Counted from the stretch's first letter, positions 1 through 64,000 are shown. The stretch is 64,000 nt of DNA from Gammaproteobacteria bacterium (GCA_965243205.1 CBDEUK010000002.1:1440001-1504000), one strand, 5' to 3'. Notes: a model not told the origin generated them from the sequence alone. Numbers and translations: made by a program.

Positions 1-1
1 C

Positions 2-316
2 GATATACACGGTCACAGACCTTTAATGCATTACCCTATTTACAGTACTGCTAAGGCTGGGTTGGTCATGCTAACCAAAGCTATGGCAAAAGAACTAGCA
101 CCTGAAATACGTGTTAATGCAGTTTCACCTGGTGCTATCGATTGGCCAGAAGCAATGGAATCGAGTACAAAAGATAATATACTTAATAAAATTGCTATGC
201 GTAGAAAAGGCTCAACTGAAGACATTACCGATGCAGTCATGTATTTAATTAACGATGCTAAATATATGACAGGCCAAATATTAACCATAGATGGCGGTCG
301 TAGTTTATTGAGTTAG
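2..316 (+). CDS. folM: Pteridine reductase / FolM-like SDR, 3' part only (runs off window start)
   Basis: SDR YxxxK (YSTAK), 'IRVNAVSPG', C-terminal 'TGQILTIDGG'; near folK/folB. Confidence 0.75.
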   Translation, partial: DIHGHRPLMHYPIYSTAKAGLVMLTKAMAKELAPEIRVNAVSPGAIDWPEAMESSTKDNILNKIAMRRKGSTEDITDAVMYLINDAKYMTGQILTIDGGRSLLS

Positions 317-327
317 TTAAATGCTGA

Positions 328-747
328 CTACTTTCTAAATTCAGGTAACTTAGCATCCAAAAACCAACGTTTCACTTCCTCTTCATACCACCAATGTTGA
401 ACATGTTTGATGGTATTCACTGTTGCATAATCTTCATCATAGTAACTAAATTCAGCAATCACATCGGCTTCTTTTAATTCTTCATTAATTTCACCATCTT
501 CCACAACATTAAAAGCAGTTACTTGAATACCTTTATAGTCATTTAAATTTAACTTAGGTTTATTACCATCTTTGTCCAAATGAAAGTCATACATATTTTT
601 GTAGCGTGCCCAGCGTACTGCTTGGCCATATTGTTTTATTGCTGTTTGCAATGTACTGACCTTTTCTCTTTTTTGAACTCCCGAACATGCTGTACTCAAA
701 ATGCAAGGGATTAACATGATCAATATTAAACGCACGCAAAATTTCAT
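328..747 (-). CDS. Hypothetical lipoprotein
   Basis: Hydrophobic N-terminus with lipobox-like LSTAC; 139 aa, co-directional with folB-folK. Confidence 0.65.
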   Translation of the reverse strand: MKFCVRLILIMLIPCILSTACSGVQKREKVSTLQTAIKQYGQAVRWARYKNMYDFHLDKDGNKPKLNLNDYKGIQVTAFNVVEDGEINEELKEADVIAEFSYYDEDYATVNTIKHVQHWWYEEEVKRWFLDAKLPEFRK

Positions 748-775
748 AACATTCTCCAGAGTATAAATCTTTAAA

Positions 776-1678
776 TTAATCGTATTCTTTAAAAATATAT
801 TCTTCGCCGGTCAATGACTCATAAACCCAAGCGGCGTATTTCATATTGCCTTCTAACGTTAGGTGCATTTTGTCGAACGATACGAAGTAATCGAGATTGA
901 TTTGGCGTTCTCGAATAATTTCATATAAGTCTATATATGGCGCACCTAATTTAACCGCAACGTAACGAATCGTATCATTATATGGAATAAAGTTATCATA
1001 ATACGACTTACGGTTACCTTGCTTGCCACGTACATCACCAATGGCATGATTTACAATATAAATACAAGTCCCATGTTTTTTAAATATTGCTCTATAGAAC
1101 TCGCGTAAATTCTTTTTAAACTCATAAATACTCACCCGGGAGTATTTAGCCCAATCAAATACATTGGCATCATTCAAGCCAAACTGGATTAATACAATAC
1201 CAGGCAATAAAGGTATGACATCTTTTTTAAAACGATCAAGCGCATTAGCAGTCGTATCATTGCCAACACCTTTGTTATGTACTTTAAATTTACCTGGTTC
1301 ATATTCATCGAGCATTTCTTGCAACATTGAAGGCCAACGTAATTCTTCAGGAAACTCTGCACCTTCAGTTATTGAATCACCAAAACAAATGATATTAAAT
1401 TTTTCATTTGCTTCTAGTTCAGAAGTGTTATCAATAATATTATCGACAACTTGAATGGAATGACTTTCTTTATCGCTCTCTACAGCTGTACTAGATGTTT
1501 TTTTTGTAGTATGGCTCGATGTCTTCTTTTTAGCACGACTAGTCGTTTTCTTAGCCGTTTTTTTTGAAGTTTTTTTAGCTAGCTTTTTAGTGGTTTTCTT
1601 TTTAGCTCGCTTCTTTTTTGTTTTTTTCTTGGTGACCTTTCTCTCAGGTTCACTTTCATTTACTGGATCATCATCCAT
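776..1678 (-). CDS. SGNH/GDSL hydrolase with Lys-rich histone-like N-terminal extension
   Basis: Blocks FGDSIT, NKGVG, QFGLND and DxxH (DKMH); residues about 13-60 are KKT/KKA repeats. Confidence 0.8.
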   Translation of the reverse strand: MDDDPVNESEPERKVTKKKTKKKRAKKKTTKKLAKKTSKKTAKKTTSRAKKKTSSHTTKKTSSTAVESDKESHSIQVVDNIIDNTSELEANEKFNIICFGDSITEGAEFPEELRWPSMLQEMLDEYEPGKFKVHNKGVGNDTTANALDRFKKDVIPLLPGIVLIQFGLNDANVFDWAKYSRVSIYEFKKNLREFYRAIFKKHGTCIYIVNHAIGDVRGKQGNRKSYYDNFIPYNDTIRYVAVKLGAPYIDLYEIIRERQINLDYFVSFDKMHLTLEGNMKYAAWVYESLTGEEYIFKEYD

Positions 1679-2189
1679 TGTGTTTCTCTAATCGTTTATA
1701 ATCCCATACAAAATCAATCTTCCAAAGATCATTTACAGGTTTATCATAATCATGCCAAAGTTGTTTATAACTTTTTTGCTCTATTGGATGAATCAGATCT
1801 GGCGCTAATTCTGCCATTGGAAACAACACAAACGAATACTTAAGCAAATCATTACGTGGTAATTGTAATTCCGAACTATCACTAACTAAATCATCATACA
1901 GCAACAAATCGATATCTAAACTTCTTGAGGCATATTGTTTGGTTTTTTGTTCTCTGCCAAATTCGATTTCAATCTGTTTTAAGTGTTTATTAACTTCTTG
2001 CACGGATAATTCTGATGAAAAACCTGCAACTAAATTATAAAAATTTTCACCATCGAACCCATACGGTATGGTTTCATAAACGCTGGATACTGAAAGTTCA
2101 TTAAAAAGTCGATCAAGAGCTGAAACACCGTCATTAATATTTCTTTCGCGATCAATATTACTACCGATCCCAACGTAAACCGAATGCAT
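1671..2189 (-). CDS. folK: 2-amino-4-hydroxy-6-hydroxymethyldihydropteridine diphosphokinase
   Basis: YVGIGSNI, SSVYET, 'SRSLDIDLLLY'. Confidence 0.95.
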   Translation of the reverse strand: MHSVYVGIGSNIDRERNINDGVSALDRLFNELSVSSVYETIPYGFDGENFYNLVAGFSSELSVQEVNKHLKQIEIEFGREQKTKQYASRSLDIDLLLYDDLVSDSSELQLPRNDLLKYSFVLFPMAELAPDLIHPIEQKSYKQLWHDYDKPVNDLWKIDFVWDYKRLEKHNG

Positions 2190-2546
2190 TTAAGGCCTTA
2201 CGCCTCGTTCGATGATCACACCAACATCTCGAACCCCCTGTACGGCTCCTTTTTTATTTAGACGAAGACGTACCCATGGCACATTAAATTCAGTCAGAAT
2301 AATTTCAGCAACGCTTTCGGCCAAGGCTTCTACTAACTCGAACTCACTTTCGCCTACATAAGAAAATAATCGTTTAGCTACAGATTTATAATCCAAAGTA
2401 TCATCAATATTATCGGAATTGGCAGCTTTCTTTATATCTGTTGCCATTTCGATATCAAAAATAATAGTCTGGCGCATACGGCGTTCCCATTCGTAAACAC
2501 CTATCACCGTATCGATTCTTAAATCGTTTAAATAAATAATATCCAT
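2190..2546 (-). CDS. folB: Dihydroneopterin aldolase
   Basis: 'IGVYEWER', 'LDYK', 'LVEALAE', 'VGVIIER'; ATG at 2546. Confidence 0.95.
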   Translation of the reverse strand: MDIIYLNDLRIDTVIGVYEWERRMRQTIIFDIEMATDIKKAANSDNIDDTLDYKSVAKRLFSYVGESEFELVEALAESVAEIILTEFNVPWVRLRLNKKGAVQGVRDVGVIIERGVRP

Positions 2547-2656
2547 CAAATATCTGTTTCAGTAATTTTTATAATCTGCCATTATAATCACTTGTTGATA
2601 CGCAGACCATGTCCGTTTTTATATTCAAAAGATCTTAAACATACTCATCAAACAAC

Positions 2657-3262
2657 ATGTTGATATATAGCTTCATTATTCTTGGTTATTTATTTGGTTC
2701 AGTCGCCTCAGCCATAATTGTCTGTAAAAGCTTAGGTTTAAGTGATCCAAGAAGCGGCGGTTCCAATAACCCTGGCGCCACCAATGTATTAAGACTACAT
2801 GGCAAACAAGCTGCGGCTCTTACCTTAGCAGGTGATGTACTAAAAGGCGTATTTCCAGTTTTAATCGCTCATCAATTTACCGATTCACATCTAATCATAG
2901 GTCTCACAGGTTTAGCAGCGTTTCTAGGACACTTATATCCTATCTTTTTCGGTTTTAAAGGCGGCAAAGGCGTTGCAACGTTTATCGGGGTCTTATTTGC
3001 GACGCATTGGGTGTTAGGACTGGGATTTGTTGTGATTTGGTTATTAATGGCAATGTTATTTCGATATTCCTCTCTTTCTGCTTTAACCGCTGCTACGGCA
3101 ATGCCATTCATGAGTTTTTACTTTTTAGGCTCTAAGGAATTAATCATCATCACATCGATTATGGCAGTATTATTATTTTGGCGACATCAAAGCAATATTC
3201 GTAATTTGTTATCTGGAAAAGAAAGTAAAATCGGTAAGAAAGAATCTGATGAAACTAATTAA
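2657..3262 (+). CDS. plsY: Glycerol-3-phosphate acyltransferase
   Basis: [26 protein letters not shown], RHxxNI; folB-plsY-tsaD synteny. Confidence 0.95.
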
Positions 3263-4269
3263 CCAGTAACATCGGTCAATGGCCAACGCGCTCTAGCCTG
3301 AAATCCTAAACCTTGAGCTTCACCACCTAATAATTTCTGTGCTCCCGCATAGGCAATCATTGCCCCATTATCCGTACAAAACTCTGGCTTTGGAAAGTTA
3401 ATAGCCACTTTTTGTTTTTCACCTAACTGATACAAAGCTTCGCGTAATTGTTTATTGGCACTGACGCCACCAGCAACAATTAAACGTTGCATCCCTGTTT
3501 GCTCTAATGCTCTCCGACATTTGATAACTAACGTATCAACTACTGACTCAACAAAACCACGAGCAATATCGGCTCGGGTTTGTTCATCATCCGATTCTTT
3601 ATTAACCAGATTCATGGTAAAAGTTTTTAAACCACTGAAACTGAAATCCAAGCCTGGCCTATCGGTCATCGGCCTAGGAAATTGATATCGTTTTGGATCA
3701 CCATCATCCGCTAACTTCGAAATGGCAGGACCTCCTGGATAACCTAAGCCCATGAGCTTGGCAGTTTTATCAAAAGCTTCACCTGCTGCATCATCCAATG
3801 TTTCTCCGAGTAATTCATAATCTCCCAATGCATTCACTTGCATCAACTGCGTATGTCCTCCAGAAACCAATAACGCTAAAAAAGGAAAATCAATTGATTC
3901 ATCTTCTAATAGAGGTGCTAATAAATGTGCCTCCATATGATGAACTGCTACCGCCGGCACACCTAAGCCATAGGCCAAACTACGACCAGTTGCTGTACCT
4001 ACCAATAGAGCACCGATCAAACCCGGCCCTGCCGTATAAGCGACTGCATCGATATCTTCTTTGGCTAACTGCGTTTTTTTCAATAATTCATCGATTAACG
4101 GCAAAATACGCACAATGTGATCCCTCGAAGCAAGCTCAGGCACCACGCCGCCATATTGCTTGTGAAGGTCAATTTGACTAAACAAAGTATGCCCAAGCAG
4201 GCCTTTTTCGGTGTCATAAAGACCGATTCCGGTCTCATCACAAGATGTTTCTATACCTAATACACGCAT
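3259..4269 (-). CDS. tsaD: tRNA N6-threonylcarbamoyltransferase
   Basis: [40 protein letters not shown]. Confidence 0.97.
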
Positions 4270-4381
4270 TTTTGAGATTTTTTATAAAAATATGGGTTTG
4301 ATCGTTGCAATTCTGGATTCATTCACTAGAATTAGCCACCTTTTTACGATACCAGTAACATTTTTAGGAACTTACAACTAT

Positions 4382-4597
4382 ATGCCTTCTGTAAAAGTCA
4401 GAGAAAACGAGCCCTTCGATATCGCATTACGTCGTTTCAAACGTTCATGTGAAAAAGCTGGGATCTTGGCAGAAGTCCATCGCCGTGAATTCTACGAAAA
4501 ACCAACTCAAGTACGCAAACGCAAAGCTGCTGCTGCCGTGAAACGTCATCAGAAAAAAGTTGGTCGCGATCGATTACGTCCAAGCCGAGCCCACTAA
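4382..4597 (+). CDS. rpsU: 30S ribosomal protein S21
   Basis: [27 protein letters not shown]; true start is ATG 4382, not 4292. Confidence 0.97.
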
Positions 4598-4620
4598 GCT
4601 TAACCTCCATTCATTAGCTT

Positions 4621-5067
4621 ATGTCAAACCTTCAAGAACAGATCAAAGATGCTGTTAAAAACGCTATGCGCGAAAAAAATAAAGAGCGCTTGGGGGCTTT
4701 ACGTCTGATTACAGCTGCTTTTAAGCAAAAAGAAGTGGATGAACGCATTGAGATTACCGATGATATTGCTCTAGCCATTCTCGATAAAATGTCTAAGCAA
4801 TTACGTGACTCTATCAAACAATACCAAGAAGCTGGCCGAGACGAACTAGCAGAAAAAGAACAATACGAATTAGGCATAGTTTCTGAATTTCTACCTGCTC
4901 AATTAACCGACGATGAAATTACTCAATTAATCAGCGAAGCCATCGCTGCTACAGGTGCAAGCTCAATGCAGGATATGGGTAAACTCATGGGTGTTTTAAA
5001 GCCCAAGTTACAAGGTCGAGCTGATATGGGTAAGGTTAGCGGGCTAGTAAAATCTCAGCTTTCCTGA
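4621..5067 (+). CDS. GatB/YqeY domain protein
   Basis: 'KQKEVDERI', 'AGRDELAEKE', 'DMGKLMG...GRADMG'; between rpsU and dnaG. Confidence 0.9.
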   Translation: MSNLQEQIKDAVKNAMREKNKERLGALRLITAAFKQKEVDERIEITDDIALAILDKMSKQLRDSIKQYQEAGRDELAEKEQYELGIVSEFLPAQLTDDEITQLISEAIAATGASSMQDMGKLMGVLKPKLQGRADMGKVSGLVKSQLS

Positions 5068-5161
5068 TTTATTTCGTTAGTAACCAATTACTTTCTATAT
5101 ATTTTTCCTTATAAAAATAAGTCTCTGATTCTCAGCTTTAGCTTTCTGTATACTTAAGCCC

Positions 5162-6886
5162 ATGGCTGGCCGAATTCCACAATCGTTTATTGATGAACTC
5201 TTATCTCGGATCGATATTGTCGATGTGATTGATGGTTACGTGCCTTTGAAAAAGGCTGGCAAAAATCATCAAGCCTGCTGCCCATTTCATAATGAAAAAA
5301 CACCTTCATTTACCGTCAGCCAAGAAAAACAGTTTTACCATTGTTTTGGCTGTGGTGCGAACGGCACCGCCATCAGCTTTTTAATGGAATATTCGGGCAT
5401 GAGTTTTCCAGAAGCCGTAGAAGAGCTTGCACACCGTTGTGGTTTGCCGATTCCTAAAGAAGCCGCTCATATCGAAATCGATAAAGACCGTGCTGAACTG
5501 TATGAATTAATGGAAATGATTACACGATTTTATAGCAAACAATTAAAAGAACATTCTGAATCAGCTACAGCCATTGAGTATTTAAAAAACCGAGGCTTAA
5601 CCGGCGAGATCGCCAAACAATTTGAAATCGGCTTTGCACCACCTGGTTGGGATAACTTACTTAATAATTTCGGCCAATCAAATGAAGCAAAAGCACGACT
5701 TGAAAAAATTGGTATGACAATTAAGAAAGATAACGGTGGTTTTTATGACCGTTTTCGCAATCGTATTGTGTTCCCGATTCGAGATGTAAGAAATCGTGTC
5801 ATTGGTTTTGGTGGTCGCGTATTAAGCAAAGACGATACTCCCAAGTACCTTAACTCACCGGAAACTATTTTATTCCATAAAGGCTACGAATTATATGGGC
5901 TTTATCAAGCTCGCAAGGCAGCTGGGCAAAAAGTCTATATCGTCGAGGGTTATATGGACGTGGTGTCTCTCGCACAGTTTGGCGTTAACAATGCAGTAGC
6001 GACTCTTGGTACTGCTGCCACAGCAGAGCAAATAGAAAAACTGTTTAAAAAATTTCCACAAATCGTTTTTTGTTTTGACGGCGACAAGGCAGGAATTAAA
6101 GCCGCATGGCGCGCCCTGGAAACTACCTTGCCTTTATTGAAAGACGGTCGTCAATGTCATTTCTTATTTATTCCTGAAGGCGAAGACCCTGATAGTTTCG
6201 TCAGACAACATGGTAAGGAAGGTTTCGAAAGACCTGAGCTCTTAATGCCTTTGTCCGACTATCTTTTTCAACAATTGGAGCAAGACTTAGATTTAAGTAC
6301 CGCTGAAGGACGTGCTAGTTATGTCGAAAAAGCCAAACCGTTTGTGCAAAAACTTCAGACATCCGCATTTCGCGAACTCATTGTTGCAGAAATTTCAAAA
6401 CGATCAGGAGTGAATTTCAATCAATTTGAACCACAAGCTTCATCAAAACCACGAACTCAAACAACCACTACTAGACCACGAGTAAAAAATCCAAAGCTAC
6501 ACACTATGACACCTGTCCGTCGTGCGATACGTATGTTGTTGAATCACCCTGAGATCGCGAAACAGACAGAATCCTTGAATGAATTAAGTCACTTAAAAGA
6601 ACATGGTATTCCATTTCTACTCGAGCTTATTCAATACATTCAAAATCGCGAATCCACGACAATTGCTAATATCATGGAGCATTGGCGCGATACTCCTACC
6701 GAAAAAGCCTTAATGGATTTAGCACGCTCTGAAGAATTACTCAACGAACCTGACGAACTTATTATTGAATTTAATGGCTTGCTCAAAAAAATGATTTTGG
6801 ATGCAAAAAAACAGGAACGCCAGTGGCAAAGCCAGGGTCTAAAAAACCTAGATGACCTTAAAAAACTTCAAGAAAGCAACAAATAA
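5162..6886 (+). CDS. dnaG: DNA primase
   Basis: CHC2 zinc finger (CPFH...CFGC), KYLNSPET, TOPRIM VEGYMD/FDGD. Confidence 0.97.
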   Translation: MAGRIPQSFIDELLSRIDIVDVIDGYVPLKKAGKNHQACCPFHNEKTPSFTVSQEKQFYHCFGCGANGTAISFLMEYSGMSFPEAVEELAHRCGLPIPKEAAHIEIDKDRAELYELMEMITRFYSKQLKEHSESATAIEYLKNRGLTGEIAKQFEIGFAPPGWDNLLNNFGQSNEAKARLEKIGMTIKKDNGGFYDRFRNRIVFPIRDVRNRVIGFGGRVLSKDDTPKYLNSPETILFHKGYELYGLYQARKAAGQKVYIVEGYMDVVSLAQFGVNNAVATLGTAATAEQIEKLFKKFPQIVFCFDGDKAGIKAAWRALETTLPLLKDGRQCHFLFIPEGEDPDSFVRQHGKEGFERPELLMPLSDYLFQQLEQDLDLSTAEGRASYVEKAKPFVQKLQTSAFRELIVAEISKRSGVNFNQFEPQASSKPRTQTTTTRPRVKNPKLHTMTPVRRAIRMLLNHPEIAKQTESLNELSHLKEHGIPFLLELIQYIQNRESTTIANIMEHWRDTPTEKALMDLARSEELLNEPDELIIEFNGLLKKMILDAKKQERQWQSQGLKNLDDLKKLQESNK

Positions 6887-7085
6887 CATTGTAATAAAAT
6901 ATGAATTTCTCATAGCGGGAACAATGTTCACATGCTATAATTGACTGTTTAACTTTGGCCAAAATTAGATCAACGAAATCAAGTAGTTACAAATCCAAGT
7001 CCAAAGTTCTCGACTATAATAATTAGAACACCAACGCTCGAAATTAAGTTTAACTACAAACAATTTTTCACACTGATAGATACAT

Positions 7086-8933
7086 ATGGAACAAACTGAA
7101 CAACAAACACCTAAAGTTGATGACCAGTCTCAGCTCAAGCTGCTTATCACCAAAGGAAAAGAACAAGGCTTTCTGACCTACCATGAAGTCAACGATCATC
7201 TGCCCGATGACATCGTTGATCCTGAGCAAATCGAAGACATCATAAACATGATTAATGACATGGGTATTGCCGTGCATGAGTCTCCGCCTGAAACGGATGT
7301 CATCATGACCGACAGTACCGATGCGCCTGATGAAGATGCTGCAGCAGAAGCAGCAGCGGCACTTGCCAACGTTGAAAATGAATTTGGTCGTACTACTGAT
7401 CCAGTTCGCATGTACATGCGAGAAATGGGTACCGTTGATTTATTAACTCGCGAAGGCGAGATCAAAATTGCTAAACGTATTGAAGAAGGACTAAACCAAG
7501 TCCTGGCTGCCCTTGCTTGTTACCCTGGCACTATCAACTTCTTGATGCAAGCACATGAACAAGTCGAGCAAGAACAATTAAAACTCAGCGATATCGTTAT
7601 TGGCATCAATGACTATGAAGAAGAATATCCTGATGAAGGTATGCCACCACCAGAACAAGTAACTGCTAATAATTCAGAATCCGGTGATGACGATGATGAT
7701 TCTGATGAAGAGCCAGAAAACACACTGGATCCCGAAGAAGTCCGTACCCGAATCAATGATATCTCTAAGCTATTTGCAAAGGTTCAAAAGAACGCTAAAA
7801 AATACGGTCGTAGTGACAGCAAAACTGAAAAAGCCCAACAAGAATTAAGCGATAAATTTTTAGAGCTTCGTTTATCGCCTAAATTGATCGAACAATTAAC
7901 AGAAAATGCTCGGTTCATCATTGAATCAATTCGTCATGCTGAAAAAACCATTATGGGTTTATGCGTGAAACAATCAAAAATGCCTCGTAAAGAATTTATT
8001 CAATCTTTTCCTAGTAACGAGACCAACACGAATTGGATTCAAGAAACTATCAAAGATAGTCCCACATACAAAGATGCATTGTTAGAAGTTGAACCTGAAG
8101 TGACAAAGATTCAGGAAAAACTAGCGACCTTATTCGAAGACAGTAATTTGGAGCTGACTGAATTCAAAGAGATCAATCGTCGAGTATCAATTGGTGAAGC
8201 GAAAGCTCGCCGCGCTAAGAAAGAAATGGTTGAAGCTAACCTGCGTTTAGTTATTTCGATTGCGAAGAAATATACCAACCGTGGTTTGTTATTCTTGGAT
8301 CTAATCCAAGAAGGCAACATCGGTTTGATGAAAGCCGTGGATAAATTCGAATACCGTCGTGGTTATAAATTTTCGACCTATGCAACTTGGTGGATTCGCC
8401 AAGCTATCACGCGTTCGATCGCAGACCAAGCTCGTACCATACGTATTCCAGTACATATGATCGAAACGATTAACAAGTTAAATCGTATCTCGCGTCAAAT
8501 CCTACAAGAGATGGGGCGCGAACCAACGCCAGAAGAATTGGCTGAAAAAATGGAAATGCCGGAAGATAAAATCCGCAAAGTCTTAAAAATTGCCAAAGAA
8601 CCAATCTCTATGGAAACACCTATCGGTGATGATGAAGATTCGCACTTAGGTGATTTTATCGAAGACCAAAACATTGAAGCACCTGTAGATTTTGCTGGGT
8701 TTGAAGGCTTACGACGTTCTACACGCGATGCATTAGAAGGCTTAACACCGCGTGAAGCAAAGGTTCTTAGAATGCGTTTTGGAATTGATATGAACACTGA
8801 CCATACTTTGGAAGAAGTAGGCAAACAGTTTGACGTAACTCGTGAGCGTATTCGTCAAATTGAGGCTAAGGCATTGCGTAAATTACGCCACCCTTCTCGT
8901 TCCGAACAATTAAAAACGTTCTTAGATCAGTAA
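7086..8933 (+). CDS. rpoD: RNA polymerase sigma-70 factor
   Basis: [58 protein letters not shown]. Confidence 0.98.
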
Positions 8934-8940
8934 AAACAAA

Positions 8941-8969
8941 AAACGATGTGGAGCAATTCCACATCGTTT
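8941..8969 (+). terminator. Hairpin after rpoD (probable terminator)
   Basis: 12-bp inverted repeat AAACGATGTGGA-gcaat-TCCACATCGTTT just after the stop codon; short U-tract on +. Confidence 0.7.
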
Positions 8970-9001
8970 GTAATGAATAAAAACACTGTTACAATCCCGC
9001 C
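8968..9001 (+). promoter_or_regulatory. Sigma70 promoter for tRNA-Ile2
   Basis: TTGTAA-16 nt-TACAAT with extended TG and GC-rich discriminator CCCGCC, just upstream of the tRNA. Confidence 0.6.
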
Positions 9002-9014
9002 AGTCTTTACATCA

Positions 9015-9091
9015 GGGCCCTTAGCTCAGTTGGTTAGAGCAGTGGACTCATAATCCATTGGTCGAAGGTTCGAGTCCTTCAGGGCCCACCA
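9015..9091 (+). tRNA. ileX: tRNA-Ile2 (CAT anticodon, lysidine type)
   Basis: 77-nt cloverleaf GGGCCCT...AGGGCCC-A-CCA, anticodon loop CT-CAT-AA, T-loop TTCGAGT; acceptor stem and post-rpoD position fit Ile2 rather than Met. Confidence 0.85.
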
Positions 9092-9427
9092 ATAAAATCA
9101 ATGGTTTAGGCTAAATATCTAACTAACCTTCACTTTATTTTCCCGATCTGCTTACCCTTAACGAGTTTGTGAGCACAAATTTCTATATAAATCACTTGTA
9201 CCTATAGTTCGATCCTCTCTTAAGACTATGTTTATCGCTCATAATCAAGAATAGTTATTTATGTTTTTGATTTGTATAGATTTATCGAGGGAATATATAG
9301 TGAAATACCCTCAAAAATACCCGCTTTTTATTTTTTCAATACAGGATGAATTCTTATTTTAATAGATACGTAATCTCTTTAAGATATAAATTATTCTAAA
9401 AATAAAATATTAATATAAGGAAATGTC

Positions 9428-10057
9428 ATGAAGACACTAGCAGTTATTTTTATTCTCACTTTTTCGTTAATTACCAATTCCTACTCAGCCGTTATCTATG
9501 ATGAATCAATAGATGGAGATCTCCCTATAATAATTGATTTCGATGTCAATAATTCGAATTACTTAGGTGTTCTGGGTGCCGGCCAAAACCAAATAAAAGG
9601 CTCGACTTTCACCCGAGTAAGGCCAAGTATTTTTTCGGATGAAGATCATTTATTTTTCTCAATTTCTGAAGGTTATGAATTCACTTCTATTTCTATTTTA
9701 TATGATGTTACTCGAGATGTTGGTCTTAACACTTCATTCGCACTGCTAAGTCTTGAAAAGGTAAGAGGTAGATTTTTTGACGAGATAGCTATTCTTACTG
9801 GAGAATTAGTGAACAGACCTGATTTGGCAACCCCCAAATCAGAATTTTTTCTTCCTAGCCTAGGCGAAGGAGATTATAGATTAGGCGGTTTTTCAGGTGC
9901 TCATACATTACTCTCGAGTACAGATGCCGTTGTTGTATGGGATTACACAATAACTTTAGATGTTACTGCCCCGGTTCCAATCCCAGCCACATCATGGTTA
10001 TTCATTTCAGGCTTAGGTTTATTAGGCTTTAAAAGAAAACATAACTCATATAGGTGA
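9428..10057 (+). CDS. VPLPA-CTERM (PEP-CTERM class) surface protein 1
   Basis: Signal peptide; C-terminus VPIPATSWLF + TM segment + KRKH; RBS AAGGA. Confidence 0.85.
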   Translation: MKTLAVIFILTFSLITNSYSAVIYDESIDGDLPIIIDFDVNNSNYLGVLGAGQNQIKGSTFTRVRPSIFSDEDHLFFSISEGYEFTSISILYDVTRDVGLNTSFALLSLEKVRGRFFDEIAILTGELVNRPDLATPKSEFFLPSLGEGDYRLGGFSGAHTLLSSTDAVVVWDYTITLDVTAPVPIPATSWLFISGLGLLGFKRKHNSYR

Positions 10058-10102
10058 TTAACTAATCCTTCTCAATAGATAACTCCCTAAAAAAGCGACT
10101 TT

Positions 10103-10582
10103 ATGACAATATACAAACATCTATTCATATACTCATTGTGTATATTTTCAACTACGACTTTTAGTTATTACCCTGACTCAGCTAATCCTGATGAAGCCGT
10201 TGGCCAAATGAAAACTAGAATCATAACAATTGAAACACATAAACAAGAATGTTTAAGGTTTAATCCAGATTTAAAAATTGAAATCGAAGATAAATTTACA
10301 CAATGGGAAGAGATTGAAAAAATATATATTGAAAAAGCAGAATTTTATACGTTCGAACTCAAAAAAAAGAATCCAGAACTGATAAATCAAATTAATAAAA
10401 TTTCTGAAATGATATTGAATCAGACTAAATACACCTTTGATAATGTCGGTGAAGTTGGCGGTGAAAAATTAGTAAATGAGTATTGCTTAAACTTTTTTGA
10501 AGAATTAATTAATGGTAGTTGGAAAAAAAGAACTCCGAACTTATATAAATACTTAGATCAGTTGCCAGAAATATACGATTAA
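10103..10582 (+). CDS. Hypothetical secreted protein
   Basis: Signal-peptide-like N-terminus; two Cys in mature part. Confidence 0.6.
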   Translation: MTIYKHLFIYSLCIFSTTTFSYYPDSANPDEAVGQMKTRIITIETHKQECLRFNPDLKIEIEDKFTQWEEIEKIYIEKAEFYTFELKKKNPELINQINKISEMILNQTKYTFDNVGEVGGEKLVNEYCLNFFEELINGSWKKRTPNLYKYLDQLPEIYD

Positions 10583-10631
10583 AATTACAAATAATAACTT
10601 TATTAAAACTAAAATCATTAGTGACTTAAAA

Positions 10632-11192
10632 ATGAATCTTCTAAAAACCTTATTTATATTATCTTTAATATCACTCTGTTCTTGTGTAGATACTAAAACT
10701 GTTAAAAACTACTCTATTAATGAAGACATAACAATTAATGAAAACGAAGGCTTAATAGTTGTAGAAATTGATTCTAATGATCATCGAACTAGATCACTTA
10801 TCTATCAAAATGAATGGGGTTCAGGAACCAATAACCCATTCGGCGCAGCACTTATATCATTAGAAGGAACTGTTGGTGACGATAGATTTAGGATATTTAA
10901 AGTAAGCCCAATCGAAGGAGGATTAAAGTTACAATTTTTTCTAACTTCAGATGGAGCAACATATTATGCTAAAGAGCAAGAGTATAAATTTGATTTCATG
11001 CCAGGAGAAATCACATATATAGGACATATTCGTATAAGTTGGGATTTTGTTAATCAAACAATTAATACATACGTAACAGATAAAGAAAAAGAAATACTAG
11101 AAGAGATAGAAATCAGATATCCATCCTTATTACGAAAATATAAATTTAATAACATGGTTGATGCTTCCATTAAATCCCTCGAAGATAGGTAA
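10632..11192 (+). CDS. Hypothetical lipoprotein
   Basis: Lipobox-like LCSC; 'PGEITYIGHI'. Confidence 0.65.
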   Translation: MNLLKTLFILSLISLCSCVDTKTVKNYSINEDITINENEGLIVVEIDSNDHRTRSLIYQNEWGSGTNNPFGAALISLEGTVGDDRFRIFKVSPIEGGLKLQFFLTSDGATYYAKEQEYKFDFMPGEITYIGHIRISWDFVNQTINTYVTDKEKEILEEIEIRYPSLLRKYKFNNMVDASIKSLEDR

Positions 11193-11227
11193 CTATCTCT
11201 TATTTATTTTATATATGTGCTCCAACC

Positions 11228-11285
11228 ATATAACAAGTAAATTCATCCGACCGCTGGCTCAGCCGGCTAAATTCAAACGTTAAGG
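11228..11285 (+). mobile_element. attC-like integron recombination site (58 nt, partly degenerate)
   Basis: ATATAAC-AAGTA-AATTCATC-CGACCGCT-ggctc-AGCCG-GCTAAAT-TCAAAC-GTTAAGG: R''...AAC, L''/L', GTT core, spacing like short aadA-type attC. Confidence 0.6.
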
Positions 11286-11297
11286 ATCATAAGACTC

Positions 11298-11684
11298 ATG
11301 GATCAATATTCATATCAAGAAACCAAGGATGATGTGATCTCATTAATGAATGAGACTATCGAGCATGGAGGTTCAATATGTGATGGTTTGGGGCGTGCTG
11401 AAGTTGAGTACTGGCTTGGGCCACTAGAGATAAATGAATCCGAACCAACTCCATATAACCTTAAATTGTTGGCCGCAGTTTCAATTGGCAGCTTGAGGCA
11501 GGAAAATAGCTTGGAAATAGATGATCTTTATCAAGTTGTTGAGAATCTCCTCGTAAATATGGAAGCACCCGATGTTGCAGCTATAGCGCCTGATTCAATA
11601 AATCAGCTTGTTTGTGAAACATCAAAAGCTTTCGGAGAAAGTCTCGCAAATAAAGTTAAGTCAGTAGTGACAATCAATGCTTAA
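11298..11684 (+). CDS. Hypothetical acidic protein, probable integron gene cassette ORF
   Basis: Starts 13 nt after GTTAAGG; stop TAA lies inside GCTTAAC, complementary to the upstream GTTAAG. Confidence 0.65.
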   Translation: MDQYSYQETKDDVISLMNETIEHGGSICDGLGRAEVEYWLGPLEINESEPTPYNLKLLAAVSIGSLRQENSLEIDDLYQVVENLLVNMEAPDVAAIAPDSINQLVCETSKAFGESLANKVKSVVTINA

Positions 11685-11702
11685 CAAATCATTCCGCATG
11701 AC
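11679..11702 (+). mobile_element. Truncated attC (left half only)
   Basis: GCTTAAC-AAATC-ATTCCGCA-TGAC; no matching right half or GTT follows. Confidence 0.45.
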
Positions 11703-11725
11703 AAATTAAAAAGTAGATCTAATAA

Positions 11726-12388
11726 ATGAAGTTAAAAAATATATTATCTAATACAAAGAATGCCTTTTTCCTACCATTAATTCTCATAACTTTATCTAGC
11801 TGTGGTGGTGTTGATCAATATAGAGATAACCTAGTTAAAGTCACGGCTCCTAGTTATTTCGTATTAGAAAAACATCTTGAGTATACGTTTGATATTGAAA
11901 ATGTTTTTGGACAAGAAGTAGTACGAATAGTTAAATTCAAAAGAGGTAGATATACAGCTTTCTCTGAAAATGAAAATGGGACTTACTATACTACTGAAGA
12001 TGGTGATTATAATTTCTTAAATATTATTAAAGTTGAAGGAGAAGTATTCGGTCACCCTGATACAGGTTTCCATATGGGTGGGTTATGGATTACGAAAGAA
12101 CAAAATCCAAAGGCATTTCCATATCTTATCAATGGAGGCACTAAATCCATTGAGGAAGGTTTAAACTATTTTAATAATAGTAATCTTGAAGTTCCTAGAA
12201 TAGAAGAAAATGGTTATGTATATAAAGACCATATACCGAGTATGGGTACTGATGAACTAATATTACATAATGCTGCTTCAAGCACAGTAGTAGGATATCT
12301 TGCAACTATGGACATTGGAAAGCCAACATTAGAATTAGAAATGCCACCAGAAGTATTTAGAAAAAATATTAAAATTATTCATCATTAA
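11726..12388 (+). CDS. Hypothetical lipoprotein
   Basis: Lipobox LSSC after hydrophobic stretch. Confidence 0.65.
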   Translation: MKLKNILSNTKNAFFLPLILITLSSCGGVDQYRDNLVKVTAPSYFVLEKHLEYTFDIENVFGQEVVRIVKFKRGRYTAFSENENGTYYTTEDGDYNFLNIIKVEGEVFGHPDTGFHMGGLWITKEQNPKAFPYLINGGTKSIEEGLNYFNNSNLEVPRIEENGYVYKDHIPSMGTDELILHNAASSTVVGYLATMDIGKPTLELEMPPEVFRKNIKIIHH

Positions 12389-12633
12389 CAATCATAGGCC
12401 ATCGCTTAAACTTTAATTCAGGCGGTGGCACTGTAATTACATAGACTCTTACCTCATCTCCACTTGATACTAAGAGTCCTGCTATGAATTGACCCTCTTT
12501 TAATTCAATCCAATGAGGATTCTTATCTAAGTCTCTTTCCATAAAACTATCAGCGGGGATTTTAACCTCGAAAAGCCGCTCCTGTTGTATTCCAACGAGT
12601 CTCAGTACCTTTAAGTTTAATAGCTACACACAT
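12375..12633 (-). pseudogene. Frameshifted, internally deleted SRAP-like protein
   Basis: ATG 12633 gives MCVAIKLKGTETRWNTTGAAFRG*; a shifted frame gives EVKIPADSFMERDLDKNPHWIELKEGQFIAGLLVSSGDEVRVYVITVPPPELKFKRWPMIVNDE*. Confidence 0.55.
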
Positions 12634-12968
12634 TGGGAACTATTATATATAAATACCAGGAGCTGGTCCTTTTTAGAAAATGCTTATATATATCGATACT
12701 TCTATAGAGGTTTTTTGGTTTTAAAGGATAATTCATGGAGTCACCAACTGTTTGTTTGAAAACATTAAGTAACGATAAAGGAGAATAATTTCAAGCAAAC
12801 TTTAAATCAGTTATTCCTTTTTAAAAATAATATTTTTACTTCTAACACATTCTTTTAGAAAACATATCTAATCGTCATATTATTTTAATGATTATTTACT
12901 ATTATTAAATTACTCATATTCAAACAGAATATTAATTACACTTTATTTTGGAACAAAGGAAAAAAGGA

Positions 12969-13745
12969 ATGAAAATCTTTCTCACATCATTATTATTTTT
13001 GAGTCTAAATATCTGTCACGCTGCCCATATAAACGTGTTTTTTGCGGGCGGACAGTCTAATGCTAGGGCTACATGGGCTAGCGCTATTGAAAACTCTCTA
13101 GTCGACTCAGGCGTAGAAAATGTCATGATGGTTCATGATTATCATGGTGGAAACTGGCTTGGCTCTTGGTGGAATCCCTATACAAACTCACCCTCTGATA
13201 ACTATCTAAACGACTTCTTTAACCCTGCTGGAACAGGCCTTTTACAGCAAACTCTAGAGAATATTACCAATAATGGTGACACCTTTAGTTTCTCTGGATT
13301 CTTCTGGTTTCAAGGGGAGGGCGATCAAAACGGCGCTGCTCATAGAGATAGATATGTCGATAATTTCGTGGAAATGACGAACCGCCTTCAGTTTGATATC
13401 TCAGGCGAAAGTACTAGAAAATTCCCCATAGCAACCGCTTTAATCGATGTTTCTGATTATGACTTGTATTTAGAATTAGCACTTCAGTCTTACCCAGATC
13501 CCGATTTAAACGAATTAAGACAGTTTATATCCGCTTACGCTGATTCAAATCCTGATGTTGTGGCAGTTGATTCAAGAGGATTCGATAGATACGACCTGTT
13601 TCACCTATCACAAGCAGGCTCTACAACCTTTGGAACTCAGATGGGGCAGGCGTTTAGCAGTTTATTAGTGCCTATTCCTGCGGCTTTTTGGCTGTTTGTC
13701 TCGGCTTGTATTAGTTTAGTTGGACTAAGAAGAAATAGCCTTTGA
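12969..13745 (+). CDS. VPLPA-CTERM protein 2 with sialate O-acetylesterase-like (SASA, SGNH) domain
   Basis: GQSN, FWFQGEGD, DxxH (DLFH); VPIPAAFWLF + TM + RR; ATG 12969. Confidence 0.8.
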   Translation: MKIFLTSLLFLSLNICHAAHINVFFAGGQSNARATWASAIENSLVDSGVENVMMVHDYHGGNWLGSWWNPYTNSPSDNYLNDFFNPAGTGLLQQTLENITNNGDTFSFSGFFWFQGEGDQNGAAHRDRYVDNFVEMTNRLQFDISGESTRKFPIATALIDVSDYDLYLELALQSYPDPDLNELRQFISAYADSNPDVVAVDSRGFDRYDLFHLSQAGSTTFGTQMGQAFSSLLVPIPAAFWLFVSACISLVGLRRNSL

Positions 13746-13760
13746 ACAAAAATTTTATGA

Positions 13761-14357
13761 TTAATGTTTTCGTTTAAAACCTAATAGACCAAGTAAGGCT
13801 GGAGTTAATAACCAAACTGCTGTAGGGATAGGGACAGATGTTGGTGTAAAGATAGCATACGAAATAGGGCCGTATCTTCCTAAATGTATAGATGAAACAT
13901 TACCCAATAAAGTAGTCCCAATAGCTTTCCATTCAGTGTATGGTGAATATACATCAGCTTCACCAAAATAAGTCCAGTGAGAAGTATAAGATGATTCAAA
14001 TGGAAGAAATGGTGAGCCGCCTAAAGTATGAGGAATGACTATAGAATGTGCTACAAACCCAGAAGAATCAGAAACAACATAAAATGGCCCAGAATTTAAA
14101 ATATCTGAAATGAAGCCAGTTGATAACAATGCTCCCGAACTATCACCTAAAAAATTAGGTGTTCTATCTAGATCTGGTATCTCACCAAATATGCTAGTAA
14201 AAGAACCTACATGAAATGTAATGTCATAAACTACATTCGAATACTCATAATTAGTGATTTTAATTACATGACCATAAGGGTTTGTAATAACAGCAGCATT
14301 AACAGAGTTCGATAAACTGAATATTCCAAGCAGAATAAATATTATTTTCTTAATCAT
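13761..14357 (-). CDS. VPLPA-CTERM surface protein 3
   Basis: MIKKIIF signal peptide; VPIPTAVWLL + TM + KRKH; ATGA overlap with upstream gene. Confidence 0.85.
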   Translation of the reverse strand: MIKKIIFILLGIFSLSNSVNAAVITNPYGHVIKITNYEYSNVVYDITFHVGSFTSIFGEIPDLDRTPNFLGDSSGALLSTGFISDILNSGPFYVVSDSSGFVAHSIVIPHTLGGSPFLPFESSYTSHWTYFGEADVYSPYTEWKAIGTTLLGNVSSIHLGRYGPISYAIFTPTSVPIPTAVWLLTPALLGLLGFKRKH

Positions 14358-15061
14358 CTTTTCCTTTTTATTCCAACTAACCCAATCAAAGCAGAACCGA
14401 ATAACCATACTGCTGCGGGGGTGGGGACAACTGTGACTGAGAATGTGGGCGAATAGTCTCTATATTCTACGTCTGTAAATTTGTAACGTTTACCACCTCC
14501 ACCTAATCCAAATGTCGTAATTCTTGGTATAATCTCTTCTCGATAAGTGGTATCCATTAAAAATGAACCACCAGTATATTCTGCGAATTGAAGTAATGCT
14601 GGGAAATCGGGATTGCCATCAAAATTAAACAGGCTCAGTGGAAAGTGAAGGTTGCCTCCCCATCTAAAAGTTGATTCACCAATATCTGTTCCCTGTAATA
14701 CATTTATCTGATCAACCGCTGCAACACCCTCAATAAAATCAGTAATTACAAAATCATTCCCACAGCATAAAGTGTTCCCCCCTCCTTGGTAAATATTATC
14801 GAAGTCTGAGCCAGACAATTTTAATGTCGCGCTTTTCAAATCATATTCAGTTACTTCGAAAGTTCTAAAATTTCTATAACTGTGATCAGAATCATCAATG
14901 ATATACGTAGCATGATAATTAGCTCCATTAAGACTCCATACATAGTCTAAATTGGATTCGGTGGTTTCTGTTAACGTTCCTAAGATTTCAATCTTATATA
15001 TAGCTGATTGAGCTACGTTTGAAGACAACAGTATAAAAAATGTTATTAATATTTTATTCAT
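14354..15061 (-). CDS. VPLPA-CTERM surface protein 4
   Basis: Signal peptide; VPTPAAVWLFGSALIGLVGIKRKR. Confidence 0.85.
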   Translation of the reverse strand: MNKILITFFILLSSNVAQSAIYKIEILGTLTETTESNLDYVWSLNGANYHATYIIDDSDHSYRNFRTFEVTEYDLKSATLKLSGSDFDNIYQGGGNTLCCGNDFVITDFIEGVAAVDQINVLQGTDIGESTFRWGGNLHFPLSLFNFDGNPDFPALLQFAEYTGGSFLMDTTYREEIIPRITTFGLGGGGKRYKFTDVEYRDYSPTFSVTVVPTPAAVWLFGSALIGLVGIKRKR

Positions 15062-15073
15062 TTCTATTTTCTT

Positions 15074-15835
15074 CTAGTGGAGCTTACGACTTTTGAAAAC
15101 TAATCCAATTAAAGCTGATCCAAATAACCATATAGCTGCCGGAATTGGTACTGGCTGAGGCAAACTTATAAAAGATAAAGCATCATCACCAATCGAATAA
15201 TTAAAGAAATCCCATTCACTACTCGACAATGGGTTATTAGAAAAGCTTTGCCATCCAGATAGATCGAAAGTTCGGGCAGCAAGTTCATATGGTATATCAA
15301 ATATTAAATCTGTATTTGCGTAGACTTGTATATTTTCACGCCGATTTTTAAATATCGTATAGGTATGAAAATCTGATGTATCGAAAGGACTAACTATATC
15401 AGTTCTATCAGGAGAAGAGCCTGCTCTTAACATAAGTTCACCGTTACGTAAGAACAAGAGTAAGTTTCCACTGTCTTTGCCCCCATTCCCCCATCTAAGT
15501 TGTATAACTCCTCCAGGAGATAGTCCTTGGATAGGTAAAATAGCATTAGGAATTCTTGCTCTAAATTGAAATATTGCTAAATCTGAACTAAAGAACGGAT
15601 CATTTCTAACATTTGTAATAGAACCAGTAATCTCTTGAACTGACATTTTTAATATCCCGTTTTCAATTGCTCTGGTATCAGTTCGACTATCGTTATAATT
15701 AAAGGGCTGAGAAGATACATTAGGTAACACACTACCATCATATTCCACAAAGAGAGTGGCAGCCTTAATATTAAATTGAATTGAAAGAAGAGCTAAAAAA
15801 AGAGAAAAGCGAGAAATTGAATTTATATTTAGCAT
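15074..15835 (-). CDS. VPLPA-CTERM surface protein 5 (possible ConA/lectin-like beta fold)
   Basis: Signal peptide; 'SDFHTYTI'; VPIPAAIWLFGSALIGLVFKSRK. Confidence 0.85.
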   Translation of the reverse strand: MLNINSISRFSLFLALLSIQFNIKAATLFVEYDGSVLPNVSSQPFNYNDSRTDTRAIENGILKMSVQEITGSITNVRNDPFFSSDLAIFQFRARIPNAILPIQGLSPGGVIQLRWGNGGKDSGNLLLFLRNGELMLRAGSSPDRTDIVSPFDTSDFHTYTIFKNRRENIQVYANTDLIFDIPYELAARTFDLSGWQSFSNNPLSSSEWDFFNYSIGDDALSFISLPQPVPIPAAIWLFGSALIGLVFKSRKLH

Positions 15836-16196
15836 TGTTTTATCCTTCCATGAACGAAGTACAAATATTTTAACAAATTTAAATTACCGAGCTATTACAA
15901 GCACAAGTATATTCTATTGGAGATTTAGCTTATATATTATTTTTTCCCTCATCTGCTCCCAAAGTATGAATGACATTTCTTATTCTGTAATTAATTTTTA
16001 ATACAAATGTAACTCTAATCAAACTATATGGGAGTATTTTCCGTAATAGTTTTCTGTTAATTCTCTTTTGAGTTGATTTGAAAACTCACCACTTCTATTA
16101 AATAAAGAATGCTGATGTTTAGTTTGCTTATCAAGTATGTGTTGAACTGAAGGATTATTTATTTTTTTATCAATTTTTATTTAAGGATGTATAAAG

Positions 16197-17813
16197 ATGA
16201 AATTAACTTATATTACTAAAGTAGCCCCATTACTCCTGGCATATTTTTTTTCTAGTCAATCTTTTGCCTTTGATAGTAGTACTACTACCCCTGATCTTGT
16301 TATCAATATCTCAGGCTCCTCTTCTCAACAAGAACCATTGGAAGATTTAATAATTTCTTTACAGATCTGTACTGGTAACATTACACAGTATCGAGAAATT
16401 AATGATGATTTTCGTGCCTATTTTTGTACTGCTAATTCCAATACTGGTGTTGCGAGTAATACAAAAATATTGATCAATGTTCGTTCTAGTGGTGGTTCAA
16501 TCTGGGGAGTGGTTCCCATAGCGCGTGATTGGCCTGTCCAATTTATGAATATTTTTAATAGTAATTGTTCAGATACTACAGTGTATCGAAAAACCGCTTC
16601 TGGTAGTGATATGGTTAATCCTGCTGGCGATGGTATCTTTGGTTGTGAAATATTCAATCCAGCTTCTGGATTAGTAAATAATGAATGTCCTAATGGCGTT
16701 GCTTATGCAACAGACGGTTCTTCTATTGCCTATCCTGGTGGCTTGTTAACACATAAAGGCACTGGGTTTGGTGATACAGTATGTTTACCATCTCACGGTG
16801 GTGTATCTGATGTTGAAGCATCTTTGTTCTCACACCCCTCAAATTTTGCTTTCTCAGGTCAAACACCCCTATCTGATATCGAAATAAACGCATTAACTAC
16901 AGTGTCACAATATGCTGTTATTTATGGTGTCAAAATAACTGAGCATGAATATAAGTGGTTACAACAAATTCAAGGTTTGGTTGATTATACTGCCGGCGGT
17001 ACAACTCTAAATGATGATATTAAAGCAGCATCCGTAATAACAGGAACTGGTACTGTTCCAAGTTTAACCAAAGCTGAAATTGCTGCCATGTTAACCGGCC
17101 AAATGTCATTTCAACAACTTGACCCCAGAATTATTGCTGCTGATATTAATAATCCTATAAATAACAGCGGTATTTATGCCGTTTGTCGCCATAATGTTGG
17201 TTCCGGTGCTCAAGCCACAAACCAAGAGTATTTTTTACAAACTGCGTGTTCTCAAGGTGGTTTACCTATGGTTACTAATGGTCTGTCTGATGACCGAGCT
17301 CAGTGGAATGGTAATACTCTTATTGTTAAAAGGAACACTAGCTCTGCTAGAGTTGATAAATGTTTAAATGACGCTGTAAATGGCAATATTTCAGACGAAC
17401 CTGGAGTAGGCTTTAATGATGCAAGCCCAGTTGGCGCTATTGGCTTCGGCCCAATTAACCGTATTTTCGACCCAGGTAAGGATAAATGGTATTTTGTAGC
17501 CATCGATGGTGTTGAGCCTACTCGAGAGAATGCTCGCCTAGGTTTATATGATTATGTTTATGAACAGTTCTTTCATACCCTAAGCTCCTCTCCAAATAAC
17601 CCGAGTCATATTAATACTTTTCTTGATTCTTTGGCTGTTCAATCAGGTAGTCCTACTACTATTGGTACTGTACCAATTAACGGTACTTTAGCTTTAAGTG
17701 CAAATGGTTTTAATTGGGATAACAGTTTGGTTACATGGCGTGGATCACGTGGCAGCAACAGCTGTAGAGCGGTACGTTCTGCTATAGATAATCCAAATAT
17801 TTCTAATCTTTAA
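16197..17813 (+). CDS. Secreted Cys-rich PstS/DING-like type-2 binding-fold protein
   Basis: Signal peptide; ISGSSS, SGGSIWGV, GVSDVE, VCRHNVGSGA, 'VAIDGVEPT..N...G.YDY'; 10 Cys. Confidence 0.6.
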   Translation: MKLTYITKVAPLLLAYFFSSQSFAFDSSTTTPDLVINISGSSSQQEPLEDLIISLQICTGNITQYREINDDFRAYFCTANSNTGVASNTKILINVRSSGGSIWGVVPIARDWPVQFMNIFNSNCSDTTVYRKTASGSDMVNPAGDGIFGCEIFNPASGLVNNECPNGVAYATDGSSIAYPGGLLTHKGTGFGDTVCLPSHGGVSDVEASLFSHPSNFAFSGQTPLSDIEINALTTVSQYAVIYGVKITEHEYKWLQQIQGLVDYTAGGTTLNDDIKAASVITGTGTVPSLTKAEIAAMLTGQMSFQQLDPRIIAADINNPINNSGIYAVCRHNVGSGAQATNQEYFLQTACSQGGLPMVTNGLSDDRAQWNGNTLIVKRNTSSARVDKCLNDAVNGNISDEPGVGFNDASPVGAIGFGPINRIFDPGKDKWYFVAIDGVEPTRENARLGLYDYVYEQFFHTLSSSPNNPSHINTFLDSLAVQSGSPTTIGTVPINGTLALSANGFNWDNSLVTWRGSRGSNSCRAVRSAIDNPNISNL

Positions 17814-17828
17814 TGTACATATAATAGT

Positions 17829-17853
17829 TTAGCCCTCTTTAGTGGAGGGCTAA
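17829..17853 (+). terminator. Hairpin terminator after the 538-aa gene
   Basis: TTAGCCCTC-tttagtg-GAGGGCTAA followed by TTT. Confidence 0.65.
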
Positions 17854-18115
17854 TTTATCACTGGGAAAGCTTTAAGTGTTGTTTCCTTCGATGGATGGTT
17901 TTCTTACGTTCAAGGGCGGCTATTTTCAATATTAATTAATCTACTTATATAGTCGCTTGGTATCCTTTCTTTTTGACTATATCAATAGCTTGGGAAGCTC
18001 TCTTCCTTGATATAAACCAAGCAGACTCATATTCTTTGTTGTCAGCAGAATCATTTTCCTTATTAAATGAATTCTCATTCTTTGAATAACTGTTTTTCCA
18101 CGAAAGGAGTAAGAA

Positions 18116-18427
18116 ATGAGTCTAAATAAAATCTTTCTTTATGCTGAATACCAAGTTTCAATTCCATTTGATCAAATAGATTGGAAACCCATTAATGAAA
18201 ATATGAAGCAGTTTGATGGTTTGAAAAGCAAGACCTGGCTGAGTGGATTAAATAATAATACGGTTGGTGGTTTCTATGAATTTTCATCTCAGGATTTAGC
18301 ACAAAAATACATTGATGAATTATTGCTACCTTTTGCAGAAAAGATTAGCGGAAATCTTTCTGTAAAGTTATTTGACGGGAATGTTGTAGCAGAGGCGAGC
18401 AAGGGTATGGATTCGCCATTTTTCTAA
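18116..18427 (+). CDS. YdhR-family putative monooxygenase
   Basis: 'GLKSKTWL...TVGGFYEF', 103 aa, RBS AAGGAG. Confidence 0.7.
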   Translation: MSLNKIFLYAEYQVSIPFDQIDWKPINENMKQFDGLKSKTWLSGLNNNTVGGFYEFSSQDLAQKYIDELLLPFAEKISGNLSVKLFDGNVVAEASKGMDSPFF

Positions 18428-18475
18428 GGTTATATGGCCAGCAGAATACACAGAATGACTACCTTTTCCAAAAGC

Positions 18476-18494
18476 AATGTTATAACATAACATA
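18476..18494. promoter_or_regulatory. Zur box
   Basis: AATGTTATAACATAACATA fits TGTTAT-N3-ATAACA; 30 nt upstream of the COG0523 gene. Confidence 0.8.
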
Positions 18495-18524
18495 TTGGAT
18501 TAGAGTTTTAAAAGAGATGAGTTT

Positions 18525-19739
18525 ATGCAGAGTAATGAGATAAATAAGCTTCCAGTAACCGTATTGTCAGGTTTCCTTGGAGCTGGAAAAACCACTGTAC
18601 TTAGCCACATTTTAAATAATAGAGAAGGTAAAAAAGTGGCTGTAATAGTGAATGATATGAGCGAGATTAATATCGATTCCAGCATTATCAAAAATGAAGT
18701 CTCGCTTAATCGCAGTGAAGAAAAACTAGTCGAAATGAGTAATGGATGTATCTGTTGCACCTTGCGAGAAGATTTATTGATAGAAGTCAATAAACTAGCT
18801 CAAGAAGGTAAATTTGATTATCTAGTTATTGAATCAACAGGGATTTCCGAGCCTCTGCCTGTGGCTGAAACGTTCACATTTGCTGATGAAGAAGGTGTTT
18901 CTCTATCGGACGTATCAACACTCGACACAATGGTAACCGTTGTTGATGCGGTGAACTTTCTCAAAGATTATGAAGAAGCACAATCATTGCAAGATACGGG
19001 TGAATCGTTAGGTGAGGAGGATGAACGCAGTGTTGCAGACTTACTGATAGACCAAGTGGAATTTGCCGATGTCATTCTCATCAGCAAAACTGATCTGGTT
19101 GAGTCTTCTGATATAGAACGTCTCATGGCTATTCTCAAATCACTCAACACAGATGCGCGCATGATTCCTATATCTCAAGGACAAGTTGATATAGATAAAG
19201 TCTTAAATACGGGTTTATTCGATTTTGAACGTGCTCAACTAGCGCCAGGTTGGCTTAAAGAAATGCGCGGAGAACACGTACCTGAAACAGAAGAGTATGG
19301 AATCAGCAGTTTCAGTTATCTCGCCAGACGACCTTTCCACCCAGAAAAATTCTTTCAGTTTCTACACAGCACAGGACAATTCGGTAAATTAATCCGCTCA
19401 AAAGGTTATTTTTGGTTAGCCTCACAACCTGAAGCAGCTGGACAATGGAGTCAAGCGGGTGGTATTGCTCGATATGGTTTTGCTGGAATGTTTTGGAAAG
19501 CGGTTCCTAAGAAAGACTGGCCTGATGATGAAGAATACCTAGCATCGATACAGAAACATTGGGTAGAACCGTTTGGTGATATGCGACAAGAATTGGTCTT
19601 TATCGGCCAAGGTTTAGATGAAGCGAAAATGACTGAGGCATTGAACAATTGCTTACTGAGTGAAGAAGAAGTTCTACGCGGCAAAGACTATTGGATGACA
19701 TTAAATGATCCTTTTCCTTATTGGAGAGAGACAGAATGA
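18525..19739 (+). CDS. zigA: COG0523 zinc metallochaperone GTPase (ZigA/CobW family)
   Basis: [26 protein letters not shown], CobW_C 'RQELVFIG'. Confidence 0.9.
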
Positions 19740-20419
19740 GTGCCGTTATTCATCAATTTCCTCAACAAAACATATTATCGCCCCTAAAATATCGCTGCTC
19801 CGCTGAATCGGAGCAAGCCTCCATTTTTGCCGATGTTTATCGTGACGATACGAATATCATAGTATGGAAACGTCATCTTTCGGATAGCTTTCAAAGTGCT
19901 ATTCATGAATTTATAAAATCTAACGAAAATTTTCGACTTGTACAGGCTGTCAGTCCAGAATCAGTTAATGAAATTCTACATAAATCATTAGACGATATGA
20001 GATGTAAAACAGAGCTAAGTAATAACATTACTGAGTTAGTCGAAATGTTTTGTGATTTATTTGATCTGAAATCAGTTGGTTTACGATTAACTACTCTAGA
20101 TCGTGCCATGTGTCCTAAATTCCATTTCGATCGAGTTCCTTGCCGACTAGTCACCACCTTTCACGGTGTTGCAACAGAATGGCTACCACATAGCGCTGTC
20201 GACAGAACGAAACTTGGTCCCGGCAGCCAGGGACTAAGCGATGATAAATCAGGCCTTTATAAAGAAGAGCAAGATATCCAACAATTAAATACTGGTGATG
20301 TAGCATTATTAAAAGGTGAACTTTGGGAAGGTAATGAAGATGCAGGCTTAGTACATCGCTCACCAGCAGTTATGGAAGGAGAAAATCGTTTATTACTCAC
20401 GCTTGATTTTTTAAACTAA
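19736..20419 (+). CDS. DUF1826 family protein
   Basis: '[17 protein letters not shown]', 'ALLKGE', 'LVHRSP', 'RLLLTLD'; ATGA overlap with zigA. Confidence 0.85.
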
Positions 20420-20452
20420 GCCTTTAAACCGCAACTAAGGCCATTATCTAAA

Positions 20453-21046
20453 ATGAAATATGAAACATACTTTGTATTTATCATTTTGTTTTTATGTGTG
20501 AGTTTCAATCTGAAAGCAGAACCCCATAAAGAGCACCATGACCATGGTAATCAATCAGCACATGTTCATGGTTTAGCCAGTTTAACGTTAGCAATAGAAA
20601 ATAATGAACTTGAAATAGAATTAAACTCTCCTGCAGTTGATTTGGTTGGTTTTGAGCATCGTGCAAATTCACTGGAAGAAAAAAGCATGGTTGAAAAAAC
20701 AGAAGCATTATTGCATTCACCTGAAAAAATATTTTCTTTTAAAGGTTCTAAATGTAAAGCAAAAGAAATAAATATAGATACGTCTGATGTCACGGCCATA
20801 AAAAATAAGCATCATGCTCATGATGAACATGAACATCACGACTCAGACAGACATAATCAGGACCATAGCGAAGTCACTGCTCATTACCATTTTAGTTGCG
20901 ACAAGACCAATAATTTAACTACGGTAGTTGTTAACTTGTTTGAACATTTCCCAACTTTGGAAAACATTAACAGTATGTGGGTTACTGAAATTCAACAAGG
21001 CGCAGCAATGCTTAATAAAGATAAAAATATAATTAATATAAAATAA
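20453..21046 (+). CDS. DUF2796 / ZrgA-like periplasmic zinc-binding protein
   Basis: AHVHG, SPAVDLVGFEH, His-rich tracts, HSEV..HYHFSC. Confidence 0.85.
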   Translation: MKYETYFVFIILFLCVSFNLKAEPHKEHHDHGNQSAHVHGLASLTLAIENNELEIELNSPAVDLVGFEHRANSLEEKSMVEKTEALLHSPEKIFSFKGSKCKAKEINIDTSDVTAIKNKHHAHDEHEHHDSDRHNQDHSEVTAHYHFSCDKTNNLTTVVVNLFEHFPTLENINSMWVTEIQQGAAMLNKDKNIINIK

Positions 21047-21052
21047 ATATAA

Positions 21053-21460
21053 ATGATTAAAAATCTACAAGTATTCACGGATAAAATAGCGATAAGTCTT
21101 TCGATGCTTTGCGCGATTCATTGCTTAATACTGCCGTTATTCATTTTATCATTACCGAACTTAAGCTTATTACAATTCATTAATAATGAATCGTTTCATT
21201 TATGGATGTTATTAGTGGTTATTCCTACTAGCCTATGTGCTTTAACTTTAGGTTGTAAAAAACATGGTCGTTATCATTTATTCGTATACGGAGTTATTGG
21301 TTTAGCAGTGATGATTCTAGCGATTCTATTAACTGAGGTATTTCTATCAGAATCTTGGGAAAAGATATTAACTGTAATAGGCGCAAGTATTATTGCAATA
21401 GGACATTACAAGAACTATCAATTGTGCCAAAAACACGATTGTTGTTCGTGCTCTGTATAA
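21053..21460 (+). CDS. MerC-domain membrane protein
   Basis: 'SMLCAIHCLILP', four TM segments, C-terminal Cys cluster. Confidence 0.85.
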   Translation: MIKNLQVFTDKIAISLSMLCAIHCLILPLFILSLPNLSLLQFINNESFHLWMLLVVIPTSLCALTLGCKKHGRYHLFVYGVIGLAVMILAILLTEVFLSESWEKILTVIGASIIAIGHYKNYQLCQKHDCCSCSV

Positions 21461-21484
21461 AACTATATAATATAAAAAGATATT

Positions 21485-22117
21485 TTATTCTTCAGTATAA
21501 GGTTCTAATTCCTGACCTGACATACTGTAAGCAGAAGTCGCCATATCATTATTAATCAATGTAGTTTTAAGGATACCCGATACCCAAAATGGATCATATA
21601 AAGCATCCAGCGTAAAACCCTTTGGATATTTAACATAAATGATCTGATTAGGTGGCGGTGGTGGGACATGAATACAAGCGCCGAAATATGGCACCAGAAA
21701 AAATTCTGTTATCACTTGATCATCATTATATTCCAAAGGCACTATAAACCCTGGTATTTTTACAGCCTGGCCATCGAATTCTTCAATGACCCGGGTAGAA
21801 ACTAACGCTTGTTGGAAACGATCAGCCGTTTCTCTTTGACTTTCATCTTCAAGCGGTTTTTGAAGTTTAAAGGTAACATCATCTTCAGGTGAACCGTCTT
21901 CAATCTCTGATAGGTAGTCTGGAGGGTTTAATAATGCCTCCAAATCATCTTGCGGTAATAGGTCATCCCAATCGACAGATTTATATGAGTATTTTTCAGG
22001 CTTAGGCGGAACTACAGTATCCGAATTAAACTGTTGCTCCGTAGCATCTGCACGGCAATTAATGAATACTAGTGTTAATAACAGTCCTAAGAAAATATTA
22101 GTCATTCGATTATTCAT
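21485..22117 (-). CDS. DUF3299 family protein
   Basis: 'IPGFIVPLE', 'FFLVPYFGACIHVPPPPPNQII'; start uncertain (22105-22153). Confidence 0.9.
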   Translation of the reverse strand: MNNRMTNIFLGLLLTLVFINCRADATEQQFNSDTVVPPKPEKYSYKSVDWDDLLPQDDLEALLNPPDYLSEIEDGSPEDDVTFKLQKPLEDESQRETADRFQQALVSTRVIEEFDGQAVKIPGFIVPLEYNDDQVITEFFLVPYFGACIHVPPPPPNQIIYVKYPKGFTLDALYDPFWVSGILKTTLINNDMATSAYSMSGQELEPYTEE

Positions 22118-22158
22118 TTTTTTATTTCTTGCGCTATAGATTTTTATGTACACTAGGA

Positions 22159-22179
22159 AATTGATAAATTATAACATTT
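22159..22179. promoter_or_regulatory. Zur box (degenerate left half) in a divergent promoter
   Basis: AATTGATAAATTATAACATTT; right half TATAACATTT is perfect; lies between DUF3299 and the ABC ATPase. Confidence 0.6.
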
Positions 22180-22223
22180 ATAGTTCATAATTAATTACTG
22201 AAAATATTTTTCAGGCATATTCT

Positions 22224-22895
22224 ATGATGATTCATCTAAACAATATTATTTTTTCCTACCCAAATACAAACGATAAGCCGGTTTTAAAGCTACATGACTG
22301 GTCTGTATCAGCTGGGGAAAAAGTTTTTATTCAAGGTCCATCAGGATGTGGCAAATCAACATTACTGAATATCTTGAGTGGTATATTACTACCAAATCAA
22401 GGCGAAATATCCGTGTTAGGTGAAAGACTAGATTTGATGAGCTCTCATAAACGCGACAAATTTAGAGCAGATCATATAGGCTATGTATTTCAACAATTTA
22501 ATCTTATTCCTTATCTAGATGCGATAGAAAATGTTAAGTTAGTCCAATATTTTTGCAGCAATAACTCAAAATCTCTTGCTCTAGATGATGAGATAAAATC
22601 ATTACTTCTAAAATTGCATATTGCAGATAATGATTGGAATAAACCAGCTAAAAAACTTAGCATTGGACAACAACAACGTATTGCAATTGCCAGGGCAATT
22701 ATTAATAAACCTAAATTATTAATCGTAGATGAACCTACTTCATCACTTGATTATGAAAACCGTGACCAGTTCATGTCATTACTAATGTCTTTAGTTCTCG
22801 AACACAACATCACATTAATATTCGTTAGTCACGATATGTCTTTATCTGAGAATTTTAGTCGAGTAGATGCTCTTTCAGATATTAATGATTCCTAA
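22224..22895 (+). CDS. ABC transporter ATP-binding protein (LolD/MacB-like, Zrg type)
   Basis: GPSGCGKST, FQQFNLIP, LSIGQQQR, VDEPTSSLD. Confidence 0.9.
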   Translation: MMIHLNNIIFSYPNTNDKPVLKLHDWSVSAGEKVFIQGPSGCGKSTLLNILSGILLPNQGEISVLGERLDLMSSHKRDKFRADHIGYVFQQFNLIPYLDAIENVKLVQYFCSNNSKSLALDDEIKSLLLKLHIADNDWNKPAKKLSIGQQQRIAIARAIINKPKLLIVDEPTSSLDYENRDQFMSLLMSLVLEHNITLIFVSHDMSLSENFSRVDALSDINDS

Positions 22896-22904
22896 GGTGA
22901 ATAA

Positions 22905-24143
22905 ATGTTTTTTAAATTGGCTGCGAAAAGTTTATTAGAGCGAAAGAACTCCGTCATGTTAACGATAATGGCTATGGCGGTCAGTATCTTTGTTCTATTA
23001 GGTGTAGAACATATACGACATCAAGCAAAAGACAGCTTTGCTAATACTGTTTCAGGAGTTGATCTTATTGTTGGTGCTAGAACAGGCAGCCTAAATCTCT
23101 TACTTTATTCTGTGTTTCGTATTGGCTCACCAACTAATAATATCAATTGGAATTCATTCGAAGAGATTGCTTCTAATTCCAAAGTAAAATGGGCTATCCC
23201 AATTTCACTTGGTGATTCCCATAAAGGTTATCGTGTTATGGGAACCAATCAAAATTATTTCAAATACTTTAGTTATGGAGATAAACATAAACTCAGTTTT
23301 AAACAAGGCAAATCTTTTGATGATTTATTCGATGTTGTTTTAGGTAATGATGTTGCGAAAAAACTTGGATACTCTCTAGGAGATGAGTTGGTATTAGCAC
23401 ATGGCATGGCGAGCACGAGTTTTAGCCTTCATGATGATCGACCATTTACTGTTGTTGGTATATTGAAACCAACAGGCACACCTGTTGATCAAACACTTCA
23501 TATTAGTTTAGAAGGAATCGAAGCGATACATATAGATTGGAAGAATGGTATTAAAATACCTGGCAAAAAAATATCTGAATCTCAACTTGAACAATTGAAA
23601 CTTAAGCCGAAAAACATCACCGCTTTTATGCTAGGTTTAAAATCTCGTATGGCTACGTTTTCAGTACAACGTAATATTAATCATTATAATAAAGAACCTT
23701 TATCAGCTATCTTACCTGGTGTTGCATTGTCAGAACTTTGGCAAATGATGAACATGTTAGAAAACACACTTCGACTAATATCATTACTTGTCCTAGTTGC
23801 AGCGCTATTAGGTTTAAGTGCTATGTTATTAGCCTCTATTCGTGAGCGTCGCCATGAAGTTCAATTACTCAGAGTTATTGGAGCCAGTCCTTGGTTTTTA
23901 TTTTTGTTAATAGAGCTTGAAGCATTAATGATTAGTTTATTAAGTATTCTACTCGGCTCATCTGCACTCTATGGTTGCTTAGCATTTATACGGAATGCCT
24001 TAGCATCAAACTTCGGATTACACATTAATACTGATATCCTCTCAGAAAGCTCTCTATATCTACTACTTATTATAATCACTTCTACTTTACTGGCAGCTTC
24101 GATCCCTTCTTTTTCTATCTATAAAAATTCAAACTCTATTTAA
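22905..24143 (+). CDS. ABC transporter permease (FtsX/MacB-like, Zrg type)
   Basis: 'DLIVGAR...LLLYSVFRIG', 'PISLGDSHKG', 'ERRHE..LLR.IGA'. Confidence 0.85.
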   Translation: MFFKLAAKSLLERKNSVMLTIMAMAVSIFVLLGVEHIRHQAKDSFANTVSGVDLIVGARTGSLNLLLYSVFRIGSPTNNINWNSFEEIASNSKVKWAIPISLGDSHKGYRVMGTNQNYFKYFSYGDKHKLSFKQGKSFDDLFDVVLGNDVAKKLGYSLGDELVLAHGMASTSFSLHDDRPFTVVGILKPTGTPVDQTLHISLEGIEAIHIDWKNGIKIPGKKISESQLEQLKLKPKNITAFMLGLKSRMATFSVQRNINHYNKEPLSAILPGVALSELWQMMNMLENTLRLISLLVLVAALLGLSAMLLASIRERRHEVQLLRVIGASPWFLFLLIELEALMISLLSILLGSSALYGCLAFIRNALASNFGLHINTDILSESSLYLLLIIITSTLLAASIPSFSIYKNSNSI

Positions 24144-24267
24144 TTTTTTAATAAAATAATCTTATTTCTACTTATAACTTATCTAGTTTAAAAAATGATC
24201 GAACTAACTATGAGATAGCAAGTCAGATAAAAATCTTACCGTCTATTAAAAAATATAATCAAAAATA

Positions 24268-25377
24268 ATGACTATTTTCATCATTCTCTTTGTAGCGACT
24301 ATTTTTTTGGCTTATGCAAATGGTGCTAATGATAACTTTAAAGGCGTCGCCACGCTGTTTGGAAGTAAAACAACCAATTATTCTAAAGCCATTCGTTGGG
24401 CGACTTTAACAACCATCCTCGGTTCATTTTCTTCAATCATTCTAGCAGAGAAATTATTAAAGAATTTTTCAGGTAAAGGCTTAGTGCCCGCTGAAATAAC
24501 TGCTGCGCCCGAGTTTCTGACTTCTGTTGCTATCGGCTCAGGCCTTACCGTTTTATTTACAGCTCTTCGTGGCTTACCCATTTCAACCACACACAGTTTA
24601 GTTGGTGGTCTTGTCGGCAGTGGTATTATGGCAATAGGAAGTGATGTCAATTTTCAATTTCTTGGAAAAACATTTTTTATCCCATTATTGGTCAGCCCTT
24701 TTATTGCTGTTTTATTAGCTTATACCTTTTACTCTGTTTTCCGTTTAATAGAAAAGCGTTTTGGGCTTAACAAAAACTGGTGTTTATGTATTGGATTAAC
24801 TAATAACTATGAAAATATAAACGGTCAAACTACTATTTATGAAAACCAATTAACAACACATTCTGATACTAAACAAAACTGTGATGCAAAATACTCAAAT
24901 CATTTTCTTGGTATAAGTTTTCAAAAAATTCTCGATAACCTGCATTTTTTAAGTGCCGGGATTGTTTGTTTTGCTAGAGGTTTAAATGACACCCCAAAAA
25001 TTTTTGCACTATTAATTGCTGTTCCAGGCATCTCAATACAATATGGCATGATTGCAGTCGCCTTTGGCATGGCAATTGGTGGTCTTTTAAATGCTCGACG
25101 TATTGCAGAGACCATTAGTAATAAAATTACTCCGATAAAACACGAACAAGGGTTTGCTGCTAACCTTGTAACTGGTTTCCTGGTTATTTTTGCTAGTCGT
25201 TTAGGCATTCCTGTATCAACGACTCATGTTTCAGTTGGATCAATATTTGGAATAAGTCTTTTAACAGGGCAAGGCAATAAGAAAGTGATTTCAAATATTT
25301 TAATATCTTGGTTACTAACATTACCAGTAGCAGGCCTATTAAGTGCAGTAACGTATTATTTAATTAATAGTCCATAA
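24268..25377 (+). CDS. PiT-family inorganic phosphate/anion transporter
   Basis: NGANDNFK, PISTTH, GLND, PVSTTH. Confidence 0.85.
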   Translation: MTIFIILFVATIFLAYANGANDNFKGVATLFGSKTTNYSKAIRWATLTTILGSFSSIILAEKLLKNFSGKGLVPAEITAAPEFLTSVAIGSGLTVLFTALRGLPISTTHSLVGGLVGSGIMAIGSDVNFQFLGKTFFIPLLVSPFIAVLLAYTFYSVFRLIEKRFGLNKNWCLCIGLTNNYENINGQTTIYENQLTTHSDTKQNCDAKYSNHFLGISFQKILDNLHFLSAGIVCFARGLNDTPKIFALLIAVPGISIQYGMIAVAFGMAIGGLLNARRIAETISNKITPIKHEQGFAANLVTGFLVIFASRLGIPVSTTHVSVGSIFGISLLTGQGNKKVISNILISWLLTLPVAGLLSAVTYYLINSP

Positions 25378-25407
25378 ATTTTTATGAATTCAGTTAAAAA
25401 ATTAGCA

Positions 25408-26160
25408 TTAATTTATGGCAATACCATTCAGTGACCAGTCATAATTTAGATAACTCACATCAAAACTATCTTTGCTAAGTAATTCAGCTATTGTGGGATC
25501 ATTTACATATTTAGCTAGATATTTTTGAACAGAACCTGAATGATTCTCAAAATCTTCAGAAAACCAATCAAAAATCTTGGATATTTTTATTTGATTTTGA
25601 TTTAAATCGTATTGATTTTTTACATTATCGTTGATAAATACTTTTGCGTTTTTTTCCAAATTCTTTTCAAGGTTATCCGCTGTATAAGCCTCAGAAATAA
25701 GTATGGGGCAAGAGGCAGAAGCACAGTTAATTGCAAAATGGATACGTGGTTCATTAAACGGAATAATGATATCTCTTTCTAAATCATAAAGATTTATGTT
25801 TCGGCCCGCCACGTCGTATTTAGTCGATTTAAAGAATGTAATACGTGAAAAAAAACCATCAGGACTCAAGCCATCTAAAATCCCTTTTATGGTAAGAGCA
25901 TTATATGCATTGATCCAAAAAGCCAGTTTTGCATTTCGAGAGGCGAAATCATCGGGATTAGTATTTTCCAAATAGTTAATGTATTCAGTAAACCGCTTAT
26001 CTTTTTTAATAGCTGAATAGTCTACTTGACCATTTTTAACATGTTCTTGAACAACCTCATCGAATAGAACATGTCCCGTTACAGTTTCAGCTCGAACACC
26101 AAAGGCCATGGTAAGTGTAAAAGCAAGTATAAAACTTAAAGTGTTTATTAAATATTTCAT
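25408..26160 (-). CDS. Secreted DUF547 protein
   Basis: 'LAFWINAYNA', 'EPRIHFAINCASASCP', 'SKIFDWF', 'YDWSLN'. Confidence 0.9.
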   Translation of the reverse strand: MKYLINTLSFILAFTLTMAFGVRAETVTGHVLFDEVVQEHVKNGQVDYSAIKKDKRFTEYINYLENTNPDDFASRNAKLAFWINAYNALTIKGILDGLSPDGFFSRITFFKSTKYDVAGRNINLYDLERDIIIPFNEPRIHFAINCASASCPILISEAYTADNLEKNLEKNAKVFINDNVKNQYDLNQNQIKISKIFDWFSEDFENHSGSVQKYLAKYVNDPTIAELLSKDSFDVSYLNYDWSLNGIAIN

Positions 26161-26454
26161 AACATTCCCCAGATTTTAATATTTTACTATTTGCACTGAG
26201 TCTGATGATTTGTTTTAGTTCAAACATTAAAAATAATTTAATTTATGAAATAAAAATATTTATGAAAAAATATTCAACACATTAAATATAATAAATCTAT
26301 TGAACTTTTTATAAATTGATATAAGCGTTTATTGTTTATCGGAATCTCTCACCAAGAGCATCTTATCTACAGATAATTTTTTACTAATTCGCCGATTTTA
26401 ATCTGCCGTTCAGACATTTGTTCTACTAATTTATTACCAAATTCAAAAAAATAC

Positions 26455-26481
26455 TTAAATCGTATGAGAATGTGCCGATAA
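26455..26481 (+). promoter_or_regulatory. Sigma28 (FliA) promoter
   Basis: (T)TAAA-N14/15-GCCGATAA about 45 nt upstream of a chemoreceptor gene. Confidence 0.7.
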
Positions 26482-26524
26482 ATACAGAGTCGTATCTTTC
26501 TAAAATTATTTTAGGATTTGAAAA

Positions 26525-28147
26525 GTGATTAAAAACAAGATTTTATCTTTAAATATTTCAAAAAAAATACTCAGTGGTTATGTGTTTTGCCTTGTCCTTT
26601 TTTTATTATTTTCAGGCTTAACACTATTTAATGGCCAAAGAATCAATACTGTCACCAAAAATTTGGCAGAAGATCAACTACCCAATATGGTAGCTATCTC
26701 CGATCTGAATATGCTGACACAAGCTCAAACAGTATCTTTATATGAACTTTATGCAACAGCAGAAAGTAAGCCATTTTATAAAACTCAAAAAAATCATATA
26801 GAACAAGAAAAATTATTATTAGAAAAAATAAGTAATTTGTCCGAATATCAAAAATATGAAAACGAAATTATTGATAAGCTAAAACAACAAAAACAATTTG
26901 CCAATTCATTTGTTAAAGTAATGACATCAACCCGTATCGATTGGGATGAAGCACGTAGGACTTTAGCTAATTTTGCAAACGCAGCAAAAGATACAGCAAA
27001 TGTTTTAAACAAATTAGCAAACGATGCAGAATCAGCAACATTATTAATCGCTAATAACTCAAAAAATCTTATCAGCCAACTCATTAATATGAGTTTTATC
27101 ATAACGGTACTCGCCATAATTGGCTTATTTGTTATGACAAAATACACAAAAACTCAAATTATCAAACCTTTAGAAAAAATCAGTGCGCAATTAAATTCAA
27201 TCACTGAAAAAAGAGATATCACTCAACGTATAGATATTGATTCTAAAGATGAAATCGGAAATACCGCAAACTCTGTTAATAGTTTATTAGATGAATTTCA
27301 GAATCTATCTAAAACATTGAATCAAACTGTGATTAATATGGGATCATCTGTAGAAACATTAACATCCATTTCTCAAGAAACTCGAAATAGTGTTAATAAT
27401 CAGAATACTGAATTACAGCAAGCTGAAATTATTAGTAATGAAATTGTAAATCAAGTTGAAACTATTGTTACAAAAGCTGAAGAAGCATCGCAAGAAGCTA
27501 ATACTTCTGCAACTGTTTCGAAAGATGGCCGAGAAGTTGTTACTACCAATAGAAATGTTATTAATGATCTCGCAAGAGAAGTTGAAGCAAGCTCAGGCGC
27601 AATATCTAATCTAGTTCAAGACTCTGAAAAAGTTATTGAAGTATTAGATATTATTGAAGGTATAGCTGATCAAACCAACCTATTAGCGCTTAATGCTGCT
27701 ATTGAAGCCGCTCGTGCTGGAGAAGCTGGAAGAGGATTCGCAGTAGTAGCAGATGAGGTTCGACAACTTGCACAAAATACCAGTGATGCAACATCGGATA
27801 TTAATGACATCATGAATAATCTTCGATCTGCAGTCTCTGATACAAATCGCTTAATGAAAAAAGCAACAGAGCAAGCGGATAAAAGTATTACTGTAGCGAA
27901 TGAAGCTGAACAAAAGCTTGGTACTATACAAGAAGCTACGCGACAAATTTTAACGGTAAATGCTGAAATAGATACTGTTGCACAATCGCATCACAACCAA
28001 GTAGATCAAATTAAAGCTTGTATGGTACATGTCCAAGAATACTCAACTTCTACAGATACAAATGTCCATCAACTACAAGATACAACTAATAAACTGACGG
28101 TTCTTGCGAAAAGCTTACAAGATCATATTAGCAGTATAAAATATTAA
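26525..28147 (+). CDS. Methyl-accepting chemotaxis protein (4HB-like sensor, HAMP)
   Basis: Two TM segments, HAMP 'DEIG', [34 protein letters not shown]. Confidence 0.95.
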
Positions 28148-28187
28148 TCGTTATATTTATAAGTATACTAACTAGCCTAATTAAACA

Positions 28188-28802
28188 TTATATTTCTGTT
28201 GTCGTAGTTTCTTGTTTTTCTTTTTCTTCTGGCAACTCAAACAACTCCTGTAATTTTTTAACCAAGTCGTCTATCTCTTGTTGCAATTCAGGAATACCTT
28301 CTTCTATTTTTTGTTCAAACTCTGAAATACCTTTTTCTATTTCGGGTATAGCTTTATCAATTTCATCCAATGATCGATTAAATTCATCTTTCAATAAATC
28401 ACTCAATTCTGATAAGTCTTCAATGACATCACTAAAAGATTTTGGTTGAACACCCGAAACAGTCTTACTGTGGTCAACTTTCCATATTCCTTCTGTTTGA
28501 ATTAAATAAGTTGTAAGTTGAATTGATTCATGTTCTGAACCGATTAAGTATAGGGTTGTATCAATCTCAGATTTTTTTTCATTAATAGTAATTTGACCAA
28601 GCTCAAATGAATTTATATCAGGCAGAGAACTAAATTTATCTGTTTCAGAATCCCAAAAAGCTGTGGAATATTTCTTCATACTACTCACATCTTTATTTTG
28701 TACTGCCGTCCAATATAACTCTGCAACTTGAACAGGTGTCAGTAGGTTTTGGCACGAGGTCAATATGCCCAGCAACAAAATTACAACAATGAATCGATTC
28801 AT
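28188..28802 (-). CDS. Hypothetical lipoprotein with acidic coiled-coil tail
   Basis: MNRFIVVILLLGILTSC lipobox; RBS AGGA before ATG 28802. Confidence 0.65.
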   Translation of the reverse strand: MNRFIVVILLLGILTSCQNLLTPVQVAELYWTAVQNKDVSSMKKYSTAFWDSETDKFSSLPDINSFELGQITINEKKSEIDTTLYLIGSEHESIQLTTYLIQTEGIWKVDHSKTVSGVQPKSFSDVIEDLSELSDLLKDEFNRSLDEIDKAIPEIEKGISEFEQKIEEGIPELQQEIDDLVKKLQELFELPEEKEKQETTTTEI

Positions 28803-29019
28803 AAAGCTTCCTAAATAACTGTAATATTCAAATATTTTGAGTGTTACTGAGATCAAATAGTTTTACTACTCATAAACAATAAACTTTATTGCTGCAACGC
28901 ATCATAATAGAGCTATCAAGGCTGATTCGCACCCTTTATGCTCATGATATTTCTTATTTAATAACAACTATTTTATATAAATACTTGTTTTTATTATATA
29001 AAAATTCCTTTACGACTAA

Positions 29020-29035
29020 TGGCATAGGCTTTGCT
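29020..29035 (+). promoter_or_regulatory. Sigma54 -24/-12 promoter
   Basis: TGGCATAGGCTTTGCT, GG-N10-GC spacing, in the intergenic region before the hydrolase. Confidence 0.6.
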
Positions 29036-29352
29036 CCTTAGAAAACTAAGAATAAGAAAAATCGTATCTAGCGAAAAGAGGAGGAAGAGTGAATAGATTT
29101 TTTTGATAGTTGGGAGTCAGTATTATGTTGTATAAAAAATATTTTAAGCACTTCTCAGGCTTATATAGCCAGTTAGGAAAAAGCCTTTGGTGTCATGATT
29201 TTTCTTCGAATCATTATATAAAGCAAGCGCATCACTCGCTAAACCATAAAATCTCTCAATATTCACAAGAACTGGTCGATAGCCTTATTAAGCAGCATCC
29301 AACTGTCATGAGTCAGATGAGACCAGACATTAAAGCTTCACGAGGTGAACTG

Positions 29353-30510
29353 ATGCTAAAAAGCCAAAATCAAAGTGAGTCCGTAACATTAAAGAAAAGT
29401 GATATTGCCATTTTTCTAAACGGGCTAGCTTTGGTTTTCGTTTTTTTGTTCGCAGTGATTTCTATCCGGCCCGTTAGTGCTGAAGAAATTGAATTTGATT
29501 TCTTTACCCCACCAGGTGAATTAGTACCCATTGGTACTCATCGTTTACATCTATTCTGCAAAGGTAAAGGTAGTCCTACTGTGTTAATCGATTCAGGTTT
29601 AGGAAGTTTTTCCATGGAATGGAAATACATACAAGATAATTTAGCTAAAAATGCTAAAACCTGTATTTATGATCGAGCAGGCTATGGTTGGAGTGAGCCT
29701 GGGCCAACACCAAGAACGACTGAACAAATATCAAATGAACTTTATCAATTAATCCAGGCTAAAACCCTTGAAGGACCATTTATCTTAGTTGGTCATTCAT
29801 TTGGCGGCTATAACATGCGTTATTTTGCCAATGAACATCCAAATATGGTAGCAGGAATTGTATTAGTAGATTCATCTCACCCTGATCAATTTGACCGAAT
29901 GGATCTTAAACCTGTAAATAAGCGTGTATCTCGCTCTGGGAAACAATATAAACACACTCTCTCAATTCCTCTTTTACACGAGAAATACCCAACAGAAGTA
30001 AAGTTTCTTGCGTTCAGAATGTTGACCAAACGACAATCTCATTTAGCTCGCTTCAATGAAGAAGATCATTTTAGAGATAGTGCGAAACAAGTTGCTACAG
30101 CGAATCATTTGCCAAATGTTCCTCTCGTCGTTGTCACTCGAGGTAAACGAGTATGGCCACAAGGAAAACAAGGCGATAAATTAGAATCTGCCTGGGAATC
30201 TATGCAAGCAGAGCTTAGTTATTTATCAACCATTTCTATTCAAATAGTCGCAAAAAACAGCGGTCATAGTGTGCATCTTGATCAACCTCACCTTGTGACT
30301 TCAGCGGTAATGAACACTATAAATGCCGCAAGACGGATTCAAACGAATCAAATAGGTAAATTGAGTGATGAGATTCAGTTCATTCAACCTAACGTTAATA
30401 CACCTTTGAATTATTATTTTGATTTTCCAATGATTGGCGCTTATATCAATCATTCAACAAATACTATGTACCACGATTCGAGCTCGTTTGCTTTGAACTT
30501 GCATTTATAA
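29353..30510 (+). CDS. Exported alpha/beta hydrolase
   Basis: YDRAGYGWS, GHSFGG nucleophile elbow, SGHSVH; RBS GAGGTG before ATG 29353 (frame is open from 29110). Confidence 0.85.
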   Translation: MLKSQNQSESVTLKKSDIAIFLNGLALVFVFLFAVISIRPVSAEEIEFDFFTPPGELVPIGTHRLHLFCKGKGSPTVLIDSGLGSFSMEWKYIQDNLAKNAKTCIYDRAGYGWSEPGPTPRTTEQISNELYQLIQAKTLEGPFILVGHSFGGYNMRYFANEHPNMVAGIVLVDSSHPDQFDRMDLKPVNKRVSRSGKQYKHTLSIPLLHEKYPTEVKFLAFRMLTKRQSHLARFNEEDHFRDSAKQVATANHLPNVPLVVVTRGKRVWPQGKQGDKLESAWESMQAELSYLSTISIQIVAKNSGHSVHLDQPHLVTSAVMNTINAARRIQTNQIGKLSDEIQFIQPNVNTPLNYYFDFPMIGAYINHSTNTMYHDSSSFALNLHL

Positions 30511-30667
30511 AGTTTTTTGTACCCTCCTCCTCTAAATTAGGCTCTTCTGTCATGAAATATTCATGGCAGAACGCTTAAATTCTGTTTTAACTCCACTTCT
30601 TAGCCCTTATAATAGCCAGCCTTTTTGCATAGCCAGATGGCTGCAACTAAAAATTGAGGATAATGAC

Positions 30668-31009
30668 ATGTCTGATGATCTATTTTTAAAAATCATTAAC
30701 CGTGAAATACCGGCTGATATTGTTTTTGAAGATGATCAATGCTTAGCGTTTAAAGATATAAATCCGCAAGCACCGATGCACATATTAATTATCCCTAAAA
30801 TACGAATACCGAAATTGGTAGAAGCTGAAGACTCACATCAGGATTTGTTAGGTCATTTAATGTTAAAAGCAAAAGAAATTGCTAAAGAGCAAGGCTATGG
30901 TGAAGCATTTCGTTTAGTTATCAATAACGGTGCTGATGTCGGCCAAACGGTATTCCACTTACATTTACACATTCTAGGTGGCAGAGATTTCAGCTGGCCT
31001 CCAGGTTAA
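30668..31009 (+). CDS. hinT: Histidine triad nucleotide-binding protein
   Basis: 'FKDINPQAP', HLHLHILGGR, WPPG end; RBS GAGG before ATG 30668. Confidence 0.9.
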   Translation: MSDDLFLKIINREIPADIVFEDDQCLAFKDINPQAPMHILIIPKIRIPKLVEAEDSHQDLLGHLMLKAKEIAKEQGYGEAFRLVINNGADVGQTVFHLHLHILGGRDFSWPPG

Positions 31010-31027
31010 ACAAACGAATAAATAAAA

Positions 31028-32086
31028 ATGATAGTTAAAACAGACGACCTTCGAATTGAATCAATTAAAGCCGTTACACCACCTGCGGAAATCATTGAAG
31101 AAATACCAATTACAGAAAACGCAGCTAATACAGTCGATGAAACTAGAACTGGCATTCAAAATATCATTAAAGGCGATGACAAACGCTTAATGGTCGTCAT
31201 TGGCCCATGTTCTATTCACAACGTTGATTCAGCAATTGATTATGCAAAACGTTTATTGCCATTAAAACAAAAGCACCAAGATGATTTATTAATCGTCATG
31301 CGAGTTTATTTTGAAAAACCAAGAACCACAGTAGGCTGGAAAGGTTTAATTAATGACCCTGATTTGGATAACAGCTTCCAAATTAATAAGGGATTGCGTA
31401 TGGCACGTGAATTGTTACTGGAATTAAATAATATGGGTATGCCTGCAGGCACCGAATATTTAGACCTGATCACACCACAGTACGTAACAGACTTAATCAG
31501 TTGGGGTGCGATTGGCGCGCGAACTACTGAAAGTCAGTGTCATCGTGAATTAGCATCGGGCCTCTCCTGCCCTGTAGGATTTAAAAATGGAACCGATGGC
31601 ACTACTAAGATTGCAGTCGATGCAATCATGTCAGCTTCTAGACCTCATAACTTTTTATCATTACGCAAAGAAGGTAATTCAGCCATTTTTAAAACAGCAG
31701 GCAATCCTTATTGCCATGTGATCTTACGTGGTGGGAAACAACCTAATTATGATGCTGAAAGTATCGATATTGCTGCAAAAGAGTTAGAAGCAGCTAAGCT
31801 TGAGCCAAAACTAATGGTTGATTTTAGTCATGCAAATAGTCAGAAACAACATAGACGTCAGTTAGATGTTGCAGACGATGTTGGGGAACAACTTAAAAAC
31901 AATGAGCAACGTATATTTGGTGTGATGATTGAAAGTAATATTGTCGAAGGGCGTCAAGATAATGTTGAAGGCCAAGAATTAACATATGGACAAAGTATTA
32001 CTGATGCTTGCATCGGCTGGGATGACACAGAATTAATTCTTGAAAAACTTGCTGCTGCATCTAAAGAAAGAATTGAATATTCTTAA
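31028..32086 (+). CDS. aroG: Class I DAHP synthase
   Basis: GPCSIH, RVYFEKPRTTVGWKG, GARTTESQ, DFSHANS, SITDACIGW. Confidence 0.9.
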   Translation: MIVKTDDLRIESIKAVTPPAEIIEEIPITENAANTVDETRTGIQNIIKGDDKRLMVVIGPCSIHNVDSAIDYAKRLLPLKQKHQDDLLIVMRVYFEKPRTTVGWKGLINDPDLDNSFQINKGLRMARELLLELNNMGMPAGTEYLDLITPQYVTDLISWGAIGARTTESQCHRELASGLSCPVGFKNGTDGTTKIAVDAIMSASRPHNFLSLRKEGNSAIFKTAGNPYCHVILRGGKQPNYDAESIDIAAKELEAAKLEPKLMVDFSHANSQKQHRRQLDVADDVGEQLKNNEQRIFGVMIESNIVEGRQDNVEGQELTYGQSITDACIGWDDTELILEKLAAASKERIEYS

Positions 32087-32898
32087 TCAATAAGTTTTCG
32101 AAATACCAACGCCAAAAAATAGGTCATCACTGTCATGACGACCATCATGGCACCTGATGGTATATCAGGTTGATAAGATAAAACTAATCCTGATACACAG
32201 CCTAAAAAACATAATAGTATCGAAATAATAATCATGCTATGAAATGATCGTGCAAATAATGCCGCTGTTGCTGATGGTATCACTAATAATGCTAACGCCA
32301 ATATTAGTCCTACCATTTGAATCATTAAGACTACACTTATTGAGATCAAACAAAGTAACACTGTATAAATTAACTCTGTTTTAACACCACGAATCTTTGC
32401 AAACTCTTCATCAAAAGTAATAATCATTAATTGTTTATATAAAATATAAACACTGAAGATTAATAAACAATCTAACGCCAGCATAATTTTTAAATCTTGT
32501 TGAGAAACTAATAAAATATTCCCAAACAAATAGTGCATTAGATCCACACTATAACCAGGTGTTTTTGCAATAAAGATTAATCCAATGGCCATTCCTAATG
32601 ACCAAATCGCTGCAATTAAAATATCTTCATTCTGTTTTAAACGTATCGTCACAATTGCTATGATTACAGCAAACATAAAAGCCGCGATGAAAGCGCCTAA
32701 AAAAGGAGGGTGGTTAAAAAAATAAGCTATCCCCATTCCAGACAAAACTGCATGAGAAATACCACCTACTAAAAAACCCATTCTTTTAGCAACGACAAAG
32801 CTTCCCATTAAACCGCAACCAATGCTCGCTAATACACAAGCAATGAGAGCATTTTGTATAAAACTATGTTCAAAAGCGGCTTGAATAAATTCAATCAT
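32083..32898 (-). CDS. znuB: Zn ABC transporter permease
   Basis: 'ISHAVLSG', 'YLFGNIL', 'FDEEFA'; in zur operon. Confidence 0.85.
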   Translation of the reverse strand: MIEFIQAAFEHSFIQNALIACVLASIGCGLMGSFVVAKRMGFLVGGISHAVLSGMGIAYFFNHPPFLGAFIAAFMFAVIIAIVTIRLKQNEDILIAAIWSLGMAIGLIFIAKTPGYSVDLMHYLFGNILLVSQQDLKIMLALDCLLIFSVYILYKQLMIITFDEEFAKIRGVKTELIYTVLLCLISISVVLMIQMVGLILALALLVIPSATAALFARSFHSMIIISILLCFLGCVSGLVLSYQPDIPSGAMMVVMTVMTYFLALVFRKLID

Positions 32899-32912
32899 AA
32901 AATCTTTATCAC

Positions 32913-33638
32913 TTAATGTGTATGATGAATCATACTGACATCAATGCCATATAATTCTTCAATCGTTTTGCCATTAACTGATTCAATATCATGGCAAATA
33001 AGATTTTGATTCACACATGCTACTCTATCGACATATGAGGATATAAACGCCACATCATGTGAAATAACAAGAATGGTCATTTTGGAATTATAATCTTTTA
33101 ATAACTTAAAAATATCTTCTTCAGCTATTACATCTATATTCGCGGTTGGTTCATCTAAAATTAATATTTCAGGTTGACATACTAATGCTCTAGCTAACCA
33201 AACACGTTGTAATTGGCCACCAGAAAGTTCAGTTAATTTTTTATCTGCGATATTGGTTATATTTAAAACCGTTAATATTTCTTCAGTAATTTTTTTATCT
33301 TCTACAGAATAAGCCCCAAAGAAATTATTTGTTCCTAATCTTCCTAACATAACGGTATCTTTAACCGTGATCGGAAAGTGGCTATTGAGCTCAGGCTTTT
33401 GAGCAACGTAACCAATTCGATGCCTTACTTTACTTGGGTATGAGCCAAATACAGAAACCGTTCCTTGAACGGGCTTAATTAATCCTAGTATTGTTTTAAT
33501 TAAAGTTGTTTTGCCTGCAGCGTTCGGACCAATGATGCCAATAAACTCACCAGCCTCAACTGTAAAATTAATATCTTTCAAAACTGTTTTATTACCAAAA
33601 ACAATCTTCACATCTTTAATATCTATTAAAGATGTCAT
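32913..33638 (-). CDS. znuC: Zn ABC transporter ATPase
   Basis: GPNAAGKTT, LSGGQLQR, LDEPT, SHD. Confidence 0.85.
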   Translation of the reverse strand: MTSLIDIKDVKIVFGNKTVLKDINFTVEAGEFIGIIGPNAAGKTTLIKTILGLIKPVQGTVSVFGSYPSKVRHRIGYVAQKPELNSHFPITVKDTVMLGRLGTNNFFGAYSVEDKKITEEILTVLNITNIADKKLTELSGGQLQRVWLARALVCQPEILILDEPTANIDVIAEEDIFKLLKDYNSKMTILVISHDVAFISSYVDRVACVNQNLICHDIESVNGKTIEELYGIDVSMIHHTH

Positions 33639-33639
33639 A

Positions 33640-34485
33640 TTAATTTTTAAACGATTGAATTAATTTTTGAGTGGTTAACTGAAGATTTGCGACGTAATCA
33701 TATGCCAATGGATCTATAAAGACTATTTGAGCATTCAATTCATTTGCTATGACATTCGCTGATTTAGAATGCAATTTTTCAACGCTAAAAATATGTTTTA
33801 TATTTTTTGATACAGCTTGATCTAAAATTTTTTCTCTTTCCTTAATACCAATATCTTTTCCTTCTTGTTCTAAAGATACTTGTTTTAAACCATATCGTTT
33901 AGCGTAATAAGACCAAGCAGGATGCGTTACGATAAAGATATTTTCTTCGAATGGTTGTAATTGTTTTTTGATAAATTCATCCAACTCTTTTAATTGACTC
34001 ACTAAATTGTCAAAAGACTTTTTATAATTTTCAGCTTTTTCTGGATAAACTGTATTCAACTGCACTAACATACTTCGGGCAATTTCAATCAATAAAATAG
34101 GATCAGTCCATATATGGGGATCCATTTCATGATGATGTCGATATTCTGTATGAGTTAATGTTTTGAGTTCCGAACAACAATTTGTATTAATCACTAAATC
34201 TGAATTTTCAGATAAAACAGTAATCCATTTTTTTTCGAATGGTAACCCCAAAGAAAAATATATATCGGATTGTTTAATTTTTATAATTTGTTTTGGCGTT
34301 GGCTCAAACAATTCGGGACTTTTATTTTGAGGGACTAAACTAACTACTTTTGCATCTTTACCAACGATTTTCTCCATTAAAAACTGTAATGGAGGAATGC
34401 TTACAGCAATCGTGCGTTCAGTACTAGCAATACTGAATTCACAATAGACAAAAATACAAACCAAAATTAAAAAACGATTCTGCAT
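33640..34485 (-). CDS. znuA: Zn ABC transporter substrate-binding protein
   Basis: 'HHHEMDPHIW', 'HPAWSYY', FEPTP. Confidence 0.85.
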   Translation of the reverse strand: MQNRFLILVCIFVYCEFSIASTERTIAVSIPPLQFLMEKIVGKDAKVVSLVPQNKSPELFEPTPKQIIKIKQSDIYFSLGLPFEKKWITVLSENSDLVINTNCCSELKTLTHTEYRHHHEMDPHIWTDPILLIEIARSMLVQLNTVYPEKAENYKKSFDNLVSQLKELDEFIKKQLQPFEENIFIVTHPAWSYYAKRYGLKQVSLEQEGKDIGIKEREKILDQAVSKNIKHIFSVEKLHSKSANVIANELNAQIVFIDPLAYDYVANLQLTTQKLIQSFKN

Positions 34486-34497
34486 ATTTTTTCTTAA

Positions 34498-34971
34498 TTA
34501 ACGCTGACGACATTGAGAACATAAACCATTAATCTCTAGTGACATGGTCTCGTATTGAAAATCCATTTTTTTTGTCATTGATTGAATCTTTTGTTGTATT
34601 TCAGAGCTACCTAATTCAGCAACCGATCCACATTCCTGACAAATTAAGAACTGGCATTGATGAGACTGGGTCGGATCAGAACACCCAAGGTAAGCATTTA
34701 GTGATTCAATTTTATGTACCAAGCCTAAAGCCTGTAAAAAATCCAAAGCTCGATAAACCGTTGGAGGTGCCGAAGACGAATGGACTTTTTTCAATTTGGC
34801 TAATAAATCATAGGCCTTCATCGGCTCGTGACTAGCCCATATAAACTCCAAAACTGTTTGTCTCAATGGCGTTAATCGTTCGCCGTGTGACTTACAAATG
34901 CTCTTGGCGTGCTCCAAAGCTGTCTTCTGGCAAGTTTTATGGTTATGGTGTTGAAATGAGATCGAAGTCAT
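34498..34971 (-). CDS. zur: Zinc uptake regulator
   Basis: 'RLTPLR', 'KAYDLL', PPTVYRALDFL, two CxxC motifs. Confidence 0.9.
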   Translation of the reverse strand: MTSISFQHHNHKTCQKTALEHAKSICKSHGERLTPLRQTVLEFIWASHEPMKAYDLLAKLKKVHSSSAPPTVYRALDFLQALGLVHKIESLNAYLGCSDPTQSHQCQFLICQECGSVAELGSSEIQQKIQSMTKKMDFQYETMSLEINGLCSQCRQR

Positions 34972-34994
34972 CGGTAAAATTCAATTTAAATTAG

Positions 34995-35009
34995 TGTTAT
35001 AATATAACA
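34995..35009. promoter_or_regulatory. Zur box (autoregulation of zur-znuACB)
   Basis: Perfect 7-1-7 palindrome TGTTATA-A-TATAACA 23 nt upstream of zur. Confidence 0.85.
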
Positions 35010-35106
35010 GTCTTGGCTAGAATAAAATATGATGGCATTTTAGCTTGAAAATCTCTGCTAAAATAACCATCTAACATTCAAGTAGTTATCCAATAAAAAA
35101 TAACGT

Positions 35107-35376
35107 ATGGCCGAACAACAGCAAAACTCCGAAGAAATTACTGTCTATCTTGATGCGAAAGGACTGAATTGCCCGTTACCTATACTGAAGTCTAAATTAG
35201 AGCTCAATAAAATGCACGCTGGAGAGATCTTATTTGTCGAATCAACCGATCCACATTCTAAGATCGATTTTGAAGCCTATTGCGCACGTACAGGGCATGA
35301 AATTCTTCAGTACAAAGATTCAGATGGTGTTTTTTGTTTTACGATTAAACGGACTGAAAACCCCAAGAAAATTTAA
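35107..35376 (+). CDS. tusA: TusA-family sulfur carrier
   Basis: LDAKGLNCPLP, TDP..IDF. Confidence 0.8.
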   Translation: MAEQQQNSEEITVYLDAKGLNCPLPILKSKLELNKMHAGEILFVESTDPHSKIDFEAYCARTGHEILQYKDSDGVFCFTIKRTENPKKI

Positions 35377-35525
35377 AGTTTGACGATAATTATCATCAGA
35401 AAACTAAAATAGGGTTAGCCTGGAAAAAATCCGTTGTTATAATAGCTTAGACAAATTAGATAAGATTTTACACGGATTGCCCTCAAACCAGCACTGAAAC
35501 CATGCTTAGAGGTATTTATTAATCA

Positions 35526-36830
35526 ATGTCTGGCGCAAGATTACTTGTCGTAGAAGATGATAGGACAACTGCTAATGTCATGCAGTTGAAGCTGAAAAGC
35601 TTCGGCTATGAGGTGTCAAAACCAGCAACCAATTCTGATGAAGCCATTCAAGAAGTAGAATCGTTTAAGCCTGAACTTGTTCTTATGGATATCAAACTGG
35701 GCAGAGGTAAAGACGGGATAGAAACAGCAAAAATTATCCGCGATCGTTATCAAATTCCTGTTGTCTTCGTTACTTCATATTCCGATAAAAAAACCATCGA
35801 ACGCGCGACCGACACTATGCCTTTAGGCTACATTAATAAACCTTTAAGAGATAAAGATTTAAAAACTACCGTAGCTCTTGCTTTAGAAAAACTCAAACTA
35901 ACCGCCAAACAAGAGTCAGCTAAAAATGAATCGGCTCTAGTTCGCCATGATATAGAAATTTTTTCCGCCGCTAATGGAAACATCGAAGATTATAATCTTG
36001 GTGCTCGCCAAACTTTAAAATCATTAGAGCTTGATAATATTGAAGATTTACTTCCCCATAATCATCGACAAATCATCGATTATTCATTAAGAATAGGTAA
36101 CTCATATTTAGTCGCTGGGCGTCTAATGGATAGGATTTTTTCATGGGAATACATACCTAATAATACCAATCAAACTGTCAGGATTGTCTGTGAAGATTTA
36201 ACAAATAATCGCCGTCTTTCTCACAGTGGTTCGAATGAAGAAGCCTTTAAACAAACACTGAATTATTTATCTGTCGGCGTATTGTTAGTCAATCACAAAC
36301 TTGAACCGACATTTATCAATCAAGCTGCAGAGCAATTTATTAATAATGATAAAAGCCTTATGGTTGACGATGGCACTATTTACTTGGCTACCGAAGAATT
36401 AAATCTTGAGTTGGTAAAATGCGTATCCTCAAGTTCAGGTGGCGTTATCTCTATGAAGCAACATCATAAAGACTCATCTACTGAGCTCCTTATTTCTCCA
36501 TTATCAATGGAAACAAACAATGACAATATGACAACACCAAAAGCGATCATTTTTATTTTCCATGCCCATAAAGATGCACAAAAATTCGAGGAACTTTTAA
36601 AAGCCCTGTATCGCTTTACTAATGCAGAAGCTCGACTCGCTTCAGCGCTGATCCGTGACCCACGATTAGAGCAAGCAGCAAATTCAATAGGCATAAAAAT
36701 TAATACTGCTCGCAGTCACCTAAAGAAAATTTTTCAAAAAACTGGTACTGATCGACAATCTTCATTGATTAATCATATTGTGAGTGGGCCTGCTGGACTT
36801 ATAATAAAAACTGGAAAGCACCAGGAATGA
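35526..36830 (+). CDS. Response regulator: REC + PAS-like + LuxR HTH
   Basis: VEDD, LMDI, KP; 'FTNAEARLA...NTARSHLKKIFQKTGT.RQ'. Confidence 0.8.
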   Translation: MSGARLLVVEDDRTTANVMQLKLKSFGYEVSKPATNSDEAIQEVESFKPELVLMDIKLGRGKDGIETAKIIRDRYQIPVVFVTSYSDKKTIERATDTMPLGYINKPLRDKDLKTTVALALEKLKLTAKQESAKNESALVRHDIEIFSAANGNIEDYNLGARQTLKSLELDNIEDLLPHNHRQIIDYSLRIGNSYLVAGRLMDRIFSWEYIPNNTNQTVRIVCEDLTNNRRLSHSGSNEEAFKQTLNYLSVGVLLVNHKLEPTFINQAAEQFINNDKSLMVDDGTIYLATEELNLELVKCVSSSSGGVISMKQHHKDSSTELLISPLSMETNNDNMTTPKAIIFIFHAHKDAQKFEELLKALYRFTNAEARLASALIRDPRLEQAANSIGIKINTARSHLKKIFQKTGTDRQSSLINHIVSGPAGLIIKTGKHQE

Positions 36831-36837
36831 ATTTTAT

Positions 36838-37212
36838 ATGGATAAAATCCAAATCAAGATCGCCCATAAAACCGTTTTAGTAAAACTTCTAGATACACCC
36901 ACAGCTGCAGCCATTTTTAAAGCATTACCTTTTACCTCTGAAGCCAGAACCTGGGGAGAAGAAGTGTATTTTCAAGCTCCTGTTACAACAACCCTAGAAC
37001 AAAATGCTAAAGATGTTGTAGAAGCAGGTGAAATGGCTTTTTGGGTTGAAGGCCAATGCATTGCCATCGGTTTTGGGCCGACACCTATCTCTCAAGGCAA
37101 TGAAATACGTCTTGCTGCCAAAACCAATATTTGGGGCAAAGCCTTAACAGATGTGAAGGATTTAATCGCCATACGCGATGGCGACTCTATATTGGTTCAA
37201 GCCATCGACTAA
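36838..37212 (+). CDS. Cyclophilin-like fold protein (DUF369 type)
   Basis: 'TWGEEVYF', 'AFWVEG..IAIGFGPTP'. Confidence 0.75.
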   Translation: MDKIQIKIAHKTVLVKLLDTPTAAAIFKALPFTSEARTWGEEVYFQAPVTTTLEQNAKDVVEAGEMAFWVEGQCIAIGFGPTPISQGNEIRLAAKTNIWGKALTDVKDLIAIRDGDSILVQAID

Positions 37213-37221
37213 ATAAGCGAT

Positions 37222-37638
37222 CTAGGCTTCAACGATTTCATAGTCGTGGGTCACTTTTGCAGTAGCACCTAACATAATCGATGCTGAACAGTACTTTTCT
37301 GCCGATAGCTCTATCGCCCGCTGCACTGTTTTTTCCTTAAGCTCCTTGCCCGTAACCACAAAATGTAAGTGAATATCGGTAAATACTTTTGGGTGCTCAT
37401 CTGCACGTTTCGCCGTGACTTTGACTTCACAATTATCGATATCCAAACGTGATTTTTTTAAAATTGAAATCACATCGACCGAACTACAAGCCCCCATTCC
37501 TACCAACAACATTTCCATTGGTCTAGGCCCCTGGTTTTTGCCTCCAGCATCTGGTGGACCATCCACAATGATGCTATGACCTGAGCCTGTCTCAGCCTCA
37601 AATGCCATATCACTCAGCCATCTTACATTTATCTGCAT
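37222..37638 (-). CDS. OsmC-family protein (YhfA-like)
   Basis: RPMEMLL..MGAC, KYCSAS; divergent from crp. Confidence 0.9.
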   Translation of the reverse strand: MQINVRWLSDMAFEAETGSGHSIIVDGPPDAGGKNQGPRPMEMLLVGMGACSSVDVISILKKSRLDIDNCEVKVTAKRADEHPKVFTDIHLHFVVTGKELKEKTVQRAIELSAEKYCSASIMLGATAKVTHDYEIVEA

Positions 37639-37719
37639 TACATTTACCCAAAGTATTGATTTTCTGGCGAAAGAGTACCATAGTTCTATACCTAAACGGG
37701 AACATACAGGAAATAAGAT

Positions 37720-38388
37720 ATGGCCGAATTACAAAATCGTCCTTCTAGCTTAGCAAACCGTGTTAGCTTCAAAAATCGTGATGAAACCATTTCACGCTTT
37801 CTAGAGCAATGCCATACTCGGCAATTCAATGCTAAGAGCGCTATCGTTAAGGAAGGCGATCCAAGTAATCACCTCTACTACATCATTGATGGCTCAGTCA
37901 GTGTGATGGTAGAAGATGAAAGAGGTCGAGAAATCGTTCTAGCCTACTTGAACCCTGGCGATTTTTTTGGTGAATTCGGTTTGTTTGAAGAAGATCATCA
38001 ACGTACCGCTTTTGTTCGTGCAAAAACAAAATGCGAAATCGCTCAAATTAGTTACGAGCGGCTAAAAAACATGAGCAACTTATTCCCTGATCTTTTATTT
38101 GCCATAGCTACACAAATGGCAAACCGACTTAGAAAGACCAATATTAAAGTGAGTGACCTAGCTTTTACGGATGTACAAGGTCGTATTGCTCGAACCCTAT
38201 TAGATTTATGTAAAGAACCCGATGCCATGACCCATCCTGATGGCATGCAAATCAAGATTACCCGTCAAGAACTCGGGCGTATTGTGGGCTGTTCGCGTGA
38301 AATGGTCGGTCGTGTTTTGAAGTACCTTGAAGATGATGGCCTCATCTCTGTATCGGGTAAAACAATCGTCGTATTTGGCACCCGCTAA
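37720..38388 (+). CDS. crp: cAMP receptor protein (CRP/Vfr)
   Basis: FGEFGLF, 'DAMTHPDGMQIKITRQELGRIVGCSREMVGRVLK'. Confidence 0.95.
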   Translation: MAELQNRPSSLANRVSFKNRDETISRFLEQCHTRQFNAKSAIVKEGDPSNHLYYIIDGSVSVMVEDERGREIVLAYLNPGDFFGEFGLFEEDHQRTAFVRAKTKCEIAQISYERLKNMSNLFPDLLFAIATQMANRLRKTNIKVSDLAFTDVQGRIARTLLDLCKEPDAMTHPDGMQIKITRQELGRIVGCSREMVGRVLKYLEDDGLISVSGKTIVVFGTR

Positions 38389-38391
38389 CTC

Positions 38392-38420
38392 TTGACAAAA
38401 CCCTAATCCAGAAGGATGAT
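38392..38420 (+). promoter_or_regulatory. Sigma70 promoter for tRNA-Met
   Basis: TTGACA-17 nt-GATGAT, 30 nt before the tRNA. Confidence 0.5.
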
Positions 38421-38449
38421 CGCCCATCCTTTTGGAAGACCCTTCCTAT

Positions 38450-38526
38450 GGCTATGTAGCTCAGCTGGTTAGAGCGCGGCATTCATAATGCTGAGGTCGG
38501 TGGTTCAAGTCCACCCATAGCCACCA
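38450..38526 (+). tRNA. tRNA-Met elongator (CAT)
   Basis: GGCTATG...CATAGCC-A-CCA, anticodon loop TT-CAT-AA, T-loop TTCAAGT; GGCTA acceptor typical of elongator Met. Confidence 0.92.
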
Positions 38527-38553
38527 TACATTATTTGAATCTAATTTTTCTGG

Positions 38554-39267
38554 TCACCACATTTTTCTAACTCTATTTTTCTCCCTACCAATTTTATTAC
38601 CGGATAACCTATCCCATAATTGAATACCCGTGTATTGTTCAACCAATGCAGTTGGTACAAGAAACTCTTCAAGAGATTTATTCGTACCAACGTTCGGGAT
38701 CATAAACGACCACATGTTTATATTTCCTCGATTATTCTCAGTTAAAACTGATTTAAAAAATGCATGAGGTATTGGCAAGGTTACGCCATTAGCTCGTTTA
38801 GATTTAATAACGTCGATTTTTTTATGAAAATCAAACACAGGACCTGAAACAACATAGGTTTCGAAGATATTTTTTTTATCATTCAGTCTTCTTACTTCTT
38901 CTTCTAATTTTTTCCAAATCTTTCGATTAAAATTTGGTTTTTGTGGCGCCATATTAGAAAGCAAAAACGTTTCACTATTTTGTATCTCAACTTCTCTTTG
39001 ATTAGCACTTGCGACTAAATGACCACGGTCATAACCAGAACCTTCGTAATCAGGTAAATCCGCCATAAACATAAATGGAATACGATAATCAGGACGAAAA
39101 TTATCTAACCTTTCGATATCAGACTTATCAGAGTCGACTATTTCTAATGCCCACTTAGCTTGCCTGAAATAATATGAATAGCCAATGACATAATAACGAT
39201 TAAAAAGTATATGATCAGCAGCAGGCATACCATAACGAGTTTCTTTTTTGAGGCTAGGTATATCCAT
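38554..39267 (-). CDS. DNA/RNA non-specific endonuclease (NucA/EndoG, beta-beta-alpha-Me)
   Basis: GYDRGHL, 'TFLLSNMAPQ..NFN...W..LE', SGP, IP..FFK; no signal peptide. Confidence 0.9.
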   Translation of the reverse strand: MDIPSLKKETRYGMPAADHILFNRYYVIGYSYYFRQAKWALEIVDSDKSDIERLDNFRPDYRIPFMFMADLPDYEGSGYDRGHLVASANQREVEIQNSETFLLSNMAPQKPNFNRKIWKKLEEEVRRLNDKKNIFETYVVSGPVFDFHKKIDVIKSKRANGVTLPIPHAFFKSVLTENNRGNINMWSFMIPNVGTNKSLEEFLVPTALVEQYTGIQLWDRLSGNKIGREKNRVRKMW

Positions 39268-39391
39268 AATCTATCTCCACTCTTCGAAAGCTATAGACTA
39301 ATATTGTGACAAAATAATATGGGTTTATATAGGTTTAAATCCAATTTGAAATAGGTATTACTGCAAAACAACAAACGTATCATCTATAGCT

Positions 39392-40558
39392 CTATTTCAA
39401 GCTGAGTTTTAGAATACAATAACCCGTAATACCTGATATAAACGACCCAATCAGAATTCCCAAACGTTCATCAAATAATAAATTAACACCTGTTTCCTCG
39501 AAGGCCAAAGAGCCAATAAATAAGCTCATGGTAAAACCGACTCCACATAAAGCCGAAATACCATATAAATTTTTCAAAGTCATGCCTCTCGGCAAAGTGA
39601 TTAAATTAAGTTTGATACCTAACCAACAAAAACCAAATACTCCAATCTGTTTGCCAAAAAATAAACCTGCTGCAATACCTAAAGGCACACTATGAAAAAC
39701 TTGTTGCACACTAATGCCATGTAGATTAATACCTGCATTCGCAAATGCGAACAGAGGCAAAATAAAAAAAGTAACGACTTTATATAAGTCGTGCTCAAAT
39801 TCTTTTAATGGTGATGTATTAGGAGATTGTGTACGAATAGGAATAAACATAGCCAATACAACACCACTCAAAGTTGCATGCACACCTGATTTCAACATAC
39901 CAACCCACATTACTGTACCAACGATTATGTATGCGACTTTAGAAACCACACCTAAACGATTCAACACGAATAAAATCGCTATGCATAAAACAGCAACTGA
40001 TAATGCAAGGTTTGAAATGTTAGGTGTGTAAAATACAGCTATGATAAAAATAGCCCCAATATCATCAAATACTGCAAGCGATGTAAGAAATACTTTTAAC
40101 GATAATGGAACTTTACTACCTAATAATGCAAGAATACCTAAACTAAAAGCGATATCAGTTGCGGCTGGAATTGCCCAACCTTGCACAGCAACTTCATTTT
40201 CTATATTGATGAGAACATAAATAGCTGAAGGCACCAACATGCCACCAAAAGCACCTATAGCTGGAAGTATTACGTTTTTTATCTCTGACAATTCTCCTTC
40301 AATCACTTCACGTTTTAATTCTAAACCAATCAAGAAAAAGAACATTGTCATCAAACCATCATTTATCCATAACAATAATGGCTTTGAAATTCTAAATTCA
40401 CCAACGCGTATTTCTACTATGGTTGATAATAATAAATCGTAATAATGACTGAGAGGACTATTGGCAATAAGGATCGCTAGAACCGCGACAAACATTAAAA
40501 TGATTCCTGGAGCGGATTCTTTTTTAAAAAAATCTGAAAAAGACTTTGAAAGGATCAT
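39392..40558 (-). CDS. nhaA: Na+/H+ antiporter NhaA
   Basis: WINDGLM, GLELKRE, ATDIAF, FDD, SGVHAT, GFTMSLFI. Confidence 0.95.
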   Translation of the reverse strand: MILSKSFSDFFKKESAPGIILMFVAVLAILIANSPLSHYYDLLLSTIVEIRVGEFRISKPLLLWINDGLMTMFFFLIGLELKREVIEGELSEIKNVILPAIGAFGGMLVPSAIYVLINIENEVAVQGWAIPAATDIAFSLGILALLGSKVPLSLKVFLTSLAVFDDIGAIFIIAVFYTPNISNLALSVAVLCIAILFVLNRLGVVSKVAYIIVGTVMWVGMLKSGVHATLSGVVLAMFIPIRTQSPNTSPLKEFEHDLYKVVTFFILPLFAFANAGINLHGISVQQVFHSVPLGIAAGLFFGKQIGVFGFCWLGIKLNLITLPRGMTLKNLYGISALCGVGFTMSLFIGSLAFEETGVNLLFDERLGILIGSFISGITGYCILKLSLK

Positions 40559-40639
40559 TAAACTATTTTTTCACGAAAGAAAAATAGCATTAATGAAAGA
40601 GATTTATAAAAAAATCTCTTTTCAAAAAAAGATTTTGTA

Positions 40640-42172
40640 TCAAGCGTACTTGTTGTGTTCAACCGTAATATTTCGGTGACCAGCACCTAATTTAAACTCT
40701 TCAATCACTTCGAGCACATCTGGATCCATATGACGAGTTTGACTGCTATCAATCGTTACATATGAACCATCAGGCACATGGCCTAATGCGTCTACAACAG
40801 ACGCTCGACTAAAGAAGCTGACTTCATCTGAAAAATTTAATGTGACTTGATGAGTATGATCAGGTAATTCATGATCTTCAATTCGATATTCAAAAGAGTT
40901 CATGAAATTACGACGTAAGATCATAAACACTGCGATGAACAACCCAAACGCAATACCTATTAATAAATCTGTAAATACAATGCCTAAGATAGTAGCAATA
41001 AAAGGTAAGAACTGATCCATGCCCGCTTTGTATAAACCAGTAAAAATTTCTGGCTTAGCAAGTTTGTACCCAACCACAAATAAAATACTGGCTAACACTG
41101 ATAGCGGAATAAGATTTAAAACGTGTGGCAATATCAAAACGAAAACTAATAAAAACACACCATGCATAATCGCAGAAAGTTTAGTTCTAGCATTCGATTG
41201 AATGTTTGCTGAGCTTCGAACGATCACTTGTGTAATTGGTAAACCACCGATTAAACCTGATGTACAATTTCCAACACCTTGTGCAAATAACTCACGGTTT
41301 GTAGGCGTAACACGTTTTAAAGGATCTAATTTATCAGTCGCTTCAACACATAATAATGTTTCTAAACTTGCAACGACAGCAAAGGTAATTGCAGTAATAA
41401 TAACTGCAGAATCCATTGCTCTACTCCAATCAGGAAATACTAAAAGATCTTTTATTCCTGATAACCCGTCTATTACTGGCACACTCACTAAATGTTGTTG
41501 TTTTAATGCAAGTTCAGGAAAGTAGCGTGATGTTATGATTTGAAATAAGATTCCGAAAACAACTGCTACCAAAGGACCTTGAATTAATTTAAAGACAGCT
41601 GATTTTTTTACTAAAACGATTTCCCATAATAAAAGAATCGCAATACTAACCAGTGAAACAATGATTGCTGCAAACTGATAATCGAACAACATTAACGTCA
41701 TAGATGTAAATGTGTTTTCACCATCAGGTTGTATGAATGCCAATTGGCCTTCTGGAATGGAATCGTAACCAATCGCATGTGGGATTTGTTTTAAGATAAT
41801 GATAATACCAATACCCGCTAACATGCCTTTAATCACGGACGAAGGAAAAAAGTAAGCTATGAAACCACCGCGTGCTAAACCAAAAGCAATTTGAATTAAT
41901 CCCGCTAATACAACTGACATTAAAAAGGCTTCGAAACCTAATTTATCAATGGCTGCTAGAACGATAACGGCAAGTCCAGCAGCAGGGCCTGATACACCAA
42001 GCTGTGATCCACTTAAACTACCAACAACAATCCCACCAACAATACCCGCAATTAAACCTGAGAACAGTGGAGCGCCACTGGCTAAAGCGATACCTAAACA
42101 TAATGGTACAGCAACAAAAAATACAACAATACTAGCAGGGAGATCACTTCTAAGGTTTTTAATCAGATTCAT
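40640..42172 (-). CDS. SulP/SLC26 anion (bicarbonate) transporter
   Basis: PLCLGIALASG, SGPAAGL, RSSAN, STAS-like tail; follows carbonic anhydrase. Confidence 0.9.
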   Translation of the reverse strand: MNLIKNLRSDLPASIVVFFVAVPLCLGIALASGAPLFSGLIAGIVGGIVVGSLSGSQLGVSGPAAGLAVIVLAAIDKLGFEAFLMSVVLAGLIQIAFGLARGGFIAYFFPSSVIKGMLAGIGIIIILKQIPHAIGYDSIPEGQLAFIQPDGENTFTSMTLMLFDYQFAAIIVSLVSIAILLLWEIVLVKKSAVFKLIQGPLVAVVFGILFQIITSRYFPELALKQQHLVSVPVIDGLSGIKDLLVFPDWSRAMDSAVIITAITFAVVASLETLLCVEATDKLDPLKRVTPTNRELFAQGVGNCTSGLIGGLPITQVIVRSSANIQSNARTKLSAIMHGVFLLVFVLILPHVLNLIPLSVLASILFVVGYKLAKPEIFTGLYKAGMDQFLPFIATILGIVFTDLLIGIAFGLFIAVFMILRRNFMNSFEYRIEDHELPDHTHQVTLNFSDEVSFFSRASVVDALGHVPDGSYVTIDSSQTRHMDPDVLEVIEEFKLGAGHRNITVEHNKYA

Positions 42173-42207
42173 GGCAAAGATTACTTATAGTGTTTTGTTT
42201 AAACAAA

Positions 42208-42233
42208 ACAGCTTCTACATAACAAGAAGCTGT
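42208..42233 (-). terminator. Hairpin between carbonic anhydrase and SulP
   Basis: ACAGCTTCT...AGAAGCTGT followed by TTTGTTT on the minus strand. Confidence 0.55.
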
Positions 42234-42258
42234 TCATTAAAATTAGTGTAAATGGAAA

Positions 42259-42882
42259 TTAAAGATCGAAAGAAACTTGACCAGTAGATAACTCATGTAT
42301 ACCACCAACTAACATGATCTCATTGTTATCAAGCATTTCTTTAATGATAGTACTGCGCTCACTAATTTCTTTCATAGCTCTCTTTACATTAATGACAGTG
42401 ACTTTCTGCACGAAGTCATCATTTGCAGCACAACGATTATCTTGAACCGTTTCTTCGTCATCTACTGCCGGACGAATTTTGGTTAGCAACGCAGTTAAAT
42501 TACCCATCTCAACATGATCACATGCACCTTTAACAGCGCCGCATTGGGTATGGCCTAATACAACAATAATTTTCGAACCGGCTACCTTACAGGCAAATTC
42601 CATACTACCTAGAATATCCTCATTAATGATGTTTCCAGCGATACGCACACTAAAGATATCACCCAAGCCTTGGTCAAAAATTAACTCCGCAGAAGTTCTT
42701 GAATCAATGCAACTTAAAATTACAGCGAATGGATGTTGACCATCCGATGTTTCATTTGCTTGTTCAAGTAAGTTTCGATTGGCTTTAAGATTGCTGATGA
42801 AACGCTTATTTCCATCTTTCAATAAACTGAAAGCCATATCGGGGGTGATTTTATCCTGCATCTCTTTGGTTAATGTTTTCAT
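42259..42882 (-). CDS. Beta-class carbonic anhydrase
   Basis: CIDSR, RIAGN, GHTQCGAV. Confidence 0.93.
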   Translation of the reverse strand: MKTLTKEMQDKITPDMAFSLLKDGNKRFISNLKANRNLLEQANETSDGQHPFAVILSCIDSRTSAELIFDQGLGDIFSVRIAGNIINEDILGSMEFACKVAGSKIIVVLGHTQCGAVKGACDHVEMGNLTALLTKIRPAVDDEETVQDNRCAANDDFVQKVTVINVKRAMKEISERSTIIKEMLDNNEIMLVGGIHELSTGQVSFDL

Positions 42883-43369
42883 TTATGAACGCCTTACCTG
42901 TTAATGTATTCTTTATGCCATTGATTTAATTAAGAAAAAAAGACAACGTTTTTTTCTTATACTCTAAATATTAATTTTTAAACGGCGAATTTTCAATCTA
43001 AATAAGATTAATTGTTTTTAAGAATTGACGGCGAATATGCAAACTTAAATAAGGTGATTATGTTTGCAAGATGCAAGCAAAATTGAAAATTATAGGTAGT
43101 TCTATAAGAAACTGATTTAATTGAATCTTACATCCTTGAGACATTCCTTGTTGATTCAATCAAACCACAAAATCGATATATTTCCCAAAACCTATCCTTA
43201 AATGAGCCATCGATATAAGTATTAATTTTATCGGCAATCCACATAAAGTCCTTGATAGTACTTTAGTAGTAATTATGAATTTAGCTCTATCTAAGGAAAA
43301 TTTCCCATAAAAAAACCGAGGACGTATACATGAGTATGCATTTATGAGTTAAAGGAAAATGCTTACGTG

Positions 43370-44032
43370 TTAAGAGTAATTATTATCCGCTAATAATTGT
43401 TGAATGTTACTTTGAGTTTTTTGAACAAACCAACATTGACCATCTTGATCAAAATAATCGCTGGTTAGAAAGATAGAATTATCTAAATATTTTTCTAATC
43501 GAACAGCTGCCATTTTTGTCCATTCTTTCCATTCGACATTTTTGTTATAGAGTAAGTTATATTCTTCTAATAACCTGACACTGGTTTGTTTAAATTCGCT
43601 ATAGTCTGAGGCCAAACCAAATAAGTCACTATTCTTTACAAGCTTATCCTCATTCGAAACACAGGCTGCATCTTGATGGGTACTATTAATCGCTTGCTTC
43701 ACTTGCTCTATAAAAGCCTCTGAAAAATCATGCTGTCGCAATACTTCCTCAGCTAAATACGCAGAATAGGATTCTTTGGTCAGAAAACCTTTGCTTTTAT
43801 TATCTTCCTGATATCCCGCATCGTGAAATAAGATGGCATAAAACACGACGTCCATATCCACGGCAATCTGTTCTTGTTGGCATTTTTCTAACAATTTTTC
43901 TGAAGCAGAAAGCACATCATGGACATGATTAAAATTATGGTAGGGCAAACGAGAATCGTACAATGCTTCTGCAGCATCGATAATCGCTTGTCTGTTTTCG
44001 ACTAGCATGAGATTACTTTTTTGGGGCTCCAT
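43370..44032 (-). CDS. HD-domain phosphohydrolase
   Basis: YHNFNH, LFHDAGY, ES, SDL. Confidence 0.8.
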   Translation of the reverse strand: MEPQKSNLMLVENRQAIIDAAEALYDSRLPYHNFNHVHDVLSASEKLLEKCQQEQIAVDMDVVFYAILFHDAGYQEDNKSKGFLTKESYSAYLAEEVLRQHDFSEAFIEQVKQAINSTHQDAACVSNEDKLVKNSDLFGLASDYSEFKQTSVRLLEEYNLLYNKNVEWKEWTKMAAVRLEKYLDNSIFLTSDYFDQDGQCWFVQKTQSNIQQLLADNNYS

Positions 44033-44121
44033 TAATACTCAATCGGCTATTGAGCTAATTTGTTTAATTGTTTTTGTGATTTAAAGTCCATTTTTGTGAA
44101 TTGTAGCGTAAACTTAGGAAA

Positions 44122-45111
44122 TTAAACAGTTTTTATGATGGACGATTTAAAACTTACCCAAACATTATCCCCAGGATGAAGTGCTAATTCTTTCAATGCT
44201 TTGTGGGTAATAATGCACTGAAATCTCTCTCCTGCATCAATAGTTATCAATATCTGTTCTTGATATTCCTTAACTGAATTAATCTTACCCTCCAATCGAT
44301 TCTGCATGCTTGAGGTAATCAGTTCCTTTGATAAAACAATCTGTTTCGCATCGATAGCGATATGCTGGCCAGCTTCATATTTTTCAGGCAAGTGTAGTTT
44401 AATGTTGCCTGTATCAAAGATTTTTTCGCCTGGAATAATACTCCCTGAAAATAGATTCATTACATTCGAATCTAAGAGATGGCCATCTCTTAGTTGATAA
44501 ACGTCATGTGCCAACACATGGGCTTTCAAAGAATCATGTAGTGAAAAAATAATAGTGCATTTCTGCTGTTTTTTAAGATCCAATAGCCAAGTTTCAAACT
44601 CTTCTCTTGTACGCACATCCAAATGCGTAAACGGTTCATCCAGTATCAACACTTTAGGCTCAGTAATTAATGCACGAGCCCAAACAACTTTTTGCACTTC
44701 GCCACCCGACAATTGTTTGGCATTAGATTCCGCAAGATGACTCAAAGAACATTGTTCGATAATAGCTTGAGCTTTTTGTTTTCTTTCCTTTGAATTAACT
44801 CCTCGCAATTTCAAAGGTAACTCAATATTTTCATGCACACTCATGTTGAAAAGAAATGGCTTCTGTTGCACGTAAGCAATTTTATCTCGAATGGTTTTAT
44901 AATTTTCTTTATTAACTTCAAGATGACTAAAACGAATGCTTCCTTCTTGGATTGGCTGCACCAATGCTAAAAGATTTAACAAAGTCGATTTACCTGCCCC
45001 ATTAGGACCTAAAATGGCATAACTTTTTTTTGCTTCCAAAGAAATGGAAGGAATATCTAAGATCAAACGTTGGTCGTAATGATATCGGATGTTATTTAAT
45101 TGGTATTGCAT
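44122..45111 (-). CDS. tupC: Tungstate ABC ATPase with TOBE domain
   Basis: GPNGAGKST, LSGGE, 'SSMQNRLEG', TOBE tail. Confidence 0.8.
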   Translation of the reverse strand: MQYQLNNIRYHYDQRLILDIPSISLEAKKSYAILGPNGAGKSTLLNLLALVQPIQEGSIRFSHLEVNKENYKTIRDKIAYVQQKPFLFNMSVHENIELPLKLRGVNSKERKQKAQAIIEQCSLSHLAESNAKQLSGGEVQKVVWARALITEPKVLILDEPFTHLDVRTREEFETWLLDLKKQQKCTIIFSLHDSLKAHVLAHDVYQLRDGHLLDSNVMNLFSGSIIPGEKIFDTGNIKLHLPEKYEAGQHIAIDAKQIVLSKELITSSMQNRLEGKINSVKEYQEQILITIDAGERFQCIITHKALKELALHPGDNVWVSFKSSIIKTV

Positions 45112-45115
45112 CCGT

Positions 45116-45805
45116 TCACACCATTTTTTGGAAACGTTGAAAGATTAAATTCACAATAAAAGCAACGCTCAATAACAATAAACCTAATGCCAAAGCAAAT
45201 TCAAATTCTCCTTTACTAGTCTCAAGTGCAATCGCTGTTGTCATAGTGCGTGTAAAGCCTTGGATATTACCACCCAACATCATAGCAATTCCGACTTCAC
45301 CAATGGCTCGACCGAACGCAGCAATAATCGCAGCCATTAAACCAAATCGTAATTCACGAATCATTAACCAGGTTTGTTGAGTTTGAGTAGCACCTAAAGC
45401 TTTGCAAGTTTGATTTAATCTAGGATCGGCCGAAGATAAAGCGGCAATAGTTAAGTTAATCACAATAGGAGAAATTAAAACCCATTGACCAATGATCATA
45501 GCGCTTGGCGTAAACAACAAACCGTATTCGCCTAAAGGCCCTTGTCGAGTGAATAAGCCATACAAAAACAAACCGACCAATACCGTTGGCAATGACATTA
45601 AGGTATTTAAGGTTTGTAGAATAAATTGTTTGCCAACAAATTGATTAAAGCTAATGGCGAAAGCGATAGGAATACACGTTACTGTAGCTAAGAAAATTGC
45701 AACTAAGGAAATTTTTAATGAGATCCAAACAATGGAATAAATTTCTTTATCAAAACTAACTATGAGTCTAAAAGCTTCAGTGAATGCTTCAGTAAAATAT
45801 TCCAT
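45116..45805 (-). CDS. tupB: Tungstate ABC permease
   Basis: 'LMSLPTVLVGL', 'FGRAIGEVG..MMLGGNI...TRTMTTAIALET.KG'. Confidence 0.9.
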   Translation of the reverse strand: MEYFTEAFTEAFRLIVSFDKEIYSIVWISLKISLVAIFLATVTCIPIAFAISFNQFVGKQFILQTLNTLMSLPTVLVGLFLYGLFTRQGPLGEYGLLFTPSAMIIGQWVLISPIVINLTIAALSSADPRLNQTCKALGATQTQQTWLMIRELRFGLMAAIIAAFGRAIGEVGIAMMLGGNIQGFTRTMTTAIALETSKGEFEFALALGLLLLSVAFIVNLIFQRFQKMV

Positions 45806-45815
45806 GTTTATAAGG

Positions 45816-46613
45816 TTATTTGATCACATCTGGGTGAAATAATTGTTCGCCATTCACTTTATATTCACGAATCAAATTCTGACCTTGTTCACTTTGTAAA
45901 AAATTGACATAGGCTTGAGCTAAGTCTTTTTTGATATGCGAATGTCGTTCTGGATTTACCATAATAAAATGATATGGATTAAATAAAATAGGATCGCCTG
46001 CATAGGCAATGACTAAATCAATTTTATCTTTATAGGCTAAATAGGTTCCTCTATCCGCAAGTGTATAAGCTAATTTATCATTGGCCATCGTTATCACTGC
46101 CCCCATACCTTGACCTGCAGCGATATACCATTTTCCTGCGGGTTCTATTTTCGCAGACTTCCATAACGATAACTCTTTTTTATGTGTGCCTGAATCATCG
46201 CCACGAGAAATAAATTCTGCTTGATTCTTTGCAATTAACTCTAAGGCAGCCTTGCCATTTTCCGCTTGCTTTAATCCTGCTGGATCGTTATTTGAACCTA
46301 AGATCACAAAATCGTTATGCATGATTGGTAAACGTTCAACACCATAACCTTCAGCGACAAATTTTTTCTCTGCGCTTGGTGCATGCACTAATACGGCATC
46401 GACATCACCTTTTTCACCAAGCCTCAAAGCTTTACCTGTTCCAACTGCTATCACATCCACTTTTACATTATGTTGTTTTTCAAAGATCGGATTTAACACA
46501 TCCATCAAACCAGAGTTTTGAGTACTGGTAGTTGTCGCAAGTCTTAATCGTTCTTCTGCATGAGCAAAATGAGTTAACGATAAACAACATAATAAAAACC
46601 ATAAACGCATCAT
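45816..46613 (-). CDS. tupA: Tungstate-binding protein
   Basis: TTTS signature, GTGKAL, VHAP, SRGDDSGTH, DRGT. Confidence 0.92.
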   Translation of the reverse strand: MMRLWFLLCCLSLTHFAHAEERLRLATTTSTQNSGLMDVLNPIFEKQHNVKVDVIAVGTGKALRLGEKGDVDAVLVHAPSAEKKFVAEGYGVERLPIMHNDFVILGSNNDPAGLKQAENGKAALELIAKNQAEFISRGDDSGTHKKELSLWKSAKIEPAGKWYIAAGQGMGAVITMANDKLAYTLADRGTYLAYKDKIDLVIAYAGDPILFNPYHFIMVNPERHSHIKKDLAQAYVNFLQSEQGQNLIREYKVNGEQLFHPDVIK

Positions 46614-46631
46614 TTTAAAAACCTCGAACAA

Positions 46632-48005
46632 TTAAAATTTAAAACTGGCTTGAAGATAACCATAACTACTGTCGTCCTTATTAGCATCATCCATCACATC
46701 ACCTGCAAATAAATGTAACAAGCCAGCTTCTAAACGTAAATTACCCGGCAAGACATCCCAACGTACACGTCCTTCGATTTGTGTACCGATATAACTATTA
46801 TCATCACTAGGCGTAATCCTCCCAGTTGTCCATGCATCATCCGCGGAAGCTAGCCAAAAACCTCTTAATGCAACAAAACTCGTTACATGCGTTGCAGGTT
46901 TGAGTTTTAAACGCAAGCCAGGTGTACTTAAATTGGATCTAGCAAAAGCTCCATAAAGACTGGTTGGACCAAAATCAAAACGTCGCGCACCAAACAAAGT
47001 TTGGAAACGATTGTTCTCGCCATCGTTTGGATCATCATCGCCACTTGCGTAATCGTATTGAAATAATAACTGTGGTGACCAAGCAGCGTTAAATGTATAA
47101 CCGATTTCAACATGTTGAAAATGTGCTTGATGATCTAAATCTGTATTGGATGAAGTTGAACTACGCGAATCACCAAACTGCAACATCGACTCCACTTGAA
47201 AATCAAATTGACTGGTTTTAGGTTTGCGAAACACTCTAAAGCCTGCTGTATAAATATCTCGATCCGCAGTCGCTCTGCTAGGGGTATCATTCTCTTGTAA
47301 GCTCATAAAATATACTTCGGCATGATCACGCTCATTGCCCCAAGGCAATGATGCTGGTTTGAAATACACACCCCAAAAAGATACTTCTTCATCTTGTTTA
47401 TCAAACGCAGCTTGATTATCAATCGCATTGCCATCAAATAAACGTTGCACAGGTAAAGTATAAAACGCACGAAATTGATGTTTACTCGCACCCGTCCATT
47501 GCCAATCCACACCAGTAAATGCATTGATGGTATTGCGGTAACGATTACGCGCTACCAATCGACGACTGCCAACATCCATTGTGAATCGACCTAAGCGCAA
47601 TTTGCTTTGGCCATTCGTTACAAACAGATTATTCATTGGAATTTGTATATGGGCTTGCAATAAATCTGTTGGATTCACTATGGTCGTGTTTAAGGTGGTA
47701 CCTGAATCAGCCAACTCCGCTCTCGAATCGATCATTTCCCCTACAAACGCTGCAGCACCCAACTGGATTTCGCCTTTTACCAAAGTACGAAATACCAGTG
47801 CTTGATCGCCTCCATTGCCTGAACCACGATATTGTTCATCCAAATTTTCAAAGCGGCTGCGATGTTCTCCACTCAGGGAAAACCATTCTGGTAAACCGGC
47901 CGCCTCATTCAAGCGCCAAGCTTCAGCTTGTACAAACGTACAAGTCATAAACATTAAAAATACAGAAACACGCTCAACAATCTTTTTATATGTATCAATT
48001 TGCAT
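46632..48005 (-). CDS. Alginate-export (AlgE)-family outer-membrane beta-barrel
   Basis: Signal peptide, 'GSRRLVARNRYRNTINAF', 'YASGD', C-terminal Phe. Confidence 0.8.
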   Translation of the reverse strand: MQIDTYKKIVERVSVFLMFMTCTFVQAEAWRLNEAAGLPEWFSLSGEHRSRFENLDEQYRGSGNGGDQALVFRTLVKGEIQLGAAAFVGEMIDSRAELADSGTTLNTTIVNPTDLLQAHIQIPMNNLFVTNGQSKLRLGRFTMDVGSRRLVARNRYRNTINAFTGVDWQWTGASKHQFRAFYTLPVQRLFDGNAIDNQAAFDKQDEEVSFWGVYFKPASLPWGNERDHAEVYFMSLQENDTPSRATADRDIYTAGFRVFRKPKTSQFDFQVESMLQFGDSRSSTSSNTDLDHQAHFQHVEIGYTFNAAWSPQLLFQYDYASGDDDPNDGENNRFQTLFGARRFDFGPTSLYGAFARSNLSTPGLRLKLKPATHVTSFVALRGFWLASADDAWTTGRITPSDDNSYIGTQIEGRVRWDVLPGNLRLEAGLLHLFAGDVMDDANKDDSSYGYLQASFKF

Positions 48006-48082
48006 CAATTACTACTTCCAAACCACATTAAATACTAAAATAATAAGGTTTGGAGATAATAAGGTTTTTCCAAAATATTTAA

Positions 48083-48102
48083 ATATGTTCTATATTGCAT
48101 AT
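48083..48102. promoter_or_regulatory. Palindromic operator ATATG-N10-CATAT between tup operon and regulator
   Basis: ATATG-TTCTATATTG-CATAT; resembles ModE/FdsR-type operators. Confidence 0.5.
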
Positions 48103-48106
48103 ATAA

Positions 48107-49165
48107 ATGAAAATTCAACTGCAAACACGTTGGCAAACCTCCGATCCGAATTACCCTGAGATCGAACCGTTATTATTCAAACTGCTTGAAATGATGGGTG
48201 ACAACATTTCTCTGCGCCAAGCTGCAACAACTGAAAGCGTTTCCTATCGCCACGCCTGGGGGATTATTAAAAAATGGGAAAAAGCCTTTCATCAAGCCTT
48301 GGTAAAAACTCGCCGTGGCCGTTCAGGCAATAATGAATTAACCGAATTTGGGCTAAAATTATTAAAGCAGTATCAAACGACAACGCAACAACACGCTGCC
48401 GCTTTGTCACAAGACTCTGCTCGAATTAATCAAGCACTTCAGATAGAAAACGTAAAACATATTCGTTTCTTCGCGAGTCATGATCTTGCCGTCACACAAT
48501 TATCCGAATCACTTAAAGATGAATATAAAGATCAATTAATAATCCAAACTCATGGCAGCCTCGATGCAATAAAACTATTTGCTCAAAAACAATGTGACGT
48601 GATCGGTTTTCATTATCCATTAAACCCAGAATTTTCTGATCTCATTCAGGAATATAAAAATCATTTAAAAAACACCGACTGCGTTTTTATAAAACTCGCC
48701 GTACGTACTCAAGGATTAATCATAGCTAAAAACAATCCAAAAAAAATTCAATCCATTAATGATCTAAGTAAACGCTCAGTTAGATTCATAAACCGACAAC
48801 CTGACTCAGGCACACGAATTTTTTTAGATGCTTTATTCAAACAACAAAATATCCCAACTAAATCCATCAATGGATACCAACAAGAAGAGTTTACACACCT
48901 AGCTGTCGCAGCAATGATTGCAAGTGGCGTTGCGGATGTTGGAATGGGCATTGAAGCTGCCGCGAAACAATTTAATTTAGGTTTTATTCCGCTCATTCAA
49001 GAACAATATGTTATTGCATTTCAAAATACTCTATCTAAAAAAATACTCACTACATTTGAAAACACATTGAAGTCAAAACCTTTTCTTGAATATCTTAAAT
49101 CCTTAAAAGGTTATGAAACAAAAAACTGTGGTAAAAAACTGAATAAAGCTATTCTACTCAAATAA
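48107..49165 (+). CDS. ModE/FdsR-type regulator (wHTH + molybdate/tungstate PBP domain)
   Basis: 'SLRQAA...VSYRHAWG', ASHD, 'RFINRQPDSGTR', 'EEFTHLAVAA'. Confidence 0.85.
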   Translation: MKIQLQTRWQTSDPNYPEIEPLLFKLLEMMGDNISLRQAATTESVSYRHAWGIIKKWEKAFHQALVKTRRGRSGNNELTEFGLKLLKQYQTTTQQHAAALSQDSARINQALQIENVKHIRFFASHDLAVTQLSESLKDEYKDQLIIQTHGSLDAIKLFAQKQCDVIGFHYPLNPEFSDLIQEYKNHLKNTDCVFIKLAVRTQGLIIAKNNPKKIQSINDLSKRSVRFINRQPDSGTRIFLDALFKQQNIPTKSINGYQQEEFTHLAVAAMIASGVADVGMGIEAAAKQFNLGFIPLIQEQYVIAFQNTLSKKILTTFENTLKSKPFLEYLKSLKGYETKNCGKKLNKAILLK

Positions 49166-49325
49166 TTATATATGCATAGATTGTTTGCTTTAGACCATTA
49201 CTCTTTACTTTCTTCAAAAACACTAATTTTCACTCGTAATTGCTGGAATTTTCGCCAAATAACGTGTAATTTACCCGGCCTTTTACTATTCTCAAATATT
49301 ATAAATACGGCGAAAAACGAACAAC

Positions 49326-50687
49326 GTGAGCAAAAAATTATTCATTAAAACCTTCGGTTGTCAGATGAACGAATACGATTCTGACAAAATGCGCGATGTG
49401 CTGGGTGAAACCGAGCAAATGGTGGAAACCGATACGCCTGAGGACGCTGACGTTATTCTAGTGAATACCTGCTCAATCCGTGAAAAAGCCCAGGAGAAGC
49501 TATTTTCAGAACTTGGGCGCTGGCGTCATTTAAAAGAGGCTAAGCCAGATTTAAAGATTGGTGTAGGTGGCTGTGTTGCAAGCCAAGAGGGTGAATTAAT
49601 CTGGCAACGTGCACCGTATGTCGATGTGATTTTTGGCCCACAAACCCTGCATCGCCTACCTGAAATGCTGAAGAAATCGGATGATAAGCCTGTTGCCGAT
49701 ATCAGCTTTCCTGAAATAGAAAAATTTGATCGCCTGCCAGAACCCAAAGCTGAAGGACCGAGCGCCTTTTTATCGATTATGGAAGGCTGTAGTAAGTACT
49801 GTACCTTCTGTGTTGTACCTTACACGCGTGGCGAAGAAATCAGCCGACCATTTGATGATGTATTGACCGAAGCTGCTCAATTAGCAGAACAAGGTGTAAG
49901 AGAAATTAATTTACTCGGCCAAAATGTAAATGCCTATCGTGGGGAAATGCATACGGGTGAGATTGCTGATTTAGCGATGTTGATCGAATACATTGCTGCG
50001 ATTGAAGGTATCGATCGCATTCGTTACACCACTTCGCATCCTGTGGAGTTTTCCGATAGCTTGATTGAAGTGTATGGGCGTGTACCTGAACTAGTCGATC
50101 ACTTACACCTTCCAGTACAAAGTGGTTCTGATCGTATTTTAGCCTTAATGAAACGTGGACATACCCGTTTGGAATACAAAGCGAAGATTCGTCGTTTAAA
50201 AGAGATTCGCCCTAACCTTTCCATGTCTTCAGACTTTATCATTGGCTTTCCAGGTGAAACCGATAAAGATTTTCAAGATACAATGAACCTGATTGCAGAC
50301 ATTGGTTACGACCAATGTTTTAGTTTTATTTACAGTCAACGTCCTGGAACACCTGCTGCTAATTTGCCAGATGATGTGGCAATGGAAGTGAAGAAAGAAA
50401 GACTACAAATTTTACAAAACCGCATTAATCAAATGGCCTATGAAATCAGTCAAAATATGATTGGTACTGTACAAAACATATTGGTTGATGGTGTTTCGAA
50501 AAAAGATCCCAATCAAATTCGTGGCCGCACCGAAAACAATCGCATTGTAAATTTTACTGGGCCAGAAGAGTTAATTGGTGATTTTGCCCAAGTCAAAATT
50601 ACTGAAGCCTTACCAAATTCATTACGTGGTGAATTATTATCACCAAATGATCTCAATCAAGATAAACCGCAATACGCTGTTAATTAA
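49326..50687 (+). CDS. miaB: tRNA-2-methylthio-N6-dimethylallyladenosine synthase
   Basis: [19 protein letters not shown] radical SAM motif, TRAM domain. Confidence 0.97.
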
Positions 50688-50714
50688 TTTTCTATATCGA
50701 TAATAAAATCTGTT

Positions 50715-51689
50715 TTGCACACTTCTAATTTACAACTATTACCCGCTGATAATGAACGCTTAGCCAACCTTTGTGGTGCTTTGGATTCACACCTACGCCA
50801 GATCGAATTGGGTTTGGGCATCGAAGTAAAAAACCGTGGTAATGAATTTCAAATCACTGGTCCACTAGAAACAGTCGTTGTAGCCGAAAACTTAATTAAT
50901 GCTATGTATGAAAGTACTGAGCAAGAAGCCCTGACTCCTGCTCAAGTACATTTGTTTTTACAAGAAGCAGGGATAGAAGATGTTTTAAAAGATGACCCTA
51001 TCAACGATGTTTCAGTAAAAACTCGTCGCAATGTGATCCGAGGTCGTAGCCCAAATCAAAAACGTTATCTTTATAACATTTTAAATAACGATATTAATTT
51101 TGGTATTGGCCCAGCTGGTACTGGTAAAACCTATTTAGCCGTTGCTTGTGCTGTCGCGGCATTAGAATCCGATAAAGTCAGACGCTTAGTGTTAGTCAGA
51201 CCTGCTGTTGAAGCTGGAGAGAAATTAGGATTTTTACCAGGTGATTTAGTACAAAAAGTCGACCCATATTTACGACCTTTGTACGATGCTTTATATGAAA
51301 TGTTAGGTTTTGAACGCGTCGCCAAATTGATAGAACGTAATGTGATTGAAATTGCACCCTTGGCTTTTATGCGTGGACGAACCCTAAATGAATCATTCAT
51401 TATTTTGGACGAAGCACAAAACACCACGACCGAACAAATGAAGATGTTTTTAACACGTATCGGTTTTGGTTCAACGGCCGTTGTCACTGGCGATGTTACA
51501 CAGATTGATTTACCAAGAGCCAAAGATTCAGGTTTAAAGCATGTATTAAATGTTTTGGATCATGAAGATGGCATTAGCTTTTCGTTTTTTAAATCTGTCG
51601 ATGTGGTAAGACATCCCCTAGTTGCTAGAATCCTCAATGCTTATGAAAAACATGAGAATTCTAAAAAACACTCACAAGATGACGCCTGA
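50715..51689 (+). CDS. phoH: PhoH-like ATPase (YbeZ)
   Basis: GPAGTGKT, RPAVEAGEKLGFLPG, FMRGRT, DEAQN. Confidence 0.95.
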   Translation: MHTSNLQLLPADNERLANLCGALDSHLRQIELGLGIEVKNRGNEFQITGPLETVVVAENLINAMYESTEQEALTPAQVHLFLQEAGIEDVLKDDPINDVSVKTRRNVIRGRSPNQKRYLYNILNNDINFGIGPAGTGKTYLAVACAVAALESDKVRRLVLVRPAVEAGEKLGFLPGDLVQKVDPYLRPLYDALYEMLGFERVAKLIERNVIEIAPLAFMRGRTLNESFIILDEAQNTTTEQMKMFLTRIGFGSTAVVTGDVTQIDLPRAKDSGLKHVLNVLDHEDGISFSFFKSVDVVRHPLVARILNAYEKHENSKKHSQDDA

Positions 51690-52131
51690 AGTAACCGTTC
51701 AATCCATTACCGAGAGTAATGGTATTCCATCAGATCAAAAATTAACTCAATGGTGTCACGCAGTGATTCATGATCTTAATGAATCAAAAGAACTCACCAT
51801 TCGTATCGTAGATGAGCATGAAAGTGCAGAATTAAATGAAGCGTGGCGAAATAAAACAGGCCCGACCAATGTACTATCGTTTCCCTTTGATGATGATTTT
51901 GAACATACGAAAATATTAGGTGATCTAGTGATCTGTGCATCCATATTAGAAAAGGAAGCAAAACAGCAAAATAAGCCATTGGAAGCACATTGGGCGCACA
52001 TAATTATTCATGGAAGCTTGCATTTATTAGGCTATGATCATATTAATAGTACTGATGCAGAGATTATGGAATCGAAGGAACAGCAAATAATGGCCGATTT
52101 AGGCTTTAAAAACCCTTATCAACTACCCTAG
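51679..52131 (+). CDS. ybeY: rRNA maturation endoribonuclease
   Basis: PTNVLSFP, HGSLHLLGYDH. Confidence 0.95.
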   Translation: MTPEVTVQSITESNGIPSDQKLTQWCHAVIHDLNESKELTIRIVDEHESAELNEAWRNKTGPTNVLSFPFDDDFEHTKILGDLVICASILEKEAKQQNKPLEAHWAHIIIHGSLHLLGYDHINSTDAEIMESKEQQIMADLGFKNPYQLP

Positions 52132-52136
52132 CTACA

Positions 52137-53009
52137 ATGGCAAACGACAAACCTCCATCGAGTAATTCACAACGTTCATTTAAAGATTGGCTGGCAGACT
52201 GGTTCTCAAATGCACCTACTGACCGCGAATCACTTATCGATTTAATTCGTTCTGCAGAAGAAAATAATATTCTTGCACCCGATGCCCTCGCTATGATTGA
52301 AGGTGCGCTAGAAGTCTGTGAAATGCGGGTACGCGACATCATGATCCCGCGTATTCAAATGGTGGTCTTAGATTATGAGGCTGAACTCGATAGTATTTTA
52401 AAAACTGTCATTGAATCTGGCCATTCACGATTTCCAGTCATCGATAAAGATAGCGATGAAATCAAAGGTATTTTATTAGCTAAAGATTTACTGCAGTATT
52501 TTGTTGAACATAATCATGCAAGTTTTGATATAGATTCTTTAATACGCCCTGCTTATTTTGTCCCTGAAAGCAAACGCTTAAATGTACTGTTGCGCGAGTT
52601 TCGTTCCAGTCGTAATCATATCGCTATTATCGTCGATGAATACAGTAACCATGCAGGTTTAGTCACTATTGAAGATGTGATTGAGGAAATTGTTGGTGAG
52701 ATCGAAGATGAACACGATAGTGAAGAAGAAGAATTAATCCAGCAACAAAGTCGAAATCGTTTCACTGTAAAAGCAATGACACCGATCGACGAGTTTAATG
52801 ATTATTTTAACGTTGAATTTAACGACGATGAATTTGATACGATCGGCGGTTTTGTTTTAAACGCGTTCGGTCATGTACCGAAACGCGGAGAAGCGATGCA
52901 ACTCAATAATTTTAATGTAAAGATATTACGTTCGGATAAGCGTCGAATACACTTAATGCGTTTTACTCTAAAAGAACAATTAGAATCTGAGACTGAAGAA
53001 ACATCCTAA
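52137..53009 (+). CDS. corC: CorC/HlyC CBS-domain protein
   Basis: SGHSRFPV, FVPESK, VTIEDVIEEIVGEIEDE. Confidence 0.92.
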   Translation: MANDKPPSSNSQRSFKDWLADWFSNAPTDRESLIDLIRSAEENNILAPDALAMIEGALEVCEMRVRDIMIPRIQMVVLDYEAELDSILKTVIESGHSRFPVIDKDSDEIKGILLAKDLLQYFVEHNHASFDIDSLIRPAYFVPESKRLNVLLREFRSSRNHIAIIVDEYSNHAGLVTIEDVIEEIVGEIEDEHDSEEEELIQQQSRNRFTVKAMTPIDEFNDYFNVEFNDDEFDTIGGFVLNAFGHVPKRGEAMQLNNFNVKILRSDKRRIHLMRFTLKEQLESETEETS

Positions 53010-53027
53010 ACAGAGTAGTACTCTTTC

Positions 53028-54530
53028 ATGATCTTTCCTTTAAGCAAGCAGTTCACGGACTATATAATTTGTTTTATAGCTGGCGGCATTGCAAGTTTAG
53101 CTTTTGCTCCATATAAATTTTCAATTCTTATTTTTCTTAGTTTAGCTATCTTTTTTTTATATATTTTCAATAACAGAAAAAACAATAGCTGCTTTAGTTA
53201 TGGCTATTTTTACGGATTAGGTTTTTTTGGGTTTGGATTTTACTGGCTTTATATCAGCATTAATTTATTTGGTGGTGTTAATCTTATAGCGGCTTATTGT
53301 ATCACCGCCGTTATGGTAGGTTTTCACGCATTATTTCCTGCATTCTTTTGTTTAATTATTACAAAATATTTAAAGCGACATAGCGATTTCTCTTTATTAT
53401 TTCTTATCCCAGCATTATGGACATTATTTGAGTGGTCACGCACTTGGTTCTTAACTGGCTTTCCTTGGCTAGCAGTCGGCTATACACAAACAGAAAATTT
53501 TCTATCCAGCTATGCAACGATACTCGGCGTTTATGGCGTGAGCTTTTTTATCGTAACCATCGCTTCAGCTATCGCTTACTTAGCTCACGGTAAGAAAATA
53601 CTAGCTTCTTTTCTTATAACGATATGTATCATCTGTTCTGCTTTTGGATTACAAACTGTTCAGTGGACAGAAGATAAAAATCATTCTTTAAATGTCGCAT
53701 TATTACAGGCAGGAATAAAACAAGAAAATAAATGGAAAGAAGAGTATCGACAGAAAACAATCGATTTATATTATGCTTTAAGTGAAGAGCATTGGAATAA
53801 AGATTTGATTTTATGGCCGGAAACAGCTTTACCTTTTTTCTACCATCAAGGTACAGAGGTTATCAATAAATTATCAAAAAAAGCTAAAACTACTAATACT
53901 GAATTATTAGTCGGTATTCCTTATAGCGATCCTGACAGTAGGAAATATTACAATAGCATCATTTCCATTGGTCTTTCAGAAGGAATTTACTTAAAAAAAC
54001 ATTTAGTGCCGTTTGGTGAATATTTGCCTTTAGATAAATATATTCGACCTATTCTAAATGCGTTAAGCATTCCTATGTCGAACTTTAGTTCAGGCCAGCA
54101 AGATAAACCATTAATCAAACATAATGATTATTATGTTGGTCTTTCTATTTGTTATGAAGATGTATTTGGCGAAGAAGTAATTGATGCTCTTCCTGAGGCA
54201 AATATTTTAGTTAATGTAAGTAACGATGCTTGGTTTGGAGACTCATCTGCACCACATCAACATTTACAAATGGCCCAGATGCGTGCAATAGAAACGGGAC
54301 GTTATTTATTACGCGCAACAAATAATGGTGTTACGGCTATCATTAACGATAAAGGTAAAGTTGTAAAACAATCACCTCAGTTCGTTGCAGCAAGTTTGGA
54401 TGCTAAGGTGAAATTGTTTTCAGGCTCAACACCCTATTCAGTAATCGGTAATTATGGCGTGTTATTAATGATTGGATTGATATTCTTTGTTAATTATTTC
54501 TATCCAAGAAAGGCATTATCTAACGGTTGA
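53028..54530 (+). CDS. lnt: Apolipoprotein N-acyltransferase
   Basis: GFPW, WPETA, KHLVPFGEY, ICYE, SNDAWF. Confidence 0.95.
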   Translation: MIFPLSKQFTDYIICFIAGGIASLAFAPYKFSILIFLSLAIFFLYIFNNRKNNSCFSYGYFYGLGFFGFGFYWLYISINLFGGVNLIAAYCITAVMVGFHALFPAFFCLIITKYLKRHSDFSLLFLIPALWTLFEWSRTWFLTGFPWLAVGYTQTENFLSSYATILGVYGVSFFIVTIASAIAYLAHGKKILASFLITICIICSAFGLQTVQWTEDKNHSLNVALLQAGIKQENKWKEEYRQKTIDLYYALSEEHWNKDLILWPETALPFFYHQGTEVINKLSKKAKTTNTELLVGIPYSDPDSRKYYNSIISIGLSEGIYLKKHLVPFGEYLPLDKYIRPILNALSIPMSNFSSGQQDKPLIKHNDYYVGLSICYEDVFGEEVIDALPEANILVNVSNDAWFGDSSAPHQHLQMAQMRAIETGRYLLRATNNGVTAIINDKGKVVKQSPQFVAASLDAKVKLFSGSTPYSVIGNYGVLLMIGLIFFVNYFYPRKALSNG

Positions 54531-55829
54531 TACCTCTTCTAAACGTCGTTTTAACTCAGGTTCTTCAGTAGCTAAATCCAAAACTTCGCTTCTACTTAAT
54601 CGTAATAACGTAGATGATACAGCAGCAATTGCCGTAGCTGACCTCACTGCTTCTCCTAGCAAAGCTTTCTCACCGATAAAGTTACCTGAATATAATTCAG
54701 CAATAGAGTTTTCTTCATCATTTTTATAAACATTAATTTGCCCACTGTGAATTATATATAGAGCATCACCATGTTCGCCTTCGCCAATCACGACATCATC
54801 TTTTAGAAATTGAAGCACTGTCACTTTATCGGCCAGTTTTTCGATAATGGGTTCTGGCAAACCATTTAATAATGGAACTTTACCAATCAAACTACTAACG
54901 CTTATCTTAGTAGCAGGTTGTTCAACCTTTGGCAGATCATTAATTGTGTCAATTACCTTTTTCTCTATTAATGAATTGACTTTCGATCCTATAATTCCTT
55001 CATCAAAAGCAGTGTTCGCATTGTTCTTTGCAGTCACAAGCGCAATTTCAGCTAACAAACATGTTTCAAAACGTAAATAAAATTCAGGATACTCAGATAA
55101 GATATCATCTATTCTCTGTTTGCGACGTAAAAAACGTTTTTCATAAACTGATTCAACTTGTTTAAGCTGTTCAGGTTCATAATCATCCTTTAAAGAATCT
55201 AATTCATTTAATACTGTCTTTGACATTAAAGCACCGGCGATATTTCTTCTAACCCTTGCTGATAATCTTTTATATTGATACTTAGATAAAATATTAGAAG
55301 CCCAATTTTTTTCTCGTAAAAAGCGTACAATTGAAGATTCAACCGTTCTAAAAAATGTATCTTGATCACTATCTTCATCTAAAAATGGTTTATCCGTAGA
55401 ATTCAACCAATTATCACGTGCCTTGCGTAATGTATTTTTTATATCGTAATAAGTATAAAAAGATATTAAACCGATTCGTTTTAAATTACCCAACTCTTTA
55501 AGTTCAATACGTAAAGCCATTGTATATAAATGACGTAGATTATCTTGTTGTGAAACATCTATTTCTTCTGGGGTTAAAACATGATTTATTTTTTTATTAA
55601 TCAGTGAACGCAATTCGTCATCAATCAATTCAGCTTTTTGTAACCGATCCAATAACAATGATGAATCATCTTTTGCATGATTTAACGCATGGTAAAACTC
55701 TACCTTATCATCATTCGACAACATGTTATTGCCGAGGTTGTTAAAAAATGGCTTGGCATATAACACCAAACCCATAATTAATATTATTAAAAATATGAAT
55801 CCAAAAAAAATAAAAATTATTTCGAGCAT
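54516..55829 (-). CDS. Membrane-anchored cyclic-nucleotide-binding domain protein
   Basis: One N-terminal TM; C-terminal CNB domain 'EGEHGDALYII.SG...FIGEKALL...RSATA'. Confidence 0.75.
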   Translation of the reverse strand: MLEIIFIFFGFIFLIILIMGLVLYAKPFFNNLGNNMLSNDDKVEFYHALNHAKDDSSLLLDRLQKAELIDDELRSLINKKINHVLTPEEIDVSQQDNLRHLYTMALRIELKELGNLKRIGLISFYTYYDIKNTLRKARDNWLNSTDKPFLDEDSDQDTFFRTVESSIVRFLREKNWASNILSKYQYKRLSARVRRNIAGALMSKTVLNELDSLKDDYEPEQLKQVESVYEKRFLRRKQRIDDILSEYPEFYLRFETCLLAEIALVTAKNNANTAFDEGIIGSKVNSLIEKKVIDTINDLPKVEQPATKISVSSLIGKVPLLNGLPEPIIEKLADKVTVLQFLKDDVVIGEGEHGDALYIIHSGQINVYKNDEENSIAELYSGNFIGEKALLGEAVRSATAIAAVSSTLLRLSRSEVLDLATEEPELKRRLEEVSTVR

Positions 55830-55848
55830 AATATTTAACCAATAAATT

Positions 55849-56748
55849 TTAAGCGTTACGGTTTGCTAAATAATCTATAGTAATGACTAAAATAAATCCT
55901 ATTAAAACCATACCTAATGACTGCATAACTTCTAGTGTTATATACTGAGGAATATATGGTACAGACTCTATAAGTTTTTCTTTGCCTCTTATCGTTGCAT
56001 AATGCCTTTCTTGAAATGGCCATATAATCCACAAAGAAGCGACTAATAGACCAATAATAAAAGCTAAAGTTGATTTATTATAACGACTGAGTAAATAAGA
56101 GAGCACTCGGCTAAAAAGCATTAAACCCGTTGCAGCACCAAGCGCAAAAGGAATAATAATGGATAATTTAAAATGTCCTATTGCTGTTAATATGTAAGAA
56201 TATTTTTTTAACATTAATAATAAAAAAGATCCGGAAATACCAGGAAGGATCATTGCACAAATAGCAATAGCGCCTGTTATAAAAACAAACCATGTATCAT
56301 TCGGTGTTTCTTCAGGTACCATACTAAAAACAAAATAACCTACAGCAATACCAAAGGTTATAAAGACATAATGGATAATATCTGTGAGCTTAGTTTGTTT
56401 TACTAAAACAAAAATAGAAGCCAAAATTAAACCAAAGAACAAACCGAATACCAGTTCAGGATACAATAATATATAAATAGGCAGAGGAAAGATTCGAGTA
56501 AAGACAATAACAGCAGCTAATATCCCTATCATCAATGGGATCAGAAAAGCAAAATGAGGTCGATTAAATATGGTTTTAAAATCAAAACTGAATATCGCTT
56601 TAAACCATAAGAAGTCAAATGACTTGATTGCATTTATGAGCTGTTGATAAATGCCTAGTATTAAAGCCATCGTACCACCACTCACACCCGGAACCACATC
56701 TGCAGCTCCCATACACATTCCTTTTAAAACTAATATAATCTTATTCAT
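55849..56748 (-). CDS. DUF368 membrane protein
   Basis: 'GAADVVPGVSGGTMA', 'AMILPGISGS'. Confidence 0.9.
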   Translation of the reverse strand: MNKIILVLKGMCMGAADVVPGVSGGTMALILGIYQQLINAIKSFDFLWFKAIFSFDFKTIFNRPHFAFLIPLMIGILAAVIVFTRIFPLPIYILLYPELVFGLFFGLILASIFVLVKQTKLTDIIHYVFITFGIAVGYFVFSMVPEETPNDTWFVFITGAIAICAMILPGISGSFLLLMLKKYSYILTAIGHFKLSIIIPFALGAATGLMLFSRVLSYLLSRYNKSTLAFIIGLLVASLWIIWPFQERHYATIRGKEKLIESVPYIPQYITLEVMQSLGMVLIGFILVITIDYLANRNA

Positions 56749-56759
56749 ATATTTGTTAA

Positions 56760-57827
56760 TTATTGATGATATTGACGACTAAGTTCGTGTACGGCGTCAA
56801 CTAGGCAAGCCATGTTTTCAGGGTCAATGCCTGGGTGAATACCATGCCCTAAATTAAATACATGACCACTACCATGACCATAGCTAGCAAGAATCCTATC
56901 AACTTCATTTCGGATAGCGTCTTTAGAGGCATACAAAACAGAAGGATCCATATTTCCTTGCAGAGCAACCTTATCGCCAATAGCTTTTCTTACATCGCCA
57001 AGATCTTGAGTCCAATCTAACCCCATCGCATCACAACCCGAATTAGCAATGCTATCTACCCAAAGACCTGCACCTTTACTAAATAAAATTACTGGTATAG
57101 TTTGCTTATCATATGAACGATGTAGATCTGCAATAATTTTTCGCATATATTTTAATGAAAACTCTTGATACGCAGGGCCTGATAATATCCCGCCCCAAGT
57201 ATCAAACAACATAACAGCCTGTACGCCAGCTTCTATTTGCGCATTTAAATAATCTGTAACTGAATCAGCCAGTAAATCTAACAAACCATGCAATACATCA
57301 GGCGTATCATAAAGCATGCGCTTTATTGTTTCGTATTGCTTTGATGATTGTCCTTCAACCATATAAGTCGCCAGAGTCCAAGGACTCCCTGAAAAACCGA
57401 TTAAGGGCACTCTTCCATCCAACTCTTTTCGAATGACTCGCACCGCGTTCATCACATAATCTAAATCATCTTCTGGATCGGGTTTTCCAATCGTTTTTAA
57501 ATCGTCAGCTGAACGAATAGTTTTGGCAAATCTTGGGCCTTGTTTCTCGACTAAAGACAGGCCTAAACCCATCGCATCAGGAATGGTTAAAATATCAGAA
57601 AATAAGATCGCAGCATCTAATGGATAACGTTCCAAAGGTTGCATCGTGACTTCGCATGCAAGCTCAGGTGTCTTACATAATGTTAAAAAATCTCCAGCTT
57701 TTTCACGAGTTTGTCGATACTCTGGTAAATATCGGCCAGCTTGTCGCATTACCCAAATAGGAGTTTGGTCAATTGGCTGGCGGAGTAGCGCTTTAATAAA
57801 GCGATCATTTTTTAATAATACGGACAT
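56760..57827 (-). CDS. hemE: Uroporphyrinogen decarboxylase
   Basis: [28 protein letters not shown]. Confidence 0.97.
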
Positions 57828-57954
57828 ATACGGTATATAGTGTTTATTTTTCTGGAATCATACCTTAAATAAATTTTATAAAACAGTTTCCGATATACTT
57901 GAATATCTTAAATAAATTTCTAAAATACTAAAAACAATTCGGTTATATTTTTTT

Positions 57955-58749
57955 ATGTTCACTCAACCACAAAATCGCTACCAAGCATTTGGTATTCATC
58001 TGTTAATCAGCGCAATCATTTTTATCGTACTTGCCGCTATCATTATCTTTATCTGGTACCCTGGCTTTTTATTTTGGGCTGATGGGGGCTGGCAAGGTAT
58101 TCGCCTAATTGCAGGTGTCGACTTTATTATTGGTCCTGTATTGACTTTGATGGTTTATAAACTTGGAAAGCCCAGTCTTAAATTTGATTTAACCGTAATT
58201 GGCATAATACAAATAGCCTGTTTAATCGTTGGTTGTTGGTTAGTCTATCAAGAACGTCCACTTGCTATGATTTATGCCAATGGCGGTTTTTACACTATGT
58301 CTGAGAACTCATTTGAATTTCATGACTATGATAGCCAAGAAGCATTGAAACATGACAGCAAAGTACCAGCTTGGATTTTTGTTGAACTACCTAAAGAAAA
58401 AGAAGCACGTTCTAAAATTTTAATAGAGCAACTTCGAGATGGCCCGATTCATTCTCGTATCGATTTATACCATCCATATAAAGACAACTTATCAGAGGTA
58501 TTTATTGAGAATATAGATCCAAAAACTTTGGATGAAAATACTCGCAATTCTTTATCAGAAAATGGCAAGCTCTATTTTTTCAATGCACGTTACTCTAGTT
58601 CTTATATAGAAATTGATAAAGACACCGGTAAATTTATTGCTCTTCATAAAAAACCTAAACCTAATTTTGAGAATACGGTTCCTTTAGAAGAAGCTATACA
58701 AGAGAAAGAAAATGATATTAGTAATCCTTCAGATGTTATCTCAGAATAA
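57955..58749 (+). CDS. TfpX/TfpZ/FimB-like type IV pilin accessory membrane protein
   Basis: 'AFGIHLLIS', 'WYP', 'VDFIIGPVLT', 'DL..I..IQ', 'ERP'. Confidence 0.75.
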   Translation: MFTQPQNRYQAFGIHLLISAIIFIVLAAIIIFIWYPGFLFWADGGWQGIRLIAGVDFIIGPVLTLMVYKLGKPSLKFDLTVIGIIQIACLIVGCWLVYQERPLAMIYANGGFYTMSENSFEFHDYDSQEALKHDSKVPAWIFVELPKEKEARSKILIEQLRDGPIHSRIDLYHPYKDNLSEVFIENIDPKTLDENTRNSLSENGKLYFFNARYSSSYIEIDKDTGKFIALHKKPKPNFENTVPLEEAIQEKENDISNPSDVISE

Positions 58750-58772
58750 TAGCGATATAGAACTATCACTAA

Positions 58773-59363
58773 TTATTCAGATAAATTAACAATCTTAGAT
58801 ACTGCCTCTAAACGTTTATCTCTGCCGCATGAATAACGATAATATTTATATTTTAAAGAGTTTTTTAGATAGTAATCTTGATGGTACTCCTCGGCATGAT
58901 AAAACGGTTTTGCCAAAATAATTTCTGTTACTATTTTCTCTTTACCTTTTATTTTAGCTTGTAATTCTTTCTTTGATATTTCAGCCAATTTTGCTTCTTG
59001 TTCATTATTTGGGAATATAGCCGCTCGATATTGTGGTCCTTTATCACAGAATTGCCCTCTATCATCAAATGGATCAATGTTCTTCCAAAAAACACCAAGT
59101 AACTTTTCGTAACTGACAACAGTAGGATCATATTCAATTTCTATCGCTTCATAATGTCCGGTTTTACCTGTCGATGTTTTTTTATAGGTAGCATCTTCTT
59201 CTGAACCACCTGTATAACCTGAAGTTGTCCTTACGACACCTTCAACTTTATCGAATGGCTTTTCCATACACCAGAAACAACCACCCGCAAATAATGCGAT
59301 TTTTGTTTCTGCAGTAACATGAATACTTACGAAAGATAAAATAACAACAAGAATATAGCGCAT
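58773..59363 (-). CDS. msrA: Exported methionine-S-sulfoxide reductase
   Basis: AGGCFWC, GYTGG, AEEYHQDY; Sec signal from ATG 59363. Confidence 0.93.
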   Translation of the reverse strand: MRYILVVILSFVSIHVTAETKIALFAGGCFWCMEKPFDKVEGVVRTTSGYTGGSEEDATYKKTSTGKTGHYEAIEIEYDPTVVSYEKLLGVFWKNIDPFDDRGQFCDKGPQYRAAIFPNNEQEAKLAEISKKELQAKIKGKEKIVTEIILAKPFYHAEEYHQDYYLKNSLKYKYYRYSCGRDKRLEAVSKIVNLSE

Positions 59364-59364
59364 A

Positions 59365-59877
59365 TCAACCTCTAAGCTCAGGTAATGGTTTATCATCAGG
59401 AACAAATTTTAACGCCAAACCATTATTACAATAACGCAACCCGGTTGGTTTTGGACCATCATCAAATACATGGCCTTGATGACCACCGCAGCGAATGCAA
59501 TGATATTCTGTTCTTGGCCAGAATAACTTTCTATCCTCTTTGGTACCAAGTCGTCCGGTTATAGGTTGATAAAAGCTAGGCCAACCCGTTCCGCTTTCAT
59601 ATTTTGTTTCAGATTCAAATAAAGGTAAATAGCATGCCGCACAAACAAATGTGCCTTTTTCCTTCACATCATTTAGCGCACTACTGCCTGGTGGTTCCGT
59701 GCCTTCTTCAAATAAGATATGAAATTGGTCATCCGTTAAAATTGATTTCCATTTATCTTCACTAGTATCGAGTGGTGTTTTATCAACCTGTTGATTAACA
59801 GGGTGAGCAATCAAAGTTCCTGCAGCTATTGCTCCTATACCACTCGCACCTAAAGTAAAAAATTGTCTGCGGTTCAT
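59365..59877 (-). CDS. msrB: Tat-exported methionine-R-sulfoxide reductase
   Basis: MNRRQFF twin-arginine signal; GTGWPSF, GHVFDDGP, RYCNN. Confidence 0.93.
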   Translation of the reverse strand: MNRRQFFTLGASGIGAIAAGTLIAHPVNQQVDKTPLDTSEDKWKSILTDDQFHILFEEGTEPPGSSALNDVKEKGTFVCAACYLPLFESETKYESGTGWPSFYQPITGRLGTKEDRKLFWPRTEYHCIRCGGHQGHVFDDGPKPTGLRYCNNGLALKFVPDDKPLPELRG

Positions 59878-59962
59878 AGTTAAACTCCGGAAATAGTTAA
59901 CAAAAAAGACCTTATTCAATCATGATAGTTCAGACTAGAACCGCAAATTACCATTTTGTAAT

Positions 59963-60346
59963 TTAGAGTGCGTCGCCTATTGTCCTAGGAGAAACCGCCC
60001 AGGCATCATCCAAAGGTGCCATCGCTCGTTTTGGTTTTAAACATAAACCCATAGCCACCGTCGAAGCTAGAATAGGGTTATCCATTTGATTTTTCCAGAC
60101 CAGTTGTATTGCCTCAAAAATACGGTCTTTGTGAGAATCGGTTACTGGGGCATTCTCAATGACTACCAATAAATCGCGTAATGACATACCTTGTTTGAAT
60201 TGATATGCGGCTTGATACACATCTTTAGCAAATAATTCACAAGTATGATCCATATTTTTTCGATTGGTATAATTAACAGGTTCTGCAGATGCAAGCGCTG
60301 CAAATATCATTAACCATATTATTAAACTGGCAATAAACATTCTCAT
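59963..60346 (-). CDS. Hypothetical secreted protein (two Cys)
   Basis: Signal peptide ending ASA; 127 aa; first gene after the putative attenuator. Confidence 0.65.
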   Translation of the reverse strand: MRMFIASLIIWLMIFAALASAEPVNYTNRKNMDHTCELFAKDVYQAAYQFKQGMSLRDLLVVIENAPVTDSHKDRIFEAIQLVWKNQMDNPILASTVAMGLCLKPKRAMAPLDDAWAVSPRTIGDAL

Positions 60347-60398
60347 TTTAATTTCTCACAGTTTCTATGAGCCTCCTATTGGTTGGTAAAAGTAATGC

Positions 60399-60438
60399 AA
60401 AAAAAAAGGCCACTGATTTTTCAACCTGTGGCCTTTTT
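60399..60438 (-). terminator. Intrinsic terminator (attenuator 3:4 hairpin)
   Basis: Minus strand: AAAAAGGCCAC-aggttgaaaaatca-GTGGCC followed by nine T. Confidence 0.85.
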
Positions 60439-60458
60439 AAAAATATTTGCTTTTGTTA

Positions 60459-60557
60459 TTACAAATACAATTCCTCGACACACAGGCAAGGGTTGACCAC
60501 ACACATAAATGCATGGCGCCAATAAATAACCTGTTTTGTCGATAGCTTTATATTCAT
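60459..60557 (-). CDS. Putative 32-aa leader peptide MNIKLSTKQVIYWRHAFMCVVNPCLCVEELYL
   Basis: ATG 9 nt after the -10 box; tandem TAATAA stops; ends 20 nt before the terminator. Confidence 0.65.
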   Translation of the reverse strand: MNIKLSTKQVIYWRHAFMCVVNPCLCVEELYL

Positions 60558-60566
60558 AGGGCGCGG

Positions 60567-60595
60567 ATAATGTTCTTAATTTCTAAAGTTGTCAA
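60567..60595 (-). promoter_or_regulatory. Sigma70 promoter of the leader transcript
   Basis: TTGACA-17 nt-CATTAT followed by GC-rich CCGCGCCC. Confidence 0.75.
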
Positions 60596-60702
60596 GTAAA
60601 TGGTTATAATTAAATCCTATATGAACTTTACATTGGGTTATTTATCTATTTTTCAATAACTTAAATTTATATATTTCTAATTTTAAGGATTACAGATTGC
60701 CT

Positions 60703-61122
60703 ATGCGAACTTTGCTTTTATCTTTTATATGTATGTTTATAGTTTCATGCAGCCAACCACCGGCAGTTGAAGCGATTCAAAATAGTATGGAAAAAATCGA
60801 AACCGCGGCTGAAAATAAAGATACATCCGCTATTATGAAATACATTCACGATAGTTTTCGTGGTAATGAACATCTTGATAAAACCCAGCTTCGAAAATTA
60901 TTGATGGTTCATTTTCTACGTCATAACAATATTACTGTGTTAATAACTCAAATGGACATCGAACATGATCCAACCCAACCATACTATGCAACAATGTCAG
61001 GCACAGTAGCGATTACAGGTGCAAAAAATATTCTGCCTCAAGATGGTAAAATTTATTCCTTAAAAGGAACTTGGGAATTCCATGGAGGCGATTGGTTATT
61101 ATCAGAGCTTACCTGGCAATAA
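60703..61122 (+). CDS. Hypothetical lipoprotein (NTF2-like fold)
   Basis: Lipobox IVSC; C-terminal 'W...GGDWLL...W'. Confidence 0.65.
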   Translation: MRTLLLSFICMFIVSCSQPPAVEAIQNSMEKIETAAENKDTSAIMKYIHDSFRGNEHLDKTQLRKLLMVHFLRHNNITVLITQMDIEHDPTQPYYATMSGTVAITGAKNILPQDGKIYSLKGTWEFHGGDWLLSELTWQ

Positions 61123-61858
61123 TATCGACAATAGGATCTTGTTCTCGCATAGAAGCCAGAACCACCTTATCAAACCGATCTGTTTGAGCTAAAGCTTCAG
61201 TAGCAGCTTTCGCTGCTAATTGTTGTAACTCAGTGTAATCAACCATATTAATCAGAGGTATCACTTTTTTCGAATCGCTATTCTTTAAAGAGCCTTCATT
61301 TGAAATTAATAATTTTGTGATATGTTCAGGTTGAAAGATTTCATTTTCGTTTAGGCCTGTTAACTCAGTCATCTTTTGCACACGATGAGTTATCTTATCA
61401 TTCAATGGCATACCTAATACTTTAGCGGAAATCACAGGAACAACGACATTAGCGATTTGTGGAATGATAGGTTCATGCTCTGCAGGCGCCTTGATAAACC
61501 GGCCACGAGCTCCATCAGATTTAACAACAATTAAGTCAAAATTTCCAAGCTGCTTAAACTCTTTTAACGATTCACAAGAAACGCCTGCTCGACGACCAAA
61601 ACGCTCAGAAGGTTTTGCGAACGCAATGGTTTTAGAATCTGTATCGTTTGCTATGGCATCTAATAATATCTGTTCTTCGCCAATATATTTCGTCGCATTT
61701 AATGAGTTTGGAAAATATTCTATGTGAGCTGTTGCTGTGATACCGACACGCCCTGAATGTGCATTAGCTAGTTGGAACATGGCTGTTTTCTTTCCACCTG
61801 CACCAACAAAACTCACAATGCCATTTTCAGCATTAAAGATTTCAACTAAATCTTTCAT
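61109..61858 (-). CDS. yqeC: YqeC-family selenium-dependent hydroxylase accessory protein
   Basis: 'SFVGAGGKK', 'DGARG..IKAP.EHEP', 'HR'. Confidence 0.8.
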   Translation of the reverse strand: MKDLVEIFNAENGIVSFVGAGGKKTAMFQLANAHSGRVGITATAHIEYFPNSLNATKYIGEEQILLDAIANDTDSKTIAFAKPSERFGRRAGVSCESLKEFKQLGNFDLIVVKSDGARGRFIKAPAEHEPIIPQIANVVVPVISAKVLGMPLNDKITHRVQKMTELTGLNENEIFQPEHITKLLISNEGSLKNSDSKKVIPLINMVDYTELQQLAAKAATEALAQTDRFDKVVLASMREQDPIVDIIAR

Positions 61859-61866
61859 TAAAAATA

Positions 61867-62400
61867 TTAAGAGCTAATTGAACCTTCATATAAACTATGA
61901 GGATAATATTCTTTAATCAAAATAACGGGTAATTTATGGACATAAATTAAATATCGTTTTTCAGTAATCGTATTATCATTCGGAAATTTACTATAAATTT
62001 CTGTATCAAAAATTTCATGATTACTGACAATCTCTCGATAGGTTTCTAAATGACATTGTTTAATGATATTGCCGATGCCAATATTTTTTTGCATAAATAA
62101 ATCTACCACATCTGAATCTAATAAATTTGTTCTGATGTAAGAAAGGGCATAAGCATAGTGCTTTTTAGAATGCAGACCTTTTAAAAATACTGCGCGTTCA
62201 AGAATCGTTTCATTTTTTTCAACATCCTTCCAATCAAGAGGAGGCATGCTCATCTCCTGCTCTATAAATTCTATATCAACAGGCTCATTAAAAATCGACT
62301 CCAATAAACCCATAACTGAACCTTCGTTATTTACGATTAATTTTAATAACTTGGATTCAATGATGTTTTCTTGTTCAGATTGTAATACTGAGTTACTCAT
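61867..62400 (-). CDS. Chorismate pyruvate-lyase-like protein (DUF98/Rv2949c type)
   Basis: 'GSV..LLE', 'ER.VFL', 'YA.S', 'IG.I.....LETYREI', 'I.EYYP'. Confidence 0.7.
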   Translation of the reverse strand: MSNSVLQSEQENIIESKLLKLIVNNEGSVMGLLESIFNEPVDIEFIEQEMSMPPLDWKDVEKNETILERAVFLKGLHSKKHYAYALSYIRTNLLDSDVVDLFMQKNIGIGNIIKQCHLETYREIVSNHEIFDTEIYSKFPNDNTITEKRYLIYVHKLPVILIKEYYPHSLYEGSISS

Positions 62401-62467
62401 GCCCGAAAAACCTTCTGTTAGAAAGCTTATTATAATGTAATGTAAGAAAAATACCGAATAGAAATAA

Positions 62468-63409
62468 TTAACGAGAAGTTAATTTTTTTACGATATTTTC
62501 TGCTAAGACTTGTATCGTCGATATGCTGCCGTAAGGCCAATTTTCCTTCAACTGAATCAATTGCGTATTAGAGTTATTAACATCGACTATTTGATTAGAG
62601 CATACTCCGTAGCAAAATAAATAGTCAGGAGAACTATTATGTATTTCTTGTCGAGTAATGTTTTGCTCACCAAATTTGGTTTCTTTTGAAATAACTAAAT
62701 TTTTTAATCCTAAATACTCAACACCCCAACCTATAATACTATGAGGTGAATACGCAATCATATTCCCATCTGAAAATCTTCTTGCAACAATCACAGAAGG
62801 CATATCATATCCAAAATGTTTTTGAAGCGAATCTTTATATTTATTTAATTTATTTTTTAAATTTGTAACTAATTTATCTGACAAAGATTGTTTCTTAAAT
62901 ATTTCAGAAATTTGTTTATTCCTTTTTAGTACAATTTCGCCATTACTATTAAATCGTGAGCTAAAATTTTGATAATATAATACTTTGGTTATTCTTGATA
63001 ATGGTCTAGATAAATTTTTCTGATCAGTCCCTAAAATAATCAAATCAGGTTTAAGCGCAGAAATTACCGCAAGTGATGGAGATTGTCGTAGACCAATATC
63101 TTTAATCGTTTGAGGTAAATTTGAAAACGGCGAATATTTTTTATATTGCTCTATTTCAGGAGCACCAATCGGAATAATATCTAAATCTAATAATTGTTCT
63201 AATAAAGTCCAATCGGTAACAACCACACGTTTTGGTGGCTCAATAAAATAATGTTTGCCAAATGAATCAACCACCATATATGTTTGATCATTGGCTATCT
63301 TTTCAGCAATAGATAAATCTGAAAAGAAGAGTAGAACTAAAAATACAAATTTATAGAAGTTTAAATTGCAAATAGTAAGCTTGGATAAAAGATGCTGCAA
63401 AGCTAACAC
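62468..63409 (-). CDS. Iron-siderophore ABC substrate-binding protein (FhuD-like)
   Basis: 'PKRVVVTDW', 'DIGLRQSPSL..I..LKPDLII'; start uncertain. Confidence 0.75.
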   Translation of the reverse strand: MLALQHLLSKLTICNLNFYKFVFLVLLFFSDLSIAEKIANDQTYMVVDSFGKHYFIEPPKRVVVTDWTLLEQLLDLDIIPIGAPEIEQYKKYSPFSNLPQTIKDIGLRQSPSLAVISALKPDLIILGTDQKNLSRPLSRITKVLYYQNFSSRFNSNGEIVLKRNKQISEIFKKQSLSDKLVTNLKNKLNKYKDSLQKHFGYDMPSVIVARRFSDGNMIAYSPHSIIGWGVEYLGLKNLVISKETKFGEQNITRQEIHNSSPDYLFCYGVCSNQIVDVNNSNTQLIQLKENWPYGSISTIQVLAENIVKKLTSR

Positions 63410-63448
63410 CTCGCATTATAAAACTAAGTAGAATGATTCTAGTAATTA

Positions 63449-64000
63449 CTAAGCAACATTCACGCTTCGAGGTTCTGAGTCTTTTAAAGCAACCAACGCA
63501 AGCAGTCCTACAATCATCATTCCACTCACTGCATAGAGTGGAATAGCAAAGCTTCCAGTAAAATGTGCCAAATTACCAAATGAAATGGGAGATAGAATCT
63601 GTGCTATACAATAACCAAGTGTTAATTGAGCCATCACTTGTGTTGCTCGTGTTCCGTATAATCGTCCGACCGTACTTAAGGTCAGTGATACAATGCCAAT
63701 GAAGGTAAACCCAAATAACACACTAGCAATTATGGTTGTATATAAATTAACTTGAGAAGCCAAAACTAAATTACCAACGATATTTAAAATAAACGCCGCT
63801 CTTAATGCATTGAGGCTACCTATTCGTTTAGCAATTTTGTCCCAGAAAACTGGAGCAATGACAACTGAAACTCCAACCACTAACCAGATTCGTGCACCCA
63901 ATCCAACTAATGGTTGTAACTCTGCCATTAATGATGAAAATGTTACATTTAATGTATTACTAAAACCTGCACAGAAATATGCAATCGACAAAAACCATAA
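63449..64000 (-). CDS. YbfB/YjiJ-like MFS transporter, 3' part (runs off window end)
   Basis: 'YFCAGF', 'WLVVG', 'FGFTFIGIVSL', 'LT..Y..AQI'. Confidence 0.75.
   Translation of the reverse strand, partial: LWFLSIAYFCAGFSNTLNVTFSSLMAELQPLVGLGARIWLVVGVSVVIAPVFWDKIAKRIGSLNALRAAFILNIVGNLVLASQVNLYTTIIASVLFGFTFIGIVSLTLSTVGRLYGTRATQVMAQLTLGYCIAQILSPISFGNLAHFTGSFAIPLYAVSGMMIVGLLALVALKDSEPRSVNVA

Follow-up and report, generated by a model that had tools for sequence, protein, structure and literature searches.

A candidate ribosome-operated transcription attenuator conserved upstream of an orphan secreted protein gene in uncultured marine gammaproteobacteria

Nearly all described leader-peptide attenuators read amino acid supply by means of runs of control codons and are located before biosynthetic genes. 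In the leaders of amino acid operons (trpL, hisL, pheL, thrL, leuL, and ilvL), a short 5' ORF is combined with the alternative pairings 1:2, 2:3, and 3:4 and with a terminator in front of the gene, and the position of the ribosome picks the pairing. TnaC and SpeFL, on the other hand, are nascent peptides with defined arrest motifs that work through Rho-dependent termination. Rho-dependent termination and a RAPP arrest motif are also reported for CruR/Bp2923 (Roy et al. 2022, PMC9426467). In mycobacteria, leaderless polycysteine short ORFs exert control in cis through ribosome stalling and alternative RNA structure (Canestrari et al. 2020, bioRxiv 10.1101/834739). As reported in that preprint, these ORFs carry Cys runs and respond to cysteine, and their control is translational, a ribosome-binding site being unmasked (bioRxiv 10.1101/834739).

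The element analyzed in this study is located in a stretch of DNA of 64,000 nucleotides from a gammaproteobacterium (GCA_965243205.1 CBDEUK010000002.1:1440001-1504000), which is referred to as the window. We consider it to be a transcription attenuator that is operated by a ribosome on a leaderless or almost leaderless transcript and is positioned before an orphan secreted protein, and assign a probability of roughly 0.65 to this reading. By its layout, the element works like the trp-type attenuators, with a short 5' ORF, the 1:2, 2:3, and 3:4 pairings, a terminator before the gene, and, in computed masking, a ribosome position that picks the pairing. Yet two features that define this class are missing from it, namely the codon run and the cognate biosynthetic target. 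It retains the three-pairing logic without a Shine-Dalgarno sequence or control codons, it is apparently leaderless, its stop codon follows region 2 instead of being located between regions 1 and 2, and it combines an orphan secreted target with an N-terminal peptide that looks conserved at the protein level.

The comparison with other leader ORFs yielded a similarly mixed picture. A leaderless short 5' ORF, deduced here from promoter geometry, is shared with the mycobacterial polycysteine ORFs; the element differs from what is reported for them in having no codon run, an intrinsic terminator, and a gammaproteobacterial host. With CruR, as reported by Roy et al., and with TnaC and SpeFL it has in common an upstream peptide without codon runs, which looks conserved at least in its N-terminal part, and transcription of the downstream gene would depend on translation here as well. 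Compared with these systems, an intrinsic terminator and an antiterminator take the place of Rho, and the RAPP motif or a terminal Pro was found in 0/44 leader peptides. No recognized arrest motif was detected among the 44 peptides when RAPP and further described motifs were looked for. Full-text literature searches returned no description of the element, the peptide motif itself not being searchable as words.

Layout and distribution of the element

All features of the element are located on the minus strand. They are listed below in the order of transcription, with positions counted from the first nucleotide of the window.

60590..60595, minus strand: -35 hexamer TTGACA (sequence and pattern scan)
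60567..60572, minus strand: -10 hexamer CATTAT, with a 17-nt spacer from the -35 hexamer (sequence and pattern scan)
60558..60566, minus strand: discriminator CCGCGCCCT, 9 nt, G+C-rich, between the -10 hexamer and the start codon
60459..60557, minus strand: leader ORF of 32 codons and TAA, followed by a second TAA; ATG at 60557
60530..60542, minus strand: region 1, the 5' strand of 1:2, codons 6 to 10 (S-T-K-Q-V) (fold and alignment)
60496..60517, minus strand: apical hairpin within the ORF, 60517-60509 with 60504-60496 (fold and alignment)
60475..60487, minus strand: region 2, with region 1 or the terminator 5' arm as predicted partner (fold and alignment)
60421..60433, minus strand: region 3, the terminator 5' arm; CACAGG at 60430-60425 is the predicted antiterminator partner of CCUGUG at 60486-60481
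60399..60438, minus strand: intrinsic terminator; the hairpin at 60438-60403 overlaps U9 at 60407-60399 (fold)
60355..60376, minus strand: initiation region of the 127-aa gene, GGAGG at 60376-60372, some 26 nt ahead of the start codon, and then a small CUCA/UGAG hairpin (alignment)
59963..60346, minus strand: 127-aa gene with signal peptide and no known family, downstream of the element at 44/46 loci

An earlier note, made from the window sequence, had described a promoter, an ATG 9 nt after the -10 hexamer without an RBS, an ORF ending in TAATAA, and a hairpin followed by U9, and all of these were recovered at the minus-strand coordinates given there. The terminator arms GGCCAC/GTGGCC are followed by nine T residues (60433-60399), an A/U-rich spacer is located between the leader ORF and the terminator, and a Shine-Dalgarno sequence is absent before the leader ATG at 60557 in the window sequence. 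In the window, the 1:2 pairing joins UCGACA-AA-ACAGG (60542-60530) with CCUGU-G-UGUCGA (60486-60475). For the 170-nt RNA, a folding energy of -54.9 kcal/mol was calculated (z = -5.16), a stability that 0 of 200 shuffles reached. In the predicted fold, a single long hairpin contains the ORF, and the terminator forms a second structure. A pairing of the start and stop codons (P1) that appeared in the window fold was missing from the family consensus and was rejected. The whole element spans about 250 nt. None of three sequencing runs presumed to be RNA contained the stretch, and one DNA run carried it unchanged; neither result bears on expression.

The window promoter was the top-ranked site in a pattern scan of the 3-kb region, with 10/12 matches; promoter-like sites as a class were not enriched in this region, 12 being found and 13.1 expected. 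It should be noted that the pattern scan requires a terminator loop of 3 to 8 nt and therefore missed the window terminator, the loop of which exceeds this limit.

Alignment-based counts on the leader were performed for 44 elements. The -35 hexamer is TTGACA in 34/44 and TTGACT in 6/44. At a family spacing of 17 nt, it is followed by a -10 hexamer that reads GAATAT in 16/44, CAATAT in 7/44, and CATTAT in 3/44, with A at position 2 and T at position 6 being kept in nearly all 44. The discriminator is 7 to 10 nt long (9 nt in 31/44) and contains 87% G+C; in its richness in G+C it is reminiscent of promoters under stringent control, such as rrnB P1. The purine nearest to the -10 hexamer at a distance of 6 nt or more is the A of the start codon in 26/44 elements and is located 1 to 4 nt upstream of the start codon in the other 18/44. 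From this geometry, a putative transcription start can be placed at the AUG or no more than about 4 nt away from it. Since there is no room for a Shine-Dalgarno sequence between the -10 hexamer and the ATG, the transcript would be leaderless or carry a leader of 4 nt at most, and the leader ORF, if translated, would be read from a leaderless or nearly leaderless mRNA. Leaderless initiation is uncommon in Gammaproteobacteria, which weighs against this reading.

A DNA search of relatives returned matches of about 70% identity in other genera, extending from the promoter through the terminator, and in 5/5 relatives examined the next ORF downstream of the element was a homologue of the 127-aa ORF. 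Using a covariance model of the ORF part, exactly one copy per genome was found in 46 of 126 family genomes, with E-values from 6.5e-7 to 1.2e-18. The 127-aa protein is present in 45/126 family genomes and 10/34 genera. At 46 protein loci, the upstream element was sought by a profile search and a pattern search, and a complete element on the same strand was identified at 44 of them. Of the other two loci, one is clipped by a contig end and one is a second paralogue without the element. Element-bearing and protein-bearing genomes coincide except for G098, in which the element sits at a contig end, G113, in which the protein is present and the leader is lost to a contig end, and G132, which kept the element and lost the 127-aa gene. 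A 1-nt deletion in the N-terminal half of the G132 leader destroys the frame there. The order consists of this family only, and an order-wide search returned the same 126 genomes. A search of one genome each from 185,579 species detected the protein in 44 loci only, all in uncultured gammaproteobacterial MAGs, and a profile search of 1.84 billion representative proteins yielded 29 relatives.

The element in the window belongs to a conserved family with representatives in about 45 uncultured marine bacteria, and, as judged by its recurrence once per genome in 46/126 related genomes, its arrangement exceeds chance. The location upstream of a secreted protein and msrBA, as put forward in the earlier note, held for the protein, which follows at 44/46 loci; msrB and msrA are located downstream of the 127-aa gene only in the window's own genus. 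Going by this gene order, the regulated gene would be that of the 127-aa secreted protein, and msrBA is outside the conserved unit. A Sel1-repeat gene is located directly upstream on the same strand in 26/46 loci; it is absent from this position in the window.

Gene linkage also bears on an explanation in which the element is a stand-alone small RNA, or a gene for a protein of about 30 amino acids, and the 127-aa gene is transcribed from a separate promoter. The unit is complete from promoter to terminator and has a long U-tail and an A/U-rich spacer, a layout found in many small RNAs. Furthermore, the distance from the terminator to the 127-aa gene is up to 626 nt in some genomes, and trans-acting attenuator RNAs and leader peptides have been reported for Sinorhizobium rnTrpL/peTrpL (PMC6614838, PMC7298713). 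However, the element tracks the protein at one copy per genome, with the three exceptions given above only. At 14 loci, 34 to 52 nt separate the U-tract from the start codon of the 127-aa gene, which leaves little space for a promoter, and the long spacers are filled by repeat-like insertions. We regard a stand-alone unit as very unlikely. A function in trans of the terminated RNA or of the peptide is compatible with the attenuator reading.

Leader frame and alternative pairings

The leader ORF has a length of 29 to 35 codons in relatives and starts at a fixed position, with ATG in 43 elements and GTG in one. Between the start codon and the end of region 2, the frame is free of stops in 44/44 elements, compared with 0/44 and 21/44 for the other two frames. 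A stop codon follows 9 to 21 nt past region 2, and stops in all three frames are present between region 2 and the terminator in 37/44. Indels of 3 nt occur in the leader of five genomes. For the unpaired columns of codons 2 to 19, entropies of 0.79, 0.69, and 1.29 bits were calculated for codon positions 1, 2, and 3, respectively. The resulting third-position excess of 0.546 (permutation p = 0.0095) derives from only 34 columns; no such excess was observed for the other two phases or for the C-terminal half. The codon for Thr16 is ACC in 12, ACT in 11, ACA in 6, and ACG in 3 elements.

It should be noted that most of the conserved codons are also base-paired, and much of the apparent peptide conservation is therefore conservation of the RNA. 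The codons for T7, K8, and Q9 are located in or beside helices, and the invariant UGG can pair with columns 72 to 74 in 33 to 42 of the 44 elements. G087 (-1 nt) and G120 (+1 nt) have a frameshift in the C-terminal half and retain the nucleotides of region 2. The earlier note had suggested a search of relatives for a conserved YWRH...NPCLCVEE peptide. The N-terminal approximately 19 codons are probably under peptide-level selection, the remainder of the frame only needing to stay open; the invariant Trp codon can also be explained by pairing. According to the alignment, the C-terminal half (NPCLCVEE) is conserved as RNA and not as a peptide, which is a further argument against a stand-alone gene for a small protein.

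Three mutually exclusive pairings had been proposed for the window, and all three are kept in homologues, with compensatory changes. The 1:2 helix (columns 21 to 32 with 81 to 91) is paired in 81% of cells and shows both-sided changes in two pairs. For the terminator 3:4 (columns 151 to 163 with 174 to 186), 94% of cells are paired and both-sided changes occur in four pairs; a U-tract follows the terminator helix in 44/44, and the median hairpin energy is -20.9 kcal/mol. The apical stem (columns 48 to 52 with 61 to 65) is paired in 95% of cells and covaries, with one pair being AU in 18, GC in 18, and GU in 7 elements and another being CG in 25 and UA in 9. The antiterminator 2:3 comprises 8 bp (columns 80 to 87 with 158 to 165), with 96.3% of cells paired, compared with 23 to 52% in a control in which the partners were slid by 1 to 3 columns. 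Antiterminator pair composition was AU 26, GU 11, GC 5, and UA 1, and compensatory changes connect the ORF and the terminator 5' arm. Two bases of this arm are paired in the antiterminator in 42/44 and 44/44 elements, versus 22/44 and 36/44 in the terminator. Since they pair more regularly in the antiterminator, it is the antiterminator that best explains their conservation. If the unit stood alone, a plain terminator would gain nothing from a 5' arm that covaries with the ORF.

Not every detail of the proposed antiterminator was retained. It had been drawn with three segments, of which CCUGUG and its immediate 5' neighbors are family-wide, whereas UGUGGUC and UCAACC are specific to the window genome. 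The earlier note had staked its reading beforehand on conservation of frame and pairings in homologues, and this was found for both, the frame being open in every element and the pairings being kept.

A helix bridging the spacer, formed by sequences after region 2 and before the terminator, had a mean energy of -5.55 kcal/mol, versus -3.03 kcal/mol for shuffled sequences. It reached p <= 0.05 in 18/44 relatives; in the window p was 0.70, and the helix is unsupported there. Such a helix would bring regions 2 and 3 together.

Codons 13 to 15 encode W together with one His and one Arg, in the order HR in 25 and RH in 18 elements, with LH in one, and Cys19 is present in 43/44 leader peptides. These residues raise the question of a classical amino acid attenuator that responds to Trp, His, Arg, or Cys through the single codons W13, H/R14, R/H15, and C19. 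All of them are inside the stall window that permits the antiterminator, and W-[HR]-[RH]-T is similar to the W-W-R-T of E. coli trpL, which we counted in favor of such an attenuator. However, a per-codon table revealed no run of any codon in 44/44 leader peptides, in agreement with the earlier note, which had seen no run of a single control codon. Codons 13 to 15 and 19 are part of the apical stem, and changes in them covary with the opposite strand, the His-Arg/Arg-His swap at codons 14 and 15 being accompanied by synonymous Cys19 changes, so that RNA pairing explains them. The target, moreover, is a secreted orphan and not a biosynthetic or charging enzyme. Altogether, we consider a classical attenuator unlikely.

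Extensive pairing could also point to an RNA-only switch, in which binding of a ligand, a protein, or a second RNA to the long leader hairpin sets the same terminator/antiterminator platform and the open frame is an untranslated by-product of the conserved structure. Nearly the whole ORF (codons 7 to 27) is base-paired with strong covariation, the leader has no Shine-Dalgarno sequence, and in the C-terminal half it is the RNA that is conserved, frameshifts being tolerated. The invariant unpaired bases, AA at columns 25 and 26 and U at column 59, could be contacts. On the other hand, an untranslated by-product is hard to reconcile with a frame that stays open in all elements when the other two do not, with a start codon fixed at the 5' end, with 3-nt indels, with third-position periodicity in unpaired N-terminal columns, and with three-frame stops after region 2. 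The element also does not belong to an Rfam family. A search of Rfam 15 at a permissive threshold yielded 13 weak matches, all far below the gathering score, in line with the earlier note, which could not match the element to a known leader. Phe_leader scored 21.1 bits and Thr_leader 18.1 bits, versus a gathering score of 55; the match to Thr_leader was on the terminator and that to Phe_leader on the opposite strand across the terminator. Taken with the features of the frame, this makes an RNA-only switch quite unlikely in our estimate.

Computed dependence on ribosome position

The influence of a ribosome on the choice of pairing was computed by masking a 27-nt footprint, with the P site stepped codon by codon. 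For the full-length RNA at equilibrium, the terminator had a probability of 0.99 under every ribosome mask, as expected for a decision that is kinetic. Because this fold was non-discriminating, transcripts ending before the terminator 3' arm were used. In these, the probability of the antiterminator exceeded 0.5 in 35 to 43 of 44 elements with the ribosome at codons 1 to 19, in 22/44 at codon 20, and in 0 to 1 of 44 at codons 21 to 29. This boundary falls where the segment apparently conserved as a peptide ends.

For the window sequence, the antiterminator probability was 0.00 without a ribosome and 0.87 to 0.98 with a ribosome at codons 2 to 14. The earlier proposal that a ribosome near Y12-W13-R14 frees 2:3 is thus matched by the computation. 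At codons 15 to 17 of the window sequence, the antiterminator fell because 1:2 closed around the masked ribosome, an effect of the model that we regard as sterically unrealistic.

Without a ribosome, the antiterminator was already favored by probability in 32/44 shortened transcripts. It was more stable than the 1:2 form in 38/44, with a median difference of -4.1 kcal/mol, compared with +3.3 kcal/mol in the window. The model therefore describes a 1:2 protector that is clear-cut in the window genome and not everywhere, and outside the window genome an untranslated leader may read through rather than terminate. An antiterminator that is favored without a ribosome in 38/44 elements, as in an "on by default" riboswitch, is also a point in favor of the RNA-only switch discussed above.

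The ribosome-operated attenuator, which we favor, would function as follows. Transcription would start from a sigma-70-type promoter, at the AUG of an approximately 30-codon leader ORF or no more than about 4 nt away from it. Lacking a Shine-Dalgarno sequence, this ORF would have to be translated in the manner of a leaderless mRNA. The ORF would be contained in one long hairpin, in which region 1 (codons 7 to 10) pairs with region 2 (codons 24 to 27) around the apical stem, and region 2 would have the 5' arm of the strong intrinsic terminator, about 70 nt downstream, as its alternative partner. A ribosome running over region 2 to the stop codon 9 to 21 nt further on would sequester region 2. 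The terminator would then form, and an RNA of about 165 nt would be released. A ribosome held in codons 2 to 20, in contrast, would cover region 1 and leave region 2 free to capture the terminator arm, allowing RNA polymerase to continue into the 127-aa gene.

As to what holds the ribosome, our first guess is a nascent-peptide-dependent stall, possibly together with a ligand or a stress, because the N-terminal approximately 19 codons look selected at the amino acid level and there is no codon run. A weak response to several amino acids through the Trp, His, Arg, and Cys codons at positions 13 to 19 comes second. In its most specific form, which we put forward tentatively and at odds clearly below even, the leader M-K-x-N-Y-M-T-K-Q-x-F-I-W-[HR]-[RH]-T-x-L-C would be a sensory arrest peptide made from a leaderless mRNA, which holds the ribosome before codon 21 and thereby keeps the terminator off. 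If true, this arrest peptide would represent a new family and, for Gammaproteobacteria, a new combination of leaderless initiation, nascent-chain sensing, and terminator/antiterminator attenuation. A peptide-dependent stall would amount to a new sensory nascent chain with a simple, portable read-out, and dependence on leaderless initiation would make the element a sensor of translation capacity. Either way, the element could provide a handle on the conditions that require an orphan periplasmic protein in an uncultured marine lineage.

The 127-aa protein and its initiation region

Searches for relatives of the 127-aa protein with an assigned family were negative. Pfam and NCBIfam contained no family for it, and a Pfam search with 16 remote relatives yielded nothing above the curated cut-offs. 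Foldseek found no match in the PDB at E <= 0.001, the best Z score in a wide VIA-align search was 6.0, which is within the helical-bundle background, and the ESM Atlas returned "hypothetical protein" clusters only. The protein has a signal peptide, four high-confidence helices (residues 33 to 102), and a disordered tail, with a mean pLDDT of 75.7 for the predicted structure. Two cysteines are invariant in the protein family.

In the initiation region of the 127-aa gene, RNAalifold predicted no structure. A two-codon mini-ORF, AUG-AGA-UAG, after the GGAGG was considered and rejected, as its start codon is missing in G019, G113, G114, and the G093 group, among others. The GGAGG itself is invariant in 44/44, at about 26 to 35 nt before the start codon of the 127-aa gene, and the 5-bp hairpin that follows it was 89% paired, with weak covariation, when the structure was given and pairs were counted.

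Initiation region of the 127-aa gene

The gene for the 127-aa secreted protein is preceded by a conserved segment, as seen in an alignment (A6) of 44 loci.

60355-60376, minus strand: GGAGG and small hairpin in the initiation region of the 127-aa gene

The GGAGG was invariant, being found at 44 of 44 loci, and lies approximately 26 to 35 nt from the start codon, an unusually long distance. Between these two elements, the same alignment revealed a small conserved hairpin, CUCAU/AUGAG, which reads CUCUU/AAGAG in three related genomes (G019, G113, and G114). This hairpin could shorten the effective distance between GGAGG and start codon, or it could act as a second control point.

Genes downstream and upstream of the element

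The 127-aa gene is followed in the window by two methionine sulfoxide reductase genes, an arrangement confined to the window's genus.

58773-59919, minus strand: msrB and msrA, downstream of the 127-aa gene

A twin-arginine-type signal (RRQFF) is present in the msrB product, and the msrA product has a hydrophobic signal at its N terminus; judged by these signals, both reductases appear to be exported. A pattern scan of the window region, which accepts loops of 3 to 8 nt and missed the leader's own terminator, listed no terminator-like sites between the 127-aa gene, msrB, and msrA. Co-transcription of the three genes in the window is therefore possible.

On its other side, the leader is flanked by a divergent gene.

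60697-61122, plus strand: putative lipoprotein of 141 aa, belonging to no known family

In a same-genus relative, the homologue of this gene is located two genes away, past an integrase-like gene. The position immediately upstream of the leader promoter is occupied, at 26 of 46 related loci but not in the window, by a same-strand gene encoding a Sel1-repeat protein of about 310 aa. The Sel1-repeat gene is a conserved neighbor, and its product may function together with the 127-aa protein.

Uncoupled loci and long spacers

One relative (L132; G132:C4:18000-22000) has kept the leader and terminator and lost the 127-aa gene. A 1-nt deletion shifts the N-terminal frame of its leader, which has the appearance of a remnant in decay. 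Completeness of this genome stands at 85%, and an error in its assembly is possible. One genome, G095, carries an additional paralogue (L062) of the 127-aa gene; this second copy has no leader element and is preceded by a different terminator.

The spacer between terminator and 127-aa gene reaches up to 626 nt in relatives. A repeat-like motif, GGCCATGGATGGCC..TATGCCGCG, fills the long spacers, such as those of loci L037, L035, and L047, in multiple copies; these appear to be a family of small palindromic insertions within the related genomes.
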